64,000 nucleotides of DNA from an uncultured Spirochaetota bacterium (GCA_963734545.1 CAVTHO010000004.1:416001-480000); one strand, 5' to 3'; counted from the stretch's first letter, positions 1 through 64,000 are shown. Notes: generated by a model from the sequence alone, not told the origin. Numbers and translations: made by a program.

Positions 1-1
1 C

Positions 2-187
2 GGTGCCGGTGACGCGTACGACGCCGGGTTCCTGGCGGCGCTGCTGGAAAAGCGGCCGCTGCAGGAATGCGCCCGGATGGGAAGCATCTGCGCCGGCTGC
101 ACGGTGACGGCTGCCGGCGGCTGGGCCGGAATGCCGGACCGCAAAACGGCGGAAGGGATGCTGCGGAGATCTACTCCCTACTCGTAA
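2..187 (+). CDS. PfkB/ribokinase family carbohydrate kinase, 3' end (partial at window edge)
   Basis: Manual translation of frame 2 gives GAGDAYDAGFLAALL...TPYS*, the PfkB C-terminal signature (GAGDxFxAG). Confidence 0.85.
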   Translation, partial: GAGDAYDAGFLAALLEKRPLQECARMGSICAGCTVTAAGGWAGMPDRKTAEGMLRRSTPYS

Positions 188-387
188 AAAATCGTTACCG
201 TTGTGTAGCGAGTGGCCGAGCCAAAGCTATGACCCACAGCGCATTCGCTCTGAGTAATAAAATGCAGCTTCTTCACCTCGGCAAGGAACTGGTTCAGCGC
301 GGTTTCAAGCGGCTCGCTTTCGCCGCTGTCCGGCGCTTTCTTGTCCAGAATCATGCCACCGCGAGCTTCAAACACTTTTGCTTTCAT
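178..387 (-). CDS. small hypothetical protein (69 aa), Cse60/DUF2758-like
   Basis: AAGGGAG SD before ATG; MKAKVFEA...LETALNQFL...TVTIFYE resembles the Cse60 pattern (recognised by eye). Confidence 0.55.
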   Translation of the reverse strand: MKAKVFEARGGMILDKKAPDSGESEPLETALNQFLAEVKKLHFITQSECAVGHSFGSATRYTTVTIFYE

Positions 388-433
388 AGTGTATGTCTCC
401 CTTGACCTTATGCTATCCGATTGGAGCACCAAG

Positions 434-610
434 TCAAGCCAAGCGGCTGACAGAAGTATGACCCGCACCTGGTTGAATAGTCTCGCACGGCTGCAGCGAT
501 TCCGCGAGGTCCCTCTGGATGATCGAATAGCTTGCCCCGCTGTCAAACAGAGCCATGCAGCGCCAGCGGGCCCGTGTCCCGACCAGCAGGATTTCCTTTT
601 GCAGAACACT
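434..610 (-). pseudogene. retropepsin-like (clan AA) aspartyl protease N-terminal fragment
   Basis: VLQKEILLVG...ALFDSGASYSIIQRDLAESL carries the D-S-G-A motif, then truncates; no in-frame start after the GGAGG SD. Confidence 0.55.
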
Positions 611-758
611 CGCTGTGCCCTCCTGTCTGTGTATACAGGGGACTTTCAGCCGCTGCTTCATGGAAAGAGTATCCAGACTCAAAGGCGTGACGGTCAAGGT
701 GCTGACACGCCCGGGCGCAGCCGTGCCCCCCGAGAGACTGAAGCCCCCCTGGTGGCAG

Positions 759-1721
759 CTACTTCTTCCCGCGGGTGGCCGAGCCCTCCTTCTGCTTGTA
801 CCAGTCCCTCCAGACAATCCGGTAGATCGGGATCCACCTCGGCAGGTGCTTCAGGACAGGGATGAAGGGCACGAACAGCAGCAGGAGGAAGAACAGCACC
901 ATCAGCGATCCGACGATCGCATCCGCGTTGGGATTCTCCTTGAGCGCGGGGAACTGGTACCAGATGGCGTAGGGCCAGAGCCACCAGGGGCCGGGTAGGT
1001 TTCCCACCTCGTGGGTAATTCCCCACTGGTCTCCCTCCATGTCGAGGGTGGCGGCCAGGTCCGAGTCAGGGCCCTCCTGGAAGAAGAGCATGGCTTTCGT
1101 GTTGTCCAGCGTGTACGGAAGCCTTTCGCTGCTGGTGAGTGCTCCTTCCAGCAGACCGGCCCGGGCCAGGGCGAGCATCCCGTACATCATGACCGGGACC
1201 GGCCCGTAGTCTCCGGCGGCTACCTTGACCTCGCCGTTTGCCTCTTCCGCCTTGTCCAGGCCGTCGCTGTAGGCCTTGGTCCAGGCCTTCTGCTTGTCTT
1301 CCGACGCGGCCTTCCACGCGGCGAGCGCGGCGGCAACGTCCTTGTTCAGCACCGCCACCTTCTCCAGCGGACCGATCACGAGGTCCTTCTGCGCGTCAAT
1401 GGGCTTTGTCACACCGAGGATGGTCGCCGGCGCAAAGCCGAAGACCTTCATGAGATTGTCGGTATCCTTCGTGTACGGAGGGCCGTAGGTCTGCAGGCCG
1501 CTCTCCCCCGAGAGGAAGTCCGTCGAGGCCTTGAGGAAATCCAGCGGGTGATCTTTCGCCACGTCCTCCCCGCGTACCGTGGGTGAATACGGAGAGCCGA
1601 AGATGATGGCCAGCACTATCACGATCACCGCCACCGCGCCGAGCGCCATGACCCCCTCGCGGAGGAGGTCGTAGGGCTTCATCGGGACACCGCGCATGTA
1701 TTCGTCTGATCGCTTGCTCAT
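759..1721 (-). CDS. cytochrome b6 subunit IV-like membrane protein with large soluble insertion
   Basis: N-terminal PYDLLRE + TM helix; C-terminal PGPWWLWPY (PEWY-equivalent position) + TM LLFVPFI; ATGA overlap with cytochrome b gene. Confidence 0.7.
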   Translation of the reverse strand: MSKRSDEYMRGVPMKPYDLLREGVMALGAVAVIVIVLAIIFGSPYSPTVRGEDVAKDHPLDFLKASTDFLSGESGLQTYGPPYTKDTDNLMKVFGFAPATILGVTKPIDAQKDLVIGPLEKVAVLNKDVAAALAAWKAASEDKQKAWTKAYSDGLDKAEEANGEVKVAAGDYGPVPVMMYGMLALARAGLLEGALTSSERLPYTLDNTKAMLFFQEGPDSDLAATLDMEGDQWGITHEVGNLPGPWWLWPYAIWYQFPALKENPNADAIVGSLMVLFFLLLLFVPFIPVLKHLPRWIPIYRIVWRDWYKQKEGSATRGKK

Positions 1722-2323
1722 TTCGTTTTCTCTCCCTTTGCGGGGTAGGGGTGCACCGGACCCTCATGACGGATGAACAGGATGTGGAGCACCACCAGCG
1801 CCACAACCGCCGCGGGGAAAAAGGCCACGTGCAGCGTGAGAACCTGGCTGTAGTTCGTGGTGAAGAAGAAGCCGCCGACGCCCATGGCGTTCATGGCGTC
1901 CTTGGCCTCCACCGCGTGCCACTGCGCGGACCAGTTGGCCGCCGAAAGGTAGCCGGTGAACGCGGTGAAGATGGCTGCCCCCATTGTGACCACCCCGATC
2001 ATCCACGTCTTCCACCGTCCGTCCCGGAAAGCTCCGAGGAAGTATTTGACGGCGAGGTGCATCACCATGAACAGGAAGAACAACTGCGCCGACCAGAAGT
2101 GCAGGGAATGGAAAAACCTGCCGGTGGCGTTCACGTGGTACCAGGCAGGGCCGAAAATCGACTGGATCAGCCCGGTCAGCATCAGCATGACCAGGGAGCA
2201 CAGGGTGAACACTCCGAAGAGGTAGGCCACCGAGTTGACATATACCGGCAACCGGGTGGGCAGGATGTCATCCAGGGTCATGTTGTCCTTGATGAACTCC
2301 TGCGTCTTGCCAGTCATGCTCAT
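1718..2323 (-). CDS. cytochrome b N-terminal domain protein (cytochrome b6-like, 4 TM)
   Basis: Four heme-ligand His (HFWSA...MH; LHVAFF...LH) and AFTGY motif; start moved to MSMTGK (ATGA overlap with upstream ORF). Confidence 0.9.
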   Translation of the reverse strand: MSMTGKTQEFIKDNMTLDDILPTRLPVYVNSVAYLFGVFTLCSLVMLMLTGLIQSIFGPAWYHVNATGRFFHSLHFWSAQLFFLFMVMHLAVKYFLGAFRDGRWKTWMIGVVTMGAAIFTAFTGYLSAANWSAQWHAVEAKDAMNAMGVGGFFFTTNYSQVLTLHVAFFPAAVVALVVLHILFIRHEGPVHPYPAKGEKTK

Positions 2324-2511
2324 TTCCTGCCCCCTTTCTTCTCGCCGCGCTCGCGGCCGCGCTCGATCCACGCCGGCAGGCGCGCCCACGCGGCGCCGAA
2401 AAACGTGGCGATCAGTATCGCCCCCATGATGATGTTGGGGATTGACCAGTCGAATATGAGAAACCGGATGTGATGCACAACCGGAAGGACCTCGGGACCC
2501 GCAGCTTCCAT
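2320..2511 (-). CDS. small membrane protein (63 aa), first gene of the cytochrome b operon
   Basis: AGGAGG SD; single hydrophobic helix; 4-nt overlap with cytochrome b. Confidence 0.75.
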   Translation of the reverse strand: MEAAGPEVLPVVHHIRFLIFDWSIPNIIMGAILIATFFGAAWARLPAWIERGRERGEKKGGRK

Positions 2512-2643
2512 CGATCACCTCCTGATGAGACGAGACAGGTTGAATTCATCAAACATACTGACGGCGGAGGCGCGAACAAACAGAATTCGGAATTTTCCTG
2601 TCCCGCGCTGCGGGAGGCCGCGGGACTCGAGTTGCACGCTCCG

Positions 2644-2850
2644 TTACTCCCTCTGCACAACGGTGAAGCGGCACGAGCCGGACCGGCCATGCTCGTCTGT
2701 GACCCGAAGCACGTATGACCCGGGCTGCGCCTTCCAGAAGAATGCTTTCCCGGCAGCGCTCTGCCCCACGAAGGACTCACCCAGGAACCAGAACAGGGTC
2801 GTGGTATCGGACGGCACCACGGCAATGAACGGGATCTCTCCGCGATGAAA
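2644..2850 (-). pseudogene. 3' remnant of a penicillin-binding protein 1C-like gene (C-terminal domain)
   Basis: Manual translation EIPFIAVVPSDTTTLFWFLGESFVGQSAAGKAFFWKAQPGSYVLRVTDEHGRS...* resembles the PbpC C-terminal domain; in-frame stop upstream, no start. Confidence 0.6.
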
Positions 2851-2944
2851 TCAGGGCACACACTGCACCCGGTGCGATTGGCGCGCGCACGGACATCAGG
2901 GTTGTTTTTAGGGGATCCCAGTCAGGGCCCGGCGCAACAAGGGC

Positions 2945-4378
2945 TCAAAGCGGGAATCTGCATTGCACGAACAGGTCGGAACCTCCGGCACTGGCCTTGT
3001 AGCGATCGAGCTCCGCCCCCTGGAGTGTTTTTCCCGCGGCCGCCAGCGATGCTTCTATCGGCTCGTCCTGCCGAATGACACGGCCGCGGCATTTCTCCTG
3101 GAGACGCTGCAGGAGAGGGGGGAACGGCATGTTCCATCTCTTTGCCCTGGCCGTCTGCTCGTTCACGGGAATCATGGCAACGAGGTCTGGACTCTTCATC
3201 AGCTCGAGGCCTTCCAGGCGAAGGGTGGCATTGTGGCTGGCATGGTGCCCGACCTTGTAGAACACGGTGCGCTGCAGCAGGTCCGCGGAGCTGACCACGG
3301 CAGTCTTCCCTTCGGCGTCCTTGACCGGGAAAGAAAGGTCCTGCCACGATGCCCAGTTTCCAATCTGTGCGTCTCCCGCGAAGAGCAGCACTTCCCCGGT
3401 GGCAACAAGCTCGAAGGCCAGCACGAGGCTCGTATTGTTCGTCCAACTGTCCAGGTCCAGCGCAAGCTGGCCGGCCGATGTGAGCCAATCATCATCGATG
3501 CGCCGCCAGGGGTCCACGGGATCCTGTCCAAATCCGTAGTACTTCCTGAAGAAATCATCCGAACGACTTTGCGCCTGCGCCGTGGGAATCATGTAGTATT
3601 CATCAAATGGGGCTGCCTGGCGCCGCCATTCGTCCACCGCACCATCAGCTCCCTGCGGCCCGAGGGCGGCAAGGAGCGCGCGGGCAGCATTCATCCGAAG
3701 CTCGTACGCCTCGCCCTTTCTGGGGAGCAATCGCCTCACGTATGCGGCATCCGCGGGCGGGCCCAGCACATAGACGCGAACGCCGTCCACTCCGGGCACC
3801 TTGAACGGCTCCTGCCCGGGCGTGAGGTAGCGGATCGGGCCGTGGGGCCCTGTGGTGAGCTGCTTCAGGGCGTCCTGGGTCGTCACGCCTCCAGCGGAAA
3901 GGACATCCCCGAAGAAGGAGGCCACGTGCACGACAGACTGGTACAGGAGCGGCTGGAGACCGGCCGCTCCCCACCTGCGCACCGCCTGGATCAAGGCGTT
4001 GAGCTGGAGCCCGAACTCATCCTTCAGCTCTTTGGCACGCGGGTTCTCCGGCTGCTCGGTCCATGCAAGCCAGATCTCTCCCATGGTGATCTTCTGGAAA
4101 ATCTCGCTGGCCTGGGAGAATCCTGAAAGATGGTCCCAGTGCTCGTGGGTGGCAACCACGACATCCAGCCGCCCCTTGGCGGTTTGTCGGACGTCCTCCA
4201 CGACCCGCTTCATCATGACAGCAGCGTCTTTGGCGCCCTGGATGACGCCGCAGTCGATCAGCATGTTCACGGGACCCGCGGAGCCGGAGAAGGTGACGAG
4301 GAAACAATCGCCAAGTCCCTGGCGATACATCCGGACCGTGACGTCGGGATGCGGCCGATCCATTGCTTTAGCCGGCAT
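2945..4378 (-). CDS. MBL-fold metallo-hydrolase, ComEC/Rec2-like
   Basis: GLGDCFL, IDCG, THEHWDH, NNTSLV, GDA, KVGHHASHN motifs; start overlaps upstream peptidase stop. Confidence 0.9.
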   Translation of the reverse strand: MPAKAMDRPHPDVTVRMYRQGLGDCFLVTFSGSAGPVNMLIDCGVIQGAKDAAVMMKRVVEDVRQTAKGRLDVVVATHEHWDHLSGFSQASEIFQKITMGEIWLAWTEQPENPRAKELKDEFGLQLNALIQAVRRWGAAGLQPLLYQSVVHVASFFGDVLSAGGVTTQDALKQLTTGPHGPIRYLTPGQEPFKVPGVDGVRVYVLGPPADAAYVRRLLPRKGEAYELRMNAARALLAALGPQGADGAVDEWRRQAAPFDEYYMIPTAQAQSRSDDFFRKYYGFGQDPVDPWRRIDDDWLTSAGQLALDLDSWTNNTSLVLAFELVATGEVLLFAGDAQIGNWASWQDLSFPVKDAEGKTAVVSSADLLQRTVFYKVGHHASHNATLRLEGLELMKSPDLVAMIPVNEQTARAKRWNMPFPPLLQRLQEKCRGRVIRQDEPIEASLAAAGKTLQGAELDRYKASAGGSDLFVQCRFPL

Positions 4379-6377
4379 ATTCTTCCCCTGCCTGGCGGTG
4401 GAGGAGCGCGAAGGACTCTTCATCTTTTTGTTCTTCATCCAGCGCAACTCCTGAAAAATAGGTCGCTTTCAGCGACATGCTTCCGCCTTCGCGCCGATAC
4501 CGGCGCTGTTCTTCAAGGCGCTTTTCATCACCAATCAGCTTGCGGATGCAGTACCTGAGGCTCAAAGTATCGAGGTCGAAGATGAGCGTGCATCCGCCGC
4601 GGAACGCAAACCTGGCTGCGTCAGGGGACTGATCGCCGGCCTCGAGCGGGACCATCCGTTTCTGTGTGATCGAAATGACGGCCTGGTTGAGGGTATCTCC
4701 GTCAGGCCCGATCCGCTGCGCGGGCCGAACAGAGTGGATTTCGAAGGCAGGCCGGCCGTCGCGCCCCAGGGTCATGCCCGGGGGAGCACTGCTGGAGTGC
4801 AGGGCCAGCCCGGTCACCTTGGCAAAAGGCCCTCTTTCCACATCGTCGGAGATTACCGTGTGGATGTCTCTTTGCGCCTCCCGAAGGTTGTTGAAGAGGT
4901 CCAGACGCGTGGGAGAGAAGTCAGCGGTCTTTCTCAGCAGATCCCGGAGCTTTTCAGCGATGGATCCGATGTCCTCCTGGAGAATCCCGTCCGAATGAGA
5001 TTCCTCATCCACCAGCTCCCGTACGAGGGGCCAGCGCAGGCTGTCCACGGAAAGAGTGCGCACGTCCGCGGGATATATCCCGCGGCGCCTGAACGCCTCT
5101 ATGACTGCAACGCGATATCGGAGATCGTCCTCCAGGACCAGGTCGGAGTCCGCGGTGATGAGCGCGCGCAGGTAGTCTCCGAAGGTTATGTCCACGGGTG
5201 GACAGTAGTCGAGAGCCCTGATGCACATGTTCAGGACGTGCTGGGCGGATTTCGATGCCTCTGAGGCAAGGCGATTGCAGAGGTCCGGATGGAGGGCTCC
5301 CGCCTCCAGCACTCCTGTTCCCCGGCTGGCAATGCGGAACAGGTCAGCCACGCGGGAGCGGTAGATGGACTGGAAGGCCTCGAAGATGGCGGCAACCAGT
5401 ATGGCGCCCCGGGCATGCGGCTCCACCATGGTCTGGTAATCCGCGGGTTGAGCGTCCTGACCGATGTACGAGCGCAGCGCCCCATAGTTGCCGATGGCCT
5501 GCCCGAACTGCTGGGCAAGCTGGCCCAGCAGGTTCTCACTGGACAGGTCTCCCCTTGTCTTTGCAATCTGGTTCCGCAGCACCTCGGGGAACGTGAAGTG
5601 CTGGAACAGGGCCACGATATCCGCAAACGCCTCGTGGAAGGCCAGTGCATCCGGGTGGGTGGGCTCGACGAACCTTCGGTGCAGGCCGTCCAGCAGGGCG
5701 TGTGTGGTCTCATGCGCCACGATGTCGTGGGACAGGCAGGAGAATACCATTCCACCGGGAAGGATCGCGCCGTTCTCACGGGGAGCGGCGGGGAAGTAGC
5801 CGAACAACAACGCCTTCTTGGAAGGGCTGTAGTACGCGTTGGCATCACGCAATGCGTGAGGATAGATCCGCAATTGCTGGACGTATCCTCCGTCTGGGAG
5901 CTCCGCCTCTCCCGCCTTCCAGCGGCGAGGCGCCCACAGCGCGGGCCGCCCGAGCGCCCGTTCGAAATTTCGGATCGTAGTCATGGCCACGGCATAGACC
6001 ATCTGTTGATGGAACTGCGGGTTGCCCTCCGAGGGAGCCAGGCCGTCCTGCGCCAGGATCTCGGGGCTGTCGAGGTCCACAGGTTCGTAAAAGCAGCCGC
6101 TGGCGGGATCCACATCTATCACCGCGACATACTCGCCCACAGGGCCCCTCTCGAGCCGCTGCGGAAGCTTCTCCTGGGCCGCAGCAGGGAGACCACGCGG
6201 CATGATCGGTTCCCAGGGGACCTTGAACACGACCTCATTGACGAGCGCCGTCTCCATCTGCTGTGAAAGGCTGGGATCAAGTGCGTAGCCTCGCAGGCGC
6301 CGGAACGCGGGCCGGGGACCCGGGCTCCTGCGCGTTCTGCCATCCCAGGGCGGGATCGACTGGTTTCTGGACATCAT
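4368..6377 (-). CDS. gluzincin (M4/M36-like) zinc metallopeptidase, no signal peptide
   Basis: NAYY, HETTH (HExxH) and downstream HEAFAD (ExxxD third ligand). Confidence 0.85.
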   Translation of the reverse strand: MMSRNQSIPPWDGRTRRSPGPRPAFRRLRGYALDPSLSQQMETALVNEVVFKVPWEPIMPRGLPAAAQEKLPQRLERGPVGEYVAVIDVDPASGCFYEPVDLDSPEILAQDGLAPSEGNPQFHQQMVYAVAMTTIRNFERALGRPALWAPRRWKAGEAELPDGGYVQQLRIYPHALRDANAYYSPSKKALLFGYFPAAPRENGAILPGGMVFSCLSHDIVAHETTHALLDGLHRRFVEPTHPDALAFHEAFADIVALFQHFTFPEVLRNQIAKTRGDLSSENLLGQLAQQFGQAIGNYGALRSYIGQDAQPADYQTMVEPHARGAILVAAIFEAFQSIYRSRVADLFRIASRGTGVLEAGALHPDLCNRLASEASKSAQHVLNMCIRALDYCPPVDITFGDYLRALITADSDLVLEDDLRYRVAVIEAFRRRGIYPADVRTLSVDSLRWPLVRELVDEESHSDGILQEDIGSIAEKLRDLLRKTADFSPTRLDLFNNLREAQRDIHTVISDDVERGPFAKVTGLALHSSSAPPGMTLGRDGRPAFEIHSVRPAQRIGPDGDTLNQAVISITQKRMVPLEAGDQSPDAARFAFRGGCTLIFDLDTLSLRYCIRKLIGDEKRLEEQRRYRREGGSMSLKATYFSGVALDEEQKDEESFALLHRQAGEEYAG

Positions 6378-6449
6378 ACTTCTTTACTCACTCCATTCTG
6401 AATGACATCAGCATGAACCCGAAACATTGGGCCGTCAAGTGGTGAGCTC

Positions 6450-6483
6450 TTCGCAGATGCTCCAGAGCCGTTCTTCGGTCTCG
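6450..6483. repeat. 34-bp direct repeat copy 1 (duplicated 3' end of SDR gene; att-like)
   Basis: TTCGCAGATGCTCCAGAGCCGTTCTTCGGTCTCG identical to 8577-8610. Confidence 0.95.
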
Positions 6484-6495
6484 GATTTGCCCCAG

Positions 6496-6912
6496 CTACG
6501 CCGGCGATGCCCGGACGTGACCCTCGGCAGCATACTGGAGGATAGGATCGTCCCGTGTCAGCAGCACGGCCCCCAGCTCTCGGGCCGTTGCCACGATGAG
6601 CCGATCAGCCGGGTCTCCGCGAAAGACCCCGGGAAGACGGGAACTGCGGACGCAGATTGAGGGTGTGAGCGGCATCAAGGACAGCCCCGGCAGGCCGAAG
6701 GCTTGCTCGATCCACTCCTCGCAGGGGATGTCGAAGCGGAGCCGACCCCTGGCCTCCAGCATGCCGACCTCCCAGGCTGAGATGACGCTGACGCGCAGGA
6801 AAGACTCCTCCCCCGCGCGCTCCATGAGCTCCACCGCCTCAGGTCGGACGCCTGAGCGGCCTTCCATCAGCCACACCCATACATGAGTGTCCAGGAGGAC
6901 TGGCCTATCCAC
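6496..6912 (-). CDS. vapC: VapC family PIN-domain toxin
   Basis: LLDTH, SAWE, DPADRLIVATA, LLTRD PIN motifs; overlaps antitoxin stop. Confidence 0.92.
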   Translation of the reverse strand: MDRPVLLDTHVWVWLMEGRSGVRPEAVELMERAGEESFLRVSVISAWEVGMLEARGRLRFDIPCEEWIEQAFGLPGLSLMPLTPSICVRSSRLPGVFRGDPADRLIVATARELGAVLLTRDDPILQYAAEGHVRASPA

Positions 6913-7162
6913 GTTCTGCCTCCCAGGCTTCCCCCGTTGGGCTCACTATGTCGCCTTCCTCAACCACATGCCCGGCGAAACAGCCGAACAGCCTCCGCGG
7001 TTTCTCCACGTCCAATGGGACGAGCCGGGCAACGGCCTTGCCCCGTTTCGTGATGGTGATCACCTGGTGTGTCCGGTTCACCTGGTCGATCAGGGAAAGG
7101 CACCGGGCTTTGAACTGCCCTGCCGGAACCGTCATCTCGTCCTTGTTTGTGACCATGGACAT
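6905..7162 (-). CDS. Phd/YefM family antitoxin
   Basis: AGQFKARCLSLIDQV...ITITKRGKAVARLVP; start set at the ATG 6 nt after the -10 box. Confidence 0.9.
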   Translation of the reverse strand: MSMVTNKDEMTVPAGQFKARCLSLIDQVNRTHQVITITKRGKAVARLVPLDVEKPRRLFGCFAGHVVEEGDIVSPTGEAWEAERG

Positions 7163-7197
7163 ATGACCATGGTAATATATATTGCACGCTTCGTCAA
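7163..7197 (-). promoter_or_regulatory. sigma70-type promoter, leaderless, with repeated CCATGGTCA operator boxes around the start
   Basis: TTGACG-17 bp-TACCAT-6 nt-ATG. Confidence 0.7.
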
Positions 7198-7236
7198 GCT
7201 TCGCTATGACACGGTCTATCGCTCCTCCCTGCGGCG

Positions 7237-8436
7237 CTACTCCTGGAGGATGCTCCGCAGATCGCGAAGCCCTCCCGCGGACACTTGCTCCGCCATCAGA
7301 TATGAAGCGGAGGGTGTCCCGATGACCCAGGACGAACCTGCCTGCCAGTGAGAGCGGCTTGAGGCAATGTCGTCGCGCACGGCAACCAGGTGCCGGGCGT
7401 CGCTGATGGTGAGTTGCTCCCGCCATTTGCACTCAATAAGGGAGAGTCGGCCGCCTGCCTCGACGACGAAATCGATCTCACGCGCGCGCTGGTCCCTGTA
7501 ATACCAGAAGTTCACCTGGCGCTGACCTTGCTGCGTCAGCTTTCTCATCTCCGAAAATACAAAGGTCTCCCAGACCGCGCCGACGTAAGGTGAGGCTCCA
7601 AGCGTTGAGTCGTCGAGGTTGAGGAGGAAACACAGAAGCCCGGTGTCCCGGAAATACACCTTGGGGGTTTTGACGATTCGCTTGCCAAAGCTTTCAAACC
7701 ACGGTTCGAGAAGGATGATCTGGCCCGATGCCTGGAGCACGCTCAGCCAGTCCCCGACGGCCTTGACTGAAATGCCCACGTCGCGGGCCACGTCGCTCTT
7801 GTTGAGCATGTTCGCCGATCGCGCTGCGAGCACCCGGATGAACCGCTCAAAGTCGCGCAAGCTGGTCACATTCAGGATCTGCCGGACGTCACGCTCGAGG
7901 TAGGTTGCAAGGTAGGAGGAATAGAAGTCACGGCGAGGGAAATCCGGCACCCGCCAGAGCTCGGGAAACAAGCCGCGGACCATGAGCGATATGAGGGCAC
8001 TCAACGTCTCTGGCAGGGGTCGAACCGCGCCTATCTCATCCCGCGAGAGGTTCTCGAGCTCGATGATGGCGCATCTGCCCGCTAGACTTTCCGAGACGCC
8101 CTTCATCAGAACGAACTGCTGACTGCCCGTAAGGATGAACCGGCCCATGGCGTGGCGCTCACGGTCAATCTCCGCCTTAAGCTGCCGGAAAAGGCCGGGC
8201 GCATACTGTATCTCGTCGATGACAACCGGTTGAGAATGCTCCCGCATGAACGCTGGGGAGCTCCGCTCTGCCTGTTCGGCGATGCTTGGCAGGTCGAGCG
8301 ATACGTAGTGGTGCCGGGGGAATGTCTTTTGAACAAGGAAGGTCTTTCCGGACTGTCGCGCGCCCGATACAACGACGGCGGGAAAAAAGCGAGCCAACTC
8401 GATCAACTTTGCAGCTATCGCCCGCGGATACTCCAT
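7237..8436 (-). CDS. AAA_14 family ATPase with DUF4143 (PD-(D/E)xK-like) C-terminus
   Basis: GARQSGKT Walker A, IDEIQ Walker B, TGS, KTPKVYFRDTG, EIDF...IECK. Confidence 0.92.
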   Translation of the reverse strand: MEYPRAIAAKLIELARFFPAVVVSGARQSGKTFLVQKTFPRHHYVSLDLPSIAEQAERSSPAFMREHSQPVVIDEIQYAPGLFRQLKAEIDRERHAMGRFILTGSQQFVLMKGVSESLAGRCAIIELENLSRDEIGAVRPLPETLSALISLMVRGLFPELWRVPDFPRRDFYSSYLATYLERDVRQILNVTSLRDFERFIRVLAARSANMLNKSDVARDVGISVKAVGDWLSVLQASGQIILLEPWFESFGKRIVKTPKVYFRDTGLLCFLLNLDDSTLGASPYVGAVWETFVFSEMRKLTQQGQRQVNFWYYRDQRAREIDFVVEAGGRLSLIECKWREQLTISDARHLVAVRDDIASSRSHWQAGSSWVIGTPSASYLMAEQVSAGGLRDLRSILQE

Positions 8437-8471
8437 GCGACAATTTTAACCTACCAAGTTAATATTGTCAA
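8437..8471 (-). promoter_or_regulatory. sigma70-type promoter, leaderless
   Basis: TTGACA-17 bp-TAAAAT-6 nt-ATG, no SD. Confidence 0.8.
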
Positions 8472-8561
8472 CAACAGGCGCGGCAACTCCCGCGACGCGA
8501 CAGGCGATAGTCCTGGCCTGTACGGCAGGGGCGGGGGCCGCGGAGCCGTTCTATCCTCCGC

Positions 8562-9401
8562 TCACCGAGTGAGGTTTTCGCAGATGCTCCAGAGCCGTTC
8601 TTCGGTCTCGCGATTCCTGAAGGAGCACGGGATCTCCTTCCTGTTCTCGAAGAGCTTTCCCGAAACACCTTCAAGGTCAGGGCTGCTTGCAAGCCAGACA
8701 GCCGTGTCCGCGCCGTCCGCGGGCGTCCGATCGCCTCTCTTTCGCAATTGCTCCATCACCTGAGGGGGCGTGTCGCGATACAAGCCTGTATCCACGATGA
8801 GGCCGGGCGCCATGGCGTTTGCAGTCACACGGCTGCCTTCGAGCCTGCGCGCAATGGCCCACGTGAGCAGCCTGTCACACGCCTTTGACTGGGCGTACGC
8901 CTTCATGCTGTCCCAGGCGCGGCGCTGGAACTGCAGGTCATCCAGGTCCAGGTCACTTGCGAACGTGGAGGCCACGTTGACGATGCGGGCAGGAGCGCTC
9001 TCCTTCAGCCGGGGAAGGAGTTGGAGCATGGTAAGGTAATAGCCGATCACGTTTGTTCCAAACGTCAGCTCGATGCCGTCCGAGCTCTTCGCGATTGGCT
9101 GCGTGCCGCGGCTTACTCCGGCATTGTTGACCAGCACATCCACGCGATCGTGCGTTTCGAGAATCTTACGCGCAAACTGCTCGATGGACTTTCGACTGGC
9201 CACGTCCACAGCCACGATCTCGATCGAGCCGTCATGCCTGCCGCGCTCGATCTCCGCCGCGACTGCTTTCCCCCTGGCGGTGTCTCTGCACCCCAGCACG
9301 AGGTTTGCCCCCAAGCCTGCCAGTCCGATGGCGATCTCTTTGCCGATCCCGGAAGTAGGCCCCGTGATTACAACAGTCTTGCCCGTCATAGTGACATTCA
9401 T
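8562..9401 (-). CDS. short-chain dehydrogenase/reductase (retinol dehydrogenase-like)
   Basis: TGPTSGIG, NNAG, YAQSK catalytic motif; TTGACG-16-TACATT-6-ATG upstream. Confidence 0.93.
   Translation of the reverse strand: MNVTMTGKTVVITGPTSGIGKEIAIGLAGLGANLVLGCRDTARGKAVAAEIERGRHDGSIEIVAVDVASRKSIEQFARKILETHDRVDVLVNNAGVSRGTQPIAKSSDGIELTFGTNVIGYYLTMLQLLPRLKESAPARIVNVASTFASDLDLDDLQFQRRAWDSMKAYAQSKACDRLLTWAIARRLEGSRVTANAMAPGLIVDTGLYRDTPPQVMEQLRKRGDRTPADGADTAVWLASSPDLEGVSGKLFENRKEIPCSFRNRETEERLWSICENLTR
8577..8610. repeat. 34-bp direct repeat copy 2 (within SDR 3' end)
   Basis: Identical to 6450-6483. Confidence 0.95.
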
Positions 9402-9491
9402 GCTACCAATGTAGGAATTTCCGCCGTGTCGTCAAATGAAGGTTGCCGGAGAAGGCGGCTGACTGGTATGCTGCGCCCGGGACTGCCAATC

Positions 9492-10127
9492 ATGATCGAC
9501 ATCTGGCTGGAGGAGATCGATTCCCGCTGGTTCGGCGCCGCGCTTCACGATGGGGCCCTGGTTGCTACGGCCGCGGCATTTGCCAGGGAGGCCGTGCGCC
9601 GGGCCATCGTGGGGTCCCTGCCTGCCGAAGCGCCGCGGCGCTTCATGGAAGAGCCCTCCGAGGAATCACGGGCGACGCTCCGCATGCTGGCGGACCTGGA
9701 CCGGGGTGAAGAGAAGGGCAAGCACTTCGAATTGTCCTCTACGTATGTCCTGGAGCCGCTGCGCAGCGTGCTGCGCGCTGCCGCTGCCATCCCCCTCGGC
9801 TATGTCTCAACCTATGGGAACATTGCAAAAGCCGCCCATACCGATGCGCAAACAGTCGGCCAGATCATGGCCACCAACCCCCTCTATCCCGTGGTGCCCT
9901 GTCACCGGGTGGTCGGAGCAGACCTCGCCCTCACAGGGTACAGAGGCAGCCGCAAGACCCCGGCTCTGCTCGCCAAGCTCGAGCGCCTTCGAAGCGAGAA
10001 ACAGGGTTTCGCGGAGGAATCGATGATCGAAGCGGCGGGGCCGCTGAAGGTTGTGCCGGTGGAATGGGCGATCATCCGGGCTGTGAAGGACGGTGTGACC
10101 AGCGACAGGCAGCTGGATCTGTGGTGA
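9492..10127 (+). CDS. ogt: methylated-DNA--protein-cysteine methyltransferase (Ogt/MGMT family)
   Basis: IPLGYVSTYG and VVPCHRVV active-site motif. Confidence 0.88.
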   Translation: MIDIWLEEIDSRWFGAALHDGALVATAAAFAREAVRRAIVGSLPAEAPRRFMEEPSEESRATLRMLADLDRGEEKGKHFELSSTYVLEPLRSVLRAAAAIPLGYVSTYGNIAKAAHTDAQTVGQIMATNPLYPVVPCHRVVGADLALTGYRGSRKTPALLAKLERLRSEKQGFAEESMIEAAGPLKVVPVEWAIIRAVKDGVTSDRQLDLW

Positions 10128-10146
10128 GCTGATCGGAGGAGAAAGT

Positions 10147-11298
10147 ATGGGCGATATCGGGGTCTACCGTTCCCTGCAGGAGCACCTTGATCGACAGGCA
10201 GTCGGGTTTCCCGCGACGCAATCGGGGGAGGAGCTCCGATTCCTCCAGAAGCTGTTCACGCCGGACGAGGCGCGCCTGGCACTGAACCTCAGCTACCGGC
10301 CTGCTTCTATAGAAGAAATCATGAGGGCACCTTTGTCGGCGTCCGGGGCAGAACGCGGGAAGGTCCTCGGGCTGCTGGAAAGCATGGTGTCAAAAGGAGC
10401 GATCGGCTGGAAGGAGAAGGAAGGCACCGGCCGCTGGTTTCTCCTGCCGATGGTGGTAGGCATGTACGAAGGCCAGGACGGCCATATTGCCCCGGAGATC
10501 CAGGCGGCAGCGGACGCTTACTTCAGCACACGTGAATGGGGAACCTCTCTGCTCGCCGCGACCCCGTCCCAGATGCGCACGATCCCCGTGGGCATCGACG
10601 TGCCGGTCCATCACCACGTGGCGTCGTACGAGCAGATCCGGGCCATCGTAGAGGCTGCCCGCGGACCGTTCGTCGTCCTTCCGTGCATCTGCCGGGAAAG
10701 CGCGGCCTGGAAAGGCAAGCCCTGCGGGAAGACGACGCGCACGGAGACCTGCCTCGGGTTCGGGGAGAGCGCCGCAGTGGTGCTCAAGAGAAAGCATGGC
10801 CGCGAGGTCTCCCGTGAAGAGGTGATCGCGATATTGAGGCAAAACGAGAAGGACGGCCTCGTGCTTCAGCCCTCCAACGCGCAGAACCCGGTATTCGTCT
10901 GCTCCTGCTGTGGATGCTGCTGCGGCATGCTGGGGATGCAGAGGCGCCTCCCCCACCCGCTCGCCTTCTGGACCACCAACTTCCACGCCGTTGTGGACGC
11001 CGACGCCTGCACGGGATGCGGGACGTGCGCCACGCGCTGCCAGGTTGATGCGGTGGCCGTTCGTGACACCGCGGGCGGCGCAACGGCCGCCGCCACCGCG
11101 GTGGTCGACATGAACCGCTGCATCGGCTGCGGCGTCTGCACGACCACCTGCGCTGCGGAGGCTATCCGCCTGGAAAAGAATGACACGGAAGCAGTCCCGC
11201 CCGCGGACGAGGAAGAGCTGTACGACACGATACGTTCCGGCAGGAAGGGATGGCCCGAGACGAAGAGAGATGTGATGAGACGCATGCTGGGGAAGTGA
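10147..11298 (+). CDS. 4Fe-4S dicluster-binding protein
   Basis: CICR, CSCCGCCC and two CxxCxxCxxxC ferredoxin motifs; GGAGGAG SD. Confidence 0.88.
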   Translation: MGDIGVYRSLQEHLDRQAVGFPATQSGEELRFLQKLFTPDEARLALNLSYRPASIEEIMRAPLSASGAERGKVLGLLESMVSKGAIGWKEKEGTGRWFLLPMVVGMYEGQDGHIAPEIQAAADAYFSTREWGTSLLAATPSQMRTIPVGIDVPVHHHVASYEQIRAIVEAARGPFVVLPCICRESAAWKGKPCGKTTRTETCLGFGESAAVVLKRKHGREVSREEVIAILRQNEKDGLVLQPSNAQNPVFVCSCCGCCCGMLGMQRRLPHPLAFWTTNFHAVVDADACTGCGTCATRCQVDAVAVRDTAGGATAAATAVVDMNRCIGCGVCTTTCAAEAIRLEKNDTEAVPPADEEELYDTIRSGRKGWPETKRDVMRRMLGK

Positions 11299-11337
11299 CG
11301 ATCGGCGCGCTATTCGGAGCCGTTCATCTCCACGTGC

Positions 11338-11823
11338 CTACCGGGCGCTCCCCTGTTTCGCCTGCTGCATCACGAACTTCTGGACGCTCGCGAAATGCTC
11401 GTCGTAGTGCCCGTAGGTATCTCCGAGAAAAGACTCCATGAGGCCCTTGTCCGCGAGCTGCTCATCGGTGATGGTCCTGGCGAGCCGGACGATGCGTGCG
11501 TAGCTCGCCTTGAATATTTCCAGGATGTGTCGGCCGCTCATGTGTGCCATGTCCGCCACTGCCTTTGCGTTGAGGCGCGCGATGTAGGTTTCCTTGCTCT
11601 CGTCGGGACGCGGGTCCCATTCCACGGGCGTGCCGGCGGCCCGGCGCTCGACCCTTTCGTGCCAGAAGAGCATGTGCGCAAGGAGATCGCGCACCGACCA
11701 CACCTTCGTCACTCCGACGATCGCCAGTTGATCGTCCTTCAGTTTCTCGATCTCCGCGATGAAGCGGGAATAGCCGCGGTCCAGCTCACGCAGGAGCTGG
11801 TCGCGATTCAGCATGGGATCCAT
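11338..11823 (-). CDS. DinB/ClbS-DfsB-like four-helix bundle protein
   Basis: WSVRDLLAH...HYDEH pattern; AGGAGGAG SD. Confidence 0.8.
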   Translation of the reverse strand: MDPMLNRDQLLRELDRGYSRFIAEIEKLKDDQLAIVGVTKVWSVRDLLAHMLFWHERVERRAAGTPVEWDPRPDESKETYIARLNAKAVADMAHMSGRHILEIFKASYARIVRLARTITDEQLADKGLMESFLGDTYGHYDEHFASVQKFVMQQAKQGSAR

Positions 11824-11882
11824 TTCTCCTCCTCCTCGTCATTCTATCCCGAAGCCGTGGACGTGATCACCGGGGGGACGCG

Positions 11883-11917
11883 TTGCCACGCCGCGCGGCC
11901 GCTGTTAGGATTCCGGC
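11883..11917 (+). promoter_or_regulatory. sigma70-type promoter, leaderless
   Basis: TTGCCA-17 bp-(TGn)TAGGAT-6 nt-ATG. Confidence 0.7.
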
Positions 11918-12457
11918 ATGAGCGACACGATCGACGCGATGACCCTGCGGCTGGTCCTGAAGAGCCAGTACCATGCGGGTCTTGCGATGCTGAAAGAAGC
12001 CATTGAGCGGTGCCCGGACGATGTCTGGCTGAATACCCGGCATCACAACGCGTTCTGGCAGATCGCCTACCACTGCCTGTTCTTCACGCACCTCTACCTG
12101 CAGAGCGACGAGGCGGCGTTTCGACCCTGGGCCGAACACCAGTCCGCGGTGCAGCACCCGGACGGAATTGCCGACGCGCCGAAGCCCGGCAGCACGCTGC
12201 CGCTGATCCCAAAGCCGTACACCAGGGCGCAGGCACTGGCGTACTGGGACCACTGCGATCGGATGGTTGACGCCGCGGTGGACGCGTTGGACCTTCATAA
12301 CCCTCAGTGCGGGTTCCCCTGGTACAAGATGTCGAAGCTGGAGCACCAGATGGTCAACCTCCGTCACCTCCAGCACCACGCCGCGCAGCTTGCAGACCGG
12401 CTGCGTACGGCCCAGGACATCGGCATCCGCTGGAGGGGAGCCGGTCCTCGGGGCTGA
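11918..12457 (+). CDS. DinB family protein
   Basis: FWQIAYHCLFF...NLRHLQHH. Confidence 0.85.
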   Translation: MSDTIDAMTLRLVLKSQYHAGLAMLKEAIERCPDDVWLNTRHHNAFWQIAYHCLFFTHLYLQSDEAAFRPWAEHQSAVQHPDGIADAPKPGSTLPLIPKPYTRAQALAYWDHCDRMVDAAVDALDLHNPQCGFPWYKMSKLEHQMVNLRHLQHHAAQLADRLRTAQDIGIRWRGAGPRG

Positions 12458-12469
12458 GCGCGGCTTGCG

Positions 12470-13396
12470 CTACCGGTGGCTCGCATAATGCAGCTCTCGG
12501 ACCGCTTCCCGCAAGGCGCGCTGCTCAGCCTCGCACAGCGGTGGCTTATCGGCCGCGGCGACGTTCGCCTCGACCTGCGCCACGCTGCTGGCCCCGGCCG
12601 CCACCGCGGTCACGGCGGGATTGCTCAGAACGAATCGAATGGCCGTCTGCGACATCTCCTTGTCCGACCCGGAGATCGCTCGGAGGGCTTCCTGGGCAGC
12701 CCGCACCTCCGAGGCCGTCAGGCCGAGGTACTCCGACGGGGGTTTCCCCGCCGGAGGCTTTCCTGCCAGGAGACCGCCCGCAACGGCCCCGCGCACAAGA
12801 ACGCCGATCCCGGCCTGCCTGGCCGTTTCCAGGATCTCCTCCTCGGGCCTGCGGTCCAGCACGCTGTACTGGACCATCTCCGACGACAGCCCGGCAGCCC
12901 CGGTCTCGGCCAGGGCCGCGTAGCGGCGCACCACGTTCGGCCGGATCGAAGAGATTCCCCACGCGCGGATGGTGCCCGTTTGTAAAAGGCGCTCGAACGC
13001 ACGCACCGTCTCCTCTGCCGGGTCTTCGATGGTCCCTCCATGAAGCTGGTAGAGGTCGATGTAGTCTGTCTTGAGCCTGCGCAGGCTCTCTCGAACAGCC
13101 TGCAGGATGTACTTCTCCGTTGGGTCCCAGTCCAGCCCCGAGCCGTCGGGCCGACGACGGTTTCCCACCTTGGTGGCGATCACCACCCTGTCACGCACGC
13201 CATGGAGCGCATCGCCAACAATCTCCTCGTTGACGCCCTGGTCATACAGGTCCGCCGTGTCGAACAGCGTTACCCCGAGGTCGAAGGCCCTGCGGACAAT
13301 GCTTTCCGCCCTGGGCCTGTCGAGTCCCAGGGACATGCACCCCAGGCCCACAACGGATACCTCGATGCCGGATCTTCCCAAGCTGCAATGGTTCAT
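12470..13396 (-). CDS. aldo/keto reductase
   Basis: GLGCM, FDTADLY, ATK, SLRRLKTDYIDLYQLH. Confidence 0.95.
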   Translation of the reverse strand: MNHCSLGRSGIEVSVVGLGCMSLGLDRPRAESIVRRAFDLGVTLFDTADLYDQGVNEEIVGDALHGVRDRVVIATKVGNRRRPDGSGLDWDPTEKYILQAVRESLRRLKTDYIDLYQLHGGTIEDPAEETVRAFERLLQTGTIRAWGISSIRPNVVRRYAALAETGAAGLSSEMVQYSVLDRRPEEEILETARQAGIGVLVRGAVAGGLLAGKPPAGKPPSEYLGLTASEVRAAQEALRAISGSDKEMSQTAIRFVLSNPAVTAVAAGASSVAQVEANVAAADKPPLCEAEQRALREAVRELHYASHR

Positions 13397-13441
13397 GGAG
13401 TCCCCCGTTCAGTATATTACTGGGGAAGGAGGATGAAGAGA

Positions 13442-13855
13442 ATGAAAATGAATCCAGTCGTCCATTTCGAAATGCCCGCACGAGACAACGGCCGCATGTC
13501 GAACTTCTATGCGGCGGTATTCGGATGGAAGACCCAGCAACTGGGCCCCGAGATGGGAAACTACGTCGTCGTTCAGACCACCGAAACGGGAGAGAACAAC
13601 TTCCCGAAGGAACCCGGCAGGATCAACGGCGGCTTCTTCGGAAGGACAAAAGAAGACCAGCAACCCAGCGTCGTCATCGCTGTTGATGACATCCACGACG
13701 CCATGAAAAAAGTAGCGGCGCAGGGCGGCAAGGTGCTTGGCGGTCAGAAACCCGGCGAACCTGACGACATCCCCGGAATCGGTCTCTATGCGGCGTTCAT
13801 CGACACGGAAGGCAACCGTGTCGGCATGCTGCAGCCTTCCCCAATGACAGGATAG
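13442..13855 (+). CDS. VOC/glyoxalase family protein
   Basis: PVVHFEMP, FYAAVFGW, INGG, FIDTEGN; GGAGG SD. Confidence 0.9.
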   Translation: MKMNPVVHFEMPARDNGRMSNFYAAVFGWKTQQLGPEMGNYVVVQTTETGENNFPKEPGRINGGFFGRTKEDQQPSVVIAVDDIHDAMKKVAAQGGKVLGGQKPGEPDDIPGIGLYAAFIDTEGNRVGMLQPSPMTG

Positions 13856-13937
13856 CGCCGAGGCACGCTCCTTTGCCCTGCCCCGGGCCCTGCCGTCCCC
13901 TGCCCCTGGCTCCGCGCGGGGATGATCGTGCGGGGCG

Positions 13938-14567
13938 TCAATCTGCCAGGGCGAGGAACTGTGAGAGGATACGTTCAGTGATGCCCCAGATCGGGCCCTT
14001 GGGAGACGGGAAGGCAGGCAATTCGCGCGTGCCGTCCCCGGCTTCCCAACGCACCACGGCGGTGCGTCCGGTCCTCCTGAGATCCGCGAGGGGCATCCAG
14101 AATGCTTCCTCGACCTCTGTCGGCTGAAGCCGGGGGATTGCACCCCGCGGCGCAAGGGCAACAAACGGAGTCACGGTGACGGAAGGAATGCGCGCACTCA
14201 GGGGACGGAGAGTCGGCAGCCTGCCGAGCACTCTGCCGCCATGCCGGGCGTCGATCCCGACCTCTTCCGCTGTTTCGCGCATGGCGATGTCCAGCAGGGT
14301 GGCGTCCACCTTTTCTGCCCGGCCCCCGGGGAATGCCAGGTGCCCCGACCACGGATCCCCTGCCCGCTCGGCACGCTTGATCAGGAGGATCTCGGCAGAA
14401 TCGCCTGTTGCGCCGCCGTCGGCAGCCCCGACTGCCGGGCGCAGAAGGAGCGTAACCGCCGCGTGGGTCAGGCCCTCCTCCGCGGCCGGCATCTCCGCCG
14501 GATGGACAGGATCGAGCCGTGCCTCGACCCGCCGAAGGAATGCTTCGAATTGGAATTCCAGGACCAC
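13938..14567 (-). CDS. NUDIX hydrolase, CoA pyrophosphatase family
   Basis: AAV...R...SGHLAFPGG...AMRETAEEVG, IWGIT. Confidence 0.92.
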   Translation of the reverse strand: MVLEFQFEAFLRRVEARLDPVHPAEMPAAEEGLTHAAVTLLLRPAVGAADGGATGDSAEILLIKRAERAGDPWSGHLAFPGGRAEKVDATLLDIAMRETAEEVGIDARHGGRVLGRLPTLRPLSARIPSVTVTPFVALAPRGAIPRLQPTEVEEAFWMPLADLRRTGRTAVVRWEAGDGTRELPAFPSPKGPIWGITERILSQFLALAD

Positions 14568-14673
14568 CGACTCACTCTATCATCTTCCATGCAGGCATTA
14601 AACCGGGGGAGCTGCGCACATCTGCGGGGCTGGCAGCAGGCGAGCTCAATGCTCCGACTCATGCAATTTCGGA

Positions 14674-14708
14674 TTGACATTCCGATATTTCATAAGCCAT
14701 AATAGCAC
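14674..14708 (+). promoter_or_regulatory. sigma70-type promoter, leaderless
   Basis: TTGACA-18 bp-CATAAT-5 nt-ATG, no SD. Confidence 0.75.
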
Positions 14709-15902
14709 ATGACCTATCGCCATCGGGCCCTGGAGGCCCGGCTGAAAAGATACCTCGCCCTTTTTCCAGCGGTGGCGGTTACCGGTCCGCGGCAGTCAGG
14801 CAAGTCGACACTTCTCCAGACGGCTTTCCCGGAGTTGCCCTATGTCAGCTTTGACGATCCTGAGGAGGTGCGCGCGGCGGGGATGGATCCGCGCGGCTAC
14901 CTGTCCCGGTTTCCTGGGAGAGTCATCCTCGATGAAGCTCAGAGGGCGCCTGGGCTCTTCTCCTATCTGAAGATCGAGATTGACTCCGACAGACAACGCA
15001 AAGGTCGATTCATCCTTTCCGGATCCAACCAGTTCAGCCTTTCCCGGCGCCTCTCCGAGAGCCTCGCCGGAAGGATTGGCCTGCTTGAGCTGCATCCGTT
15101 CGAGCGGAATGAGATGCCGAAGGAGAGTCGAAAGAACCAGATGCTCTTCGGCTCCTACCCTGAGTTGGTCATGCGGGATCACGAAGGATCCCGAGAATGG
15201 TATTCCTCATACCTCGCCACGTACCTGGAGCGGGACGTCCGTCTTGCCAACGACGTCGGCAAGCTCTCCGATTTCCAAACGCTCGTCCGCCTCCTCGCTG
15301 TGCGCGCAAGCCAGGAGTATAATGCCAGCTCTCTGGCCCGCGAGGTAGGCGTGGACTCCAAGACGGTAGAGTCCTGGGTCTCCATCCTCGAGGCGAGCTA
15401 CCTCATCTTCCGCCTTCGACCCTGGAAGGCGAACATCGGAAAACGGCTCGTGAAGCGCCCGAAGATCTTTTTCTGGGACACCGGGCTGGTATGCCATCTC
15501 TCAGGCATTCGGGACGTCGAGGCGCTGGAGTCAGGTCCGCTTGGCGGCCCGGTTTTCGAGAACCTTGTAGTGGCGGAAATCCTGAAGGCAGCGGCGCACC
15601 GTGGGCTGGACGTAGAGGCCAGCTACTTCCGGGAGTCCAACGGTCTTGAAGCCGATTTGTTGGTGCGCGATCATGGCACCGGTCGGCACTGGGTGGTCGA
15701 TGCCAAATCGGGCCACACGCCCAAGGCGCCGTGGATCGAGAGTCTCGCCAGGATTGCTGCCCTCGTAGCAAAGCCGAAGACGGCCGCAATACCCCGACCA
15801 GTGGTCATCTACCGCGGCAGGACCCGGCATGATTGGCCATCTATGGGCAGTGACTTCCTTGGATTTGAAGATGCAATAGCAGAATGGCAAACGGCGAGAT
15901 AA
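14709..15902 (+). CDS. AAA_14 family ATPase with DUF4143 C-terminus (paralog of 7237-8436)
   Basis: GPRQSGKS, ILDEAQ, ESLAGR, KRPKIFFWDTG, EAD. Confidence 0.92.
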   Translation: MTYRHRALEARLKRYLALFPAVAVTGPRQSGKSTLLQTAFPELPYVSFDDPEEVRAAGMDPRGYLSRFPGRVILDEAQRAPGLFSYLKIEIDSDRQRKGRFILSGSNQFSLSRRLSESLAGRIGLLELHPFERNEMPKESRKNQMLFGSYPELVMRDHEGSREWYSSYLATYLERDVRLANDVGKLSDFQTLVRLLAVRASQEYNASSLAREVGVDSKTVESWVSILEASYLIFRLRPWKANIGKRLVKRPKIFFWDTGLVCHLSGIRDVEALESGPLGGPVFENLVVAEILKAAAHRGLDVEASYFRESNGLEADLLVRDHGTGRHWVVDAKSGHTPKAPWIESLARIAALVAKPKTAAIPRPVVIYRGRTRHDWPSMGSDFLGFEDAIAEWQTAR

Positions 15903-15906
15903 CGCC

Positions 15907-16932
15907 CTACCAGTAGTTCTGCACCGCCTCGGCCGAGCCGAACAGCCGATCAGACTGGCTGATCTGGATCCACCGACCGCCGTCCAGGAGCACCCGTCCT
16001 GTGAAGAACCCGTACGCTTTCAGCAGGCTCGTCCGGAGGACCACGTAGTTGGTGCCGCCGCGCTCGATGCACACCGGTGTGAGCGTGAGGTCGACCCGGT
16101 TGTCTCCATCAGTGAAGGTCCAGGCCTTCATCGGGTCCGCGCGGTCAAAGGTGAAGCGGGCCTTGTCCAGGTGGTGACCCACGTTGTCGTGAAAGATCAT
16201 GGACTTGCTCGACTCGGTGCCAAACCCATAGTCGATGTTCAGGCCGAAGGGGACGCCGCCCACCACCCCGGAGGCTGTGCACCACTGCCACTCGACGTGG
16301 TACGGGAACACGGCCCGGCTCCAGTCCAGGCAGCCGTGGCTGTGGTTGTCCAGTGAGAAGCGGTACTCATCGCCGCCGATCTTGACCCGGCCGTTGGGCA
16401 CCATGCAGTTGATCTTCTGGACATAGACGAACCGTGTGGCGCGGCGAAAGGGGATGGCGTTGACCATGGTGTCGCCGGGCGGCTGGGCCAGCTCCATCTC
16501 CCCGGACAGGCCCGCGCCGCCTCGGAAGCCCGGGAAGGAAAACCCGAAGGCGCGGACCCCGTCCTTGCGCCGGCGGCACACCCACCGAACGCCTCCGCGG
16601 TCGAACACGACGTCGCCGGTCTCCGAGCTTGCGGGCAGCCCCATGCCGCCGCGGGTGAACCAGAGGGTCAGGCCATGCTCCTCGAAGGTTCCGGCGCGGA
16701 AGTCCATCCACTTCACGATCGCCCTGCCCTGGTAGCCGATATCGTAGATCAGCAGGACGATCCCGTAGTCGGGATTGATGACCTCGTAATAGTCCCACTC
16801 CTTGATCCGAAGGGCCGACGCGGCCACGCGGCCGCGCTCGTAGCGCAGGAGGGGCTGCCGGGCCCAGCCGCTGGCGGCCAGCCTGCCGCGCCCATCAAGG
16901 AGATCTCCGGCGGATGTGATTTCTTTCTGCAC
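15907..16932 (-). CDS. DUF2804 domain protein
   Basis: LLDGRGRL..GWAR.P...RIKEWDYY pattern; AGGAGG SD with GTG start. Confidence 0.8.
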   Translation of the reverse strand: MQKEITSAGDLLDGRGRLAASGWARQPLLRYERGRVAASALRIKEWDYYEVINPDYGIVLLIYDIGYQGRAIVKWMDFRAGTFEEHGLTLWFTRGGMGLPASSETGDVVFDRGGVRWVCRRRKDGVRAFGFSFPGFRGGAGLSGEMELAQPPGDTMVNAIPFRRATRFVYVQKINCMVPNGRVKIGGDEYRFSLDNHSHGCLDWSRAVFPYHVEWQWCTASGVVGGVPFGLNIDYGFGTESSKSMIFHDNVGHHLDKARFTFDRADPMKAWTFTDGDNRVDLTLTPVCIERGGTNYVVLRTSLLKAYGFFTGRVLLDGGRWIQISQSDRLFGSAEAVQNYW

Positions 16933-17008
16933 ACTTTCCTCCTGGCGCCCGGATTTTCATTTGCGGTCTGCGCGATCCGAATGGTAGCATAGCCGCCAAA
17001 AGGAGACA

Positions 17009-18447
17009 GTGTCGATGAAGCAGCGTTACGAGAACTCACGGCTGATCCATGCCAGCTTCGGTTCCCGCGAGATGTTCTCCCAGTGGTTCACCTCCGCCTT
17101 CGGCCTGTACACCTTCTTCTATTATGAGAGCGTCATCGGTCTTCCCTCGCAGCTCGCGCTGGTGGCGTTCCTGATCTTCTCGGTGTGGAACGCAATCAAC
17201 GATCCGCTGGCGGGCTACCTGATGGAGAAGATCAAGATGCCGTGGCAGCGAAAGCGGCAGATGCACCGCTTCCCCTGGATCCTGATCGGCGGCATCCCGC
17301 TTATCGTCTGCTACCTCGTGATCTTCCTGGTGCCGCTCCGCTGGCACCGCCCGAACGATACGTGGAAGATCCTGGCCTGGTACGTCGGATCACTCCTCCT
17401 GTTCGACACCTTCTTCACCATCTACGACATCAACGCGACGTCCCTCTTCCCGGTCAAGTTCCGCACGCCCCAGGAGCGGCGGTCCGTGCAGGGCTGGGGC
17501 ACGCTGCTGGGGATTCTCGGGCTCGTCCTTGCTTTCGTGATCACCGGGATGATCGTGAACCAGAACCACCCGGAGAGCTATCGGCAGGGCGCCCTCGTGT
17601 CGTTCGGCGGCGGCTTTCTGCTCTTTGCGCTCATCCTCCCGGGCGTCGTACGAGAACAAGCGCCTGCGCGCCGAGTACGCGCGCAACCAGGCTCTCACCG
17701 GCGAGGCCAGCCAGCCGTTCTTCACAGTGGCCCGCAAGGTGCTCTCGTACCGTACCGTGCGGGTGAAGTACCTCTTCTTCTTCGGCTACCAGGCGGCGGT
17801 GGCCCTGATCAACGCATCGGCCCTCTACGTGATCACCTTCATCCTGGATGACCCGGGGAACAAGAGCCTCCCCCTGATCATGGGTTCGATGCTGATCGGG
17901 GCCCTGGTCTCCACGCCGCTGTGGGTCAGGGTCTCGCAGAAGGTGAACGACAACAAGAAGATGAGCATCTTTGCGGGCCTCCTGATGGTCGCGTCGTTCG
18001 TGCCCATGGTGTTCGCCGTCACCCGGTGGCAGTGGATGGCGTCCCTCGCGCTCTTCGGCGTGAGCCTGGGCGGGCAGTGGTTCATGGACCCGCCCACCAT
18101 GGGAGACGTCCTGGACGACGCGGCGGTGAGGACCGGCAAGCGCGAGCAGTCCATCTACTACGGGTTCCAGACCTTCATCACGCGCTTCGGCGAGGCGCTT
18201 CAAGGCGTCCGTGATCGCGATGGCGCACATCGCCACCGGATTCGTCGTGGGCTCCCCCACCCTGGCCGGTCAGCAGGCCGCGAACCCCGGGGGCTGGCGG
18301 CTCATGATCTTCGGGATCCGGGTGCACACGGCCATCGTGCCCGCGCTCCTGGTGCTGGTGATGACGATCATCTTCTGGCGGCGGTACGACCTTACTCCGC
18401 AGAAGGCGGCGGAGAACCGGAAGAAGCTCGAAGAGATGGGGATCTAG
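17009..18447 (+). CDS. MFS transporter, glycoside-pentoside-hexuronide (MelB-like) family; split by frameshifts near 17645 and 18200
   Basis: WNAINDPLAG, ERR, DVLDD...TGKRE motifs run across three overlapping ORFs. Confidence 0.85.
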
Positions 18448-18576
18448 CCCATTACTCCGGATTTTCTATAAACACCCCGTCCGCCCCCGGTCGAAGCCGG
18501 TTTTCCTTGGAAAGCTGGCCCTCGATGTCGATTATAGCCTCTTGCGCACGTCGAAGATGCTGAGGAGGAGAAGAAC

Positions 18577-19170
18577 ATGAGAAAACTTATCGTAGCGGAG
18601 TTTATCACGCTGGACGGTGTCATCCAGGCGCCCGGCGGCGCGAAAGAGGATACGGACGGCGGCTTCGCGCACGGCGGCTGGACTCATCCGTACTGGCACG
18701 ATGACATCGGCGCGCACTTCTTTGAGGCTTTCGCGCAGGCGGACGCGCTCCTGCTTGGACGGAAGACATGGCAGATCCACGGCGGTGCATTCGAGCCCAT
18801 GGCGGCCGGTGATCCGTTCGGCGACGCGATGAATGGGACCCAGAAATACGTGGTCTCCACGACGCTGAAATCCGCGGCGGCGTGGCGGAACTCGACCCTC
18901 ATCAGCGGCCAGGTGGTGGAGAAAGTGCGCAAGCTGAAGGAGCAGGCAGGGAAGGATATTCTCATCGATGGCAGCAGCGTGCTTTTGCACACGCTCATCG
19001 AGAACGACCTGGTCGACACATACCTCCTGCACGTGTATCCGCTGGTGTTGGGCGGCGGCAAGCGGTTGTTCCCGGAGGGGAAGCGTCTCAACCTGAAACT
19101 CAACAAATCCATCACGCTTCCCACGGGTGTCATCTTTCAACAGTACGAGTCAGTCCCGTCTGGCAAATGA
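18577..19170 (+). CDS. dihydrofolate reductase/RibD C-terminal family protein
   Basis: MRKLIV..FITLDGV, LLGRKT, PLVLGGGKRLF. Confidence 0.93.
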   Translation: MRKLIVAEFITLDGVIQAPGGAKEDTDGGFAHGGWTHPYWHDDIGAHFFEAFAQADALLLGRKTWQIHGGAFEPMAAGDPFGDAMNGTQKYVVSTTLKSAAAWRNSTLISGQVVEKVRKLKEQAGKDILIDGSSVLLHTLIENDLVDTYLLHVYPLVLGGGKRLFPEGKRLNLKLNKSITLPTGVIFQQYESVPSGK

Positions 19171-19261
19171 GAGAATGAGCTTGTCGGCGGGCGGCTGATT
19201 TCTGGAGTGGAGCGCGCTTCGGTGGCTGCGGGAAGACCTCCTGCAGCCACCGTGCCCCCGC

Positions 19262-21598
19262 TCAGATCATGCGGGCCGCGGACGCGACGACCGCCTTGGC
19301 CCACCGCGCAACGGTCTTGCCCTCCAGGACCGGACCCCAGTCCGCAGAAGCCTTCTTCAGCCAGGCGCGGCTCTTCTTTACGGTGGAGAACCATGTTTCG
19401 CGCGCATCGGCGAACCTCGCCTCAAGCAGCGCAAGAACAAGGGCGGTATGCAGCACTCGAAGGGCTTCCGCTGGGTCACCGGGAGCGCTCGCCGCTGCTC
19501 TTGCGATTGCTGATGAGCTGATTCCAAAACGTTTGAGATCACCCGTCGCGAGATCGAATCCGCCGTCCACGCGCTGGAGTGAAAGGACGAACATGAGAAG
19601 GTCGGTGTCTGTCTCACGTCGCCGGGCTGCTCTCGTCAAACCGAGAGACTGTGGTTTGGAGGCAGGGCCGAGCCCCCCAAGAAAGCCGGGCATGCCTCGA
19701 ACCACGGGCCGGGACCCAGTCGGCGTGTAGAGACCAAGGGTCCGGATTCCCGCGCGCCCGAGAGCAGTGCCCATCCCATGCCAACCCACTGTGACCAGCA
19801 CGGGCACCTTGCGGAGGAGCAACTCCCCGGTCTGCCGGTCCTTTTCCTCGCGTTCCTCGATTGCGATCCAGCTTGTCAGGCTGCAGGAGAGGCCGAACTC
19901 CCGGGCCAGGGCGATGACTTCCTGCTTCCACGTCTCCGCCTTTGGGCGGGCCTGGCGGGACCCGCGGCCGCCTGCCAGGTGGGCCTCCTCCAGGCCGCGG
20001 ATCCGCTCCCGGGCCCACAGCGTGGGAATCGGAAGCTGGCCCGAGCCCGCCTCCACAACGGGCAACTGCCAGGCCTGCGCCTTGCCTTCGATTTCCGCTT
20101 TCACCGTGACGCCAGAAGGCGCCGCACCCTGCGGAACCCGGGCCCACGTGCTCATCGGTTCCCCCAGCAGGAGAATGGGCTCCAGCGGAGCCTGCTCGGC
20201 GGCACCGCCCCAATCGACCTGGAGTTTCGAGATCCTTGAGGATACGGCCTGGCGGAAGAGGGAGAGGACGCGGGGCTCGATGCGCTCGCCGGGGAAGATG
20301 AACGCGGCGGCGCCCCCGCCGGCCCGGGCGAGGCCGCGCACAAGGTGATCGTTCGGGCCGGCGCCAATGCCCACGCAGAAGAACCGGGTGCCGGCCGCGT
20401 GGAAACGAACGAGCTCCATCACCTCCGCCTCGTTGCCCACCTCGCCGTCGGTGAGAAGCAGCATGCTGCGGCTGACGCCCTTGGGCACCGCGGCCCCGTA
20501 CACGTGCTGAAGCGGCTGCAGGACCTCGGTGCCGCCGAGATCCGCGTCCACCGCTCGCAGCCACCCCAGCGCCTCGCCGAGAGTTTTCTCGCCGTACTCC
20601 CGCGGCTGCGGGAACAGGGACTGGAAGGTGTCCCCGAACCGCACCACGTTGAACCGCGAGCCATTTTCCATGGCTCGCAGGCAGACCTCCAGGGCGCTCC
20701 TGGCCTGGCTGATGGAATCGCCCTGCATGGAGCCCGAGCAGTCCAGGACGAAGATCACCTCGCGGACGCTGTCGCGGGAACTGGGAGCGGATGCGCTCTC
20801 CGGCTCATCGGCTTCATCCAGGGCCATGTCCAGTTGCAGCCACGTGCCGCGCTCATCGACAGAACGCCACACCCGCCCGACGGCCTCCCTGGCGCGCTGG
20901 GTAACGGTGAGCACGAAATCGCGATCCATGCGGGCTACATCCGATGCGAAGCGGACCGTGAGCTCATCGCCATTGCCCTGCCCCATGGTGATGTTGATCG
21001 GGTGACTGGGCGATTCCACCGACTCCACGCACGAGGCGCCCCGCACGGCGATCTCCACGGAAAGGCCGTAGGGCACGGAAGCCGCGTACTCGGGGTGAAT
21101 GCGGTCGGAGGCGGGAATGCCTTCCTCGTCTGGTGTGTCCACGGGAAGGTAGCGCGGGGAGATGGTGGTGGGAAGGGAGAAGCGCACCTCACGGCCCTGC
21201 TGGTCAAGGAGCGCCACGTACTCGATCTCCACGACGGCCTCGGCGCCGGCGGGCAGACTGCCGACGGAAAGCGTGAAGATGTTCGGCCGTTCCTGGTCAA
21301 GGAGGAAGGCGCCATCCCCTCGCGCCAGGGCATCGTCGTAGAGCTCGAAGGCTTTGTCCCGTTCCTCCACGGAACCGCTGATCCTGCGGCCGCCGGCAAT
21401 GGCCGCGAAGCCGCATACCGCGGCGGACTCCGGCAGGGGGAAGCGGTAGACGGCCTCCAGGGCGCCGGCCTCCTCGTTCCTGAATCTCTGGGCCACCTTC
21501 ACGCGGGCACCCCGGCCCAGGATGCTGCCGCTCACGCAGACCCCCTGCAAAGGAACGGGGTTGGTCCCGTTGGAAATCAAGCCGAACACGTCACTCAT
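19262..21598 (-). CDS. VIT and vWA domain protein
   Basis: N-terminal VIT (EAVYRFPLP..AAV), MIDAS DCSGS, LGGTE, LLTDGEV. Confidence 0.9.
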   Translation of the reverse strand: MSDVFGLISNGTNPVPLQGVCVSGSILGRGARVKVAQRFRNEEAGALEAVYRFPLPESAAVCGFAAIAGGRRISGSVEERDKAFELYDDALARGDGAFLLDQERPNIFTLSVGSLPAGAEAVVEIEYVALLDQQGREVRFSLPTTISPRYLPVDTPDEEGIPASDRIHPEYAASVPYGLSVEIAVRGASCVESVESPSHPINITMGQGNGDELTVRFASDVARMDRDFVLTVTQRAREAVGRVWRSVDERGTWLQLDMALDEADEPESASAPSSRDSVREVIFVLDCSGSMQGDSISQARSALEVCLRAMENGSRFNVVRFGDTFQSLFPQPREYGEKTLGEALGWLRAVDADLGGTEVLQPLQHVYGAAVPKGVSRSMLLLTDGEVGNEAEVMELVRFHAAGTRFFCVGIGAGPNDHLVRGLARAGGGAAAFIFPGERIEPRVLSLFRQAVSSRISKLQVDWGGAAEQAPLEPILLLGEPMSTWARVPQGAAPSGVTVKAEIEGKAQAWQLPVVEAGSGQLPIPTLWARERIRGLEEAHLAGGRGSRQARPKAETWKQEVIALAREFGLSCSLTSWIAIEEREEKDRQTGELLLRKVPVLVTVGWHGMGTALGRAGIRTLGLYTPTGSRPVVRGMPGFLGGLGPASKPQSLGLTRAARRRETDTDLLMFVLSLQRVDGGFDLATGDLKRFGISSSAIARAAASAPGDPAEALRVLHTALVLALLEARFADARETWFSTVKKSRAWLKKASADWGPVLEGKTVARWAKAVVASAARMI

Positions 21599-22073
21599 TC
21601 GATCCTCCTTCTTTTTGGATGATTGACCGCAGCGATTTCAGCGCGGCCACCGTGCCGGGACCAAGCCGCCGCTCCGCTTCCGCGGAGATGTGAAGCTCCA
21701 CGCCCGGCGCCAGGGCGATCCTGCTCCAGAGGGCGCGCGGATACTGCGTGCCCGAAAGCGCTGGCGCTGCAGGCCATTCGGCCTCGGGCCCGCGGATCTC
21801 CGCAACAGGGGGACTGCCGCTCCCCGACACCTCGCGTTTCCCCAATTTCTCCGCGCCTGCCAGCAGGCCCCGGATGGCTTCCAGGCGATACCCTCGCTCC
21901 TGCAGCTCCCTGATCCTGGCGAGTTGCCTCACGTGCACCTCGGAGTAGTAGCCGCCCCGGCCGCGAGCGGCCGGAGGGTTCACAAGCCCCTCCTGCACGT
22001 AGTAGCGGACGGTTCTTCGCGAGAACCCGGAAAGCCTGCACAGCTCATCGATCAGGTACTGGCCTTGGTCCAT
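21591..22073 (-). CDS. MerR-type HTH regulator
   Basis: IDELCRLSGFSRRTVRYYVQEGL...Y; C-terminal WSRIALAPGVELHI; overlaps VIT-vWA start. Confidence 0.88.
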   Translation of the reverse strand: MDQGQYLIDELCRLSGFSRRTVRYYVQEGLVNPPAARGRGGYYSEVHVRQLARIRELQERGYRLEAIRGLLAGAEKLGKREVSGSGSPPVAEIRGPEAEWPAAPALSGTQYPRALWSRIALAPGVELHISAEAERRLGPGTVAALKSLRSIIQKEGGSNE

Positions 22074-22108
22074 GCCATTATAATAACACTTAAACTGTCA
22101 TTATTCAA
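22074..22108 (-). promoter_or_regulatory. sigma70-type promoter, leaderless
   Basis: TTGAAT-17 bp-TATTAT-6 nt-ATG in an AT-rich patch. Confidence 0.7.
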
Positions 22109-22271
22109 GTGTCTTTATGTTTATTTAAATTCGGAACGGTGATAAGGCGAAAAGGAGGCAAACGCCCCCTCGCCCCCGGGTGCAAAAAGGGGCGCGCTTC
22201 CGAGGGTTCCGCTTCCGCGCAAAATTGGATACACCAAAAGGACATTCCGCACGTCGATATGACTGAACGTC

Positions 22272-22829
22272 ATGGAGAACCAACTTGTGATGCATGCTAG
22301 CGATGCGCACCGCCTTCGCGTTGAGCAGGCCTACAGGAGCGAGAAACCGCGCTTCCTGGCCCGGCTGCGCGCCGCCGGGCGCACCCTGGAGGAAGCGGAG
22401 GATATCATCCATGACGTGTACGCTGAGACCATGGAGCGGCTGCACCTGGTCCCCGACATCCGCAACCTGCCCGCCTGGATCAATTCGCTGTTTTCACGGC
22501 GATTGATAGACAACTGGCGGCACCAGCGGGTGAAGGAAGCGTCGGGTGAAACCGACGTGACCGAGGAGACGCTGCGGGAGATCATCGCCGGCGCCGGCTT
22601 TGATCCCCAGGACGGGTTCGTGCGGGAAAGCCTGATGGATGCAGTGAATGACGCCATGAGCGTGCTCCCCCCGGCCCAGCGCAAAGTGGTGGAGGCACAG
22701 GTCTTCGGCGGCAAGAGTTTCCGGGAGATCGCGGAGGCAACGGGGGAAAGCATAGACACGCTGACAGCGCGAAAGCGCTACGCGTTGCGCAACCTCTCCC
22801 GGGCCCTGCGGCACTGGATCGACGAATGA
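22272..22829 (+). CDS. ECF family RNA polymerase sigma factor
   Basis: EAEDIIHDV region 2; LPPAQRKVV...SFREIAE region 4. Confidence 0.9.
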   Translation: MENQLVMHASDAHRLRVEQAYRSEKPRFLARLRAAGRTLEEAEDIIHDVYAETMERLHLVPDIRNLPAWINSLFSRRLIDNWRHQRVKEASGETDVTEETLREIIAGAGFDPQDGFVRESLMDAVNDAMSVLPPAQRKVVEAQVFGGKSFREIAEATGESIDTLTARKRYALRNLSRALRHWIDE

Positions 22830-22852
22830 GCGAACAACAAAGGAGGAATGAT

Positions 22853-23266
22853 ATGTCTGATCAGGAGAAAACAAGCGGCACGGCGGCCGAGCAGGAACAG
22901 TCCCATTTCGAACAGACGGAGCACAAGGACAGCATGGATGCCTGGTGGGAAAAGCGCACCATCCCCCAGAAAGTCCTCACGGTGATCGGGTTCATCATCC
23001 TTGGCGCGGGCCTGCTCTTCCTCTTCGGCTGGGTGGTGATGCTCCTGTGGAACTGGCTGATGCCGGAGATCTTCGGGCTGAAGACGCTCACCTACTGGCA
23101 GGCCTGGGGCGTGCTTGCCCTGAGCTGCATCCTCTTCGGCAGGATTGGCGGCGGGTGCGGAGGAAAAGGCAGCAGCGACCGGAAGCGGAAGCGCAAGCTG
23201 CGCAGCTACATCAGCGAGCAGATCAAGGAAGATGAGGAAAAGAAAGCGAAAGCCGCCAAGGAATGA
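22853..23266 (+). CDS. membrane protein (ECF-associated)
   Basis: VVMLLWNWLMPEIFGL..LTYWQAWG; AGGAGG SD. Confidence 0.8.
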   Translation: MSDQEKTSGTAAEQEQSHFEQTEHKDSMDAWWEKRTIPQKVLTVIGFIILGAGLLFLFGWVVMLLWNWLMPEIFGLKTLTYWQAWGVLALSCILFGRIGGGCGGKGSSDRKRKRKLRSYISEQIKEDEEKKAKAAKE

Positions 23267-23294
23267 GCCGGACTCGATGTAGCCGGCGTCCAGG

Positions 23295-23321
23295 GCCCGG
23301 ACGGGATATTCCCGTCCGGGC
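23295..23321. terminator. perfect 12-bp stem-loop (possible terminator/processing hairpin; no U-tract)
   Basis: GCCCGGACGGGA-TAT-TCCCGTCCGGGC. Confidence 0.5.
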
Positions 23322-23359
23322 ATCATAAATACTTCTTGATAATACACGGAGGCATGGAA

Positions 23360-23812
23360 ATGTCAGATAGCGCTGGAAGTCTGTCTCAAGCAAAAACCGC
23401 CCGCAAGCTGGACATGAAGACCAAGCTTTCGACTTTGTGGATATTCGCGATGCTCAATTACCTGTATGCGGACATCATGACGCTCATGGATCCCGAGGCC
23501 CAGAAAATCATGCAGTCGGGATCCGTTGGCCCCCTGCAGATCAACCAGGGATTCCTCCTTGGCGCCGCGGTGCTTATGGAGACGGCGATAGCCATGGTTC
23601 TCCTGTCCAGAGTATTGAAATATCGGGCCAACCGTTGGGCGAATGTCATAGCGGGAATCATACACACGGCAGCAATGTCATTGTCCCTGCTGACATCCAC
23701 ACCGGCTCCCTACTACATCTTCTTCGCCGCCATGGAGATCCCCTGCACGCTGTTCATTATCTGGCTCGCCCTGAGGTGGAAGCCGGACGCTGTGCCTGCG
23801 GCAGCGGCCTGA
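23360..23812 (+). CDS. DUF6326-like membrane protein
   Basis: KLSTLWIFAMLNYLYADI...NRWANVI. Confidence 0.75.
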   Translation: MSDSAGSLSQAKTARKLDMKTKLSTLWIFAMLNYLYADIMTLMDPEAQKIMQSGSVGPLQINQGFLLGAAVLMETAIAMVLLSRVLKYRANRWANVIAGIIHTAAMSLSLLTSTPAPYYIFFAAMEIPCTLFIIWLALRWKPDAVPAAAA

Positions 23813-23821
23813 GGAGGATGT

Positions 23822-24304
23822 ATGAGCGTGAAATCCCTCGTCATCGTGTACTCCTGTCATCATGGCAATACGGCCAGAATAGCCCGCTCAATGGCGGAGG
23901 CCCTGGGCGCGGAGGTGAAAACCCCGGGTGGTGTCCGCCCCGAAGAGCTCCGGGAATATGAGCTGGTGGGCTTCGGCTCCGGGATCGACAGCGGCAGGCA
24001 CTACAGGCCTCTCCTTGATCTTGCCGATGCGCTGCCGCACGCCGCGGGCAGGAGGGCGTTCATCTTTTCCACCTGCGGGGTTCCGGCCTCCATCTCCGGG
24101 GAGAAATTCATCAAGAACTACGCCGAAGAAAGCCACGCGGCTCTCCGGAAGAAGCTGATGTCCAAGGGCTACACGGTTGCCGGGGAGTTCAACTGCGCAG
24201 GATTCAATACGAACAGCTTCCTCAAGTATTTCGGCGGCGTGAACAAGGGCAGGCCGGATGCCGGGGACCTCGAGCATGCCGCGGCATTCGCGCGGAACTT
24301 GTAG
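23822..24304 (+). CDS. flavodoxin family protein
   Basis: YSCHHGNT FMN loop, GFGSGI, GRPD. Confidence 0.9.
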   Translation: MSVKSLVIVYSCHHGNTARIARSMAEALGAEVKTPGGVRPEELREYELVGFGSGIDSGRHYRPLLDLADALPHAAGRRAFIFSTCGVPASISGEKFIKNYAEESHAALRKKLMSKGYTVAGEFNCAGFNTNSFLKYFGGVNKGRPDAGDLEHAAAFARNL

Positions 24305-24376
24305 GCGCCTGGCTCGACGCCGATCACCATGGTCACGCTGCTCATGAAGGCCTTGAACCGGGTGTGGACGTTTCAG

Positions 24377-24721
24377 CTACTGGATCAAGGCTATTATGCG
24401 CGCCTGGATCTCTCTGACCAGCGGCACGGACAGCGCAGCCGCAAGGGTTGCGTTTCGGGCCTTCCAGTCAAAGCTTTTCACCTGGTCGCACAACACTGCT
24501 CCCGAGATTCCAATATCAAGAGGTAGCGCGACCTCGAACGGATACCCCTTCACCCGGCTGGTGATGGGGCAGCAGAGGCACAGCCCGACTTTCGCGTTGT
24601 ACTCCTTGGGCGAGACGATCACGGCTGGCCGGCGCCCCGATTGCTCGTGCCCTGCCTGCGGCGTGAACTGCAGCCACACGATGTCTCCGCGCGCAGGTGC
24701 ATACGGGGAACCTTTCACCAA
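24377..24721 (-). CDS. mazF: MazF/ChpA endoribonuclease toxin
   Basis: RGDIVWLQFTPQAGHEQSGRRPA, CPITS, DQVKSFDW. Confidence 0.95.
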   Translation of the reverse strand: MVKGSPYAPARGDIVWLQFTPQAGHEQSGRRPAVIVSPKEYNAKVGLCLCCPITSRVKGYPFEVALPLDIGISGAVLCDQVKSFDWKARNATLAAALSVPLVREIQARIIALIQ

Positions 24722-24957
24722 CTCTCCTTCCCGACGGGATGGCCGCTTTCGATCTCGACATGAATGTTGGCAGCCGTCACCTTCGAAAGGAGTTGCCGAA
24801 TGGAGAAAGCCTTCTTGCGGAGCGGGCTGATGACGATGTTTCCGTCCTTGCTGGTGATTTCGACTTCAGAGTCTTCTCCCACAGCGGACTCCTGCGCCAC
24901 TGCCTTCGGGATCCTGATCCCCAGGCTGTTCCCCCATTTCTGCACCCTGGCCCTCAT
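24715..24957 (-). CDS. mazE: MazE/AbrB antitoxin
   Basis: VQKWGNSLGIRIPK...PVGKESW; overlaps mazF start. Confidence 0.93.
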   Translation of the reverse strand: MRARVQKWGNSLGIRIPKAVAQESAVGEDSEVEITSKDGNIVISPLRKKAFSIRQLLSKVTAANIHVEIESGHPVGKESW

Positions 24958-25091
24958 GCCCGGCACCCCCTGTTTATACATAGTATATCCCTTCACGCTG
25001 GAAAAGCGCAAGGAAAGGCAGGGGTCAGCGCCTGTCGTCCAGAACGCCCTTTCGCTCTGCAAGATGCCGGCCCGACCAATCGACCGGCCGC

Positions 25092-25982
25092 TTATGGCGA
25101 TTTGACAGCCCCGCTCGCGGAGCAGGTGTAGGGCCGTCTCACCATCTGAGCCTTGTCCAGGCTCTCGTGCACGTACATGTCCATAGTGATTGACGTGGAA
25201 CTGTGTCCGAGGTATTTCGATACGGCCTTTATGGATGCCCCCTCGCGGATAGCCAGCGTGGCAAAGCTGTGGCGCATGCTGTGAGCCGAGATCCGGCGCT
25301 TGAGGATTCGCTTCCCGGCCTTGATGATTTCGTAGCTCACGTAGGTTGTACGGAACGGCTTGCCCCCCCTGGTTCGAAAGAGATACGTATCTGATGGAAA
25401 AACCGCCCGAATCGCTTCAAAGAGGGACTTCTCGATATCGACCTTCCGCTCTTTGTTTCCCTTTCCGGTGATTGTCAGCCGGACCATGTCCCCCAGGTCC
25501 TCGCACCTGTCCAGTCGAGCGCCGCACATCTCCGCGACGCGGCATCCCGTGTTGTACAGAAACCAGAGGAACAAAGAAGTTCGCTTCGAAGTACCTGCTA
25601 CCAGGCGGTCAAACTGATCCCGCATGACAACCCGGTCTTCCGAGACCCCTGACATGACAATCCCTGGGGCCCTGGTTTCGCTGTCATGGTCGAGAGATCG
25701 GAGCGCCATATCGAGCTGAGCCTGGCGGTTGAAATCCATGCTGGCCAGCGCGACGCGCAGCCGCGCCTTCACCGCCTGGCGCCGCACGCACTTGGTACGG
25801 GCGGCCAGTGGAAGGGAGTTGAGGTGCGTGAAGTATGCGCGCACCGCCGAAAGGTTCAGCGTGAGGTGATTGATCTCGAGGTAGCGCATGAACGGCGCGA
25901 TGTGGCTGGAGTAGTTGTCATTGACCGACAGAAACCGTGAGAGAATGACATCCTCGGACAAGGGATCGCTCAACGAGCTCAG
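25092..25982 (-). CDS. tyrosine recombinase/integrase (copy 1); start uncertain (CTG at 25982 or TTG at 25973)
   Basis: TGCRVAE, GKG, HSMRH, LGH, MY catalytic residues intact. Confidence 0.9.
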
Positions 25983-26098
25983 GCGAGGCCTCCATGAAGG
26001 AAGTACGGCCTCAATGTCGCGCGAATTGTGCCCGTTATCATTGCGTATGCCAATTCGCCAGAGGGGCATGCCTTCGCCGAACAGCTCACGCACTCCGT

Positions 26099-26377
26099 CC
26101 ACGAAAATCGCGCGTGTTCGTGATCGTCAGTCGTCAGGTCCTGGTCGACTCACTGTTCTCTTCAGTCATTTGCGCGCCGATCTACTCGGCATATGATGGC
26201 CTGTCCACCCAGGTATCGATCGGTGCAGATGAGGGTCTCAAGCACCAGGGTTCCGTTCACTGCGACGAACTGGTAAGCATAAGAAAGTCCGCCTTGACTG
26301 ATTTCGTGGGCCGCTTGAGCGCCGCCAAGACCGGCGAGCTTGACGATGCCCTGGCGATAGCCTCGCGAATCGATTAG
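26099..26377 (+). pseudogene. PemK/MazF family toxin, 5' truncated, no antitoxin
   Basis: [13 protein letters not shown]...VICAPIY...CDELVSI; the N-terminal RG motif and start are missing. Confidence 0.75.
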
Positions 26378-26436
26378 GAGCCCCTATGCGTGCCATCACC
26401 GCCACGCGCCAGAGAAGGGCGTGGACGCTCGGCGAT

Positions 26437-26483
26437 AGTCTCATATACTGGACTATTCCGAGCAAGTCCAATATACTGGACTC
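26437..26483 (+). promoter_or_regulatory. two tandem palindromic operators overlapping a leaderless promoter
   Basis: AGTCTC-ATATAC-TGGACT (26437-26454) and AGTCCA-ATATAC-TGGACT (26465-26482); TATACT-6 nt-ATG. Confidence 0.75.
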
Positions 26484-26960
26484 ATGAACCTCCACGGAGT
26501 CGGTGTCCTTGTGGCGGAGCGGCGGCGAGCGCAGGGCCTCACCTTGCAGGCGCTCGCGACGGAGGCCCACGTAGGGCGATCCACACTTGCGGCATTCGAG
26601 GCGGGAAAGCTCGGGGAACTCGGCTACGGCAAGGTCGCTCGAATCTGCGCCGCTGTAGGTCTGGTGCTGGAAGCGCGGCCCCTGGCCCTTGAGCGGCCCC
26701 TTGCACGCCACCGTCATCTCACAGACCCTGCTGCCAGGGAATTGACCAAGGCTGCGATGGAGGACATCGTCGTCAGGGGTGACATCGACTCCTGGCGAGG
26801 GCTGGTACAGGCGGTGAGACGGGACGCCAGCGGCCGCTTGGCGCGACGGGCCCGCGATGTCCTGGCTGGGGCAGACAGATCAGACCCGCGGGTCAGCGCA
26901 TTCTCGACACTTCTTTCCGGCGCGCTTCGGTCGCGAAGGAGCGTCACCAACCATGGCTGA
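26484..26960 (+). CDS. XRE-family HTH protein (putative antitoxin)
   Basis: RRRAQGLTLQALATEAHVGRSTLAAFEAG HTH; overlaps next gene. Confidence 0.85.
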   Translation: MNLHGVGVLVAERRRAQGLTLQALATEAHVGRSTLAAFEAGKLGELGYGKVARICAAVGLVLEARPLALERPLARHRHLTDPAARELTKAAMEDIVVRGDIDSWRGLVQAVRRDASGRLARRARDVLAGADRSDPRVSAFSTLLSGALRSRRSVTNHG

Positions 26961-27654
26961 AGGCACGAAGTCCTACGACTGGGAGAAGCTGCTGGCGCAC
27001 GCGGCCATCCTCCAGGCCAAGGTACCGAGCGCCATCCTGGTGGGGGGCACCGCTGCTGCCCTGCATGCCGGACACCGCATCTCTTTCGATCACGACCATG
27101 TCCTCAAGGACCTCGCCGCGCACTATGACAAAGCCAATGCCGCGCTGGAATCGATCGCTGGCTGGAGGACGAAGCGCCGAATTCGCGGAAAGCTTGTGCT
27201 GGGCCAAATCGACGGAATCGACGCCGGGCTGAGGAACCAGAGGCGGTCGGCGCCGCTGGAGACAACCTTCATGAAAGCTCCCGGCGGCCGTAATCTCAAG
27301 ATACCCACGATTGAAGAGATGCTGCGGATAAAAGCCTTCCTGCTCGTGGAGCGCAACGCAACCCGCGACTACCTCGATGTGGCGGCGCTCTCCCACCACG
27401 TTGGCACGGCGAAGAGCGTCCTTGCGCTCGAAAGGATGAGGCAGCTGTACGCCGAGTTTGCGGGAGAAGTCGGCGACATCATGATTTCGATTCTCGTGAA
27501 GCTGGGCATGCCCGACCCGTACGACCTCACCGAGGTCGACCTCAACGAGTACAAGGGCATCATCGCTCCCTGGAACGACTGGAGCGCGGTGACGAAACAG
27601 TGCCGCTTGCTCGCGGTTGCGATGGTGAAGAAGGCGCCTCCACGTGCGAAGTAG
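26953..27654 (+). CDS. AbiEii/DUF1814-like nucleotidyltransferase (putative type IV TA toxin)
   Basis: LVGGTAAALH..HR.S.DHD and K...RNATRDYLD motifs. Confidence 0.8.
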   Translation: MAEGTKSYDWEKLLAHAAILQAKVPSAILVGGTAAALHAGHRISFDHDHVLKDLAAHYDKANAALESIAGWRTKRRIRGKLVLGQIDGIDAGLRNQRRSAPLETTFMKAPGGRNLKIPTIEEMLRIKAFLLVERNATRDYLDVAALSHHVGTAKSVLALERMRQLYAEFAGEVGDIMISILVKLGMPDPYDLTEVDLNEYKGIIAPWNDWSAVTKQCRLLAVAMVKKAPPRAK

Positions 27655-27761
27655 CCTGGCAGTACGGCGCCTTTGCTGATTGAGGGGTAGCTGCCCTGCC
27701 GCGAGTAGCTGCTCCGAGGCGCGCGTAGATGTTGGTCTCTTCATCCAGCCGTTAGGCGTGC

Positions 27762-27909
27762 CCCGCCCGAGGGCAAAGATACCGCGTGCCCAAGTGGGCG
27801 CGCCCGTGACGGCCCTCAGGCGGGTCGGGCTGCTACGGGCTCCGCTTCGCTTCGGTCCTCGGACCGCCACGGGGCTTCGCCCCGCAGCGCCCTGCGCATC
27901 CCTCACGCG
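27762..27909. repeat. structured palindromic element (REP/MITE-like or structured RNA)
   Basis: 13-bp inverted repeat 27762-27774/27812-27824 with an inner stem, followed by short hairpins (GGTCC-TC-GGACC, CGGGGC-TTC-GCCCCG). Confidence 0.5.
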
Positions 27910-28061
27910 CATGATGCGGTCAGGGTCTCTGCACACTTTTCGGCACAGCAATCTGCAACCAAGACGATATGACTTCCCTTTTCATGAACGCCCCGGTACC
28001 CCAACTTTCGGACAAGGGCGTCAACGACCTTGCGACCGCTGAGGTCATTGGGCAGCTTCAT
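27903..28061 (-). pseudogene. hicA: HicA toxin, C-terminally truncated
   Basis: MKLPNDLSGRKVVDAL...KGSHIVL, then unrelated sequence; ATGA-coupled to the upstream antitoxin. Confidence 0.75.
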
Positions 28062-28279
28062 GACACGCTGAAGACTTCGTCCCGAACGAGGTGGAGTCGA
28101 ATCCGTTCAGGAGGGGAACCATCAAAAAAGAAGGCTGAAACTGCCTCTTTTACGTTCGCTCTGAGCTCTTGCCAGGTGTCAGCTTCAGTGACGATGCTTT
28201 CGCTCAGACATTCCGCGACAAAGCCTCCGTCCTGATCTTGAATCACGTCGAACACAAGCTCGTTGATTCCGGGCTGCAT
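28058..28279 (-). CDS. hicB: HicB-like antitoxin
   Basis: DGGFVAECLSESIVTEADTWQELRANVKEAV. Confidence 0.8.
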   Translation of the reverse strand: MQPGINELVFDVIQDQDGGFVAECLSESIVTEADTWQELRANVKEAVSAFFFDGSPPERIRLHLVRDEVFSVS

Positions 28280-28530
28280 ATGCTCAATCCTACGGGGCAA
28301 TCCCGCTGTTTTCAAGACAAATCCACCTTCATGTCCATCGCCCGTGCAACGACGATAGATTTTCCACCGTATGCTACCGGCTGGTGTACATAGGCGCTTC
28401 ACCCTATTTGCTTCTCGGATTGCGGTCAGATTTGCAGCCATCAACCAGATGGTGCAAGGCAGAGAAACTTGCAGCTATTCTTGCGTCTATCGAAAAGGGT
28501 AAGAATTCGCCCGGCCGGCCGCGCTATCGA

Positions 28531-28755
28531 CTACAGAAGCGAAGCTACCCTCTCAACAGTCAACCCCGTCTCCCGAATGATTGCCCGCAGAGTGCCCTTG
28601 GCGATCTCCTTGTGATTCGGCACGGTGACGCGGCGATAGGGAGGCGAACGGTGGCGCAGAATCATGTGGCTTCCGGTCTGGTGGTCAAGCTCGTATCCGA
28701 GCTTCTGTAGAGCTGCAACCAGCGACTTCCCCGAAACGCGGGGCAGTTTCCTCAG
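28531..28755 (-). CDS. hicA: HicA toxin (74 aa) with CTG at the coupled start position
   Basis: Manual translation (L)RKLPRVSG...QTGSHMIL...VTVPNHKEIAKGTLRAII; not in the ORF track. Confidence 0.8.
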   Translation of the reverse strand: MRKLPRVSGKSLVAALQKLGYELDHQTGSHMILRHRSPPYRRVTVPNHKEIAKGTLRAIIRETGLTVERVASLL

Positions 28756-28964
28756 ACATTCACCTCGACAATTTCCTCGCTGATCGACGGAGGGATGGGA
28801 TCCCCGTGCTTTTTCAGGCTTTCCAGGTATCCCTTGATGGCATCCTGGATATTCTCAAGCGCCAGTTCTCTGGTCCCGCCCTGAGAGATGCATCCCGGCA
28901 GGCTTGGGCATTCCGCAGTGAACTCGCCATCCTCGTCTTCGGCAATAAGGATTCTATAGCGCAA
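28752..28964 (-). CDS. hicB: HicB antitoxin
   Basis: EDEDGEFTAECPSLPGCISQG.T.E.A..NI.DAI; TTG start after GGGAG. Confidence 0.9.
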   Translation of the reverse strand: MRYRILIAEDEDGEFTAECPSLPGCISQGGTRELALENIQDAIKGYLESLKKHGDPIPPSISEEIVEVNV

Positions 28965-29347
28965 AAGCTTCTCCCGTCTTCCTTTCAACAGCATAAGCTC
29001 CTCCACCGACGCCGTCAAGAAACCTCCCAATACCGCGCCTGTCACCCCAACTGGGAGGACTCTACCCAAGACGGTCAGGATCCACAAGGGTCAATACGGT
29101 CAATACTGGCCTGGTGCTTGAGATCATCCTGACAAAAATTGCAGATCGCAGCAGACCACTTTCAGGAAAAAGGCTCCTTACGGAGCGGCTGGTTTCTAGA
29201 CAAGATATCAGCATCCTCTAGATGGAGTCCGTCCAGCGTGCCGTGTCGCGCCCCATCATTCAGGGCCGCTTCATCGGTGCCTCGGCCCCCGGGGAAGTTA
29301 GACCGGCCCATACCGCCGTCTCACGCGCTCTCCGCTCTCGGTGATGA

Positions 29348-29757
29348 GTAAGCGGGTGGCGAACCCCACCCGTTGCAGCGGAGCCAGGTAGACCATAGTC
29401 CCTCTTCGAGGAGGGACACGATGAAACACGACCGGAAGTTTTGGGCTCGTCACGTTGAGAGCTGGCGGGCGAGCGGGCTGACACAAAAAGCGTATTGCAC
29501 TCGCCGCCACCTGGCCAAGGGAAGCCTGGGCTACTGGGCATCGACGCTGGGGCGAAAGACGGCAGTGAGGGACCTGGTGGAGGTCGGGCGGACCGAGGTC
29601 AAGCGGCAAAGGTCGAATTGCCCTATCGAGTTGGCTGTCCAGGGTCGGTATCTGCTTCGGCTATGGCCAAGGGTGGACCCGTGCAGCTGCGCGAGGTGCT
29701 CTCGGTGCTGGAGCAGTGCGGATGATCGGCTTGGAGGTCAAAGAGGCGCGGGTTCAG
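29348..29757 (+). mobile_element. IS66 family remnant: left end, frameshifted tnpA, first codons of tnpB
   Basis: GTAAGCG...GAACCCCACC terminus; tnpA at 29421 (FWARHVESWRASGLTQKAYC); coupled MIGL... at about 29722, then truncated. Confidence 0.8.
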
Positions 29758-30012
29758 CTACGTTCGAGAGCGGTCACCCACGCCGAGCAACAGGCCGTCA
29801 ACGCTGATATCCTCGTCTAGGCTCTCCCAATGCAGTCCGCTGCCCCCTCCGCTGATGATGTAGGCTTGGCGTTGCTCATCATTCGCCTTGAGAAGCCGAG
29901 GGAAGTAGGCAAGTGGGACAGAAAGCTGGCGACCGTCAGCCAGAAGCACCCACAGATTGTCAGCGTCGAACCATAGCTTTGTTGCAGAAGCTTCAAGAGC
30001 CGAAACGCTCAT
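29758..30012 (-). CDS. DUF2442 domain protein
   Basis: LADGRQLSVPLAYFPRL...GLHWESLDEDISV. Confidence 0.9.
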   Translation of the reverse strand: MSVSALEASATKLWFDADNLWVLLADGRQLSVPLAYFPRLLKANDEQRQAYIISGGGSGLHWESLDEDISVDGLLLGVGDRSRT

Positions 30013-30238
30013 CCCATTTCCTCCTGAATAGGTCCAGGTTGTCTCGTACAACCTGCTCCAAGGAATTAAGCTCTTTAGGTGCCAGACCCCAACTGGACAC
30101 AAGAGAGGGTTCTGGATCCAGCCAGAATTTGGCAACGCTCGCACCCTTGCGGATGTGAACATGCCGACCTTCCAAGGGAGTACCTTCATTTGAAAAGAAA
30201 AAGAACCGATAGCCATTCCACAAAAGGATAGTAGGCAT
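29993..30238 (-). CDS. DUF4160 domain protein (TA pair with DUF2442)
   Basis: MPTIL..GYRFFFFSNE....HVHI...AKFWL; operator-like inverted repeat TTGCCGCA-N7-TGCGGCAA at 30238-30260. Confidence 0.88.
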   Translation of the reverse strand: MPTILLWNGYRFFFFSNEGTPLEGRHVHIRKGASVAKFWLDPEPSLVSSWGLAPKELNSLEQVVRDNLDLFRRKWDERFGS

Positions 30239-30300
30239 TGCCGCAATTAGTATGCGGCAACGAACCGCGTACGGCAAGTGGCAATCTGAAACGGTGCAGC

Positions 30301-30515
30301 GGCTCCGATCAGCATCGCGCTGACTTGCACCAGGCTTTGGCCTATGCATCTCTGGCCGACGTCGCGCAGGTGGACACCCTTCTGCTCTACTCTTCGATGG
30401 GAAGTGAGCCACGTCGGCTCGACACCGTCGCGACCGTGACAAGTGGGCGGCGTCGGGTCAGACTCACCCTTGCTTCCGCGCCGTTCGGCTATCGCAGCCC
30501 CGAGCACGAGAAGAT
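30301..30515 (+). pseudogene. McrC-like nuclease C-terminal fragment
   Basis: HRADLHQALAYASL (DxxQxxxY) followed by LLLY; no start codon. Confidence 0.45.
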
Positions 30516-30615
30516 CGACCCCGCGGTTTCCGAGAGTTGCTGGTGGGTCATTCGAACGCCTGTTCCCGGACCAGAGAGGACTGAAATAGCGATGTATGAA
30601 TCTGCTGTGGCAGTC

Positions 30616-30837
30616 CTACGGGGAGACCTGGTAGATTGCGGGTCGGTACTGGGGAGAAGGGACAGGCTTGCCCTCCGCCCGCGCGGCCTCCAGCCACGCC
30701 TGCTTTGCGGCATTCACCTCGCGAAGCGCCTCTTCCGGCGTCGAACCGAACGCGGAGCACGCCTCCAGGTCCGGGATATCCGCGATATAGCCCTCGTCTT
30801 CTTCGCTGTAGAAAATATTGATGTGATAGTCCTTCAT
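30616..30837 (-). CDS. hicB: HicB antitoxin
   Basis: FYSEEDEGYIADIPDL..CSAFG.TPEEAL. Confidence 0.92.
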   Translation of the reverse strand: MKDYHINIFYSEEDEGYIADIPDLEACSAFGSTPEEALREVNAAKQAWLEAARAEGKPVPSPQYRPAIYQVSP

Positions 30838-31088
30838 TTAGTCGCCTCCCAGCCGCAGGTTGTGCCGTTCCACGATCTTGAGGAACTGCCGAATCTGGTA
30901 CGGCTTTGCCTGTCCGTGGACCTCCTGGAAGTTGACGAGCTCCGCGATCCCCGGGTGCACAAACAGGTGATGGCTGCCCCGCACGCGAGACAGGTGGAAC
31001 CCGAAAGCCTCCACGAGCGCAACCGCGTCCGAGAACCGGACGAACGCGGGTTGTTGATGATGCGCGCCAGGAGCTTACGCTTGTCCAC
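30838..31088 (-). pseudogene. hicA: HicA toxin with a 1-nt frameshift near codon 15
   Basis: MDKRKLLARIINNPR / VRFSDAVALVEAFGF...RGSHH...AKPYQIRQFL; span is 251 nt. Confidence 0.8.
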
Positions 31089-31284
31089 GTCTAGAGAGGA
31101 ATGTATCATGGGAGCCTCGTCAAGGGAAACGCTTCCTTTCACCTGGTTGCCCCTCCACTCGAGAAGACTCGGGGGAACGGGCAGCGAATGGGGGAGGCCT
31201 TCTCCTGACAGGCGCAATGAACGGGACGATTGTGACGTACTTCCTTGGTGTTCAGCATCGGCTATCTGCACGTGGAGGTTGCGC

Positions 31285-32154
31285 ACGAACTCAGTTGAAC
31301 GCTCATTTGAGGATGTCCACCTCTCCAGGTTTCTTTCCGTCCGGGACAACTACTCCGGCCACATTGCGGACTTCGCGCGCTACCTCGAGACCAACCACCT
31401 GAGCCTGGGACTTTCTGCTGTGCGAGCATATTTCGCGCATCTCAATGCCTCGCCTCTGGCCGCGGCGACAAAACGAGTGCGCCGCCAGGCGGTAAAGGCC
31501 AGGCTGAGGGCAACTCTCTCAAGCACGGATTTCAACCGGCAGGCACGGCTCGAGATGACGCTGCGATCCTTGGACCATGATAGTGAGACAAAAGCTCCTG
31601 CGGTTGTCACGGTAGCAGTCCCTGAAGAACGGATTGTCACGCAAGAGCAATTTGACCGCCTGGTGTCCGGCACTTCAAAGCGAACCTCGCTATTCCTGTG
31701 GTTTCTGTACAACACCGGGTGCCGCGTGGCGGAAATGTGCGGCGCACGGTTGGACAAATGCGAAGACCTTGAAGACATGGTCAGACTGACGATCACAGGG
31801 AAAGGCAAGAAGGAGCGGAAGGTCGACATCGAGAAGGCCTTGTTGGAAGCCATTCGATCGACTTTTCATGGGGAGACCTACCTTTTCCAGACCCAAGGCG
31901 GCAAACCCTACCGCACAACCTACGTCAGCTATGAGATCACGAAAGCCGGCAGGCGCATCCTCGGGCGTAAAATCTCGGCTCACACCATGCGCCACAGCTT
32001 TGCCACTCTGACAATCCGCGACGGTGCATCCATAAAGGCCGTCTCGAAGTACCTCGGGCACAGCTCGACGGCGATCACCATGGACATGTATGTGCACGAA
32101 AGCCTGGAGAAGGCCCAGAGAGTGCGAAGATCGTACAAACTCCCCCAAGCTTGA
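31285..32154 (+). CDS. tyrosine recombinase/integrase (copy 2); start uncertain (ACG 6 nt after GGAGG)
   Basis: TGCRVAE, GKG, HTMRH, LGH, MY intact; clearly paralogous to 25092-25982. Confidence 0.9.
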   Translation, partial: TNSVERSFEDVHLSRFLSVRDNYSGHIADFARYLETNHLSLGLSAVRAYFAHLNASPLAAATKRVRRQAVKARLRATLSSTDFNRQARLEMTLRSLDHDSETKAPAVVTVAVPEERIVTQEQFDRLVSGTSKRTSLFLWFLYNTGCRVAEMCGARLDKCEDLEDMVRLTITGKGKKERKVDIEKALLEAIRSTFHGETYLFQTQGGKPYRTTYVSYEITKAGRRILGRKISAHTMRHSFATLTIRDGASIKAVSKYLGHSSTAITMDMYVHESLEKAQRVRRSYKLPQA

Positions 32155-32232
32155 AGAGGCTTTTCGCCCACAGGGCCAAATGGCCCTTGATGCGCCGAAG
32201 GGGCGGTACAACATCGGTGGGGGCCCGCGGAC

Positions 32233-33979
32233 GTGGATCGCCAGACGATCGACTGGTACGACAGGAACGCTGAAGAGGTGGCACGACGCTACGAAAGCGT
32301 CCCGGGAGGTATCTCCGACTTCTTCCGTTTTGTCTTTGCGCCGGGTGACAGCGTCCTGGAGATAGGATCGGGAAGCGGAAGGGATGCCGCGCGGCTCATG
32401 GAGCTGGGCGTGCACGTGCACGCGGTGGAGCCCAGCGCCGGGCTGAGGCACCGGGCGGCTGTTCTGCACCCCGAGTTGTCCGGTCGGTTGTTCGAGGGCG
32501 AGCTGCCCGCTCACTTACCGCCCCAGGTTGCCGGCCCCTATGACGGAGTGGTCCTTTCTGCCGTCATCATGCACGTCCCTGATTCCGAGCTCTTCGACGC
32601 GGCGCTGGTCATCCGGGAACGCCTGAAGGACGGCGGTAAGCTCCTCCTGTCCACACCCCTGGAGCGCGGCGACACTCCTGCAGGCTCTGATCGGGACGAA
32701 CCGGGGCGGCTGATGATCCTGCGCCCCGGCCTCCCAGGTGCGGCTCCTCTTTGAGCGGCTGGGGTTCATCCTCAAGAGCGAGTGGACATCGGCGGATGCC
32801 GCGGGGCGGTCCGACGTTCTGTGGATCACCATGCACTTTCAGTATTCCCGCGGCACAGCCCGGCCGATAGACAGGATCGAAAGCATTCTCAACGCGGACA
32901 AAAAGGTCGCTACCTACAAGCTCGCGCTGATCCGCGCACTCTGCGACATGGCGCTGACGGCGCATGCGCGCGCTCGCTGGGAGCCGGACGGCAGGGTCAG
33001 CATACCGATCACGGACCTGGCCGAGCGGTGGATCCTCTTCTACTGGCCCCTTGTCGACTCACGGGTGCTCATTCCGCAGATCAACGGCGAATCCACGGGC
33101 GGGAAGCCGATCGCGTTCCGTTCCGCCCTTTCGGAGCTTGCAGGGCATTTTGCGAACCAGGGCGGGCTCAATGGGTTTGCAAGGGTGAAGGCGGATCGGC
33201 TTCTGTCCCTGGAAGAGCAGCGCCTGTACGGCCGGGTCCTCCGCATCGTGTCCAACACGATCGTGAAGGGGCCCGTCAGGTACGCCGGCGGCGCCCGGGG
33301 CGTGCAGGAGTTCGAGTTCGATCCCGCCGCCCGCCGTGTCCTGGTGGACGGCGGCGTCTGGGAAGAGCTCACCCTCATGGGCCACTGGATCCGCGACGCG
33401 GTCGTCCTGCGGTGGGCGGACATGACCTGGCGTCTTTCTGCAGGGGTGCTCCCGCGGGGAAAGATCCTGGATCGCCTGGTGCTCACTTCGGATCCAGCGC
33501 GGTTTGACGAGAGCGTGCGCCGCTTCTACGCGGGGCTGCGGCCCGGGTTGGAGTGCGTGTGGACGGGGAGGAAGCTGGTCGATGATTTCGACGTAGACCA
33601 CGCCATTCCCTTCGCGCTGTGGCAGGACAGTTCGCTGTGGAACCTTTTCCCCGCAGCCAAGACCGTCAACAACCAGAAGAGGGACAGGCTGCCGTCGCGG
33701 GAAATCGTGCGCAGGCGGAGCGCGAGGATCGTCGAGAACTGGCGGAGCCTGTCGCGGGAGTTTCCGTCGCGGTTTGTGAATGCGGCCGCGGCGCTGTCAG
33801 GCGGCGCGGTCACGGTACGGAACAAGGAAGGTAAGCGACGCGGCGGGGACATGGCCGGGGACGCGACGGCGGGCGCGATCGAGCTTGCCCCTGGGTGGGA
33901 AAAGCCGCTTCTTTCCAGCTTCGTCGAGGCCATCGAATACACGGCCGCCATGAGAGGCGCGGCCCGGTGGGAGCCATAG
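32233..33979 (+). CDS. class I SAM methyltransferase fused to HNH endonuclease; frameshift near 32725
   Basis: LEIGSGSGRD; removing one C gives ILRPASQVRLLFERLGF; ATYKLAL; DVDHAIPF..WNL....NNQKRD. Confidence 0.82.
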
Positions 33980-33990
33980 CCAAGGGCGAG

Positions 33991-34023
33991 CACGTCCTGA
34001 TGATCGACGAAATCAACCGTGCC
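33991..34023 (+). pseudogene. tiny McrB-like AAA+ Walker B fragment
   Basis: HVLMIDEINRA. Confidence 0.4.
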
Positions 34024-34124
34024 GACGAAGCTCAGGTCACCGTCTACGGCGGATACTTCTTTATTACTGCAAGGCGAAAAGCCGCCACAGGCTGAAATCT
34101 CTTGCGCCGGAAACAGTGGTTCAG

Positions 34125-36339
34125 CTAGGCACGTCCCGCACGTTGTGATGCGGATTCATCCAGAACCTGCCGGATGGCCAGTCCCAGCTCCTTCTTGCGA
34201 GCAGGCTTCATGCATACCCTGCGGACGCCGGCCGTCGCGGCTTCGTCCTCTTCGACGGGCGAGCTGTAGCCCGTGCAGAGGATCACCGGAAGCGCGGCGT
34301 TGAGGGCGACGGCCTTCTTCGCGAGCTCAATACCGGTTATCACGGGCATGCTCTGGTCGGTGATGAGAAGGTCAAAGGCAAACCGATCCGCTGAAAGGAG
34401 CTCGAGTGCGTGCGCGGGATCTGTCACGGCGGTTACCCTGTATCCGAGCGTGGCAAGGAGCTTTTCCATCAACACGGCGATCGAGCTCTCGTCATCGACA
34501 TAGAGAATCCGCTCGTTCCCGCCGGGAACGTCGGTTCCCGCGCCGGCTTTGTCCGCATTCTCTGCGTCGACGCGCGGGAAGTAGAGCTTCATGGAAGTGC
34601 CTTTGCCCGGAGAGCTCTCCACGACAATGTCCCCGCCATGGTCCCGCATGATCCCGTACACAACCGAAAGCCCCATACCGGTGCCTTTGCCCGCGGGCTT
34701 GGTCGTGAAGAACGGCTCGAATGCCTTGTCGACGAGGGCCTTCTCCATCCCGACGCCTGTGTCCTGGACATCGATGACGGAAAAGACGCCGGGCCCGATG
34801 GCCCCGATCCGCCCGGGGACGGCCGCTGCAAGGCGTTCCTCCGACAGGCTCACGGTAAGGACACCCTTCCCGTCCATTGCGTGGACGGCATTCGAGGCGA
34901 GATTCATGACCGCCTCGTGGATCTGCGTGGCGTTCGCGATGACGGCCCCGGACTCCGCCTGCAGGCGGGAAGAGACGGTCACAGAGGACGGAATGGTCAT
35001 CTTCAGGAAGCCGAGGACCTCGTGCACGATGGTGCTGAGCCGGACGATGGACTTTTCCACCGGCCCTCCGCGGCTGAAAGTCAGGATCCGTGACACAAGG
35101 TGCTTCGCGCGCTCGCCCGCTTGAAGGATCTGCATAAGGCTTTGAGCAGCCTGGCCCTCCGGCGGGACGTCCTGAAGGGCAATCTCGGTGTGGCCGATAA
35201 TGACGCTCAGCATATTGTTGAAGTCGTGCGCGATTCCCCCCGCCAATTGCCCGATGGCCTGCATCTTCTGGTTCTGCCGCAGGCTTTCCTCCAGGTTCCG
35301 CCTCTGCTCCGCGTCTCTCTTGGCCTGTGTGACGTCCCTGAGGACCCCGTCAATGCCCAACCGCCGGCTGTCCGAATCCACGGTCCATCGGGCATTCGTC
35401 CACACGGTGGCCACCGCCCCGTCCTTCCTGATCACGTCCAGCTCGAAATTCTTCACGAGCCCCTGGCGTTCGAGAGTCTCCATGAGGACCGCGTGCCGTG
35501 AGGGGTCGCGGTAGAAGTCCGCAAACGGCCGGCCCACCATCTCATCGGGCTTGTATCCAAGCATCTGCTCGGAGGACGGGGAGACGATTGCCAGTTTCCC
35601 CTGCAGGTCCGTGCGGTAGCTGATATCCATCATGTTCTGGAAGAGCCCGCGGTAGCGCGATTCGGATTCACGAAGCGCCCGCGCCGCCTCGCGGCGGCGT
35701 TCCTCGTTCGCCATGAGGAGACTTCCCAGGAATACCCCGACGGAGATCGCCGATCCGTAGGGCAGCGTCATGGATTTCACCAGCCGCCAGCCTGCCTCCA
35801 GACTGCCGATGGGCAGGAAACCCGGGAGCAGGAATATCGTGGCGGCGATGGAAGAAAGCGCCAGCTTCCATGGCGACTCTATCCCCGGGCGAAGGGCTCG
35901 CAGCGTCGTCCCGGGCAATGACCGCCAGCCCCAGGCCCAGGATCCCGCCGTAGACCCCGATGCCGCCCAGAAAAGCCCGGTAGCCGGCTCCGATTGCCGC
36001 CGCAATCACGGCCGACAGCGGTCCTCCGAAAAAGCCGGCAAGGATGACGATGGCGTTCCGCTGGTCGACCTGGACCCCGGGGGCGACGGGAATTCTGACA
36101 TGCATGCAGATATAGACGAAGAGTCCGAATACGGTCCCCAGGATGACTTGCCGCCTGAAGCGGCTGCGTTTCTCCAGCGATTCGTTGAGGATTCCGTACA
36201 CGGCGACCATGATGATGAAGACGGCGAGGTTGCTGAAAAGACCGAAAAAGACGGAGGTGCCACCCATGAGGGAAAAATCCGTACGCGAGATTGCCAGAAG
36301 GCCGTCCACCCGCGTGAGGAAATCGACAAAGCCCTTCAT
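34125..36339 (-). CDS. LytS/YhcK 5TM-PAS-HisKA-HATPase-REC hybrid histidine kinase; frameshift near 35915
   Basis: DQRNAIV..GFFGGP (5TM-LYT), PAS, AHDFNN, FTTK..GKGTGMGL, YVDDE...DQSMP. Confidence 0.88.
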
Positions 36340-36482
36340 AGGCTCGCCTCCGACGTCCTAGAGGGATTCTGAGTGCCGCTCCCAGTATGATACATGCCTG
36401 GATAGTAGCGCAAGTAGCCCCGCATCGAACTGAAATCCTATGCCTGACATGGAGATATGCACATGTATATACACATATACAC

Positions 36483-36518
36483 TTGATATCGTGAGCACTT
36501 CAGGATACACTTCTCACG
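36483..36518 (+). promoter_or_regulatory. sigma70-type promoter with inverted-repeat operator
   Basis: TTGATA-17 bp-TACACT; CGTGAG...CTCACG inverted repeat. Confidence 0.65.
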
Positions 36519-36527
36519 AGGTGATGA

Positions 36528-36800
36528 ATGCGTACCGTGAACGCTTTGGAAGTTCGTAACAGGCTCGGCGCGCTCCTCGATGACCTGGAGCGGACCGGAG
36601 AGCCGGTGATCGTGAGCAAGGGGCGCCGGCCTCGCGCGGTGCTCATCAGCATAGAGGATTTCCAGAAGCGCTTTGTCGACCGCCAGACGGAGGAGCAGCG
36701 CCGGGCGCTCCTGGACCGGGTGAGGGCCGCGCGGGCTGCGGGCGTCGGCGGCGCGGACAGCCTCACGGTCCTTCGGGGCCTGCGAGGCGAGCTGAGATGA
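36528..36800 (+). CDS. Phd/YefM family antitoxin
   Basis: VNALEVRNRLGALLD...GEPVIVSKGRRPRAVLI. Confidence 0.9.
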   Translation: MRTVNALEVRNRLGALLDDLERTGEPVIVSKGRRPRAVLISIEDFQKRFVDRQTEEQRRALLDRVRAARAAGVGGADSLTVLRGLRGELR

Positions 36801-37222
36801 AGTTCGTCATCGACGCATCCGTCGCTGCGCGGTGGTATATCCTGGAAGAATCGGACGCAAGAGCGGAGGAGGTCTTGCAGCGGGTGGTCAGGGAGCCGGA
36901 GTTGTTTGCCGTCCCTGAGCTTTTCTTCTTCGAGGTGCTGGCAGTCCTCGGGAGGATGCACCCCAATCCGCTTGAGACCTACCAGGATGCGTTCCTTCCT
37001 GTCGTGGAGGGCGGGGTTTTCCGCCACCCCATGACGTCTGCTCTTGCCGCGCACTCGTGGCGCTTCCTGGCCAGGGGACTCACCGGGTACGACGCATGCT
37101 ATGCAGGGCTGGCTGCCGAGCTCGGTGCACGGTGGATCACCTTCGACCGCCGCGCTCATCAGCTCATTGCATCAGAGAAGGTCTCCGTCGATCTGTCAGA
37201 GGGCTTGCCGGCGGATTGGTGA
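36797..37222 (+). CDS. vapC: VapC family PIN toxin
   Basis: VIDASVA.RW, E, YDACY..LA, ITFD; ATGA overlap. Confidence 0.9.
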   Translation: MKFVIDASVAARWYILEESDARAEEVLQRVVREPELFAVPELFFFEVLAVLGRMHPNPLETYQDAFLPVVEGGVFRHPMTSALAAHSWRFLARGLTGYDACYAGLAAELGARWITFDRRAHQLIASEKVSVDLSEGLPADW

Positions 37223-37226
37223 GCAC

Positions 37227-38381
37227 GTGATTACGAGCCACGCAGGCGCAGATCCCTATAACGCAATCATCACCCGGGCCGACCCGCCTGCGGAGCCGCC
37301 AACCGCGGCCGCTGCCGGGGCAGCGGCTGCAGGGCCCCTGGCGGGAAGGACGCTGCTCGTCAAAGACCTGATCGATACGGCGGGGATCCGAACAACGTAC
37401 GGCTCGCGCCTCTATGCAGACCACGTGCCCAGCCGAAACGCCACCGTGGTGGAGCGGGCCATCCGTGCGGGCGCCGTTGTCGTGGGCAAGGCGAACCTGC
37501 CGGAGTTTGCGTGGAGCGTCCTGGGCAGGAACCCGTGGTATGGAACAGTTCACAATCCGGCAAAGCCCGGAAAGACGACAGGTGGTTCGAGCGCAGGGAA
37601 CGCGGCGGCCCTGGCTGCCGGGCTGGTCGATCTGGGGATCGGAACCGATACCGGTTGCTCCATCCGGCTCCCCTCCGCGGCATGCGGCACGGTGGGACTG
37701 AAGCCGCGATGGGGGAGGATTCCTGTTGATGGCATCTTCCCCCTGGCTCCATTGCTCGACACCGTGGGGCCAATGGCGCGCTCGGTCGCTGACGTGGCCC
37801 TGCTGTGGTCGGTGCTGGCGGAGCGGCCGGTTCCCGCGCCGAGGCTCCGCGGGTTGGTGGTCGGACTCCTGCGGCAGCCGCCGGGGCTCGGCGATGGCCG
37901 ACCAACCGAGACGAGCGACCTTGCCGAGGAATGGGTGGCTGACATCCAGCGGCTGGGCGCTCGCGTGGTCGAAGCGAGAGTGCCGGACGCGACTGCCAAT
38001 ACGTTTCCACAGTTCCTCCATGAGGCAAAGCAGAGCCACGCACTGACTTTCCCTTCCCGTGCGGGCGACTACACTGAGGTGGCGCGGAGGAAGCTCGAAG
38101 CCGCCCAGAAAGTGGATCCGGATGAGGTTGCCCTGGCGTATCGGGCAATCGAGGAATGGCGGCGCTACAAGCCTGAAGTGGACCTTTTCATCAGCCCTTG
38201 CTTTGCAATTGAGCTGCCGCCGGAGGACGCGGAAGAGGCGGATATCCGGCTGCCTCTCTCCTCGTTCATGCGGTGGGTCAACCTGACCGGCTGGGCAGGC
38301 CTCGCCGTCGGGAACCTCCAGCTCGTGGCCCCTGATGACGAAACGGTGATAGCGGCCGGGCTCGCGCTCGAAAGAGGCTAG
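37227..38381 (+). CDS. amidase signature family protein
   Basis: VKDLID, GGSSAG, GTDTGCSIRLP. Confidence 0.9.
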   Translation: MITSHAGADPYNAIITRADPPAEPPTAAAAGAAAAGPLAGRTLLVKDLIDTAGIRTTYGSRLYADHVPSRNATVVERAIRAGAVVVGKANLPEFAWSVLGRNPWYGTVHNPAKPGKTTGGSSAGNAAALAAGLVDLGIGTDTGCSIRLPSAACGTVGLKPRWGRIPVDGIFPLAPLLDTVGPMARSVADVALLWSVLAERPVPAPRLRGLVVGLLRQPPGLGDGRPTETSDLAEEWVADIQRLGARVVEARVPDATANTFPQFLHEAKQSHALTFPSRAGDYTEVARRKLEAAQKVDPDEVALAYRAIEEWRRYKPEVDLFISPCFAIELPPEDAEEADIRLPLSSFMRWVNLTGWAGLAVGNLQLVAPDDETVIAAGLALERG

Positions 38382-38534
38382 GCCCGGCTCACAGCGTCCG
38401 CAGCGAAATGGACGATGAAATCAATGGCCTCTGTTGCCGTTGCCGACTCAAGCGGCAAGACGACGCGCTCGTTATTCTATGCATGAACCGCTATTTGAAT
38501 GAGTTGACTGGACTATGGAGGACTCATTAACCTT

Positions 38535-38738
38535 ATGATGATGGAGTACAGGGTCGTCCTGGTCGAATCGGAAGAGGGTTTCTCGGTCAGTTGTCCGGCA
38601 CTTCGAGGATGTCATTCTCAAGGCGCAACCCTTGATGAGGCACTGGAAAACATCAAATCGGCAATCCGTGAATGGTCGGACGCGGAATCAGAAGAAAAGT
38701 CGAAACTCCCCATCATAGAGCGGATCGTCACCGTGTAG
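38535..38738 (+). CDS. hicB: HicB antitoxin
   Basis: SEEGFSVSCPALRGCHSQG.T.DEAL.NI..AI. Confidence 0.9.
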   Translation: MMMEYRVVLVESEEGFSVSCPALRGCHSQGATLDEALENIKSAIREWSDAESEEKSKLPIIERIVTV

Positions 38739-38742
38739 CCCC

Positions 38743-38865
38743 ATGCCGAGGATACCCGGCATCAGCGAAGACGATGCTGTCCGTGCTTTCAACGCGTACA
38801 CCATGGGCGCGATTGCCGCGGATGCAGGATTCGACCCGGAAGAGTTCAAAGATCTGCTCCGCTGA
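38743..38865 (+). pseudogene. hicA: HicA toxin with in-frame internal deletion (40 aa)
   Basis: MPRIPGISEDDAVRAF|NAYTMGAIAADAGFDPEEFKDLLR; N- and C-terminal helices joined, central G-x-H strand region absent. Confidence 0.75.
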
Positions 38866-38904
38866 GGCCTACGGATAGATCTCACCCAAAAACCAGGGCG
38901 GCAG

Positions 38905-39105
38905 CTATTCTATCGTGTTGACTCTGACTTCGTTCGATTGGATCCACTGAAGTGATTGGTTATCGTCCTCGAGCAGGACATAGGTCTTGTAGAATTCTGC
39001 GTTCTCGAAGCGAACTGCGAGGACCTGGTAGATTCTGTCCAGCGCGAAGGTCCGCTCCATGTGGGGACCCTGGATGACCTTGACTGAGAAATTGTGAAAG
39101 TACAT
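38905..39105 (-). CDS. small hypothetical protein (66 aa)
   Basis: AAGGAGG SD; protein-like composition. Confidence 0.6.
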   Translation of the reverse strand: MYFHNFSVKVIQGPHMERTFALDRIYQVLAVRFENAEFYKTYVLLEDDNQSLQWIQSNEVRVNTIE

Positions 39106-39164
39106 CTCTCGTGCCTCCTTGCGTTCGCAGCTCTCATCCTATGCGATAAGCGGGCAGCTATCGA

Positions 39165-39803
39165 TCAGGTAGCTGATAAGCGTGCGGGTAAGGCATTCGA
39201 CTCCGGCGAGGACGGCTTCAGGATCTTGTCGATGAGACCGTACTCGACGGCATCCTCGGCAGACATGTAGTAGTCTCTCTCGAGGTCCTTCTCCACGGTT
39301 TCGGGGGACTTGCCTGTGTGTTGAGCGAAGTACGACACGATGAGCTTTTTGATCCGGATGATCTCCCGGGCCTGGATGCTGATATCCGCTGCCTGGCCGG
39401 ACGTCCCGCCCCAGGGCTGATGGATGAGGATGCGCGAGGAGGGCAGGGCCATCCTCTTGCCCTTGGCGCCGCAGGCGAGAAGCAGGGCCGCCGAGTAGGC
39501 AGCCCCCCCGAGACAGATGGTGTGCACGTCCGGCTTGATGTACTGGATCGTGTCATAGATGGCGAGACCCGCCGTCACCGCGCCACCCGGAGAGTCGATG
39601 TAGAGGTGGATGTCCCTCTCGGGGTCCTGGCTCTCGAGGAACAGGAGCTGGGCCACCACGAGATCTGCGTTCAGGTCGTAGATCTCTCCATCGACGAAGA
39701 CGATCCTGTCTTTGAGGAGCCGGGAGAATATGTCGTAGGCCCGCTCTCCGAGGCCGGTCTGCTCGATGACCATGGGAACGAGATCGAGGTCCTTCTCATC
39801 CAT
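39165..39803 (-). CDS. clpP: ClpP family subunit with atypical active site
   Basis: [30 protein letters not shown]; GGAAYSAA in place of GQAASM. Confidence 0.93.
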
Positions 39804-39842
39804 GAAGCCGATGCCTCACCTTCTGCGCATGGCGCGCTCTGA

Positions 39843-40217
39843 TCACCTGGGATAATCGAGAGGCCATCCGGGCGGCAGCTTATAGTCAGTTCTGACCTCT
39901 TCCCAGAGCTGCTCGTTTTGCTCGTTCTCCTCTTCCCCCTCAGCCTTCGCATCTTCTTTCATGATCTCGCTGATTTCGGAACGCTCCATGTCCTCGTGCT
40001 CCTGCACTTTTTCTTCCTGCTCATCGGCGTCATAGTCTATCCATAGCTCTTCCAGCGAGGCATGAAGGTCGATCATTCCTCGATCCAGGTCTGAGAGCCG
40101 CTTGGCACCTTCGGGGTTTGCCGCCTTCATTTCGATAAGGAAGTCTATCGCCGCCTTCAGTGTGGCATGAACGTGCCTTAAGACTTCATCCGCATCTTCT
40201 TGACTATACTCTGCCAT
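39843..40217 (-). CDS. acidic hypothetical protein
   Basis: GAGGGG SD; helical, strongly Asp/Glu-rich ORF. Confidence 0.65.
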   Translation of the reverse strand: MAEYSQEDADEVLRHVHATLKAAIDFLIEMKAANPEGAKRLSDLDRGMIDLHASLEELWIDYDADEQEEKVQEHEDMERSEISEIMKEDAKAEGEEENEQNEQLWEEVRTDYKLPPGWPLDYPR

Positions 40218-40298
40218 TTGCTTCCCCCTCGGCGTATGCGCCGCGCCAGGTCGAAGTTCCTGTTTATTGTATCATGGAACAATAGGCCGCCCCTCCCC

Positions 40299-41912
40299 TC
40301 ACGCGGTCCTGGACAGGTACTCTCCGTAGCCGCCCTCGTACACCCGGAGAGAGCCATGATCGATCTCGAAGACCCGGTTGGAAAGATGCCGCAGGAAATA
40401 CCGGTCGTGGCTGACGATCATCAGCGTGCCGTCAAACGTGGTCAGGGCATCGAGCAGGACTTCACGGCTGGCGATGTCCAGGTGATTGGTCGGCTCGTCC
40501 AGCACGAGGAAGTTGACCGGCAGGGCCAGGATGCAGGCAAGCATCACCCGGCTCTTCTCTCCGCCTGAGAGCACGCCCACCCGCTTGTCCACGTCATCGC
40601 CTGAAAACTGGAAGGCGCCCAGGATGTTCTTGATTGTACCTTCGCCTGCTTTGGGTATGCGTTCCTCGACCTCCTGGAAAATCGTGCGGCTGGGGATGAG
40701 CACATCGCTGGAGTATTGGCTGAAATATCCGATCCTGACCCCGGCCCCGAGCGTGCAGCTCCCGCCTGAGGCCTCTGTCTGACCCGTGACGATCTTCAGG
40801 AGCGTGGACTTGCCCGCGCCGTTGATGCCTGTCAGGGCAACCTTGTCCAGCCGCTTCACCACACCGGTGAGGCCGTGGAACACCGGGAGCAGGGAGCCGT
40901 CGGGAAGGGGCCACGTCTTGGACAGATCGTCCATGCGGACCACTATATCCCCGCTTCGGGCAACTGGCGCGAATCGGACCTTCATCTCTTTGGGATCCGG
41001 CGGAATGACGATCCGCTCGATCTTCTCGATGGTCTTCACCCGGGACTGGACCTGGGCCGCATGTGAGGCCTGGGCCCGGAACCGGTTGATGAACTCCTCT
41101 TCCTTGGCAAGCATCGCTGCCTGGCGCTTCTGGGAGGCAATCAACTGCTCCCGACGGACAGCCCGCTCCTTCACGTAGAAGTCGTAATCGCCCGAATAGG
41201 TGGTGATGGCGCCGGACGCCACCTCCACCGTGCGGCTGCAGACCCGGGTCATGAACTCCCTGTCGTGGCTGGTCATGACAAGGTCACCTCGATATAACGC
41301 GAGCCACTCCTCCAGCCAGACGATGGATTCGAGGTCCAGGTGATTGGTGGGCTCGTCCATGAGGAGGACGTCAGGATCCAGGAGGAGGATGCGCGCAAGG
41401 GCGATACGCATCTTCCAGCCGCCGGAGAAGCTCTCCACCGGCAGGTGGAAACGTTCCTTGCCGATGCCCAGCCCGGTGAGGATGGCTTCTGCCCGGTTCT
41501 CCAGCTCGTAGCCGTTCCCGCGCTGGAACTCCATCTGGAGCTCGCCGTACCTGTTCATGTCCGAGTCGGCAAGCGCGGGGCCGGCAGCGTCCGACATCCG
41601 GTGCTCGAGCGCCGCCATCTCACGGCCCACCTCGTAGACGCGTCCCGCTCCCGCCAGCACCTCTTCCCGCGCGCTGCGGCCGGACATCTCGCCCACTTCC
41701 TGGGAGAAGTAGCCCACCACTGTGCCGGGGTCCATGGATACCGTGCCGCCGTCAGGCTTCTCGAGGCCGCAGATCACCTTGAAGAGAGTAGTCTTGCCCG
41801 CGCCGTTGGGTCCCACCAGGCCGACCTTGTCTCCCGGGCGCAGGAGGAAGTCCTCGTTGTTGAAGATGACGCGTTCGCCGAACGCGAGGTGGATGTGGGA
41901 AAGGTTGACCAT
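40299..41912 (-). CDS. ABC-F family ATP-binding protein
   Basis: Two ABC domains (GPNGAGKT, SGGW, DEPTNHLD; GINGAGKS, LSGGE), no TM segments. Confidence 0.95.
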   Translation of the reverse strand: MVNLSHIHLAFGERVIFNNEDFLLRPGDKVGLVGPNGAGKTTLFKVICGLEKPDGGTVSMDPGTVVGYFSQEVGEMSGRSAREEVLAGAGRVYEVGREMAALEHRMSDAAGPALADSDMNRYGELQMEFQRGNGYELENRAEAILTGLGIGKERFHLPVESFSGGWKMRIALARILLLDPDVLLMDEPTNHLDLESIVWLEEWLALYRGDLVMTSHDREFMTRVCSRTVEVASGAITTYSGDYDFYVKERAVRREQLIASQKRQAAMLAKEEEFINRFRAQASHAAQVQSRVKTIEKIERIVIPPDPKEMKVRFAPVARSGDIVVRMDDLSKTWPLPDGSLLPVFHGLTGVVKRLDKVALTGINGAGKSTLLKIVTGQTEASGGSCTLGAGVRIGYFSQYSSDVLIPSRTIFQEVEERIPKAGEGTIKNILGAFQFSGDDVDKRVGVLSGGEKSRVMLACILALPVNFLVLDEPTNHLDIASREVLLDALTTFDGTLMIVSHDRYFLRHLSNRVFEIDHGSLRVYEGGYGEYLSRTA

Positions 41913-41933
41913 GCATCAGAGCGCGGCAGGCTT

Positions 41934-42380
41934 TCAGCTCTGGTAGGTCAGCTCTATCTGCCTGAGGATCCGATACTCTCCGCCTCTTTGCTGGAAGTAG
42001 AATATCGCTATCTGACTGAATTGCTTCAGCACGTACTGGTAGACGACGATGTCACCTGAGGCGGGAATGAAGCGAAGCGGCTCAGGGTAATTCATGTCGA
42101 TTTTCGACAAGTCCATCGTATCGGACCATTCCTGCTGCCGCTGCCGCATTGCCTCGACTCCGGTCACGATCGATGGCTGGCCCTGGTTGTCATATAGCTG
42201 ATCGGTTATCTCCGGCCAGTAGCACTTTATGTACTCGTCCACGAACTCATTGGAGATTGCCCAGCGCCACTTCGCCATGAGCGCATCGATCTCCTTTTGC
42301 GCGGGGCTCGGCGCCGCAAAAGCTCCGATGGAACCACCCACGATTGCCAGGACGCAGATGAGCACGAACATTCTCTTCAT
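41934..42380 (-). CDS. exported NTF2/SnoaL-like protein
   Basis: Signal peptide MKRMFVL...AFA; GGAGG SD; alpha+beta pattern. Confidence 0.65.
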   Translation of the reverse strand: MKRMFVLICVLAIVGGSIGAFAAPSPAQKEIDALMAKWRWAISNEFVDEYIKCYWPEITDQLYDNQGQPSIVTGVEAMRQRQQEWSDTMDLSKIDMNYPEPLRFIPASGDIVVYQYVLKQFSQIAIFYFQQRGGEYRILRQIELTYQS

Positions 42381-42493
42381 GGAGCGCACCTCCGGATGGC
42401 TCATCATAGCATGGATTTCACCCCCACGCTCGATCGCCTTGAGAAGTTTGTCGAATAATAGTGGACGAAGCGGCCGATGCCCGGGCGCGCCGG

Positions 42494-42808
42494 TCAAAGA
42501 ACGCCGGCGTGCTCCTTGCGGTCCTTCACGAAGAAGAACCACAGTGCGGCCATTTCGATCCCGGCCTCGCCTTCTACGACGTTCTGGATGTCCTTGATGC
42601 TGATGATCTTCTTGCCCTTGTCGTCCTTGACGTCCTTGCCGTCGAATTCCGCCACCTTCTTGCCGTGGTTGTCCCGAATGTTCCTGGCCTGAATTTCCCC
42701 GAACACGGCACCGTTCATGGACCGAATGTTGTTCCGGTCGACTTCCGCGAGCTTCTGGCCCGAGCTCTTCTTTATGAACCGCTTTCCATCAAACGTATAG
42801 TCAGCCAT
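42494..42808 (-). CDS. hypothetical protein with short beta-hairpin repeats
   Basis: Repeated (F/I)D/R..G(K/Q)K(L/V/I) units; GGAG SD. Confidence 0.65.
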   Translation of the reverse strand: MADYTFDGKRFIKKSSGQKLAEVDRNNIRSMNGAVFGEIQARNIRDNHGKKVAEFDGKDVKDDKGKKIISIKDIQNVVEGEAGIEMAALWFFFVKDRKEHAGVL

Positions 42809-42821
42809 TTGTTCCTCCGTT

Positions 42822-44933
42822 TCAAATGTATCCCTGCGCGTCGAGCTCGACAATCGTATAGACTCCGATATTCTTCAGGGTCAGCCTGTCTTTCCGAAGT
42901 GAGACCGAGATTCCGGAATTCTCCGGGAAACTGTGGATCCGGGCGCCTTTCTGCTCGAACGCGAGGTCGAATGAGGCATCCGTGGGATCGATTCTGTGCG
43001 TGCCTGCGTTGTAGTTGTAGTTCACGATGTGCAGGAGGAACCTGCCCGTGTCCCTGTGCACGGCAATACCGAACTTTTCCGAATCTTTCGCGCTGACCAC
43101 TCCCTTGTTTTTCGCCAGCTCGGCAACAAGAAGCCGCATGTCGTGGGCCGCGTAGTTCCCGCAGGACGAGAGAGCTTGAGCGCGCCGCGCCAGGGTGACC
43201 ACGCTGCCGCCGGCCTCTGCGAATGCCTGGACCGCCTTTGCGCTCTGGTCATCCATCATGAACGCATCCGGAACAATCACCTTCTTGTACGGGGAAAGTC
43301 GAGCGGGGGTAAGAGGCTCGTCGGGACTATTGAACAGGACGTTGTACAGGACATGATGATTGCTCAGGCTCTGCACGAGCTCGAAAAAGTTGTGGAACCT
43401 GCCGTCCGCGGCAAACGCGCCCTGCCAGCCCAGCTCCTCCCCTTCAGCAAAATCGACCGGAACCTTCTTCTGGTCATCCGGTTCCGTCAGCAGGTTCTCA
43501 TACGCGGAAAGCGCATCATAGACCACGGCGATATCCGCGCAGGGATTTCGAGGGAAGAGGCTTTCCCGCTCGCTGAGCCAGGAACCGAGCTTCTTCAGCA
43601 CTCTCAGGTCCGGCCAGAAAGCGTCCTTGACCTGGTTCTGAAGCCAGGAACCGTATGGAAACGAGACGTGGAAGCCGTGCGCCAGCGGCTCCAGTGCGAA
43701 CACGATGAACCTGTCATTGATATTGTTCTTGATGTCTTCCAGCATGTCCCTGACATACTGGTTTGGATCTTCGACAAAACAGGATTCTTTTCCATTCAGC
43801 CAGCCAAAGGCGAACTTGTACCAGCCGTCCTGCCGAAGCTCGATGTTCGTCTTCTCTCCTGCAAGGATGTCAAGGTGCTTCTTGCATGCCCACGAATAGG
43901 GATAGCACTGGAAGAGGTTCGCCGTGACCCTCATGGCCTTTCCCCTGGTGCGGGTGGAATACTCGCGCATGTGGCGGGAGAGCTCTCGGACAACCCATTC
44001 AATGCTGGCCATCTGCATGTCGGTGAAATGCCTGAAAAGCGGTACCTTCCACCTGTCATTCCCGTTGGAGGCCACGAGGTCCTTGTCCCGGTATCCCTTG
44101 CCAAGCAGGTACCGTCCGTAGTCGAAGACCGCAATGTCCCCCGCGTCCGGAGGCAGCGGGACAGCATGAGCGGTGATGTACGCCCTGAACTTGTGCATGC
44201 ATTCGCCGCAGAAGCATCCGGCGTTCTGCAGCAGGTGTTTCTGCGTATCATACTCGTCTATGTGCAGTCCGCCCGCGCCGGCGTCACACATCATTTCAAT
44301 GTCGCGCTTCATGTAGCGGAGGTACGACTCCTTGTGGGAGCATGGAGAGTAGCACTTGTGGTCATGGCCCGGAGCCATCAGCCACGCGGAAAGGATATTC
44401 CTCTTTTCAAGGGAGACAGCCTTGAACTCTTCAAGAAAATCCCCGACCTTGTTTCCCTTGTAATCCAGCAGTCCGTCGGGAAAATACTTTTCAATCGGGG
44501 AAAATATCTTCGGGTACGCGTTGGTGGAGAGCTCCCGCATGCCCACATATTTCTTGTTGCGGGAGGCGCCCCTCATGATGTTGAGGGAAAGGAGCTCGGA
44601 CTCGTCGTCGCTGAGCTCGGCTCCGAACTCCCAGAGCTGCGCCTTCCAGAGCACGGAGAAAACCTCTATCCCTCTTTTTGCGCACTCCTGGCAGAACTCC
44701 CTGTCATTGACGAAGCCGTACAACCGCAGCCGCGGGGGTATGACATCGTTCGCCTCGCGATCCAGGTACGGCAGGCCGATTGCCCCGCTGCCCAGGCATG
44801 ACCAGATCAGGGTGTTGGCCTTGATCTCCTCGATGTCCTCGATCATGTGCATGTTCTTCATTGGAAGGCTGGGATGGTAGTTCCACATGTCCCGGAACCA
44901 GCCCATGAAGTACAGACCTCGCAGCATTTTCAT
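42822..44933 (-). CDS. putative glycoside hydrolase (TIM barrel + GH42-like trimerisation domain)
   Basis: GLHIDE, GCFC..C, ADIAVVYD, YKKVIVPD pattern. Confidence 0.6.
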   Translation of the reverse strand: MKMLRGLYFMGWFRDMWNYHPSLPMKNMHMIEDIEEIKANTLIWSCLGSGAIGLPYLDREANDVIPPRLRLYGFVNDREFCQECAKRGIEVFSVLWKAQLWEFGAELSDDESELLSLNIMRGASRNKKYVGMRELSTNAYPKIFSPIEKYFPDGLLDYKGNKVGDFLEEFKAVSLEKRNILSAWLMAPGHDHKCYSPCSHKESYLRYMKRDIEMMCDAGAGGLHIDEYDTQKHLLQNAGCFCGECMHKFRAYITAHAVPLPPDAGDIAVFDYGRYLLGKGYRDKDLVASNGNDRWKVPLFRHFTDMQMASIEWVVRELSRHMREYSTRTRGKAMRVTANLFQCYPYSWACKKHLDILAGEKTNIELRQDGWYKFAFGWLNGKESCFVEDPNQYVRDMLEDIKNNINDRFIVFALEPLAHGFHVSFPYGSWLQNQVKDAFWPDLRVLKKLGSWLSERESLFPRNPCADIAVVYDALSAYENLLTEPDDQKKVPVDFAEGEELGWQGAFAADGRFHNFFELVQSLSNHHVLYNVLFNSPDEPLTPARLSPYKKVIVPDAFMMDDQSAKAVQAFAEAGGSVVTLARRAQALSSCGNYAAHDMRLLVAELAKNKGVVSAKDSEKFGIAVHRDTGRFLLHIVNYNYNAGTHRIDPTDASFDLAFEQKGARIHSFPENSGISVSLRKDRLTLKNIGVYTIVELDAQGYI

Positions 44934-44963
44934 TCCTCCCCTGCCATCGGCGGCCCTGGGCCG

Positions 44964-46277
44964 CTACTTGTGCCTTGCCAGCAGCCACTCATAGAACCCG
45001 GGATCGCTGTAGGTGTCTGTCCAGACATCGTGGCCGTGGTCGGGCCAGTACTTCCAGGTCACGTCGATGCCCGCTTCCTTCATGGCGATCACCGTCTTCT
45101 TCACCGCATCCGGCGGGATGATGGGGTCCATGCCGCCGTTCACGTAGTAGAAAGGCACCGCGGCCGCGGCGCTGTACGGCCGGGTGAGGACCTCGAACCC
45201 CTCCGAGCGAAGCGCGGCCGCATGGCGGATGTCCGCGAAGCTCAGGGGCGCCGCGGCGGCCACCAGCTCGGGATAGCTCAGCACGAACCTGATGGTGGCC
45301 TCTCCGCCCATGCTGAGCCCGGTGACAAGGACGCGGCTGCGGTCAACGCGGTATCGCGAGAACAGCTCCTCCAGGACGCCGCGCATGTACGCAGTGGGGA
45401 AGGATCGGTACTCCCGCGTGTCGCGAAGGCCGGGCGCGGCGATGATGCAGGGAAGGCTGTGCCCCTGCCGGATGTACATGAAAGGGCTGGCCTTGGCCAG
45501 GAGCTCGATGTCGGTGCCGCGGTCCCCTGTCCCGCAGAGAAAGAAGATGAGCGGCCATTCCTTCGGTGACGATGGATCGTACCCGGAAGGCAGGTACTCG
45601 AGGTATCCGGCGCCGAAGCGCGCCAGGTCCTTGTTTTCGAAAGCCCGCGCGTGGATTCCCCTCTCGGCCAGCCATGCCGGGTAGTCCCTGCAGACGGTGA
45701 ACGTGCGGTCACGCGTCAGCCTGACGTCCCATTCAGCCTGGAAGCCCTGGGACGCCTTGAACACGGCCCGACCCATGAGCCCGCCGGACGCCGGGTCGAA
45801 ACGGAAGGTGAGATCAGCGTGGGCGCCGGGCCATGTCGCCTTCCAGTACAGGACGGGCCCGGGCTGCAGATCGACCTTGAAATGGACCTTCTTCATGTCC
45901 CTGGGCTTCTGGAGGTTGGTGCCTGCCCAGAGGAGGGCCGTTCCCTGGCCGTCGGAAATGTCCTGCACAAAAAGGACCACCTTTATGTCCTTCGGAACAG
46001 GGTATCCGTAGTCATACCCTTCCCACCTGCCCATGAACGGCTGAAAGGCGGCCGGCACCGCGGAAGATGCCGCGGTTTTCAGGCTGCCGAAGATGAGCGA
46101 TTCATTGTCGCTTCCATTGAAAGAGGAATGCAGGTCCTGGAAACCGCGCCCCGCCAGGTCTTCCCAGGAGGTGCCGTCGAAGTCAGGCGTCCGCCCGGCG
46201 GCGCTCGGGGTCGACGGCGCTGCCGCGCATGCGGCCAGCAGCAGGCAGGCAAGAACAGGCACCATCATTCTTTTCAT
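44964..46277 (-). CDS. lipoprotein with C-terminal alpha/beta hydrolase (esterase/peptidase)
   Basis: LLLAAC lipobox; GLSMGG, D, GHDVW triad. Confidence 0.82.
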   Translation of the reverse strand: MKRMMVPVLACLLLAACAAAPSTPSAAGRTPDFDGTSWEDLAGRGFQDLHSSFNGSDNESLIFGSLKTAASSAVPAAFQPFMGRWEGYDYGYPVPKDIKVVLFVQDISDGQGTALLWAGTNLQKPRDMKKVHFKVDLQPGPVLYWKATWPGAHADLTFRFDPASGGLMGRAVFKASQGFQAEWDVRLTRDRTFTVCRDYPAWLAERGIHARAFENKDLARFGAGYLEYLPSGYDPSSPKEWPLIFFLCGTGDRGTDIELLAKASPFMYIRQGHSLPCIIAAPGLRDTREYRSFPTAYMRGVLEELFSRYRVDRSRVLVTGLSMGGEATIRFVLSYPELVAAAAPLSFADIRHAAALRSEGFEVLTRPYSAAAAVPFYYVNGGMDPIIPPDAVKKTVIAMKEAGIDVTWKYWPDHGHDVWTDTYSDPGFYEWLLARHK

Positions 46278-46396
46278 GATCCTGAAGGATAGCCGTTTTC
46301 AGGCAGCTTGGCGAAGGGGGCGCCGTGCGGTTTAGCCCCGGAAAAGTGACGCGTTTTTACAATCCCCCGCCCAGGTCCCGGAAGTACATTGGGAGC

Positions 46397-46825
46397 ATGA
46401 AAACCGCATTCACGGCCACGGCCAGGATCACCATAAAGGCGAAAGCCGAAAAGGTCTGGGATGCCCTTACCAATCCCAGGATTATCAAGGAGTACCTGTT
46501 CGGAACCGAGGCAAAGTCCGACTGGAAGGTCGGCAGCCCCATCACGTACAGCGGCGTCTGGGAGGGGAAGCGCTACGAGGACAAGGGCACGATACTCGAG
46601 CTCGTGCCGAACAGGCGTCTTTCCGCCACGTACTGGAGCTCGTTCTCATCCCTTCCGGACCTGCCGGAGAACTACAGCACGGTCACCTACGAGCTTTCGG
46701 AAGCCAGGGGAGAGACGACCCTCACCATCGCCCAGGACAACAACCCGACCAGGGAATCGGCAGACCACTCGCAAGGCAACTGGGAGAAGGTCCTCCAGAC
46801 GATGAAGGCGCTGCTGGAAAAATAG
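46397..46825 (+). CDS. SRPBCC/AHSA1 domain protein
   Basis: KVWDALT.P..IK.YLFG....DWKVG. Confidence 0.88.
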   Translation: MKTAFTATARITIKAKAEKVWDALTNPRIIKEYLFGTEAKSDWKVGSPITYSGVWEGKRYEDKGTILELVPNRRLSATYWSSFSSLPDLPENYSTVTYELSEARGETTLTIAQDNNPTRESADHSQGNWEKVLQTMKALLEK

Positions 46826-46850
46826 GCAGCCCCCGAAAGCTCCGGGCCGA

Positions 46851-47165
46851 TCAGCCTCCCGCGATCAGCTCGAACACGGGCGGGAAAGTGAGCAAAACTC
46901 CCGCTGCCAGGAATATGGCAGAGACGATCACGATCGGCCTGAGCTTGACCTGCCGATCCTTCCAGAGAAGGCCGAGAATAAGCCAGCTCACCAGCCACGC
47001 CGCAACCCCGAGGGTTGTTTTCCCCGAAAGGGCGCCCACGGGCTTCACCCACACGAGCATTGCGCTCACCGCTGCAATTGCCTCGGCCAGCGCCACTACG
47101 ATTCCCGTCACCGCCAGTCCGATTCCGGCCGCCAGGATTGCCGCGGCAGAAGGTCCGTTCTTCAT
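46851..47165 (-). CDS. small 3-TM membrane protein
   Basis: NGPSAAAILAAGIG, VGALSGK, LTFPP; GGAGGG SD. Confidence 0.75.
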   Translation of the reverse strand: MKNGPSAAAILAAGIGLAVTGIVVALAEAIAAVSAMLVWVKPVGALSGKTTLGVAAWLVSWLILGLLWKDRQVKLRPIVIVSAIFLAAGVLLTFPPVFELIAGG

Positions 47166-47178
47166 CTTTCCACCCTCC

Positions 47179-47712
47179 TCAGACAACCGCTGCTTCTTTG
47201 GTGATGATGGCGCCAAGCACCCCGACGATCCCCGCGAGCACAAAGGCGATGCACACGATGACAAAGACCATCCACCGTATCTTCTTCTCTGCCGCAAGCC
47301 GCTCGCCGTATCGGAAGATGAGATAGAGAGCCAGCGTGGCAATGATGGGAACGAGCCATCCCAGGTGCTCCTTCCACTCCATGCCGAAGCTGTGCCAGCC
47401 GCTCAACGCGGGATTGCCAAGAAGCTGGGAGCGCGGGAAGCCGCTCAGGTCGGTCGTTCCCGCGGGCGGCGCCGCCCGGTACCAGGGGTAGACGACGTAG
47501 GTGCCGATGATGACCGCCAGCCACGAAAGTCCGGCAATTGCGGTTCCCGAAATCTTCAACAGGATGACGTTCCTGCGAAGACCCTGCGCGGTAAGAAGCT
47601 GCGGCTGCAAGGTGAGAAGAAGCGCCAGCGCGGCGGTGAAGAAAAGGATGAAGCCAAAACCAAAGGCCATCCCGTGCAGCGCGGTCCATAGTTCCCTGAG
47701 AGTGAATGCCAC
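47179..47712 (-). CDS. 4-TM membrane protein, possible b-type heme binder
   Basis: LHGM, VYPWYR, WHSFGMEWKEH; GTG start after GGGGG. Confidence 0.7.
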   Translation of the reverse strand: MAFTLRELWTALHGMAFGFGFILFFTAALALLLTLQPQLLTAQGLRRNVILLKISGTAIAGLSWLAVIIGTYVVYPWYRAAPPAGTTDLSGFPRSQLLGNPALSGWHSFGMEWKEHLGWLVPIIATLALYLIFRYGERLAAEKKIRWMVFVIVCIAFVLAGIVGVLGAIITKEAAVV

Positions 47713-47940
47713 CGTTCGACCCCCTTCCAGGAGGACTGCTCCTCCGAAGTCCTGTATCAACGCAGGCAAACGCCTGTTCGCCGTCAGACGAAAAGTACTG
47801 AAAATCCAGCCGGGGGAGGCAACGATAATTCTGATATATCTCCCGCTGCAAGCTGCACACCCGGCCTGCGATCTGGCGCCCTCCCCACTGCCCGGGCTAT
47901 ACTCCTGTCGAAGAATCGCTCCGGCCCCAGGGGGGTGCAT

Positions 47941-50145
47941 ATGAAAACGTCTTCGCTCATCGCGATCTCCACCTTCGCCGCATGCCTTGTCCTTTCTCAA
48001 TGCGCTCACACGGCCACGGCCCCAGCTCCCGAAGCCGAGGCCGAGGCTGACCACGGACCCCATGAGCTCAAGTGGGTCCAGGTGCCGCTTCGCACGGCAG
48101 AGCAGAAGGCCAGGGGCTATGCAGGCGGCGAGACAGGCCAGATGGGATATTGCGCGGCGATAAGCGAGGAAGATCCGAACTACCTCGCGATCGCGATAGA
48201 CACCGCGGCGGTGTATATCTCCCGCAACGGCGCCCGTTCCTGGGAGCTGAAGCGGCGCGGCATCATGTCCAACGGAGTGCAGTCGGTCGCGTTCGATCCC
48301 ATGAACCACAATGTACTTTGGGCGGCAGGCTTGAAATCAGCCACGGGCGTTGCCGAACCGTCTGATCCGGCTGCTGACGGGATATATCTCACGCGTGATT
48401 GCGGGGAAAGCTGGCAATTGATCCGCAACGCGATTTTCGTCCGACGGCAGGCCCAGAACGAATACTTCGCGTTCGATACGGAAAGCTTCGACGGCACGCA
48501 ATGCCGCACGCTGTATGCCGCAACGCACAGCGAAGGGCTGCTCAAGACGACGGACGCGGGTGCGCACTGGAAAGTGCTGGGCTTCCAGGACCAGTTGATC
48601 AATGCGGTCGTCCTGCATCCGGTGAACCACCGGCTCCTGTTCGTCGCAGCGGACACAGGCCTGTATCGAAGCGATGACGCGGGAGAGTCGTTCCGAAGGA
48701 TCGGAGGCGGACTGCCGGCAGGTGCGGCCATCCTGGGATTCGCGGCCAACTCGAAAGACCAGGACATCCTTCACGTGGCCCTCGGAGCGGATGGCATATG
48801 GCGCTCCAGGGATGGCGGGAAAAGCTTCACGCGCACCATGGACGGCATACCGGAATGGGCCATACGCGAGAAGTGGCCGTGGCTGCGCCTCTGCATAAGT
48901 CCCGCGGATCCCCGGCGGCTCTACGCGGACGCGCGCATGGGCGGCGCGTTCCCATACTGGTCGGACGATGGCGGCTCGAGGTGGAACGCGCCGGTGAAAC
49001 GGGAACCTGCCTTCTTCGACGTGAATCCCGCGGACCCGGTCCACTGGGACCCCGAAGGATTCGTGGCGCATCCTCGTGAGCCCAAGGTGGCGTTTCACAT
49101 AACCCCGATCCGGAAAACCACGGACGGCGGCAGGACATGGCTGTATGCGAGCGATGGGGTGAGCGGCTTCCGGCGCAACTTCCGGACCACCGTTGCTTTC
49201 CATCCGACAAATCCGCAGGAATTGGTGTTGTTCCACGGGGACTGGGGAAGCGCGCATACGACAGACGGAGGGGATACTTTCGTCCTCTGCCCGCCGCCGA
49301 GACAGTCCGAGCTTGGCTCCTTCAACATGCCTGTCGGCGCGTATGAGCCGGTTCCCGGCTCGCGCAAGATCATAAGCGCCATCGGCGGCAGCTCCCAGGA
49401 GAGCGGCATACAGCGAATCTGTGTCACCACGGACAATTGCAGGAGCTGGAAGATCCAGAAGGGCACGGAGGGCGACTACAGGTTTCTCGCATTCCACCCG
49501 CAGCAGCCGAAAATCGTGTACGCGGGCCGGGCGAATGACAGCCTGCGGAGCAGGGACGGCGGCGCCACGTGGACCAGGCTGCCGTATCCGATCCGGACGA
49601 TGTGCGCCGGCAATGGGGATATCGTGTACGCTCCCCGGGAGACCGCCACTAAAGGGCAATGGGAGGTTCTCCGCTCGGAAGACCAGGGAGAAACCTGGCT
49701 GCCTCTGCCGGGCAGGGTCCATACGTGGGATTTCCGCGAGATGGACGTGGATCCGAGAGACCCGGATCGGCTCTACGCGGCGAGCAGCTTCGGCGTTTCG
49801 GTGTTCGACGGCAGGGGATGGAGCATGCGGAACGAAAGACACGGCCTTGAAAAGAACTTCTTCGGAGACCTCAGCTTCATACCCATCGCGGTAGACCCGA
49901 CGAGGCCGGAGGTGATCTACGCCGGCCAGAACGAGAGCTGGCGCGGTATTTCGGCCGGCATATTCCGCTCGACCGACTCTGGACAGTCCTGGGAGAATGT
50001 CAGCCTCAACCTCGGACCGGAGCTCACCGTCTGGGCAATCAGCGTAAGCCCGCACGACGGAACAGTATGGCTCGCAACAGACTACGGAAACTGGAAGCTT
50101 CCGCCGGGACCCTACAAGAGCCCCGGCAGTATCGACCCCAGGTAG
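47941..50145 (+). CDS. exported BNR/Asp-box beta-propeller protein (GH74/VPS10-like)
   Basis: Signal peptide; many S/T-x-D-x-G-x-S/T-W repeats. Confidence 0.85.
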   Translation: MKTSSLIAISTFAACLVLSQCAHTATAPAPEAEAEADHGPHELKWVQVPLRTAEQKARGYAGGETGQMGYCAAISEEDPNYLAIAIDTAAVYISRNGARSWELKRRGIMSNGVQSVAFDPMNHNVLWAAGLKSATGVAEPSDPAADGIYLTRDCGESWQLIRNAIFVRRQAQNEYFAFDTESFDGTQCRTLYAATHSEGLLKTTDAGAHWKVLGFQDQLINAVVLHPVNHRLLFVAADTGLYRSDDAGESFRRIGGGLPAGAAILGFAANSKDQDILHVALGADGIWRSRDGGKSFTRTMDGIPEWAIREKWPWLRLCISPADPRRLYADARMGGAFPYWSDDGGSRWNAPVKREPAFFDVNPADPVHWDPEGFVAHPREPKVAFHITPIRKTTDGGRTWLYASDGVSGFRRNFRTTVAFHPTNPQELVLFHGDWGSAHTTDGGDTFVLCPPPRQSELGSFNMPVGAYEPVPGSRKIISAIGGSSQESGIQRICVTTDNCRSWKIQKGTEGDYRFLAFHPQQPKIVYAGRANDSLRSRDGGATWTRLPYPIRTMCAGNGDIVYAPRETATKGQWEVLRSEDQGETWLPLPGRVHTWDFREMDVDPRDPDRLYAASSFGVSVFDGRGWSMRNERHGLEKNFFGDLSFIPIAVDPTRPEVIYAGQNESWRGISAGIFRSTDSGQSWENVSLNLGPELTVWAISVSPHDGTVWLATDYGNWKLPPGPYKSPGSIDPR

Positions 50146-50789
50146 TCCAGGAACGGCTTCATGATCTTGAACATGGCTGCGCTTGACTGCACCACCGAGG
50201 GTGACAGCAGCTCCTTGTCCATCACCGTGTGCATCACCGTGATCTGCTTCAGCCGGAGGAGCTCGAGCTCCGGATGGTCGGCGGCGTAGCCCCGGGGCGC
50301 CTTGGCCAGTTTTTCTCCCGCCAGTCCGCCAAAGGCGGCAACAAAGTCCTTCTTGCCGATAAGCTTCTTCACAGTGGAGGCGTCCTTGTCCACTGCGCTC
50401 CGCCACCTGGCAAGCTGTTCCGTGGACGCATCGTGGCACCCTCCGGCCAGCATGGAGTGATTGCCGGGCGCGACATGGACATAGTAGGGGTATCCTTTCG
50501 ACTTCCGGCCTCCCGGGCCGATGGATGCTCCCATGTTCGTCTTGTACGGGCTCTTGTCTTTGGCGAACCGCACGTCGCGGTATATGCGGAACATGCAGTC
50601 TTTGGGCGCTACTCCTGCCAGGTCATCGAAGGCCGAGATCTCGATGATGAGGGCTGCCACGAAATCTTCGAATCGACCCAGGGCATTTTCATAGTCGGAT
50701 CTGTGCGCCTCGAACCACGCCCTGTTGTTGTTCTTTTCAAGCTGCCTGAGAAACGCAAGAACAGGAGCCAGATCCACGGCGTTCTTCAT
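50112..50789 (-). CDS. DUF2461 family protein
   Basis: FL..L..NNNR.WF, FRIYRDVRF.KDKSPYK. Confidence 0.9.
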   Translation of the reverse strand: MKNAVDLAPVLAFLRQLEKNNNRAWFEAHRSDYENALGRFEDFVAALIIEISAFDDLAGVAPKDCMFRIYRDVRFAKDKSPYKTNMGASIGPGGRKSKGYPYYVHVAPGNHSMLAGGCHDASTEQLARWRSAVDKDASTVKKLIGKKDFVAAFGGLAGEKLAKAPRGYAADHPELELLRLKQITVMHTVMDKELLSPSVVQSSAAMFKIMKPFLDYLGSILPGLL

Positions 50790-50860
50790 GTCCACCCCCT
50801 TTCAAATAGTATGGCGCCCTCCCCCACGGGTCGGCTATACTATCGTAAAAGGGGCTTGGC

Positions 50861-53449
50861 ATGGAAAAACTGAAGGTCTCCAACGGCATTTTCTGGGTCG
50901 AGGTGCCGGAAGCTGATCTCCGAATCCTCTGCGGATGCCCGGCGGACAGCGTCAAGCACCTGATGAAGCGCGGCCTCATTGCGGAGCGGCAGAAGGCGGG
51001 GGTCAGCTACGAGACCGGACCCAACGCCATCCTGCTGTGCGACTCGCCCATCCAGAATGGCTGTTTCACCAATCTCTCCGAGTTCCCCGTCCTGCAGATG
51101 CTCTACCGGCAGGGCATGATCATCCCCGGGCACCCGAACAATACCGGCCGGAAGCCGATGCTCATCGGCCTCGAAGACCAGGTGCGCTCGCAGGCGCAGT
51201 ATATCTTCCGCGGCAACTACGGGCTGGCGTCGGAAGAAGAGATCACGGCGTGCGGCGTGCCCGCCGAAACCGCGCGTGAGATGATGCGTATGAAGCGCTG
51301 GTTCGCATTCGGCAGGATCCGGGAAACCGAAGAGCTGTTGTCCATGAAGATCGTGGACAAGGACGCCATCGAGCTTGCGCCCGGCGTGTTTGTGCACAGG
51401 AGAGGAATAAACCGCTGGGAGTTCCTGGCCGGCGCCGAATCCCTGGAGGTGGATCTCAACCTGGGCCCCGGTGAGGAATACGAGGCGCCCTTCAACCTCG
51501 GTTCCCACACGCTGCGCCGTGAGTACTTCTCCGTGATCCACATCGGGGAAGGAGACGGATGGGACCCTTCCAAGCCCTGCATGGGGAGCATCCTCTGCAT
51601 CCAGGGCCGGCTGTACCTCATAGACGCGGGCCCGAACATCCTCCACACGCTGCGGGCCCTGGGCATCGGCGTCAATGAGATCGAGGGGATCTTTCACACG
51701 CACTGCCACGACGATCACTTTGCCGGGCTCACCTCCCTGGTGCGCTCGGATCGGCGGCTGCGCTACTTCGCGGCGCCGTACGTGCGGGCGAGCGTGGAGA
51801 AGAAGCTGGCTGCGCTCATGGGCATCGATCAGCGGCGGTTCGCGCGCCTGTTCGACGTGCACGACCTCGTGCCGGGAGAATGGAACGCGGTGGAGGGTCT
51901 GGACGTGCGCCCCGTGTTCGCCCCTCACCCGGTGGAGAACACGGTCCTCTTCTTCCGCGCGCTGGATGAGAAGGGAGTGAAGACCTACACCCACCTTGCG
52001 GACCTGACCTCTCTCGAGGTGCTGGATCAGATGGTGACGAATGATCCGGCGAAAGACGGGATATCCCCGGAAACCCGGGACCTCTTCAAGCGGGAGATGC
52101 TGGAGCCGCTGGATTTGAAGAAGGTGGATGCCGGGGGAGGCCGCATCCACGGAAAGCCGGAGGACTTCTCCACCGACTCCTCGAGAAAGATCATCATGAG
52201 CCACTCGGCTGTCCCGCTCACGGAGGCGCAGAAGGAAATCGGCTCGAGCGCGGCGTTCGGGCAGAGCGACGTGCTGATTCCCGTCCAGCATCAGACCTAC
52301 ATCCTGCGCTCCGCCCACCGCTACCTCAAGACGTACTTCCCCGAGGTCTCCCGGCACGAGCTGGAGATGCTGCTCAACTGCAGCATCGCGGCATTCAACG
52401 CCGGCTCCATCATGATCAGGAAGGGCGAGCGAAACACCGACATCTTCCTGATCCTGAGCGGAACGGCGGAGGTGATCGACAGGGAGGCGGGCTTTCACAG
52501 CCGGCAGGCTGCCGGGGCCCTTGCCGGAGAGCTCTCCGCGCTGTCGAACGAGGCCTCCCACCGGACCTTCCGCGCGGAGAGTGACCTCGCTGCCCTGCGC
52601 ATCCCCTGCGAGACGTACCGGCATTTCATCCGTAGAAACGGCATCGAGGAGTCCGTGCTCAAGGTCCGGGAGAATCGCCAGCTCCTCTTCAATACGCGGC
52701 TGTTCGGCGACATGGTCTCATTTACCGCTCAGCGTGAGATCGCGCGGGTCATGGAGAGACGGCAGATGGCCATGGGAACGTTTGCGCCGCATGACTCGAA
52801 GCTGAGCCTGTTCATTCTGGCGGACGGGGAAATCTCGCTCCTGTCGGACGAGACTCCCATCGAGGTCATCTTTCCCGGAGACTGCTGGGGTGAGATATCT
52901 GTCGTGGAGGGACTCCCGACAGTATGCCGGGCGCTGGCGTTGCGGGATTCGGTATACTACGCCATTCCCGCTGAATCACTGCAGGAGTTCCCCAGCGTCT
53001 ACCTCAAGCTCCTCGAGGTCTTTGACCGGCGCCTGAAGATCATCCGGACGAAGTTCCATTTCGAGTGGCAGGACTTTTACGCCGTGGGCGTTGCGGGCAT
53101 CGATGATGAGCACAAGGAGCTCTTCGGACTTGCGAGTGAGCTGTCGCGAATCTCGACCGCGGAGGGAGCGGGGGCCCGCCGCGAATTGTGGGTGGCGTTT
53201 CTCGAGCGGGTGCGCTCACACTTCAAGAATGAAGAGTCCCTGCTCGAAGCCCGCGGGTATCCCCGGCTGCCGGCCCAGCAGGCGGATCACCGGTTCCTCC
53301 TGTCCGAGCTGGAGGACGTCGTGAAAACGGGCAAGTCCGGTGACGCCCTGCTGAAGGACTGGCTGATCCGCCACACGCTGATCGAGGACCGGCTTTTCCA
53401 GGACTTTTTCGCGGAACGAAGGGTGGGCAAGAAAGCCCGTCGCAGCTGA
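50861..53449 (+). CDS. MBL-fold / 2x cNMP-binding / hemerythrin multidomain protein
   Basis: LCGCPADSVKHL, THCHDDH, two GE-containing cNMP domains, VGVAGIDDEH..HFKNEE..H...D. Confidence 0.88.
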   Translation: MEKLKVSNGIFWVEVPEADLRILCGCPADSVKHLMKRGLIAERQKAGVSYETGPNAILLCDSPIQNGCFTNLSEFPVLQMLYRQGMIIPGHPNNTGRKPMLIGLEDQVRSQAQYIFRGNYGLASEEEITACGVPAETAREMMRMKRWFAFGRIRETEELLSMKIVDKDAIELAPGVFVHRRGINRWEFLAGAESLEVDLNLGPGEEYEAPFNLGSHTLRREYFSVIHIGEGDGWDPSKPCMGSILCIQGRLYLIDAGPNILHTLRALGIGVNEIEGIFHTHCHDDHFAGLTSLVRSDRRLRYFAAPYVRASVEKKLAALMGIDQRRFARLFDVHDLVPGEWNAVEGLDVRPVFAPHPVENTVLFFRALDEKGVKTYTHLADLTSLEVLDQMVTNDPAKDGISPETRDLFKREMLEPLDLKKVDAGGGRIHGKPEDFSTDSSRKIIMSHSAVPLTEAQKEIGSSAAFGQSDVLIPVQHQTYILRSAHRYLKTYFPEVSRHELEMLLNCSIAAFNAGSIMIRKGERNTDIFLILSGTAEVIDREAGFHSRQAAGALAGELSALSNEASHRTFRAESDLAALRIPCETYRHFIRRNGIEESVLKVRENRQLLFNTRLFGDMVSFTAQREIARVMERRQMAMGTFAPHDSKLSLFILADGEISLLSDETPIEVIFPGDCWGEISVVEGLPTVCRALALRDSVYYAIPAESLQEFPSVYLKLLEVFDRRLKIIRTKFHFEWQDFYAVGVAGIDDEHKELFGLASELSRISTAEGAGARRELWVAFLERVRSHFKNEESLLEARGYPRLPAQQADHRFLLSELEDVVKTGKSGDALLKDWLIRHTLIEDRLFQDFFAERRVGKKARRS

Positions 53450-53450
53450 C

Positions 53451-53948
53451 CTACGCCTCCTTCCTGCTCCCGAACTCTATCTTTCCCTTCTGCGCGAGCC
53501 GGGTCAGGAAATAGATCGTGCTTTCCTTTGAAAGCTTGAAGTGCGCGGCTGCCTTGTCCACGTCCACCCCGCCTGATTCTTTCGTGAACTGGAGCATCTC
53601 TTCCTCGATCTGCCCGGCCCATTCGTCGAAAAGGCCGCGCACCTCGGGCGTGGCGAACCGCGCGGTCTGCGCGCCTTCGGTCATTGCGCCCATCATCTTT
53701 CTGCACATGTCCCAGGGCATTTCGCTGTCTGATTCCCCGGCTTTTCCGCCGCCCATCATCATGCGCATCATCCCCATTGGGCCCCCTTCGCCCATCATCT
53801 TGTGCATCATGCCCTCCATCATGCTGCTCTTTTCCTCGGCGGAGAGACCTTCCATGAACTTCTCCATCATGGCTTCCATCGCCTTCTGCTTTTCCTCCGC
53901 GGACATCTTGTCCATCATGCCGTCCATCATCCGTTCTTTGATTCCCAT
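53451..53948 (-). CDS. methionine-rich protein with C-terminal HTH-like domain
   Basis: About 28 Met in 165 aa, nearly all in the N-terminal half; AGGAGG SD. Confidence 0.8.
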   Translation of the reverse strand: MGIKERMMDGMMDKMSAEEKQKAMEAMMEKFMEGLSAEEKSSMMEGMMHKMMGEGGPMGMMRMMMGGGKAGESDSEMPWDMCRKMMGAMTEGAQTARFATPEVRGLFDEWAGQIEEEMLQFTKESGGVDVDKAAAHFKLSKESTIYFLTRLAQKGKIEFGSRKEA

Positions 53949-54226
53949 GGGATCCTCCTGAAACTGTTTAGTGACGCGGTGATCTTGCTGTCGGTGAGCC
54001 GGTAGAGCACAAAGGGCCCCTGTCTCGTTGTCTGCACGATCGAGACCTGCTTCAGGACCTTCAGGTGGTGGGACACGAGGGGTTGTGAGAGCTTGAGGGC
54101 CTTCACGACCTCGTTCACCGACCGCTCTTCCTTCTCCAGAAAGAAGATGATCCGAAGTCGGTTCACGTCCGCCAGGGTCTGAAAAAGCGCGCTCAGGGTT
54201 TCCAGCTCATTCATATAAATAGCCAT
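53927..54226 (-). CDS. ArsR/SmtB family repressor
   Basis: FQTLADVNRLRI, SQPLVSHHLKVL, Y.L. Confidence 0.92.
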   Translation of the reverse strand: MAIYMNELETLSALFQTLADVNRLRIIFFLEKEERSVNEVVKALKLSQPLVSHHLKVLKQVSIVQTTRQGPFVLYRLTDSKITASLNSFRRIPWESKNG

Positions 54227-54227
54227 A

Positions 54228-54275
54228 GATATAAATGCTCGTTGATATAATAGGGTCAGAAAGCGGATCTGTCAA
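54228..54275 (-). promoter_or_regulatory. sigma70 promoter with ArsR-type operator
   Basis: TTGACA-17 bp-TATTAT (54275-54247); imperfect palindrome ATATCAA-N6-TTTATAT just downstream. Confidence 0.75.
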
Positions 54276-54337
54276 GTCTTTTTTTCAAGCCCTGGCTTGT
54301 TTGACAGGCGGAAGCTTTCGTGTTAGCACTTCTGCAG

Positions 54338-55054
54338 GTGAGTGCTTTTCAGAAAGTGTACTTCGATCTGGTCTACAATCCGCTCTATGACGCCACCACG
54401 GCGAGGCTCAGCCGCTACAAGGCCCTTCAGCAGAAATGCCTCCAGGCGCTGGATCTGGAGGACGCCGGCAGCCTCCTGTGCGTGGGCCTCGGGACAGGCA
54501 ACGAGCTGGTGGCTGCCCTGCGGGCTGCCGCGCAGGTCAGGGTTTCGGGGATCGATCTTTCACCCTCGGCCCTGGCATCGAGCAGGCGGAAGCTGCGCCT
54601 TGCGGGCAGAACGGCAGACCTGCAGATCATGGACGCCTCCGCCATGCGCCACCCCGACGGCAGCTTCGATCGCGTGCTGTGCGTGCACGTCCTGGACTTC
54701 GTGGACAACCCGGGCCGGGCGGTTCGGGAGATCGTGCGCGTCCTGGCCCCGGGCGGCCGGTTCGTGATAACATTTCCTTCCCGGTTGGAGGGGCCCGCCC
54801 TTGGAGCGGCACTTGCGCGGGACGAGGTCCGCACCGCACTGCGCTCCGGCCGTCATCCCCTGGCCGTAGTGACGGATCTGCTGTTCAAGTTCATAATGGC
54901 CATTGTGTACGTGCCGCTGCTGGCGCGCAGCGGGCATCGCGTTTTTTCCGCGCAGCAGGTGCGCGCCCTTTTCGAGAAGCTGCCGGTGCGCGCGCTGGCA
55001 GTCGAGGAAGAGCGTGCGTACCAGGACTTCATTGTGACAGGAGAAAAGTCGTAA
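54338..55054 (+). CDS. class I SAM-dependent methyltransferase
   Basis: VGLGTG, GIDLS, MDA, FDRV, EIVRVLAPGG; TAATG overlap with GH3 gene. Confidence 0.88.
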   Translation: MSAFQKVYFDLVYNPLYDATTARLSRYKALQQKCLQALDLEDAGSLLCVGLGTGNELVAALRAAAQVRVSGIDLSPSALASSRRKLRLAGRTADLQIMDASAMRHPDGSFDRVLCVHVLDFVDNPGRAVREIVRVLAPGGRFVITFPSRLEGPALGAALARDEVRTALRSGRHPLAVVTDLLFKFIMAIVYVPLLARSGHRVFSAQQVRALFEKLPVRALAVEEERAYQDFIVTGEKS

Positions 55055-56665
55055 TGCTGCCCGAGGACGCCTATTTCAAGACCCTTGACAGCCCGGAGCT
55101 GTGGAAACGCTACTGCGGTTTCCTGGACCTGACCGTCGAGGACTTCATGCAGATCCAGCGCTCGCTGCTCGCGGAAGAGCTGTCCCTGGTGGCGGACAGC
55201 ATCCTCGGCAGGAAGATCCTCGGGGCCAGGCCGCCGCTCTCCATCGAGGAGTTCCGCCAGTCCGTGCCCTTCACGACCTACAGTGACTACGAGCCGTACC
55301 TGAGCGAGAAGCGCGAGGATGCGCTCGCCGCCAGACCCGCCGCATGGTGTCATTCCTCGGGCCGCAGCGGAAAGTTCAAATGGGTCCCCCACAGCGAGCT
55401 GTTCATGGAGAAGGCCACCCGCAACTGCATGGCGGCCCTCATCCTGTCCGCCGCGTCCCGCCGCGGCGAGATCGCGCTCGCGCCCGGCGTCCGGATCCTC
55501 ACCGTGCTTCCCCTCGCGCCCTACACATCGGGCACCATCTTCGAGCACGTGAGAAAGCGGTTCACCTTCCAGCCCCTGCCGCCGCCGGAATCCGTGGAGT
55601 CACTCTCCTTTCCCGAGCAGGTCAGCCGCGCCTTCCAGATGGCGCTCAGGGACGGGTTCGATTTTGCCGGTGCCATCGCCAGCGTGCTCGTGCGGATGGG
55701 GGCGCAGATGGCGGGCCATGCCGCAAGGACCTCGAAGCTGTCCCCGGCCGCGTTCCATCCCAAGGTGCTTTTCCGACTGCTGCGCGGCCTTGTCAGAAGC
55801 CGGCTCCAGAACCGGCCCGTGTATCCACGGGACCTGTGGAGCTCCCAGGGGGATCCTGGCCGGGGGCGTGGATACCAGCATCTACTGCGACGACATCGAG
55901 AAGTACTGGGGCGTCACCCCCTTTGACATGTATGTGAGCACCGAGACCCTGTTCGTCGCAATGCAGAGCTGGGCCAAAGCGCACATGACCTTCCTGCCGG
56001 ATTCGGTCTTCCTGGAGTTCGTTCCCCACACCGGCAGGGAAGGAGCGGAGCCGAGGCGGGACAGCGCCCTGCTGCTGGACCAGCTCGAACCGGGCGGCCT
56101 CTACGAGGTGATCGTCACGCAGTTCCACGGCATGCCCCTCCTGCGCTACCGCATCGGGGACGTGATCAGGGTGGTGAGCATCGGCGATGAAAAGACGGGA
56201 ATAAAGCTGCCCCAGGTCGAGGTCCGGCGGAAAGTCGGGGAGGCGATCAACCTCGGGAGCCTGTGCAACCTGGACGAGCGGGCGCTGTGGAGCGCCATCG
56301 CGGCCTCGGGCATTCCCTATGCCGAGTGGACGGCCCTGAAGGAGTACGATCATCATCAGACGTTTCTCCGGCTGATCATCGAGCTGAAGGCGCCCTGCAC
56401 CGCGAAAGAGGTCAGCCGGCTCGTGCACGATGAGCTGAAGAAGGTGGACCTGGACTACGAGGACGTCGAAAGGTTTCTCGGGCTCAACCCGGTCCGCACG
56501 ACCATCATCTCCGCGGGGAGCTTTGCGCGCTATGTCGAGGCGAGGATCCGCGAAGGTGCCGTGCTCTCCCACCTGAAGCCCGCGCACGTGAACCCATCGT
56601 CCGAGATGCTCAAACTGCTGCTCGGTGTGGGCTCGATAGTGGATGAGGAGAGACTGCGACAATGA
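55054..56665 (+). CDS. GH3 family acyl-acid amido synthetase (adenylating enzyme); frameshift near 55845
   Basis: VPFTTYSDY, SSGRSGKFKWVP, YVSTE, LLRYRIGD (three GH3/ANL motifs). Confidence 0.85.
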
Positions 56666-59482
56666 GCAACGCCGGTTTCGTTCTCAGCCCGCTGATCGCG
56701 GCGGCCATGACCTGCATCCTTATCATCCTGGTTTTTCCCGCGATCTACCGCGACAGGAGCCGCCAGGTCTTCCTTCTCGTTCTGCTCAGCCTCGAGCTGT
56801 GGGCGCTCTGCACATTCGCAATGCGCTTCAGCCGGACCACGGACGCGGTCCTGATCTGGGACCGCCTGATATCCGCCTGCGTCATGGGCCTGTACGCGAC
56901 CTTCTTCCACTTCTGCCACCTCTACCTGGGCCGCAAGAGCCGCTGGCCGATGTACATCCTGTACGCGGGGACGCTCACGGCAATGGCGATCGGGCTGTTC
57001 ACGGACCTCGTGGTCAGGGGTGTCACGCGGCTCGATATCGGGTACGCCCCCCAGGTCGGTCCTGCGGCCTACGCGATGTTCGCTCCCATGCAGGTGCTCA
57101 TCATCGCAAACATGATCCGGCTCCTGCACGCGCGGCGCCGAGAAGCCTCGCTGTTCATCCGCAGGCGCCTGCTGGCCCTTGCCCTCGCCGGGCTGCTCCC
57201 GTTCTTCGGGGCCGTCGCGGACGGCTTCACGGATCTCCCTCCCATGGGGATCTGGGCCAATCTCGCTTTCTGCACGATCTGTACCGTCGTCATTCTGCGC
57301 TACCGCCTGTTCGACATCCGCGCGCTCGCCCGCACGGGCCTGGTCCGCCTCCTCATCGGCTCGATGATCGCGGTGCCCTACATCGGCGCGATCCTCGTTG
57401 CGAACGCCCTGCTGCGTGACCGCGAGAGCCTGCTCTGGATCTACGTTGTTTCCATCCTTGCCTACGCGCTGGTCATGTGGCCGGCCTACGAATGGGCGCG
57501 GCGAAGCCTGGACCGGCTCTTCAACAGCGAAAAGTATGACCACCTGCAGGCGGATGCGTGACCTTGCCCGCGGCGCGGACGCCTTCAGCGGGTCCCACGA
57601 GACCTCCAGCAGGCTGACTGCCCTCATGCAGCGGGCGCTGAACGCCACCTCTGTCTCGCTTCTGCAGCCGCTCTCGGACGGCCAGGGAATGTATCTCGTC
57701 GCGAGCAATGGTTCGCCGTGCAGCGCAAAGGGCGCGATCCTCGGCGCGGCGAGCCCCCTCGTCGACTGGTTCCACAAGCACCAGACCACGCTCTCCATGC
57801 GGACCCTGACCGTGGAGCCATTGCTGCAGAACATCCCCCAGGCGGAAAAGGCGGCGCTGGACGAGCTTCGGACCACGCTGCTGGCGCCGCTCCTGACGGC
57901 GCACGGCGCTCTTACGGGCATCCTCGTGCTCGGCCCGAAGGCATCCCGACGGCAGTACAACCTGGACGACATCCAGCTTCTGGAGAACCTCGGCGGTGAG
58001 GCGGCCATGGCGCTGGAGAACGCCGGGCTGTACCGCGACACGGTGCGGGCGCGGGAGACCCTGGAAGCGTGGCTGAACAACCTGCCCGGACGTGGTGGCA
58101 ATCGTGGACCGGGACGACGTCATCCGGTTCCTGAACAGGGAGGGTATCGGACCGGCTGGGCGTTCGGCCCGGGCAGCGCTCGTTCCTGCGCGCGGGGCCC
58201 TCCGGAGGAGAACGGCGCTCCGCGGCGTTTCACGGAGACTATCCGGGGAAGGGAGTACGAGATCGCCTCCGCGCCGCTCGTCGAGCCCGGAGGGCAGCTT
58301 TCCTCGGTGTTCGTGATGCGCGACATCACGGAGCGCAAGCAGGAGCAGGCGGAGAGGGAGCAGCTGGAGGCCCGCGCGCGGCTGGCCAGCCACCTGGCGT
58401 CGATCGGCGAGATGGCGTCGGGGATCGCGCACGAGATCAACAACCCGCTGACCGCGGTGATCGGCTACAGCCAGCTCCTCAACGAAGAAGCGCTGCCGGA
58501 GGAGGCGCGTGAGGCGGTGCGCCAGGTCCGGCAGGGCGCCACCCGGGTGGCCGGCATCGTGCAGAGGCTCCTCACCTTCGCCCGGCAGAGAAAGCCGCAG
58601 CGCGCCGCAGTGGACATGAACGAGGTCATCCGCTCCACACTCGCGCTGCGCGAATATGCCATGCGGACGGGCAACATCTACGTCACGACCCGTCTGGACC
58701 CGTCGCTCCCCCGCACCGTGGCGGACGGCCAGCAGATGCAGCAGGTGCTGCTCAACCTGATCGTCAACGCGGAATGGGCCATGAGCAGCGCCCACGGCAA
58801 GGGCGTGCTTCGGATCGTGAGCGAGAAGCACGGGGAGAACATTCACGTCCTCGTGCAGGATGACGGCCCCGGGGTCCCCCGGGAGATCCAGGACCGCATC
58901 TTCGACCCCTTCTTCACCACCCGGGAGATCGGCCAGGGCACCGGCCTGGGTCTCAGCATCTGCCACGGGATCGTGAGCGAGCACAGCGGCAGGATCTGGG
59001 TGGTGAGCGATGGGGCGCAGGGGAGCGAGTTTCACCTGACCATCCCCATCGTGGCCCCTGATTCTCCGCCCGTGGAGGCCGCCGCGATGCGGCAGGAGCC
59101 CGCCGGATCGCACACGCGCATGCTCGTGGTGGATGACGAGCCGTCGATTCGCGAGCTGCTGAAGGCGATTCTCGAGCCCATGGGCCACCGGGTGGACGAC
59201 GCCGCCGACGGCCGTTCCGCCATCGAGCGCGTGAAGGCGAACCGCTACGGCGTTATCCTGCTCGACGTCCGCATGCCCGACATGAGCGGGCTGGAAGTGT
59301 TCCAGCAATTGAAAGAGATCGCCGGCTCGATCACCTCGCGGGTGGTGTTCATGACCGGAGACCTGATGGCGGAGGAGACTCGCGCGCTGCTGGAGGAGAC
59401 AGGAGCGCCCGCGCTTGCCAAGCCCTTTGAATCGAAGGATCTCATGCTGGCCGTGGAAAGGGTTTTGAAGGCGACGCGCTGA
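56662..59482 (+). CDS. 7TM-GAF-PAS-HisKA-HATPase-REC hybrid histidine kinase; indels near 57552 and 58085-58200
   Basis: Polytopic N-terminus ending ILRYRLFDI; GAF (ILVLGPK...LENA); AHEINNPL; FFTT..GQGTGLGL; VVDDE..DVRMP. Confidence 0.87.
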
Positions 59483-59545
59483 CCGCCTGCCGGCTTGTTT
59501 GCGACCGCCATTTCTTTTCGTCAAAACAATTCGTATATTGTCGCT

Positions 59546-60505
59546 ATGTACAGTAGACTTTCCCTGTTGCGCGGTGCCCGTCCGGCCGCGGAGAACCAGG
59601 TGGGCTGGACCCCGGTGCAAGGCATCGGCAACACGCCGCTCCTGCGCCTGGACCGGATATCGCGCAACCTCCCCCCCCAGGTGCAGCTCCTTGGCAAGGC
59701 AGAGTGGATGAATCCCGGCGGATCGGTCAAGGACAGGCCGGCGGCCAGCATGATCCTGGACGGGGAGCGCCGCGGCGTGCTCCGACCGGGACTTACAATC
59801 ATCGATGCAACGTCCGGGAACACCGGGGTTGCCTACGCAATGATCGGCGCCTCCCGGGGCTATCGGGTAAAGCTCTGCGCCCCGTCGAACACGGAGGAGG
59901 GAATCCTCGGCGCACTTCGCGCATACGGCGCGGAGCTGATCCTCACCGACCCTGCCCAGGCGATGGATGGCGCCAGTCGAGAGGTTGCCCGCATCATGGC
60001 AGCGTCACCGGAGAGCTACTTTTTCCCCGACCAGATGAACAACGATGCGAACTGGAAGGCCCACTACGAGGGCACCGCGAAGGAGATCTGGGAGCAGACC
60101 GGCGGCCGGGTGACGCACTTCGTGGCAGGCGTGGGCACCGGCGGCACCCTGGTCGGCACGGGCAGGAGGCTGCGGGAGCTGAACCCGGATGTCCGCATAG
60201 CGTGCGTCCAGCCGGCATCTCCCCTGCACGGGCTCGAGGGACTGCGCCACCTGCCGACAACGATCGTCCCGCGCATCTACGACCCCACGCTTTCCGATGA
60301 GACAGTGGCCGTGGAGACCGAAGCGGCGCAGGCAATGGTCGTGCGGCTGGCCCGGGAGGAAGGGATTCTCGTGGGAGTGTCCGCGGGGGCCGCGGTAGTG
60401 GCAGCGCTCGCGGTGGCTTCCCGGCTGGAACGCGGTGTCGTGGTGACGGTGCTGCCGGAAGGCGGCCGCAGGTTCATCAACGAGAGTTTCTGGGAGGGAG
60501 CATGA
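59546..60505 (+). CDS. cysM: PLP-dependent cysteine synthase (CysM-like)
   Basis: IGNTPL, NPGGSVKDR, TSGNTG, GTGGT; TATATT-6 nt-ATG upstream. Confidence 0.9.
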   Translation: MYSRLSLLRGARPAAENQVGWTPVQGIGNTPLLRLDRISRNLPPQVQLLGKAEWMNPGGSVKDRPAASMILDGERRGVLRPGLTIIDATSGNTGVAYAMIGASRGYRVKLCAPSNTEEGILGALRAYGAELILTDPAQAMDGASREVARIMAASPESYFFPDQMNNDANWKAHYEGTAKEIWEQTGGRVTHFVAGVGTGGTLVGTGRRLRELNPDVRIACVQPASPLHGLEGLRHLPTTIVPRIYDPTLSDETVAVETEAAQAMVVRLAREEGILVGVSAGAAVVAALAVASRLERGVVVTVLPEGGRRFINESFWEGA

Positions 60506-60930
60506 GAGTCATTGTCCCCGCGGAAATCCTGGAGCAGATGCGACGGCATGGCGAGGAGACCTACCCGCACGAATGCTGCGGCTTCATGCTGGGAAGCGCG
60601 GAAGACGGGGTGCAGCGGATCGTGGAGGTCCGCAGCCAGGCCAACGAGCGCACCGAGTCGAAAGAGAACCGGTTTCTGATCACGCCCGAGCAGTTCAAGG
60701 CCGCGGAAACGGCAGCCCGCAAGGCCCGACTTCAACTGGTGGGCATCTATCATTCACATCCCGACAGCCCTGCCCGTCCCTCCGAGTACGACCGGGATCA
60801 CGCATGGCCGTGGTTCAGCTACATCATCGTCTCGGTGAAGAAGGGCAAGGCAGATGAGGCACACGCATGGCAGCTCAAGGACGACCGATCGGGGTTCGAG
60901 GCTTTGAAGCTTGAGAAAGGAGATTCATGA
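60502..60930 (+). CDS. mec: JAB/M67 metallopeptidase (Mec/CysO-Cys peptidase-like)
   Basis: YPHECCG, YHSHP...PS..D JAMM motif; ATGA overlaps on both sides. Confidence 0.9.
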   Translation: MRVIVPAEILEQMRRHGEETYPHECCGFMLGSAEDGVQRIVEVRSQANERTESKENRFLITPEQFKAAETAARKARLQLVGIYHSHPDSPARPSEYDRDHAWPWFSYIIVSVKKGKADEAHAWQLKDDRSGFEALKLEKGDS

Positions 60931-62372
60931 TGACAAAGGTACGTGTGGAGATCCCCACCGCGCTGCGCGCATTCGCCGGCAATCAGGACGCGGTGGAGGT
61001 GGCGGGAGAAACGGTGGGAGAGCTCCTGCAGGGACTGGCCAGCGCCTACCCGCAGATGAAGAAGCACGTTTTCGACGATCAGGGCAAGCTGCGCAACTTC
61101 GTCAATGTCTACGTCAACGACGACGACATCAAGCACCTGGACAAGGAGCAGACGCGCGTGGGCGCGAAGGACGTGATCAGCATCATCCCGTCCGTGGCCG
61201 GCGGGTCGGATCACGGCGGCAACGGAGCGCTCACCCAGCAGCAGGTCCAGCGCTACAGCCGGCACCTCATCATGCCGGAAGTCGCCATGGAAGGGCAGCA
61301 GAAGCTGCGCCACGCGCGTGTGCTCGTGGTCGGCGCAGGGGGGCTCGGCTCGCCGGTGCTCTCCTACCTGGCGGCAGCGGGAGTGGGAACGCTCGGGATC
61401 GTGGATTTCGACACGGTTGATTTCACCAACCTGCAGCGACAGATCATCTATTCGACGGGGGACGTGGGCAGGCCCAAGCTCGAGGCAGCGGCGGACAGGA
61501 TCCGCGCCATGAACCCGGATGTCCGGGTGGTGATGCACGAGGATCGCCTGACTTCTGAGAATGCGCTTTCGATACTGAAGAACTACGATGTGGTGGTTGA
61601 CGGAACCGACAACTACCCTACCCGCTACCTTGTCAACGATGCCTGCGTGATGCTCGGGATCCCCAATGTCTATGGCAGCATCTTCCGGTTCGACGGCCAG
61701 GCCTCGGTATTCTGTCAGAAGGACGGTCCCTGCTACCGATGCGTCTATCCTTCCCCTCCGCCCCCCGGGCTGGTTCCAAGCTGCGCGGAGGGAGGCGTTC
61801 TCGGAGTTCTCCCCGGCATCATTGGAACGATCCAGGCCACCGAGGCGGTCAAGATCATTTTGGGCAAGGGCACCACGCTTGCGGGGCGTCTCCTTGTCCT
61901 GGACGCCATGAAGATGCACTTCCGCGAGCTGAAGCTGAGGAAAGACCCCGCCTGCCCCGTCTGCGGCGAGCATCCCACCATCAAGGAGCTCATCGACTAC
62001 GAGCAGTTCTGCGGCATCCGCGGTGAGGAGATGGAGGCCAAGGACCTGGGCAAAGAGTGGGAGATAAGCCCCCTGGCGCTGCAGGAGAAGATCCGGGCGG
62101 GAGATGATCTGGTCATCCTCGATGTCCGCAACCCCGAGGAGGCGCAGATCTCGCGGATCCAGGGCAGCATCCTCATTCCCCTCGGCGAGCTGCCCGAGCG
62201 CGTGGCGGAGCTGAACACGGCGGACCAGATGGTAGTGCACTGCAGAATGGGCGGACGCAGCGCCAAGGCCGTGGAGTTCCTCCGCTCGGTGGGATTCAAG
62301 AAGGTGAAGAACCTCGTAGGCGGCATCAACGCCTGGGCAGAGGAAGTGGACAAGACGATGGCGAAGTACTAG
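60927..62372 (+). CDS. moeB: fusion of MoaD/CysO ubiquitin-like carrier + MoeB adenylyltransferase + rhodanese
   Basis: Beta-grasp ending IIPSVAGG; RYSRH, GAGGLG, NLQRQ, CYRC, CPVC; VHCRMGGRS. Confidence 0.92.
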   Translation: MMTKVRVEIPTALRAFAGNQDAVEVAGETVGELLQGLASAYPQMKKHVFDDQGKLRNFVNVYVNDDDIKHLDKEQTRVGAKDVISIIPSVAGGSDHGGNGALTQQQVQRYSRHLIMPEVAMEGQQKLRHARVLVVGAGGLGSPVLSYLAAAGVGTLGIVDFDTVDFTNLQRQIIYSTGDVGRPKLEAAADRIRAMNPDVRVVMHEDRLTSENALSILKNYDVVVDGTDNYPTRYLVNDACVMLGIPNVYGSIFRFDGQASVFCQKDGPCYRCVYPSPPPPGLVPSCAEGGVLGVLPGIIGTIQATEAVKIILGKGTTLAGRLLVLDAMKMHFRELKLRKDPACPVCGEHPTIKELIDYEQFCGIRGEEMEAKDLGKEWEISPLALQEKIRAGDDLVILDVRNPEEAQISRIQGSILIPLGELPERVAELNTADQMVVHCRMGGRSAKAVEFLRSVGFKKVKNLVGGINAWAEEVDKTMAKY

Positions 62373-62376
62373 TTCG

Positions 62377-63439
62377 CTAGCAGCCGAGAATCTCGAGGCA
62401 GCGATCGTACGCGAACACGCGGTTCCGCCGGCCGCCGGTGAGCTCGCTGGCTATTCCCAGGTTCATCAGCCTGTCAACGCAATTTGCCGCTGCAGGGAAC
62501 GGGATGCCAGCCCTCCTGCAGACCTCTCCGAGCGTCGTGATCGGCCGCTCGCACAGAGCTTTGTATACGTGCAAGGTGCTCGAGCCCGGGCGCAGGCGCG
62601 CAATGTCGGTATTGAACAAAGTGGCGAGCTGTTGTGCCAGGCCGACCGCGTGTGACGCCGTGTCTTCCACGCCTTCCAGGAAAAAGTCCAGCCAGGATTC
62701 CCAGTCTCCCTCAGCCCGCACAAGGTCGAGCAGCCGGCGGTACTGCGGCAGACCGGTCTCTGAAGTAGAGGCTCAGGCAGAGAAAGGGATGGGTCATGAG
62801 GGGCACCAGCATGCGGCTGACCCTGCCGTTACCGTCGAAGAATGGGCGAATCATTTCGAGTTGGACATGCGCCAGCCCGGCTTTAATAAGCGGCGAACAA
62901 GGGCCCTGGATAAACAGCTCGAGGGCGGCCATGCAGTTTTCCACCTGCGCCGGAGGTGGCGGAACGTAATGCGCGGCGCTCGGACGCGTACCGCCTACCC
63001 AGTTTTGCGTGGCGCGGAACACACCAGGAGGCACCCTCCAGCGAGTGCGCGCCAGGAGCACCTGATGCATGTCACGGATCAGCCTGTTGCAGAGCGGAAA
63101 TCCTTTGCGCAAGCCGGCCAGGCCATGCTCAAGCGCAGCAACATAGTCGGATGCGCGAGCGTCCGAACCTCCCTTCAGCTCGAAGAGCAGCAGGTCCATA
63201 AACGAGCACTGGCTGCCATTTATACGCGAGGAGAGCACTGCCTCCCGGCGGATGAATGCGTAGCGAGGGAGCCTGATGCTATCCAGGCGGCAGAGGGAGA
63301 GCATCGCCCTTTCCAGAAGGCGCTGGCGCGAGCTTGAGATTTCAATGGGCGGATCCGGCGGAAGCTCGGCAGGGACGAACGGTCGAATCAGCTCGCTGAA
63401 GCTGGAGACGTGATATTTCCCGGACACACCTCGCCGCAC
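62377..63439 (-). pseudogene. degenerate Fic family protein
   Basis: EAVLSS, FRATQNWVG, IRPFFDGNGR (catalytic His replaced by Arg); frameshift near 62740 and apparent deletions. Confidence 0.78.
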
Positions 63440-63506
63440 TGAGAATAATCTCTCCCATATTAAGGGTTGGAACACCTAACCATTAATATGGACGAGCAAA
63501 ATCCCA

Positions 63507-63656
63507 GGGCGCTTGTGGGCTCGAGGGCGTGGGCCCGGGGGAGTGGACTCGGGGCGCTTGTGGGCTCGAGGGCGTGGGCCCGGGGGAGTGGACTCGGGGC
63601 GCTTGCGGGCTCGAGGGCGTGGGCCCGGGGCGCTTGCGGGCTCGAGGGCGTGGGCC
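63507..63656 (+). repeat. G-rich tandem repeat: 4 copies of a 29-bp core, periods 45, 45, 31 bp
   Basis: GGGCGCTTGYGGGCTCGAGGGCGTGGGCC at 63507, 63552, 63597, 63628. Confidence 0.95.
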
Positions 63657-63665
63657 AGAGGCTAC

Positions 63666-64000
63666 TCAGCTGACGAAATTGTCCAGAACGTGCTTGAAAC
63701 CTTCAGAGATTTCGGTCATGGGAGGCCGCAGCTCGGCTGACTTGATGAGCCCCTGCTTTGCAAGGATGTATTTGACAGGAGCAGGACTCGGCTCCTTGAA
63801 GAGCAGCGGAATCATCTTCGTGAGAATGTTCCACTCCGACAAGGCAGTCCGGAGATCGTTCCTTTGAATGGAATCCCACACGTGGATGAACCGATCCGTC
63901 TGCAGGTGTGCCGAGGCCATGATTCCCCCGTTTCCCCCGCCGACAGCATTGAAGTAGAAGAGGATGTCCTCACCCGTCAGGACGGAGAAGCCGGGATCCC
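63666..64000 (-). CDS. dapA: 4-hydroxy-tetrahydrodipicolinate synthase family, 3' part (partial)
   Basis: FSVLTGED...GGIMASAH...LFKEPSPAPVKY...ELRPPM. Confidence 0.85.
   Translation of the reverse strand, partial: DPGFSVLTGEDILFYFNAVGGGNGGIMASAHLQTDRFIHVWDSIQRNDLRTALSEWNILTKMIPLLFKEPSPAPVKYILAKQGLIKSAELRPPMTEISEGFKHVLDNFVS

Follow-up and report, generated by a model that had tools for sequence, protein, structure and literature searches.

What do two enzymes make when their genes are joined by overlapping codons to the gene of a membrane sensor, and is their product what the sensor reads? The locus that raises this question lies at positions 54320-59482, on the plus strand, of a 64,000-nucleotide stretch of DNA from an uncultured Spirochaetota bacterium (hereafter called the window). 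Based on Pfam domains, its three genes encode a class I SAM methyltransferase, a GH3-family amido synthetase and a kinase with the architecture HisKA_7TM-GAF-(PAS)-HisKA-HATPase-receiver. All features described below are on the plus strand.

The three genes of the cassette

The methyltransferase and GH3 genes overlap at TAATG, where the TAA stop (55052-55054) shares a base with the following ATG (55054-55056), and the GH3 and sensor genes overlap at ATGA, where the ATG (56662-56664) overlaps the TGA (56663-56665). Both junctions are as described in the initial annotation. Its account of the encoded products also held for the methyltransferase, for a GH3 protein with three motifs and for a 7TM-GAF-kinase-receiver protein; for the PAS domain that it also named, Pfam found no match in the window copy.

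The first gene (54320-55054) encodes a class I SAM-dependent methyltransferase of 244 amino acids (Pfam Methyltransf_11, 76 bits), with an ambiguous start at either GTG 54320 or GTG 54338, the SAM motif LCVGLGTGNE and one strongly hydrophobic stretch at approximately residues 183-205. No family reached its cut-off in an NCBIfam search with this protein, and the PmtA model scored 40 bits, far below its cut-off of 390. Among proteins of solved structure, the closest in sequence is a bacterial phosphatidylethanolamine N-methyltransferase (8ys9, E 1.1e-15).

The GH3 gene is present as two pieces. The N-terminal piece (55054-55851, residues 1-266) aligns residue for residue with an intact homologue, P0001, and carries motif 1, HSSGRSGKFKW; the Pfam GH3 N domain was found in the ORF at 55054-55923. 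The C-terminal piece (55853-56665, residues 267-536 and the stop) carries the motifs YVSTE and YRIGD, is 92% identical to P0001, and contains GH3_M and GH3_C in a frame-2 ORF ending at 56665. The two pieces, of 266 and 270 amino acids, add up to 536 amino acids, the same length as P0001. Scores for the N, middle and C domains (PF03321, PF23571 and PF23572) were 43.2, 50.7 and 27.3 bits, against a cut-off of 23.6. The motifs of adenylating enzymes we take to be a P-loop-like SSG..G..K, Y..TE and YR.GD. In the motif columns of 100 relatives, G103, G106, W110, Y293, R364 and D369 were invariant, and E297, Y365 and R366 were nearly so. Three nucleotide-binding motifs exist in GH3-type adenylating enzymes, as stated in PMC12493201.

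The structure of P0001 was predicted (pLDDT 87), and the best PDB matches of the model were the plant enzymes GH3.5, GH3.6, OsGH3-8 and JAR1 (TM 0.65-0.70, E 4e-24 to 2e-22), with plant GH3 matched better than PaaK ligases. The window enzyme is a GH3 family member with, as modeled on this homologue, a two-domain GH3 fold, and is predicted to catalyze ATP-dependent amide formation. It shares the Pfam family, the fold and the three nucleotide-binding motifs with the plant enzymes GH3.5, GH3.6, OsGH3-8, JAR1/GH3.11 and PBS3/GH3.12. Identity to plant GH3 in the structural alignments, however, is only 16-19%, plant substrates are phytohormones, and the plant enzyme genes are not beside receptor genes.

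The sensor gene begins with a membrane part (56662-57552) consisting of 7-8 predicted helices, a YGYAP hairpin and a juxtamembrane helix, assigned from Pfam, hydrophobic segments and a model of the orthologue in locus L002. The ORF at 56662-57558 matched HisKA_7TM (PF16927) with 44 bits, above the cut-off of 28.6, although the window sensor belongs to a divergent branch of that family; other HisKA_7TM proteins in the same genome scored up to 191 bits. The family is named among sensor domains, with no ligand given, in the available parts of PMC5847659 and PMC6944256. A second ORF (57398-59479) contains GAF, HisKA, HATPase_c and Response_reg domains by Pfam. The GAF domain lies at 57596-58021 (Pfam GAF_3/GAF), with GAF folds as the top PDB matches of the model. 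It is followed by a PAS-like region (58086-58200), which frame-by-frame comparison with loci L001-L003 showed to be garbled by three insertions; Pfam detected a weak PAS_4 in these intact relatives. The kinase core (58406-59050) consists of HisKA at 58406-58591 (58 bits; H-box AHEINNPL) and HATPase_c at 58724-59050 (82 bits), and the gene ends with a C-terminal receiver and stop codon at 59123-59482 (Response_reg, 85 bits). DDGPGV, GTGLGL and LLDVRMPD are likewise present in the translation. Because of its C-terminal receiver the kinase is of the hybrid type, and the 7TM region, the HisKA histidine, the HATPase_c domain and the receiver aspartate were all found in the window, in a frame that is broken and garbled in the assembly. 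NCBIfam matches of the window sensor to LuxQ and others covered the kinase core only and were far below the cut-offs.

Frameshifts in the assembled locus

Five single-base insertions in total were located within 2.4 kb of the GH3 and kinase genes. An extra G in a GGGGG run at 55852, identified by comparison with P0001, breaks the GH3 frame; one short-read contig from run X3 is without one base at 55843. An extra base at 57553 interrupts the reading frame of the sensor between its membrane part and its GAF domain, and one contig from run X2 is without one base at 57552. Three further insertions, at approximately 58086, 58148 and 58200, jointly keep the frame, but some 40 residues in the PAS-like region come out garbled; here too there are contigs that are one base shorter, at 58085, 58147 and 58194/58201.

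The initial annotation had already noted indels here. They were confirmed, and they look like assembly errors and not like the marks of a dead locus. We consider it highly probable that all five are long-read assembly errors, because relatives and short-read contigs are without them. The Illumina-assembled relatives L002, L003, L004 and L015 show no break at any of the five sites, and short-read contigs from four runs lack one base at each site. These contigs number one or two per site and are 90-99% alike to the window, so they may stem from other strains. If the insertions were instead real, GH3 and sensor would be pseudogenes in the window strain, whatever the cassette does elsewhere, a possibility we regard as unlikely. 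The crowding of five indels into 2.4 kb, across two neighboring genes, would fit such decay, while the methyltransferase gene and the nearby cysteine-synthase-like, JAB and ThiF-type genes are intact and rpoB of the source genome has no frameshift, which means that errors are not everywhere in the assembly. However, in-frame stops and deletions are absent from the damaged genes, substitutions are not in excess, and both GH3 halves are 90-92% identical to intact relatives. The changes are all single added bases, each fitting an extra G before GA, and so resemble a systematic consensus error; a neighboring Fic gene is frameshifted in the same way. Other long-read metagenome-assembled genomes break at other places, as L001 does, short-read genomes break nowhere, and the extra bases are absent from the contigs of the four runs. 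Since the frameshifts are most likely assembly errors, the locus is, judged from these sequence comparisons, probably functional in the organism.

Linkage and co-diversification of the GH3 and sensor genes

A GH3-seeded survey returned 66 loci, 54 of them in the GH3 clade of the window, which is distributed over Spirochaetota, Chloroflexota and Thermodesulfobacteriota. For 48 loci at least 700 nt of downstream sequence was available, and in 46 of these a sensor with a polytopic membrane part and a GAF domain lies directly downstream of GH3. Of these calls, 34 were based on Pfam HisKA_7TM, five on tblastn, and seven on 7-9 hydrophobic segments together with a GAF domain and alignability. The other two loci (L049 and L054) have no clear membrane part; L054 is a long-read assembly, and L049 is presumed to be one. 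A methyltransferase was found upstream of GH3 in 41 of 46 informative loci: 29 are of the window type, eight of a second class I type and four are PEMT-like membrane proteins. The second type has no phospholipid-methyltransferase affinity and is most similar, within the PDB, to a generic methyltransferase. Five of the 46 loci contain no recognizable methyltransferase, and methylation may therefore be dispensable. No recurrent genes beyond GH3, sensor and methyltransferase emerged when all ORFs of the 54 loci and the window were clustered.

The linkage was also seen from the other side. In a sensor-seeded metagenome search, GH3 was upstream in all 38 loci scoring at least 400 bits, in six out of nine at 300-400 bits, in two out of three at 250-300 bits and in none of 19 below 250 bits; the more distant sensor relatives have no GH3 gene next to them. 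The arrangement is far beyond chance: many anaerobic bacteria carry a GH3 relative, a methyltransferase and a 7TM sensor as one set, and the three genes are one conserved, translationally coupled functional unit. As a gene grouping, the operon noted in the initial annotation was borne out by recurrence. Its expected linkage between GH3 and 7TM sensors was recovered in both directions, within a single GH3 clade; both partners are absent from the 12 more distant GH3 loci (L055-L066). The annotation had also named the kinase as the linked partner, and this required revision. Outputs across the loci include HisKA with or without a receiver, HisKA_3 (four loci), HisKA_2 (one locus) and HD-GYP (three loci), while the 7TM-GAF input module is constant, so it is this module of the sensor to which GH3 is tied.

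GH3 and sensor also co-diversify, as had been proposed for checking. Their distances were correlated with a Mantel r of 0.87 across 39 loci and 0.86 across 43 loci (0 of 999 permutations reached either value), a correlation that alone could come from shared ancestry, and the GH3 and sensor trees gave the same nearest neighbor for 31 of 43 loci. The copy numbers in five genomes are 2, 2, 4, 2 and 1. These 1-4 GH3-sensor pairs per genome are deeply diverged, and paralogous pairs match concordantly with loci in other genomes. In one of the five extra copies (L149), no sensor gene follows.

The putative product and its possible reading by the sensor

That GH3, methyltransferase and sensor travel together suggests a small lipid-like molecule, made by the enzymes and read by the sensor. 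In our best reading, which we hold to have an even chance of being correct, the sensor detects a methylated N-acyl amino acid produced by the two enzymes. The GH3-type enzyme would join a carboxylic acid, most likely fatty or otherwise lipophilic, to an amino acid in an ATP-driven reaction, as OlsH does, and the methyltransferase would then methylate the conjugate at the head-group amine or the free carboxylate. The amphiphilic product would partition into the membrane, where the dedicated 7TM-GAF input of the sensor encoded by the adjoining gene could read it and relay the information to a lineage-specific output, in the window a hybrid histidine kinase. A role among the membrane lipids, or a signal that stays within the cell, would suit the data no less than a sensed product that reports cell density.

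A lipid-like product is hinted at by OlsH and its neighbor OlsG (see below) and by the phosphatidylethanolamine N-methyltransferase nearest to the window methyltransferase, although the low PmtA score of the window protein and the second class I methyltransferase type speak against it. Variant loci give a further hint. P0262 is a PEMT-GH3 fusion in which PEMT scores 31.7 bits, above its cut-off, and L150 is a second such case, with a ketoacyl synthase between GH3 and sensor. PEMT-type membrane methyltransferases that replace the usual enzyme or are fused to GH3 thus indicate, at the level of gene content, a product that is probably lipid-like. The same loci bear on whether the enzymes instead act on side chains of the sensor, by amide ligation and methylation, in an adaptation like that of CheR/CheB on chemoreceptors. 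The tight gene adjacency, and a tie to the input module that holds across output types, would suit this; the PEMT-type replacements, which are integral-membrane enzymes, and the ketoacyl synthase of L150 indicate, however, a lipid substrate, and small carboxylic acids are the substrates of every characterized GH3 enzyme (seen in the plant GH3 structures and, for OlsH, in PMC12493201). We consider side-chain modification very improbable.

The closest characterized system is OlsH/OlsG, a GH3-like N-acyl-ornithine synthase and an N-methyltransferase, published in 2025. The premise of the initial annotation that bacterial GH3 proteins are largely uncharacterized is outdated, since OlsH makes N-acyl ornithine and its gene adjoins that of OlsG (PMC12493201). 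According to PMC12493201 and PMC12971839, OlsH uses free fatty acid, without CoA or ACP, and OlsG has phospholipid N-methyltransferases as relatives. A protein of this kind (8ys9) is also the nearest solved relative of the window methyltransferase. Compared by description, the OlsH-OlsG-OlsI locus of Singulisphaera acidiphila resembles the cassette in that a GH3-like ATP-dependent amide synthetase gene adjoins a SAM methyltransferase gene. It differs in gene order and in its third gene, which is the O-acyltransferase OlsI and not a 7TM-GAF sensor; an OlsI-type alpha/beta-hydrolase O-acyltransferase is in the same operon for all planctomycete homologues, according to PMC12493201. GH3-methyltransferase adjacency was found in 41 of 46 cassette loci, and no OlsI-type gene was among the recurrent genes of the 54 loci and the window. 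Spirochaetota, Chloroflexota and Thermodesulfobacteriota are not among the phyla with OlsH homologues named in the accessible parts of the two papers, the second of which uses at least 30% identity and 70% coverage to OlsH as its criterion.

This kinship leads to a different proposal, that GH3 and methyltransferase make a bulk, possibly methylated, aminolipid and that the 7TM-GAF module monitors membrane state or lipid level, with the lipid not itself a signal. OlsH/OlsG, which makes trimethyl-ornithine lipid in Singulisphaera, is the sole characterized bacterial GH3-methyltransferase pair in the available text of PMC12493201, and head-group methylation of a membrane lipid would be in keeping with the PmtA affinity and with the loci in which PEMT replaces the usual enzyme or is fused to GH3. 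On the other hand, no O-acyltransferase, whether an OlsI-type alpha/beta hydrolase or of the OlsA type, recurs among the clustered neighbors, and the predicted product is therefore single-chain. Two to four deeply diverged GH3-sensor pairs in small genomes would be unusual for a bulk-lipid pathway, and a strict one-to-one tie to a dedicated sensor subfamily, as seen for the cassette, is not described for the OlsBA, OlsF and OlsHI loci in the portions of PMC12493201 and PMC12971839 at hand. We regard a bulk aminolipid as unlikely.

Alternatively, the sensor might detect an exogenous acyl or aromatic acid, which GH3 and methyltransferase would conjugate and methylate, inactivating or trapping it. 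In fold, the enzyme comes nearest to the auxin-conjugating GH3.5, GH3.6 and OsGH3-8, and plant GH3 enzymes are known to inactivate hormones such as excess auxin by conjugation (inactivation of hormones is also stated in PMC12493201). Yet the enzyme genes lie upstream of the sensor within its translationally coupled unit and are therefore not a regulated target downstream of it. Neighbor clustering recovered no recurrent DNA-binding response regulator or transporter, and HD-GYP outputs are no obvious switch for a detoxification operon. Several co-diversifying pairs per genome favor matching of product and receptor, though matching of substrate and receptor also fits. We regard an outside acid as improbable, more so than a bulk lipid.

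For the preferred reading, a methylated N-acyl amino acid detected by the sensor, parallels exist among quorum sensing operons of synthase and membrane sensor kinase, namely PhcB-PhcS of Ralstonia and CqsA-CqsS and LuxM-LuxN of Vibrio. PhcB is itself a methyltransferase, making a fatty-acid methyl ester. The cassette differs from these systems in that its output is not always a kinase, and it is likened to them by gene layout and not by input-domain or GH3 homology: in both, the gene of a signal-making enzyme, here a putative one, adjoins that of a polytopic membrane sensor.

Cassette composition and conservation

Three adjacent genes on the plus strand of the window (54320-59482) make up the cassette; the genome that carries them (5.14 Mb, 10 contigs, 63% G+C) has uncultured Spirochaetota MAGs as its closest relatives. 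The first gene encodes a class I SAM methyltransferase of 244 aa (Pfam Methyltransf_11, 76 bits). The second encodes a GH3-family protein split over two reading frames, with the GH3 N domain followed by GH3_M and GH3_C. The third encodes a sensor, again split over two frames, in which HisKA_7TM is followed by GAF, HisKA, HATPase_c and receiver domains. The methyltransferase stop overlaps the GH3 start (TAATG at 55052-55056), and the GH3 stop overlaps the sensor start (ATGA at 56662-56665). The initial annotation had proposed these three genes and both overlaps, and they were borne out by the domain matches and a check of the sequence. Membership of the GH3 family was backed by domain models, motifs and fold: the predicted structure of an intact 536-aa homologue, P0001 (pLDDT 87), best matched the plant enzymes GH3.5, GH3.6, OsGH3-8 and JAR1, with PaaK-type ligases next. 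NCBIfam gave no match for GH3 and only sub-threshold matches for the methyltransferase, the homologues of which are named generically in their sources ("UbiE", "class I SAM-dependent"). Consensus scans of the plus strand returned neither a promoter 5' of the cassette nor, within 53800-60000, any terminator-like site, both results being uninformative.

A scan of the GH3 alignment against one genome per species yielded 66 loci. Fifty-four of these (L001-L054) carry close relatives of the window GH3, with 27-99% identity over the best segment, and were assigned by record titles to Chloroflexota (45), Spirochaetota (7) and Thermodesulfobacteriota or "Deltaproteobacteria" (2). The GH3 genes of the other 12, which come from Firmicutes, Bacteroidales and an archaeon, are only distantly related and have neither a sensor nor a methyltransferase as partner. 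The size of the clade is modest, with 153 representatives at E values up to 1e-30 among 1.84 billion. At least 700 nt were available 3' of GH3 in 48 of the 54 clade loci, and in 46 of these 48 a sensor with a polytopic membrane region and a GAF domain follows immediately. Pfam HisKA_7TM recognised 34 of the 46 sensors, tblastn to the membrane part of the window sensor identified five (L012, L015, L032, L037 and L042), and seven from Anaerolineae were identified by a GAF domain preceded by 7-9 hydrophobic segments and can be aligned with the rest over their full length. At the two exceptions, L049 and L054, GH3 is followed by a GAF kinase whose membrane part is absent or broken; L054 is a long-read assembly according to its record title, and the contig names of L049 suggest the same of that locus.

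A methyltransferase was observed 5' of GH3 in 41 of the 46 loci that were informative upstream. It is of the window's type in 29 loci, of a second class I type in eight (about 30% identical to the window's type over the SAM domain), and a PEMT-like integral-membrane protein in four (L034, L036, L038 and L039). The L039 protein matches PEMT above the cut-off (33.8 bits), and the other three share 37-64% identity among themselves and with it. An upstream methyltransferase is absent from the five remaining informative loci (L040, L047, L048, L049 and L051). Clustering of all ORFs from the 54 loci and the window gave no fourth gene that recurs; the further clusters were merely shadow ORFs antisense to the three. 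Two further loci differ in arrangement: the order in L121 (1422-7884) is GH3, methyltransferase, sensor as against the usual methyltransferase, GH3, sensor, and L118 (2-6135), in which a GH3 fragment and a sensor are followed about 1.9 kb on by a second, full GH3, may hold two tandem cassettes.

Reciprocal pairing of GH3 and sensor

Metagenome contigs were also searched with the first 460 residues of the sensor (14-row alignment), and 80 loci were scored by sensor and GH3 profiles. At least 600 nt were available 5' of the sensor in 69 of the 80. Among these, GH3 lies directly upstream of all 38 sensors scoring 400 bits or more, of six out of nine at 300-400 bits, of two out of three at 250-300 bits, and of none of the 19 below 250 bits. 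Lower-scoring sensors have other neighbours. Five loci scoring below 200 bits to the profile (L126, L131, L133, L137 and L144) each have, 5' of the sensor, a protein of 600-650 aa that contains a carboxypeptidase-regulatory-like domain and may be a different recurrent partner of distant 7TM-GAF sensors. One branch of HisKA_7TM-GAF sensors is therefore dedicated to the GH3 clade of the cassette, in a pairing that is reciprocal. The window genome holds about six HisKA_7TM sensors as against one GH3.

The membrane region and GAF domain are constant across the sensors, and the output domains downstream differ. HisKA with HATPase_c is extended by a receiver in at least nine loci; HisKA_3 is found in L013, L014, L016 and L018, HisKA_2 in L028, and an HD-GYP phosphodiesterase domain replaces the kinase in L035, L046 and L053. 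The functional tie of the enzymes is therefore to the sensor input module. The HD-GYP outputs, the gene order and the missing recurrent regulator and transporter all speak against the cassette being a detoxification circuit, an explanation that we regard as quite improbable. The first 460 residues of the L002 orthologue were modelled (pLDDT 82) with seven to eight membrane helices, a beta hairpin bearing the conserved motif YGYAP, a long connecting helix and the GAF domain. Clear solved relatives of this model were found for the GAF part only; a fold search with the membrane part returned no more than a faint resemblance to GPCRs (TM about 0.32), from which no conclusion was taken.

Tree distances for GH3 and for the first 460 residues of the sensor were correlated over 39 loci, three loci with GH3 breaks having been left out (r 0.87; 0 of 999 permutations as high). 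This correlation alone could be explained by shared descent. Members of the GH3 clade number 2, 2, 4, 2 and 1 in five carrier genomes, and a sensor of the cassette family was found 3' of GH3 in four of five extra copies. When these paralogues were added (43 loci), r was 0.86, and the nearest neighbour was identical in both trees for 31 of the 43 loci, which none of 999 permutations reached. Paralogous pairs from the same genome are widely separated in GH3 and sensor alike, and the counterparts on which the two trees agree belong to other genomes (L148 with L150, L151 with L148, L020 with L023, and L021 with L030). The concordant pairing of paralogues and the shared nearest neighbours indicate that enzyme and sensor evolve as matched pairs, several old examples of which persist in small genomes.

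Predicted chemistry and possible role

In PMC12493201, the one characterised bacterial GH3 relative, OlsH of Singulisphaera acidiphila, is described as joining a fatty acid to ornithine in an ATP-driven reaction that uses free fatty acids without CoA or ACP, and its operon as also encoding OlsG, an N-methyltransferase, and OlsI, an O-acyltransferase. Activity of OlsH was reported there solely for extracts to which free fatty acid had been supplied. OlsG is kin to phospholipid N-methyltransferases, according to PMC12971839, where OlsH is listed as UniProt L0DAW6. OlsH and OlsG are thus a published analogue of the GH3-methyltransferase pair of the cassette, whereas OlsI has no equivalent, the cassette loci being without a recurrent O-acyltransferase. 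This difference from the OlsH operon, the strict tie to a dedicated sensor, and the presence of several diverged GH3-sensor pairs per genome make it unlikely that the cassette makes a purely structural lipid.

Among solved structures, the window methyltransferase is by far closest to 8ys9, a phosphatidylethanolamine N-methyltransferase from a bacterium (E 1.1e-15, as against 5.7e-11 for the second-best relative). A PEMT-type membrane enzyme takes the place of the soluble methyltransferase in one subclade, and in P0262 PEMT and GH3 are fused in a single protein of 744 aa (PEMT 31.7 bits, above cut-off). A second fusion, PEMT-like::GH3 of 770 aa, occurs in L150 (1389-7583), a second cassette of a small Dehalococcoidia genome, where the fusion gene is followed by a beta-ketoacyl synthase and a 7TM-GAF sensor. 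The kinship with 8ys9, the replacement by PEMT, the two fusions and the ketoacyl synthase of L150 together point in the same direction as OlsH, to a methylated lipid-like conjugate. Three observations count against over-reading this hint: the window methyltransferase scores far below the NCBIfam PmtA threshold, the second class I type, with a generic methyltransferase as its best PDB relative, shows no phospholipid-methyltransferase affinity, and five loci are methyltransferase-free. Because the clan of the PEMT family includes carboxyl methyltransferases, methylation at the free carboxylate of the conjugate is as possible as N-methylation.

In the reading that we favour, and to which we give an even chance, the GH3-type synthase and the methyltransferase would make a methylated N-acyl amino acid, and this product would be detected by the 7TM-GAF module encoded alongside. 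Least likely of the explanations, and very improbable, is that the enzymes modify the sensor itself. More tentatively, and with considerable doubt, the cassette may represent a new class of bacterial cell-to-cell signalling, action between cells being what the initial annotation had proposed. A methylated lipo-amino acid, such as the methyl ester of an N-acyl amino acid, would then diffuse from cell to cell and be received by a dedicated HisKA_7TM-GAF receptor. Dehalococcoidia, Anaerolineae and some Spirochaetota would possess several such private signal-receptor channels per genome.

The sensor domain HisKA_7TM is widespread. The passages of PMC5847659 and PMC6944256 that name it place it among sensor domains and do not give a ligand. 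Full-text literature searches turned up no description of a cassette of GH3, methyltransferase and 7TM sensor. The strict, reciprocal and co-diversifying pairing with a small-molecule ligase supplies one HisKA_7TM branch with a definite candidate class of ligand that can be put to the test. If the proposed reading is true, bacterial GH3 chemistry would be extended from a membrane-lipid pathway (that of OlsH) to signalling, and the first candidate signal-receptor pairs would be available for Dehalococcoidia and Anaerolineae. Both groups are important in dechlorination and in the carbon cycle of sediments, and both are difficult to culture. Were the signalling proposal to hold, the conjugates would amount to a hormone-like language among anaerobic sediment bacteria, for which we know of no quorum-sensing system. 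A test in cell-free extracts is feasible, since the cassette is short, with three genes, and its enzymes would require nothing beyond ATP, SAM, an acid and an amino acid.

Frame breaks and flanking genes

Five extra single bases interrupt the GH3 and sensor genes of the window. Alignment with P0001, which is 92% identical to the C-terminal piece of the window GH3, showed that the GH3 frame is lost precisely at the junction of residues 266 and 267, where a run of five G has one base too many (55852). The sensor gene has a single extra base at 57553 and three more at about 58086, 58148 and 58200, which jointly restore the frame and scramble about 40 residues of a PAS-like region. All five can be read as an extra G ahead of GA (GGGG[G]ATC, GCG[G]ATG, CCC[G]GAC, ATC[G]GAC and TCC[G]GAG), a pattern that resembles an error made systematically by the assembly method in its consensus, and that may be connected with a base-modification motif. 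Short-read MAGs of the relatives L002, L003, L004 and L015 are intact at the five sites, and the long-read MAGs L001, L005 and L006 have similar breaks, but at other positions. One base fewer was found at 55843, 57552, 58085, 58147 and 58194/58201 in contigs of four wetland metagenome runs, these contigs being 90-99% like the window, one or two per site, of depth 3-9 and possibly from other strains. A Fic/DOC-family gene (62380-63475, minus strand) is likewise split by a single-base frameshift near 62746, and the same stretch is one frame in L001 (401 aa) and in L002 (cut by the locus end). Counting against a general error problem, rpoB of the window genome is in one frame, as are five genes neighbouring the cassette. 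On balance the five extra bases are likely to be assembly errors, and real inactivation in this strain is unlikely. Programmed frameshifting was rejected because the relatives encode the same proteins in a single frame.

The opposite strand 5' of the cassette carries two genes divergent from it (53451-54226, minus strand), one for an ArsR/SmtB-type regulator that matches TsoR below threshold (90 vs 115 bits) and one for a protein of 165 aa that matches the "LULAXC motif selenoprotein TsoA" model, again below threshold. Downstream, and almost without a gap after the sensor, are genes for a PLP enzyme resembling cysteine synthase, a JAB/MPN peptidase and a protein in which ThiS, ThiF and rhodanese are fused (59495-62372, plus strand). 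This trio looks like a sulfur-carrier-protein route to cysteine of the CysO/CysM/Mec type. It adjoins the cassette in the nearest relatives L001 and L002 only, and nothing similar recurred in the ORF clustering of the 54 loci and the window, so it was not counted in the cassette unit. An 862-aa protein encoded at 50861-53449 (plus strand), in which a domain of the metallo-beta-lactamase fold occurs together with a hemerythrin domain and two cyclic-nucleotide-binding domains, is also kept in L001 and L002.
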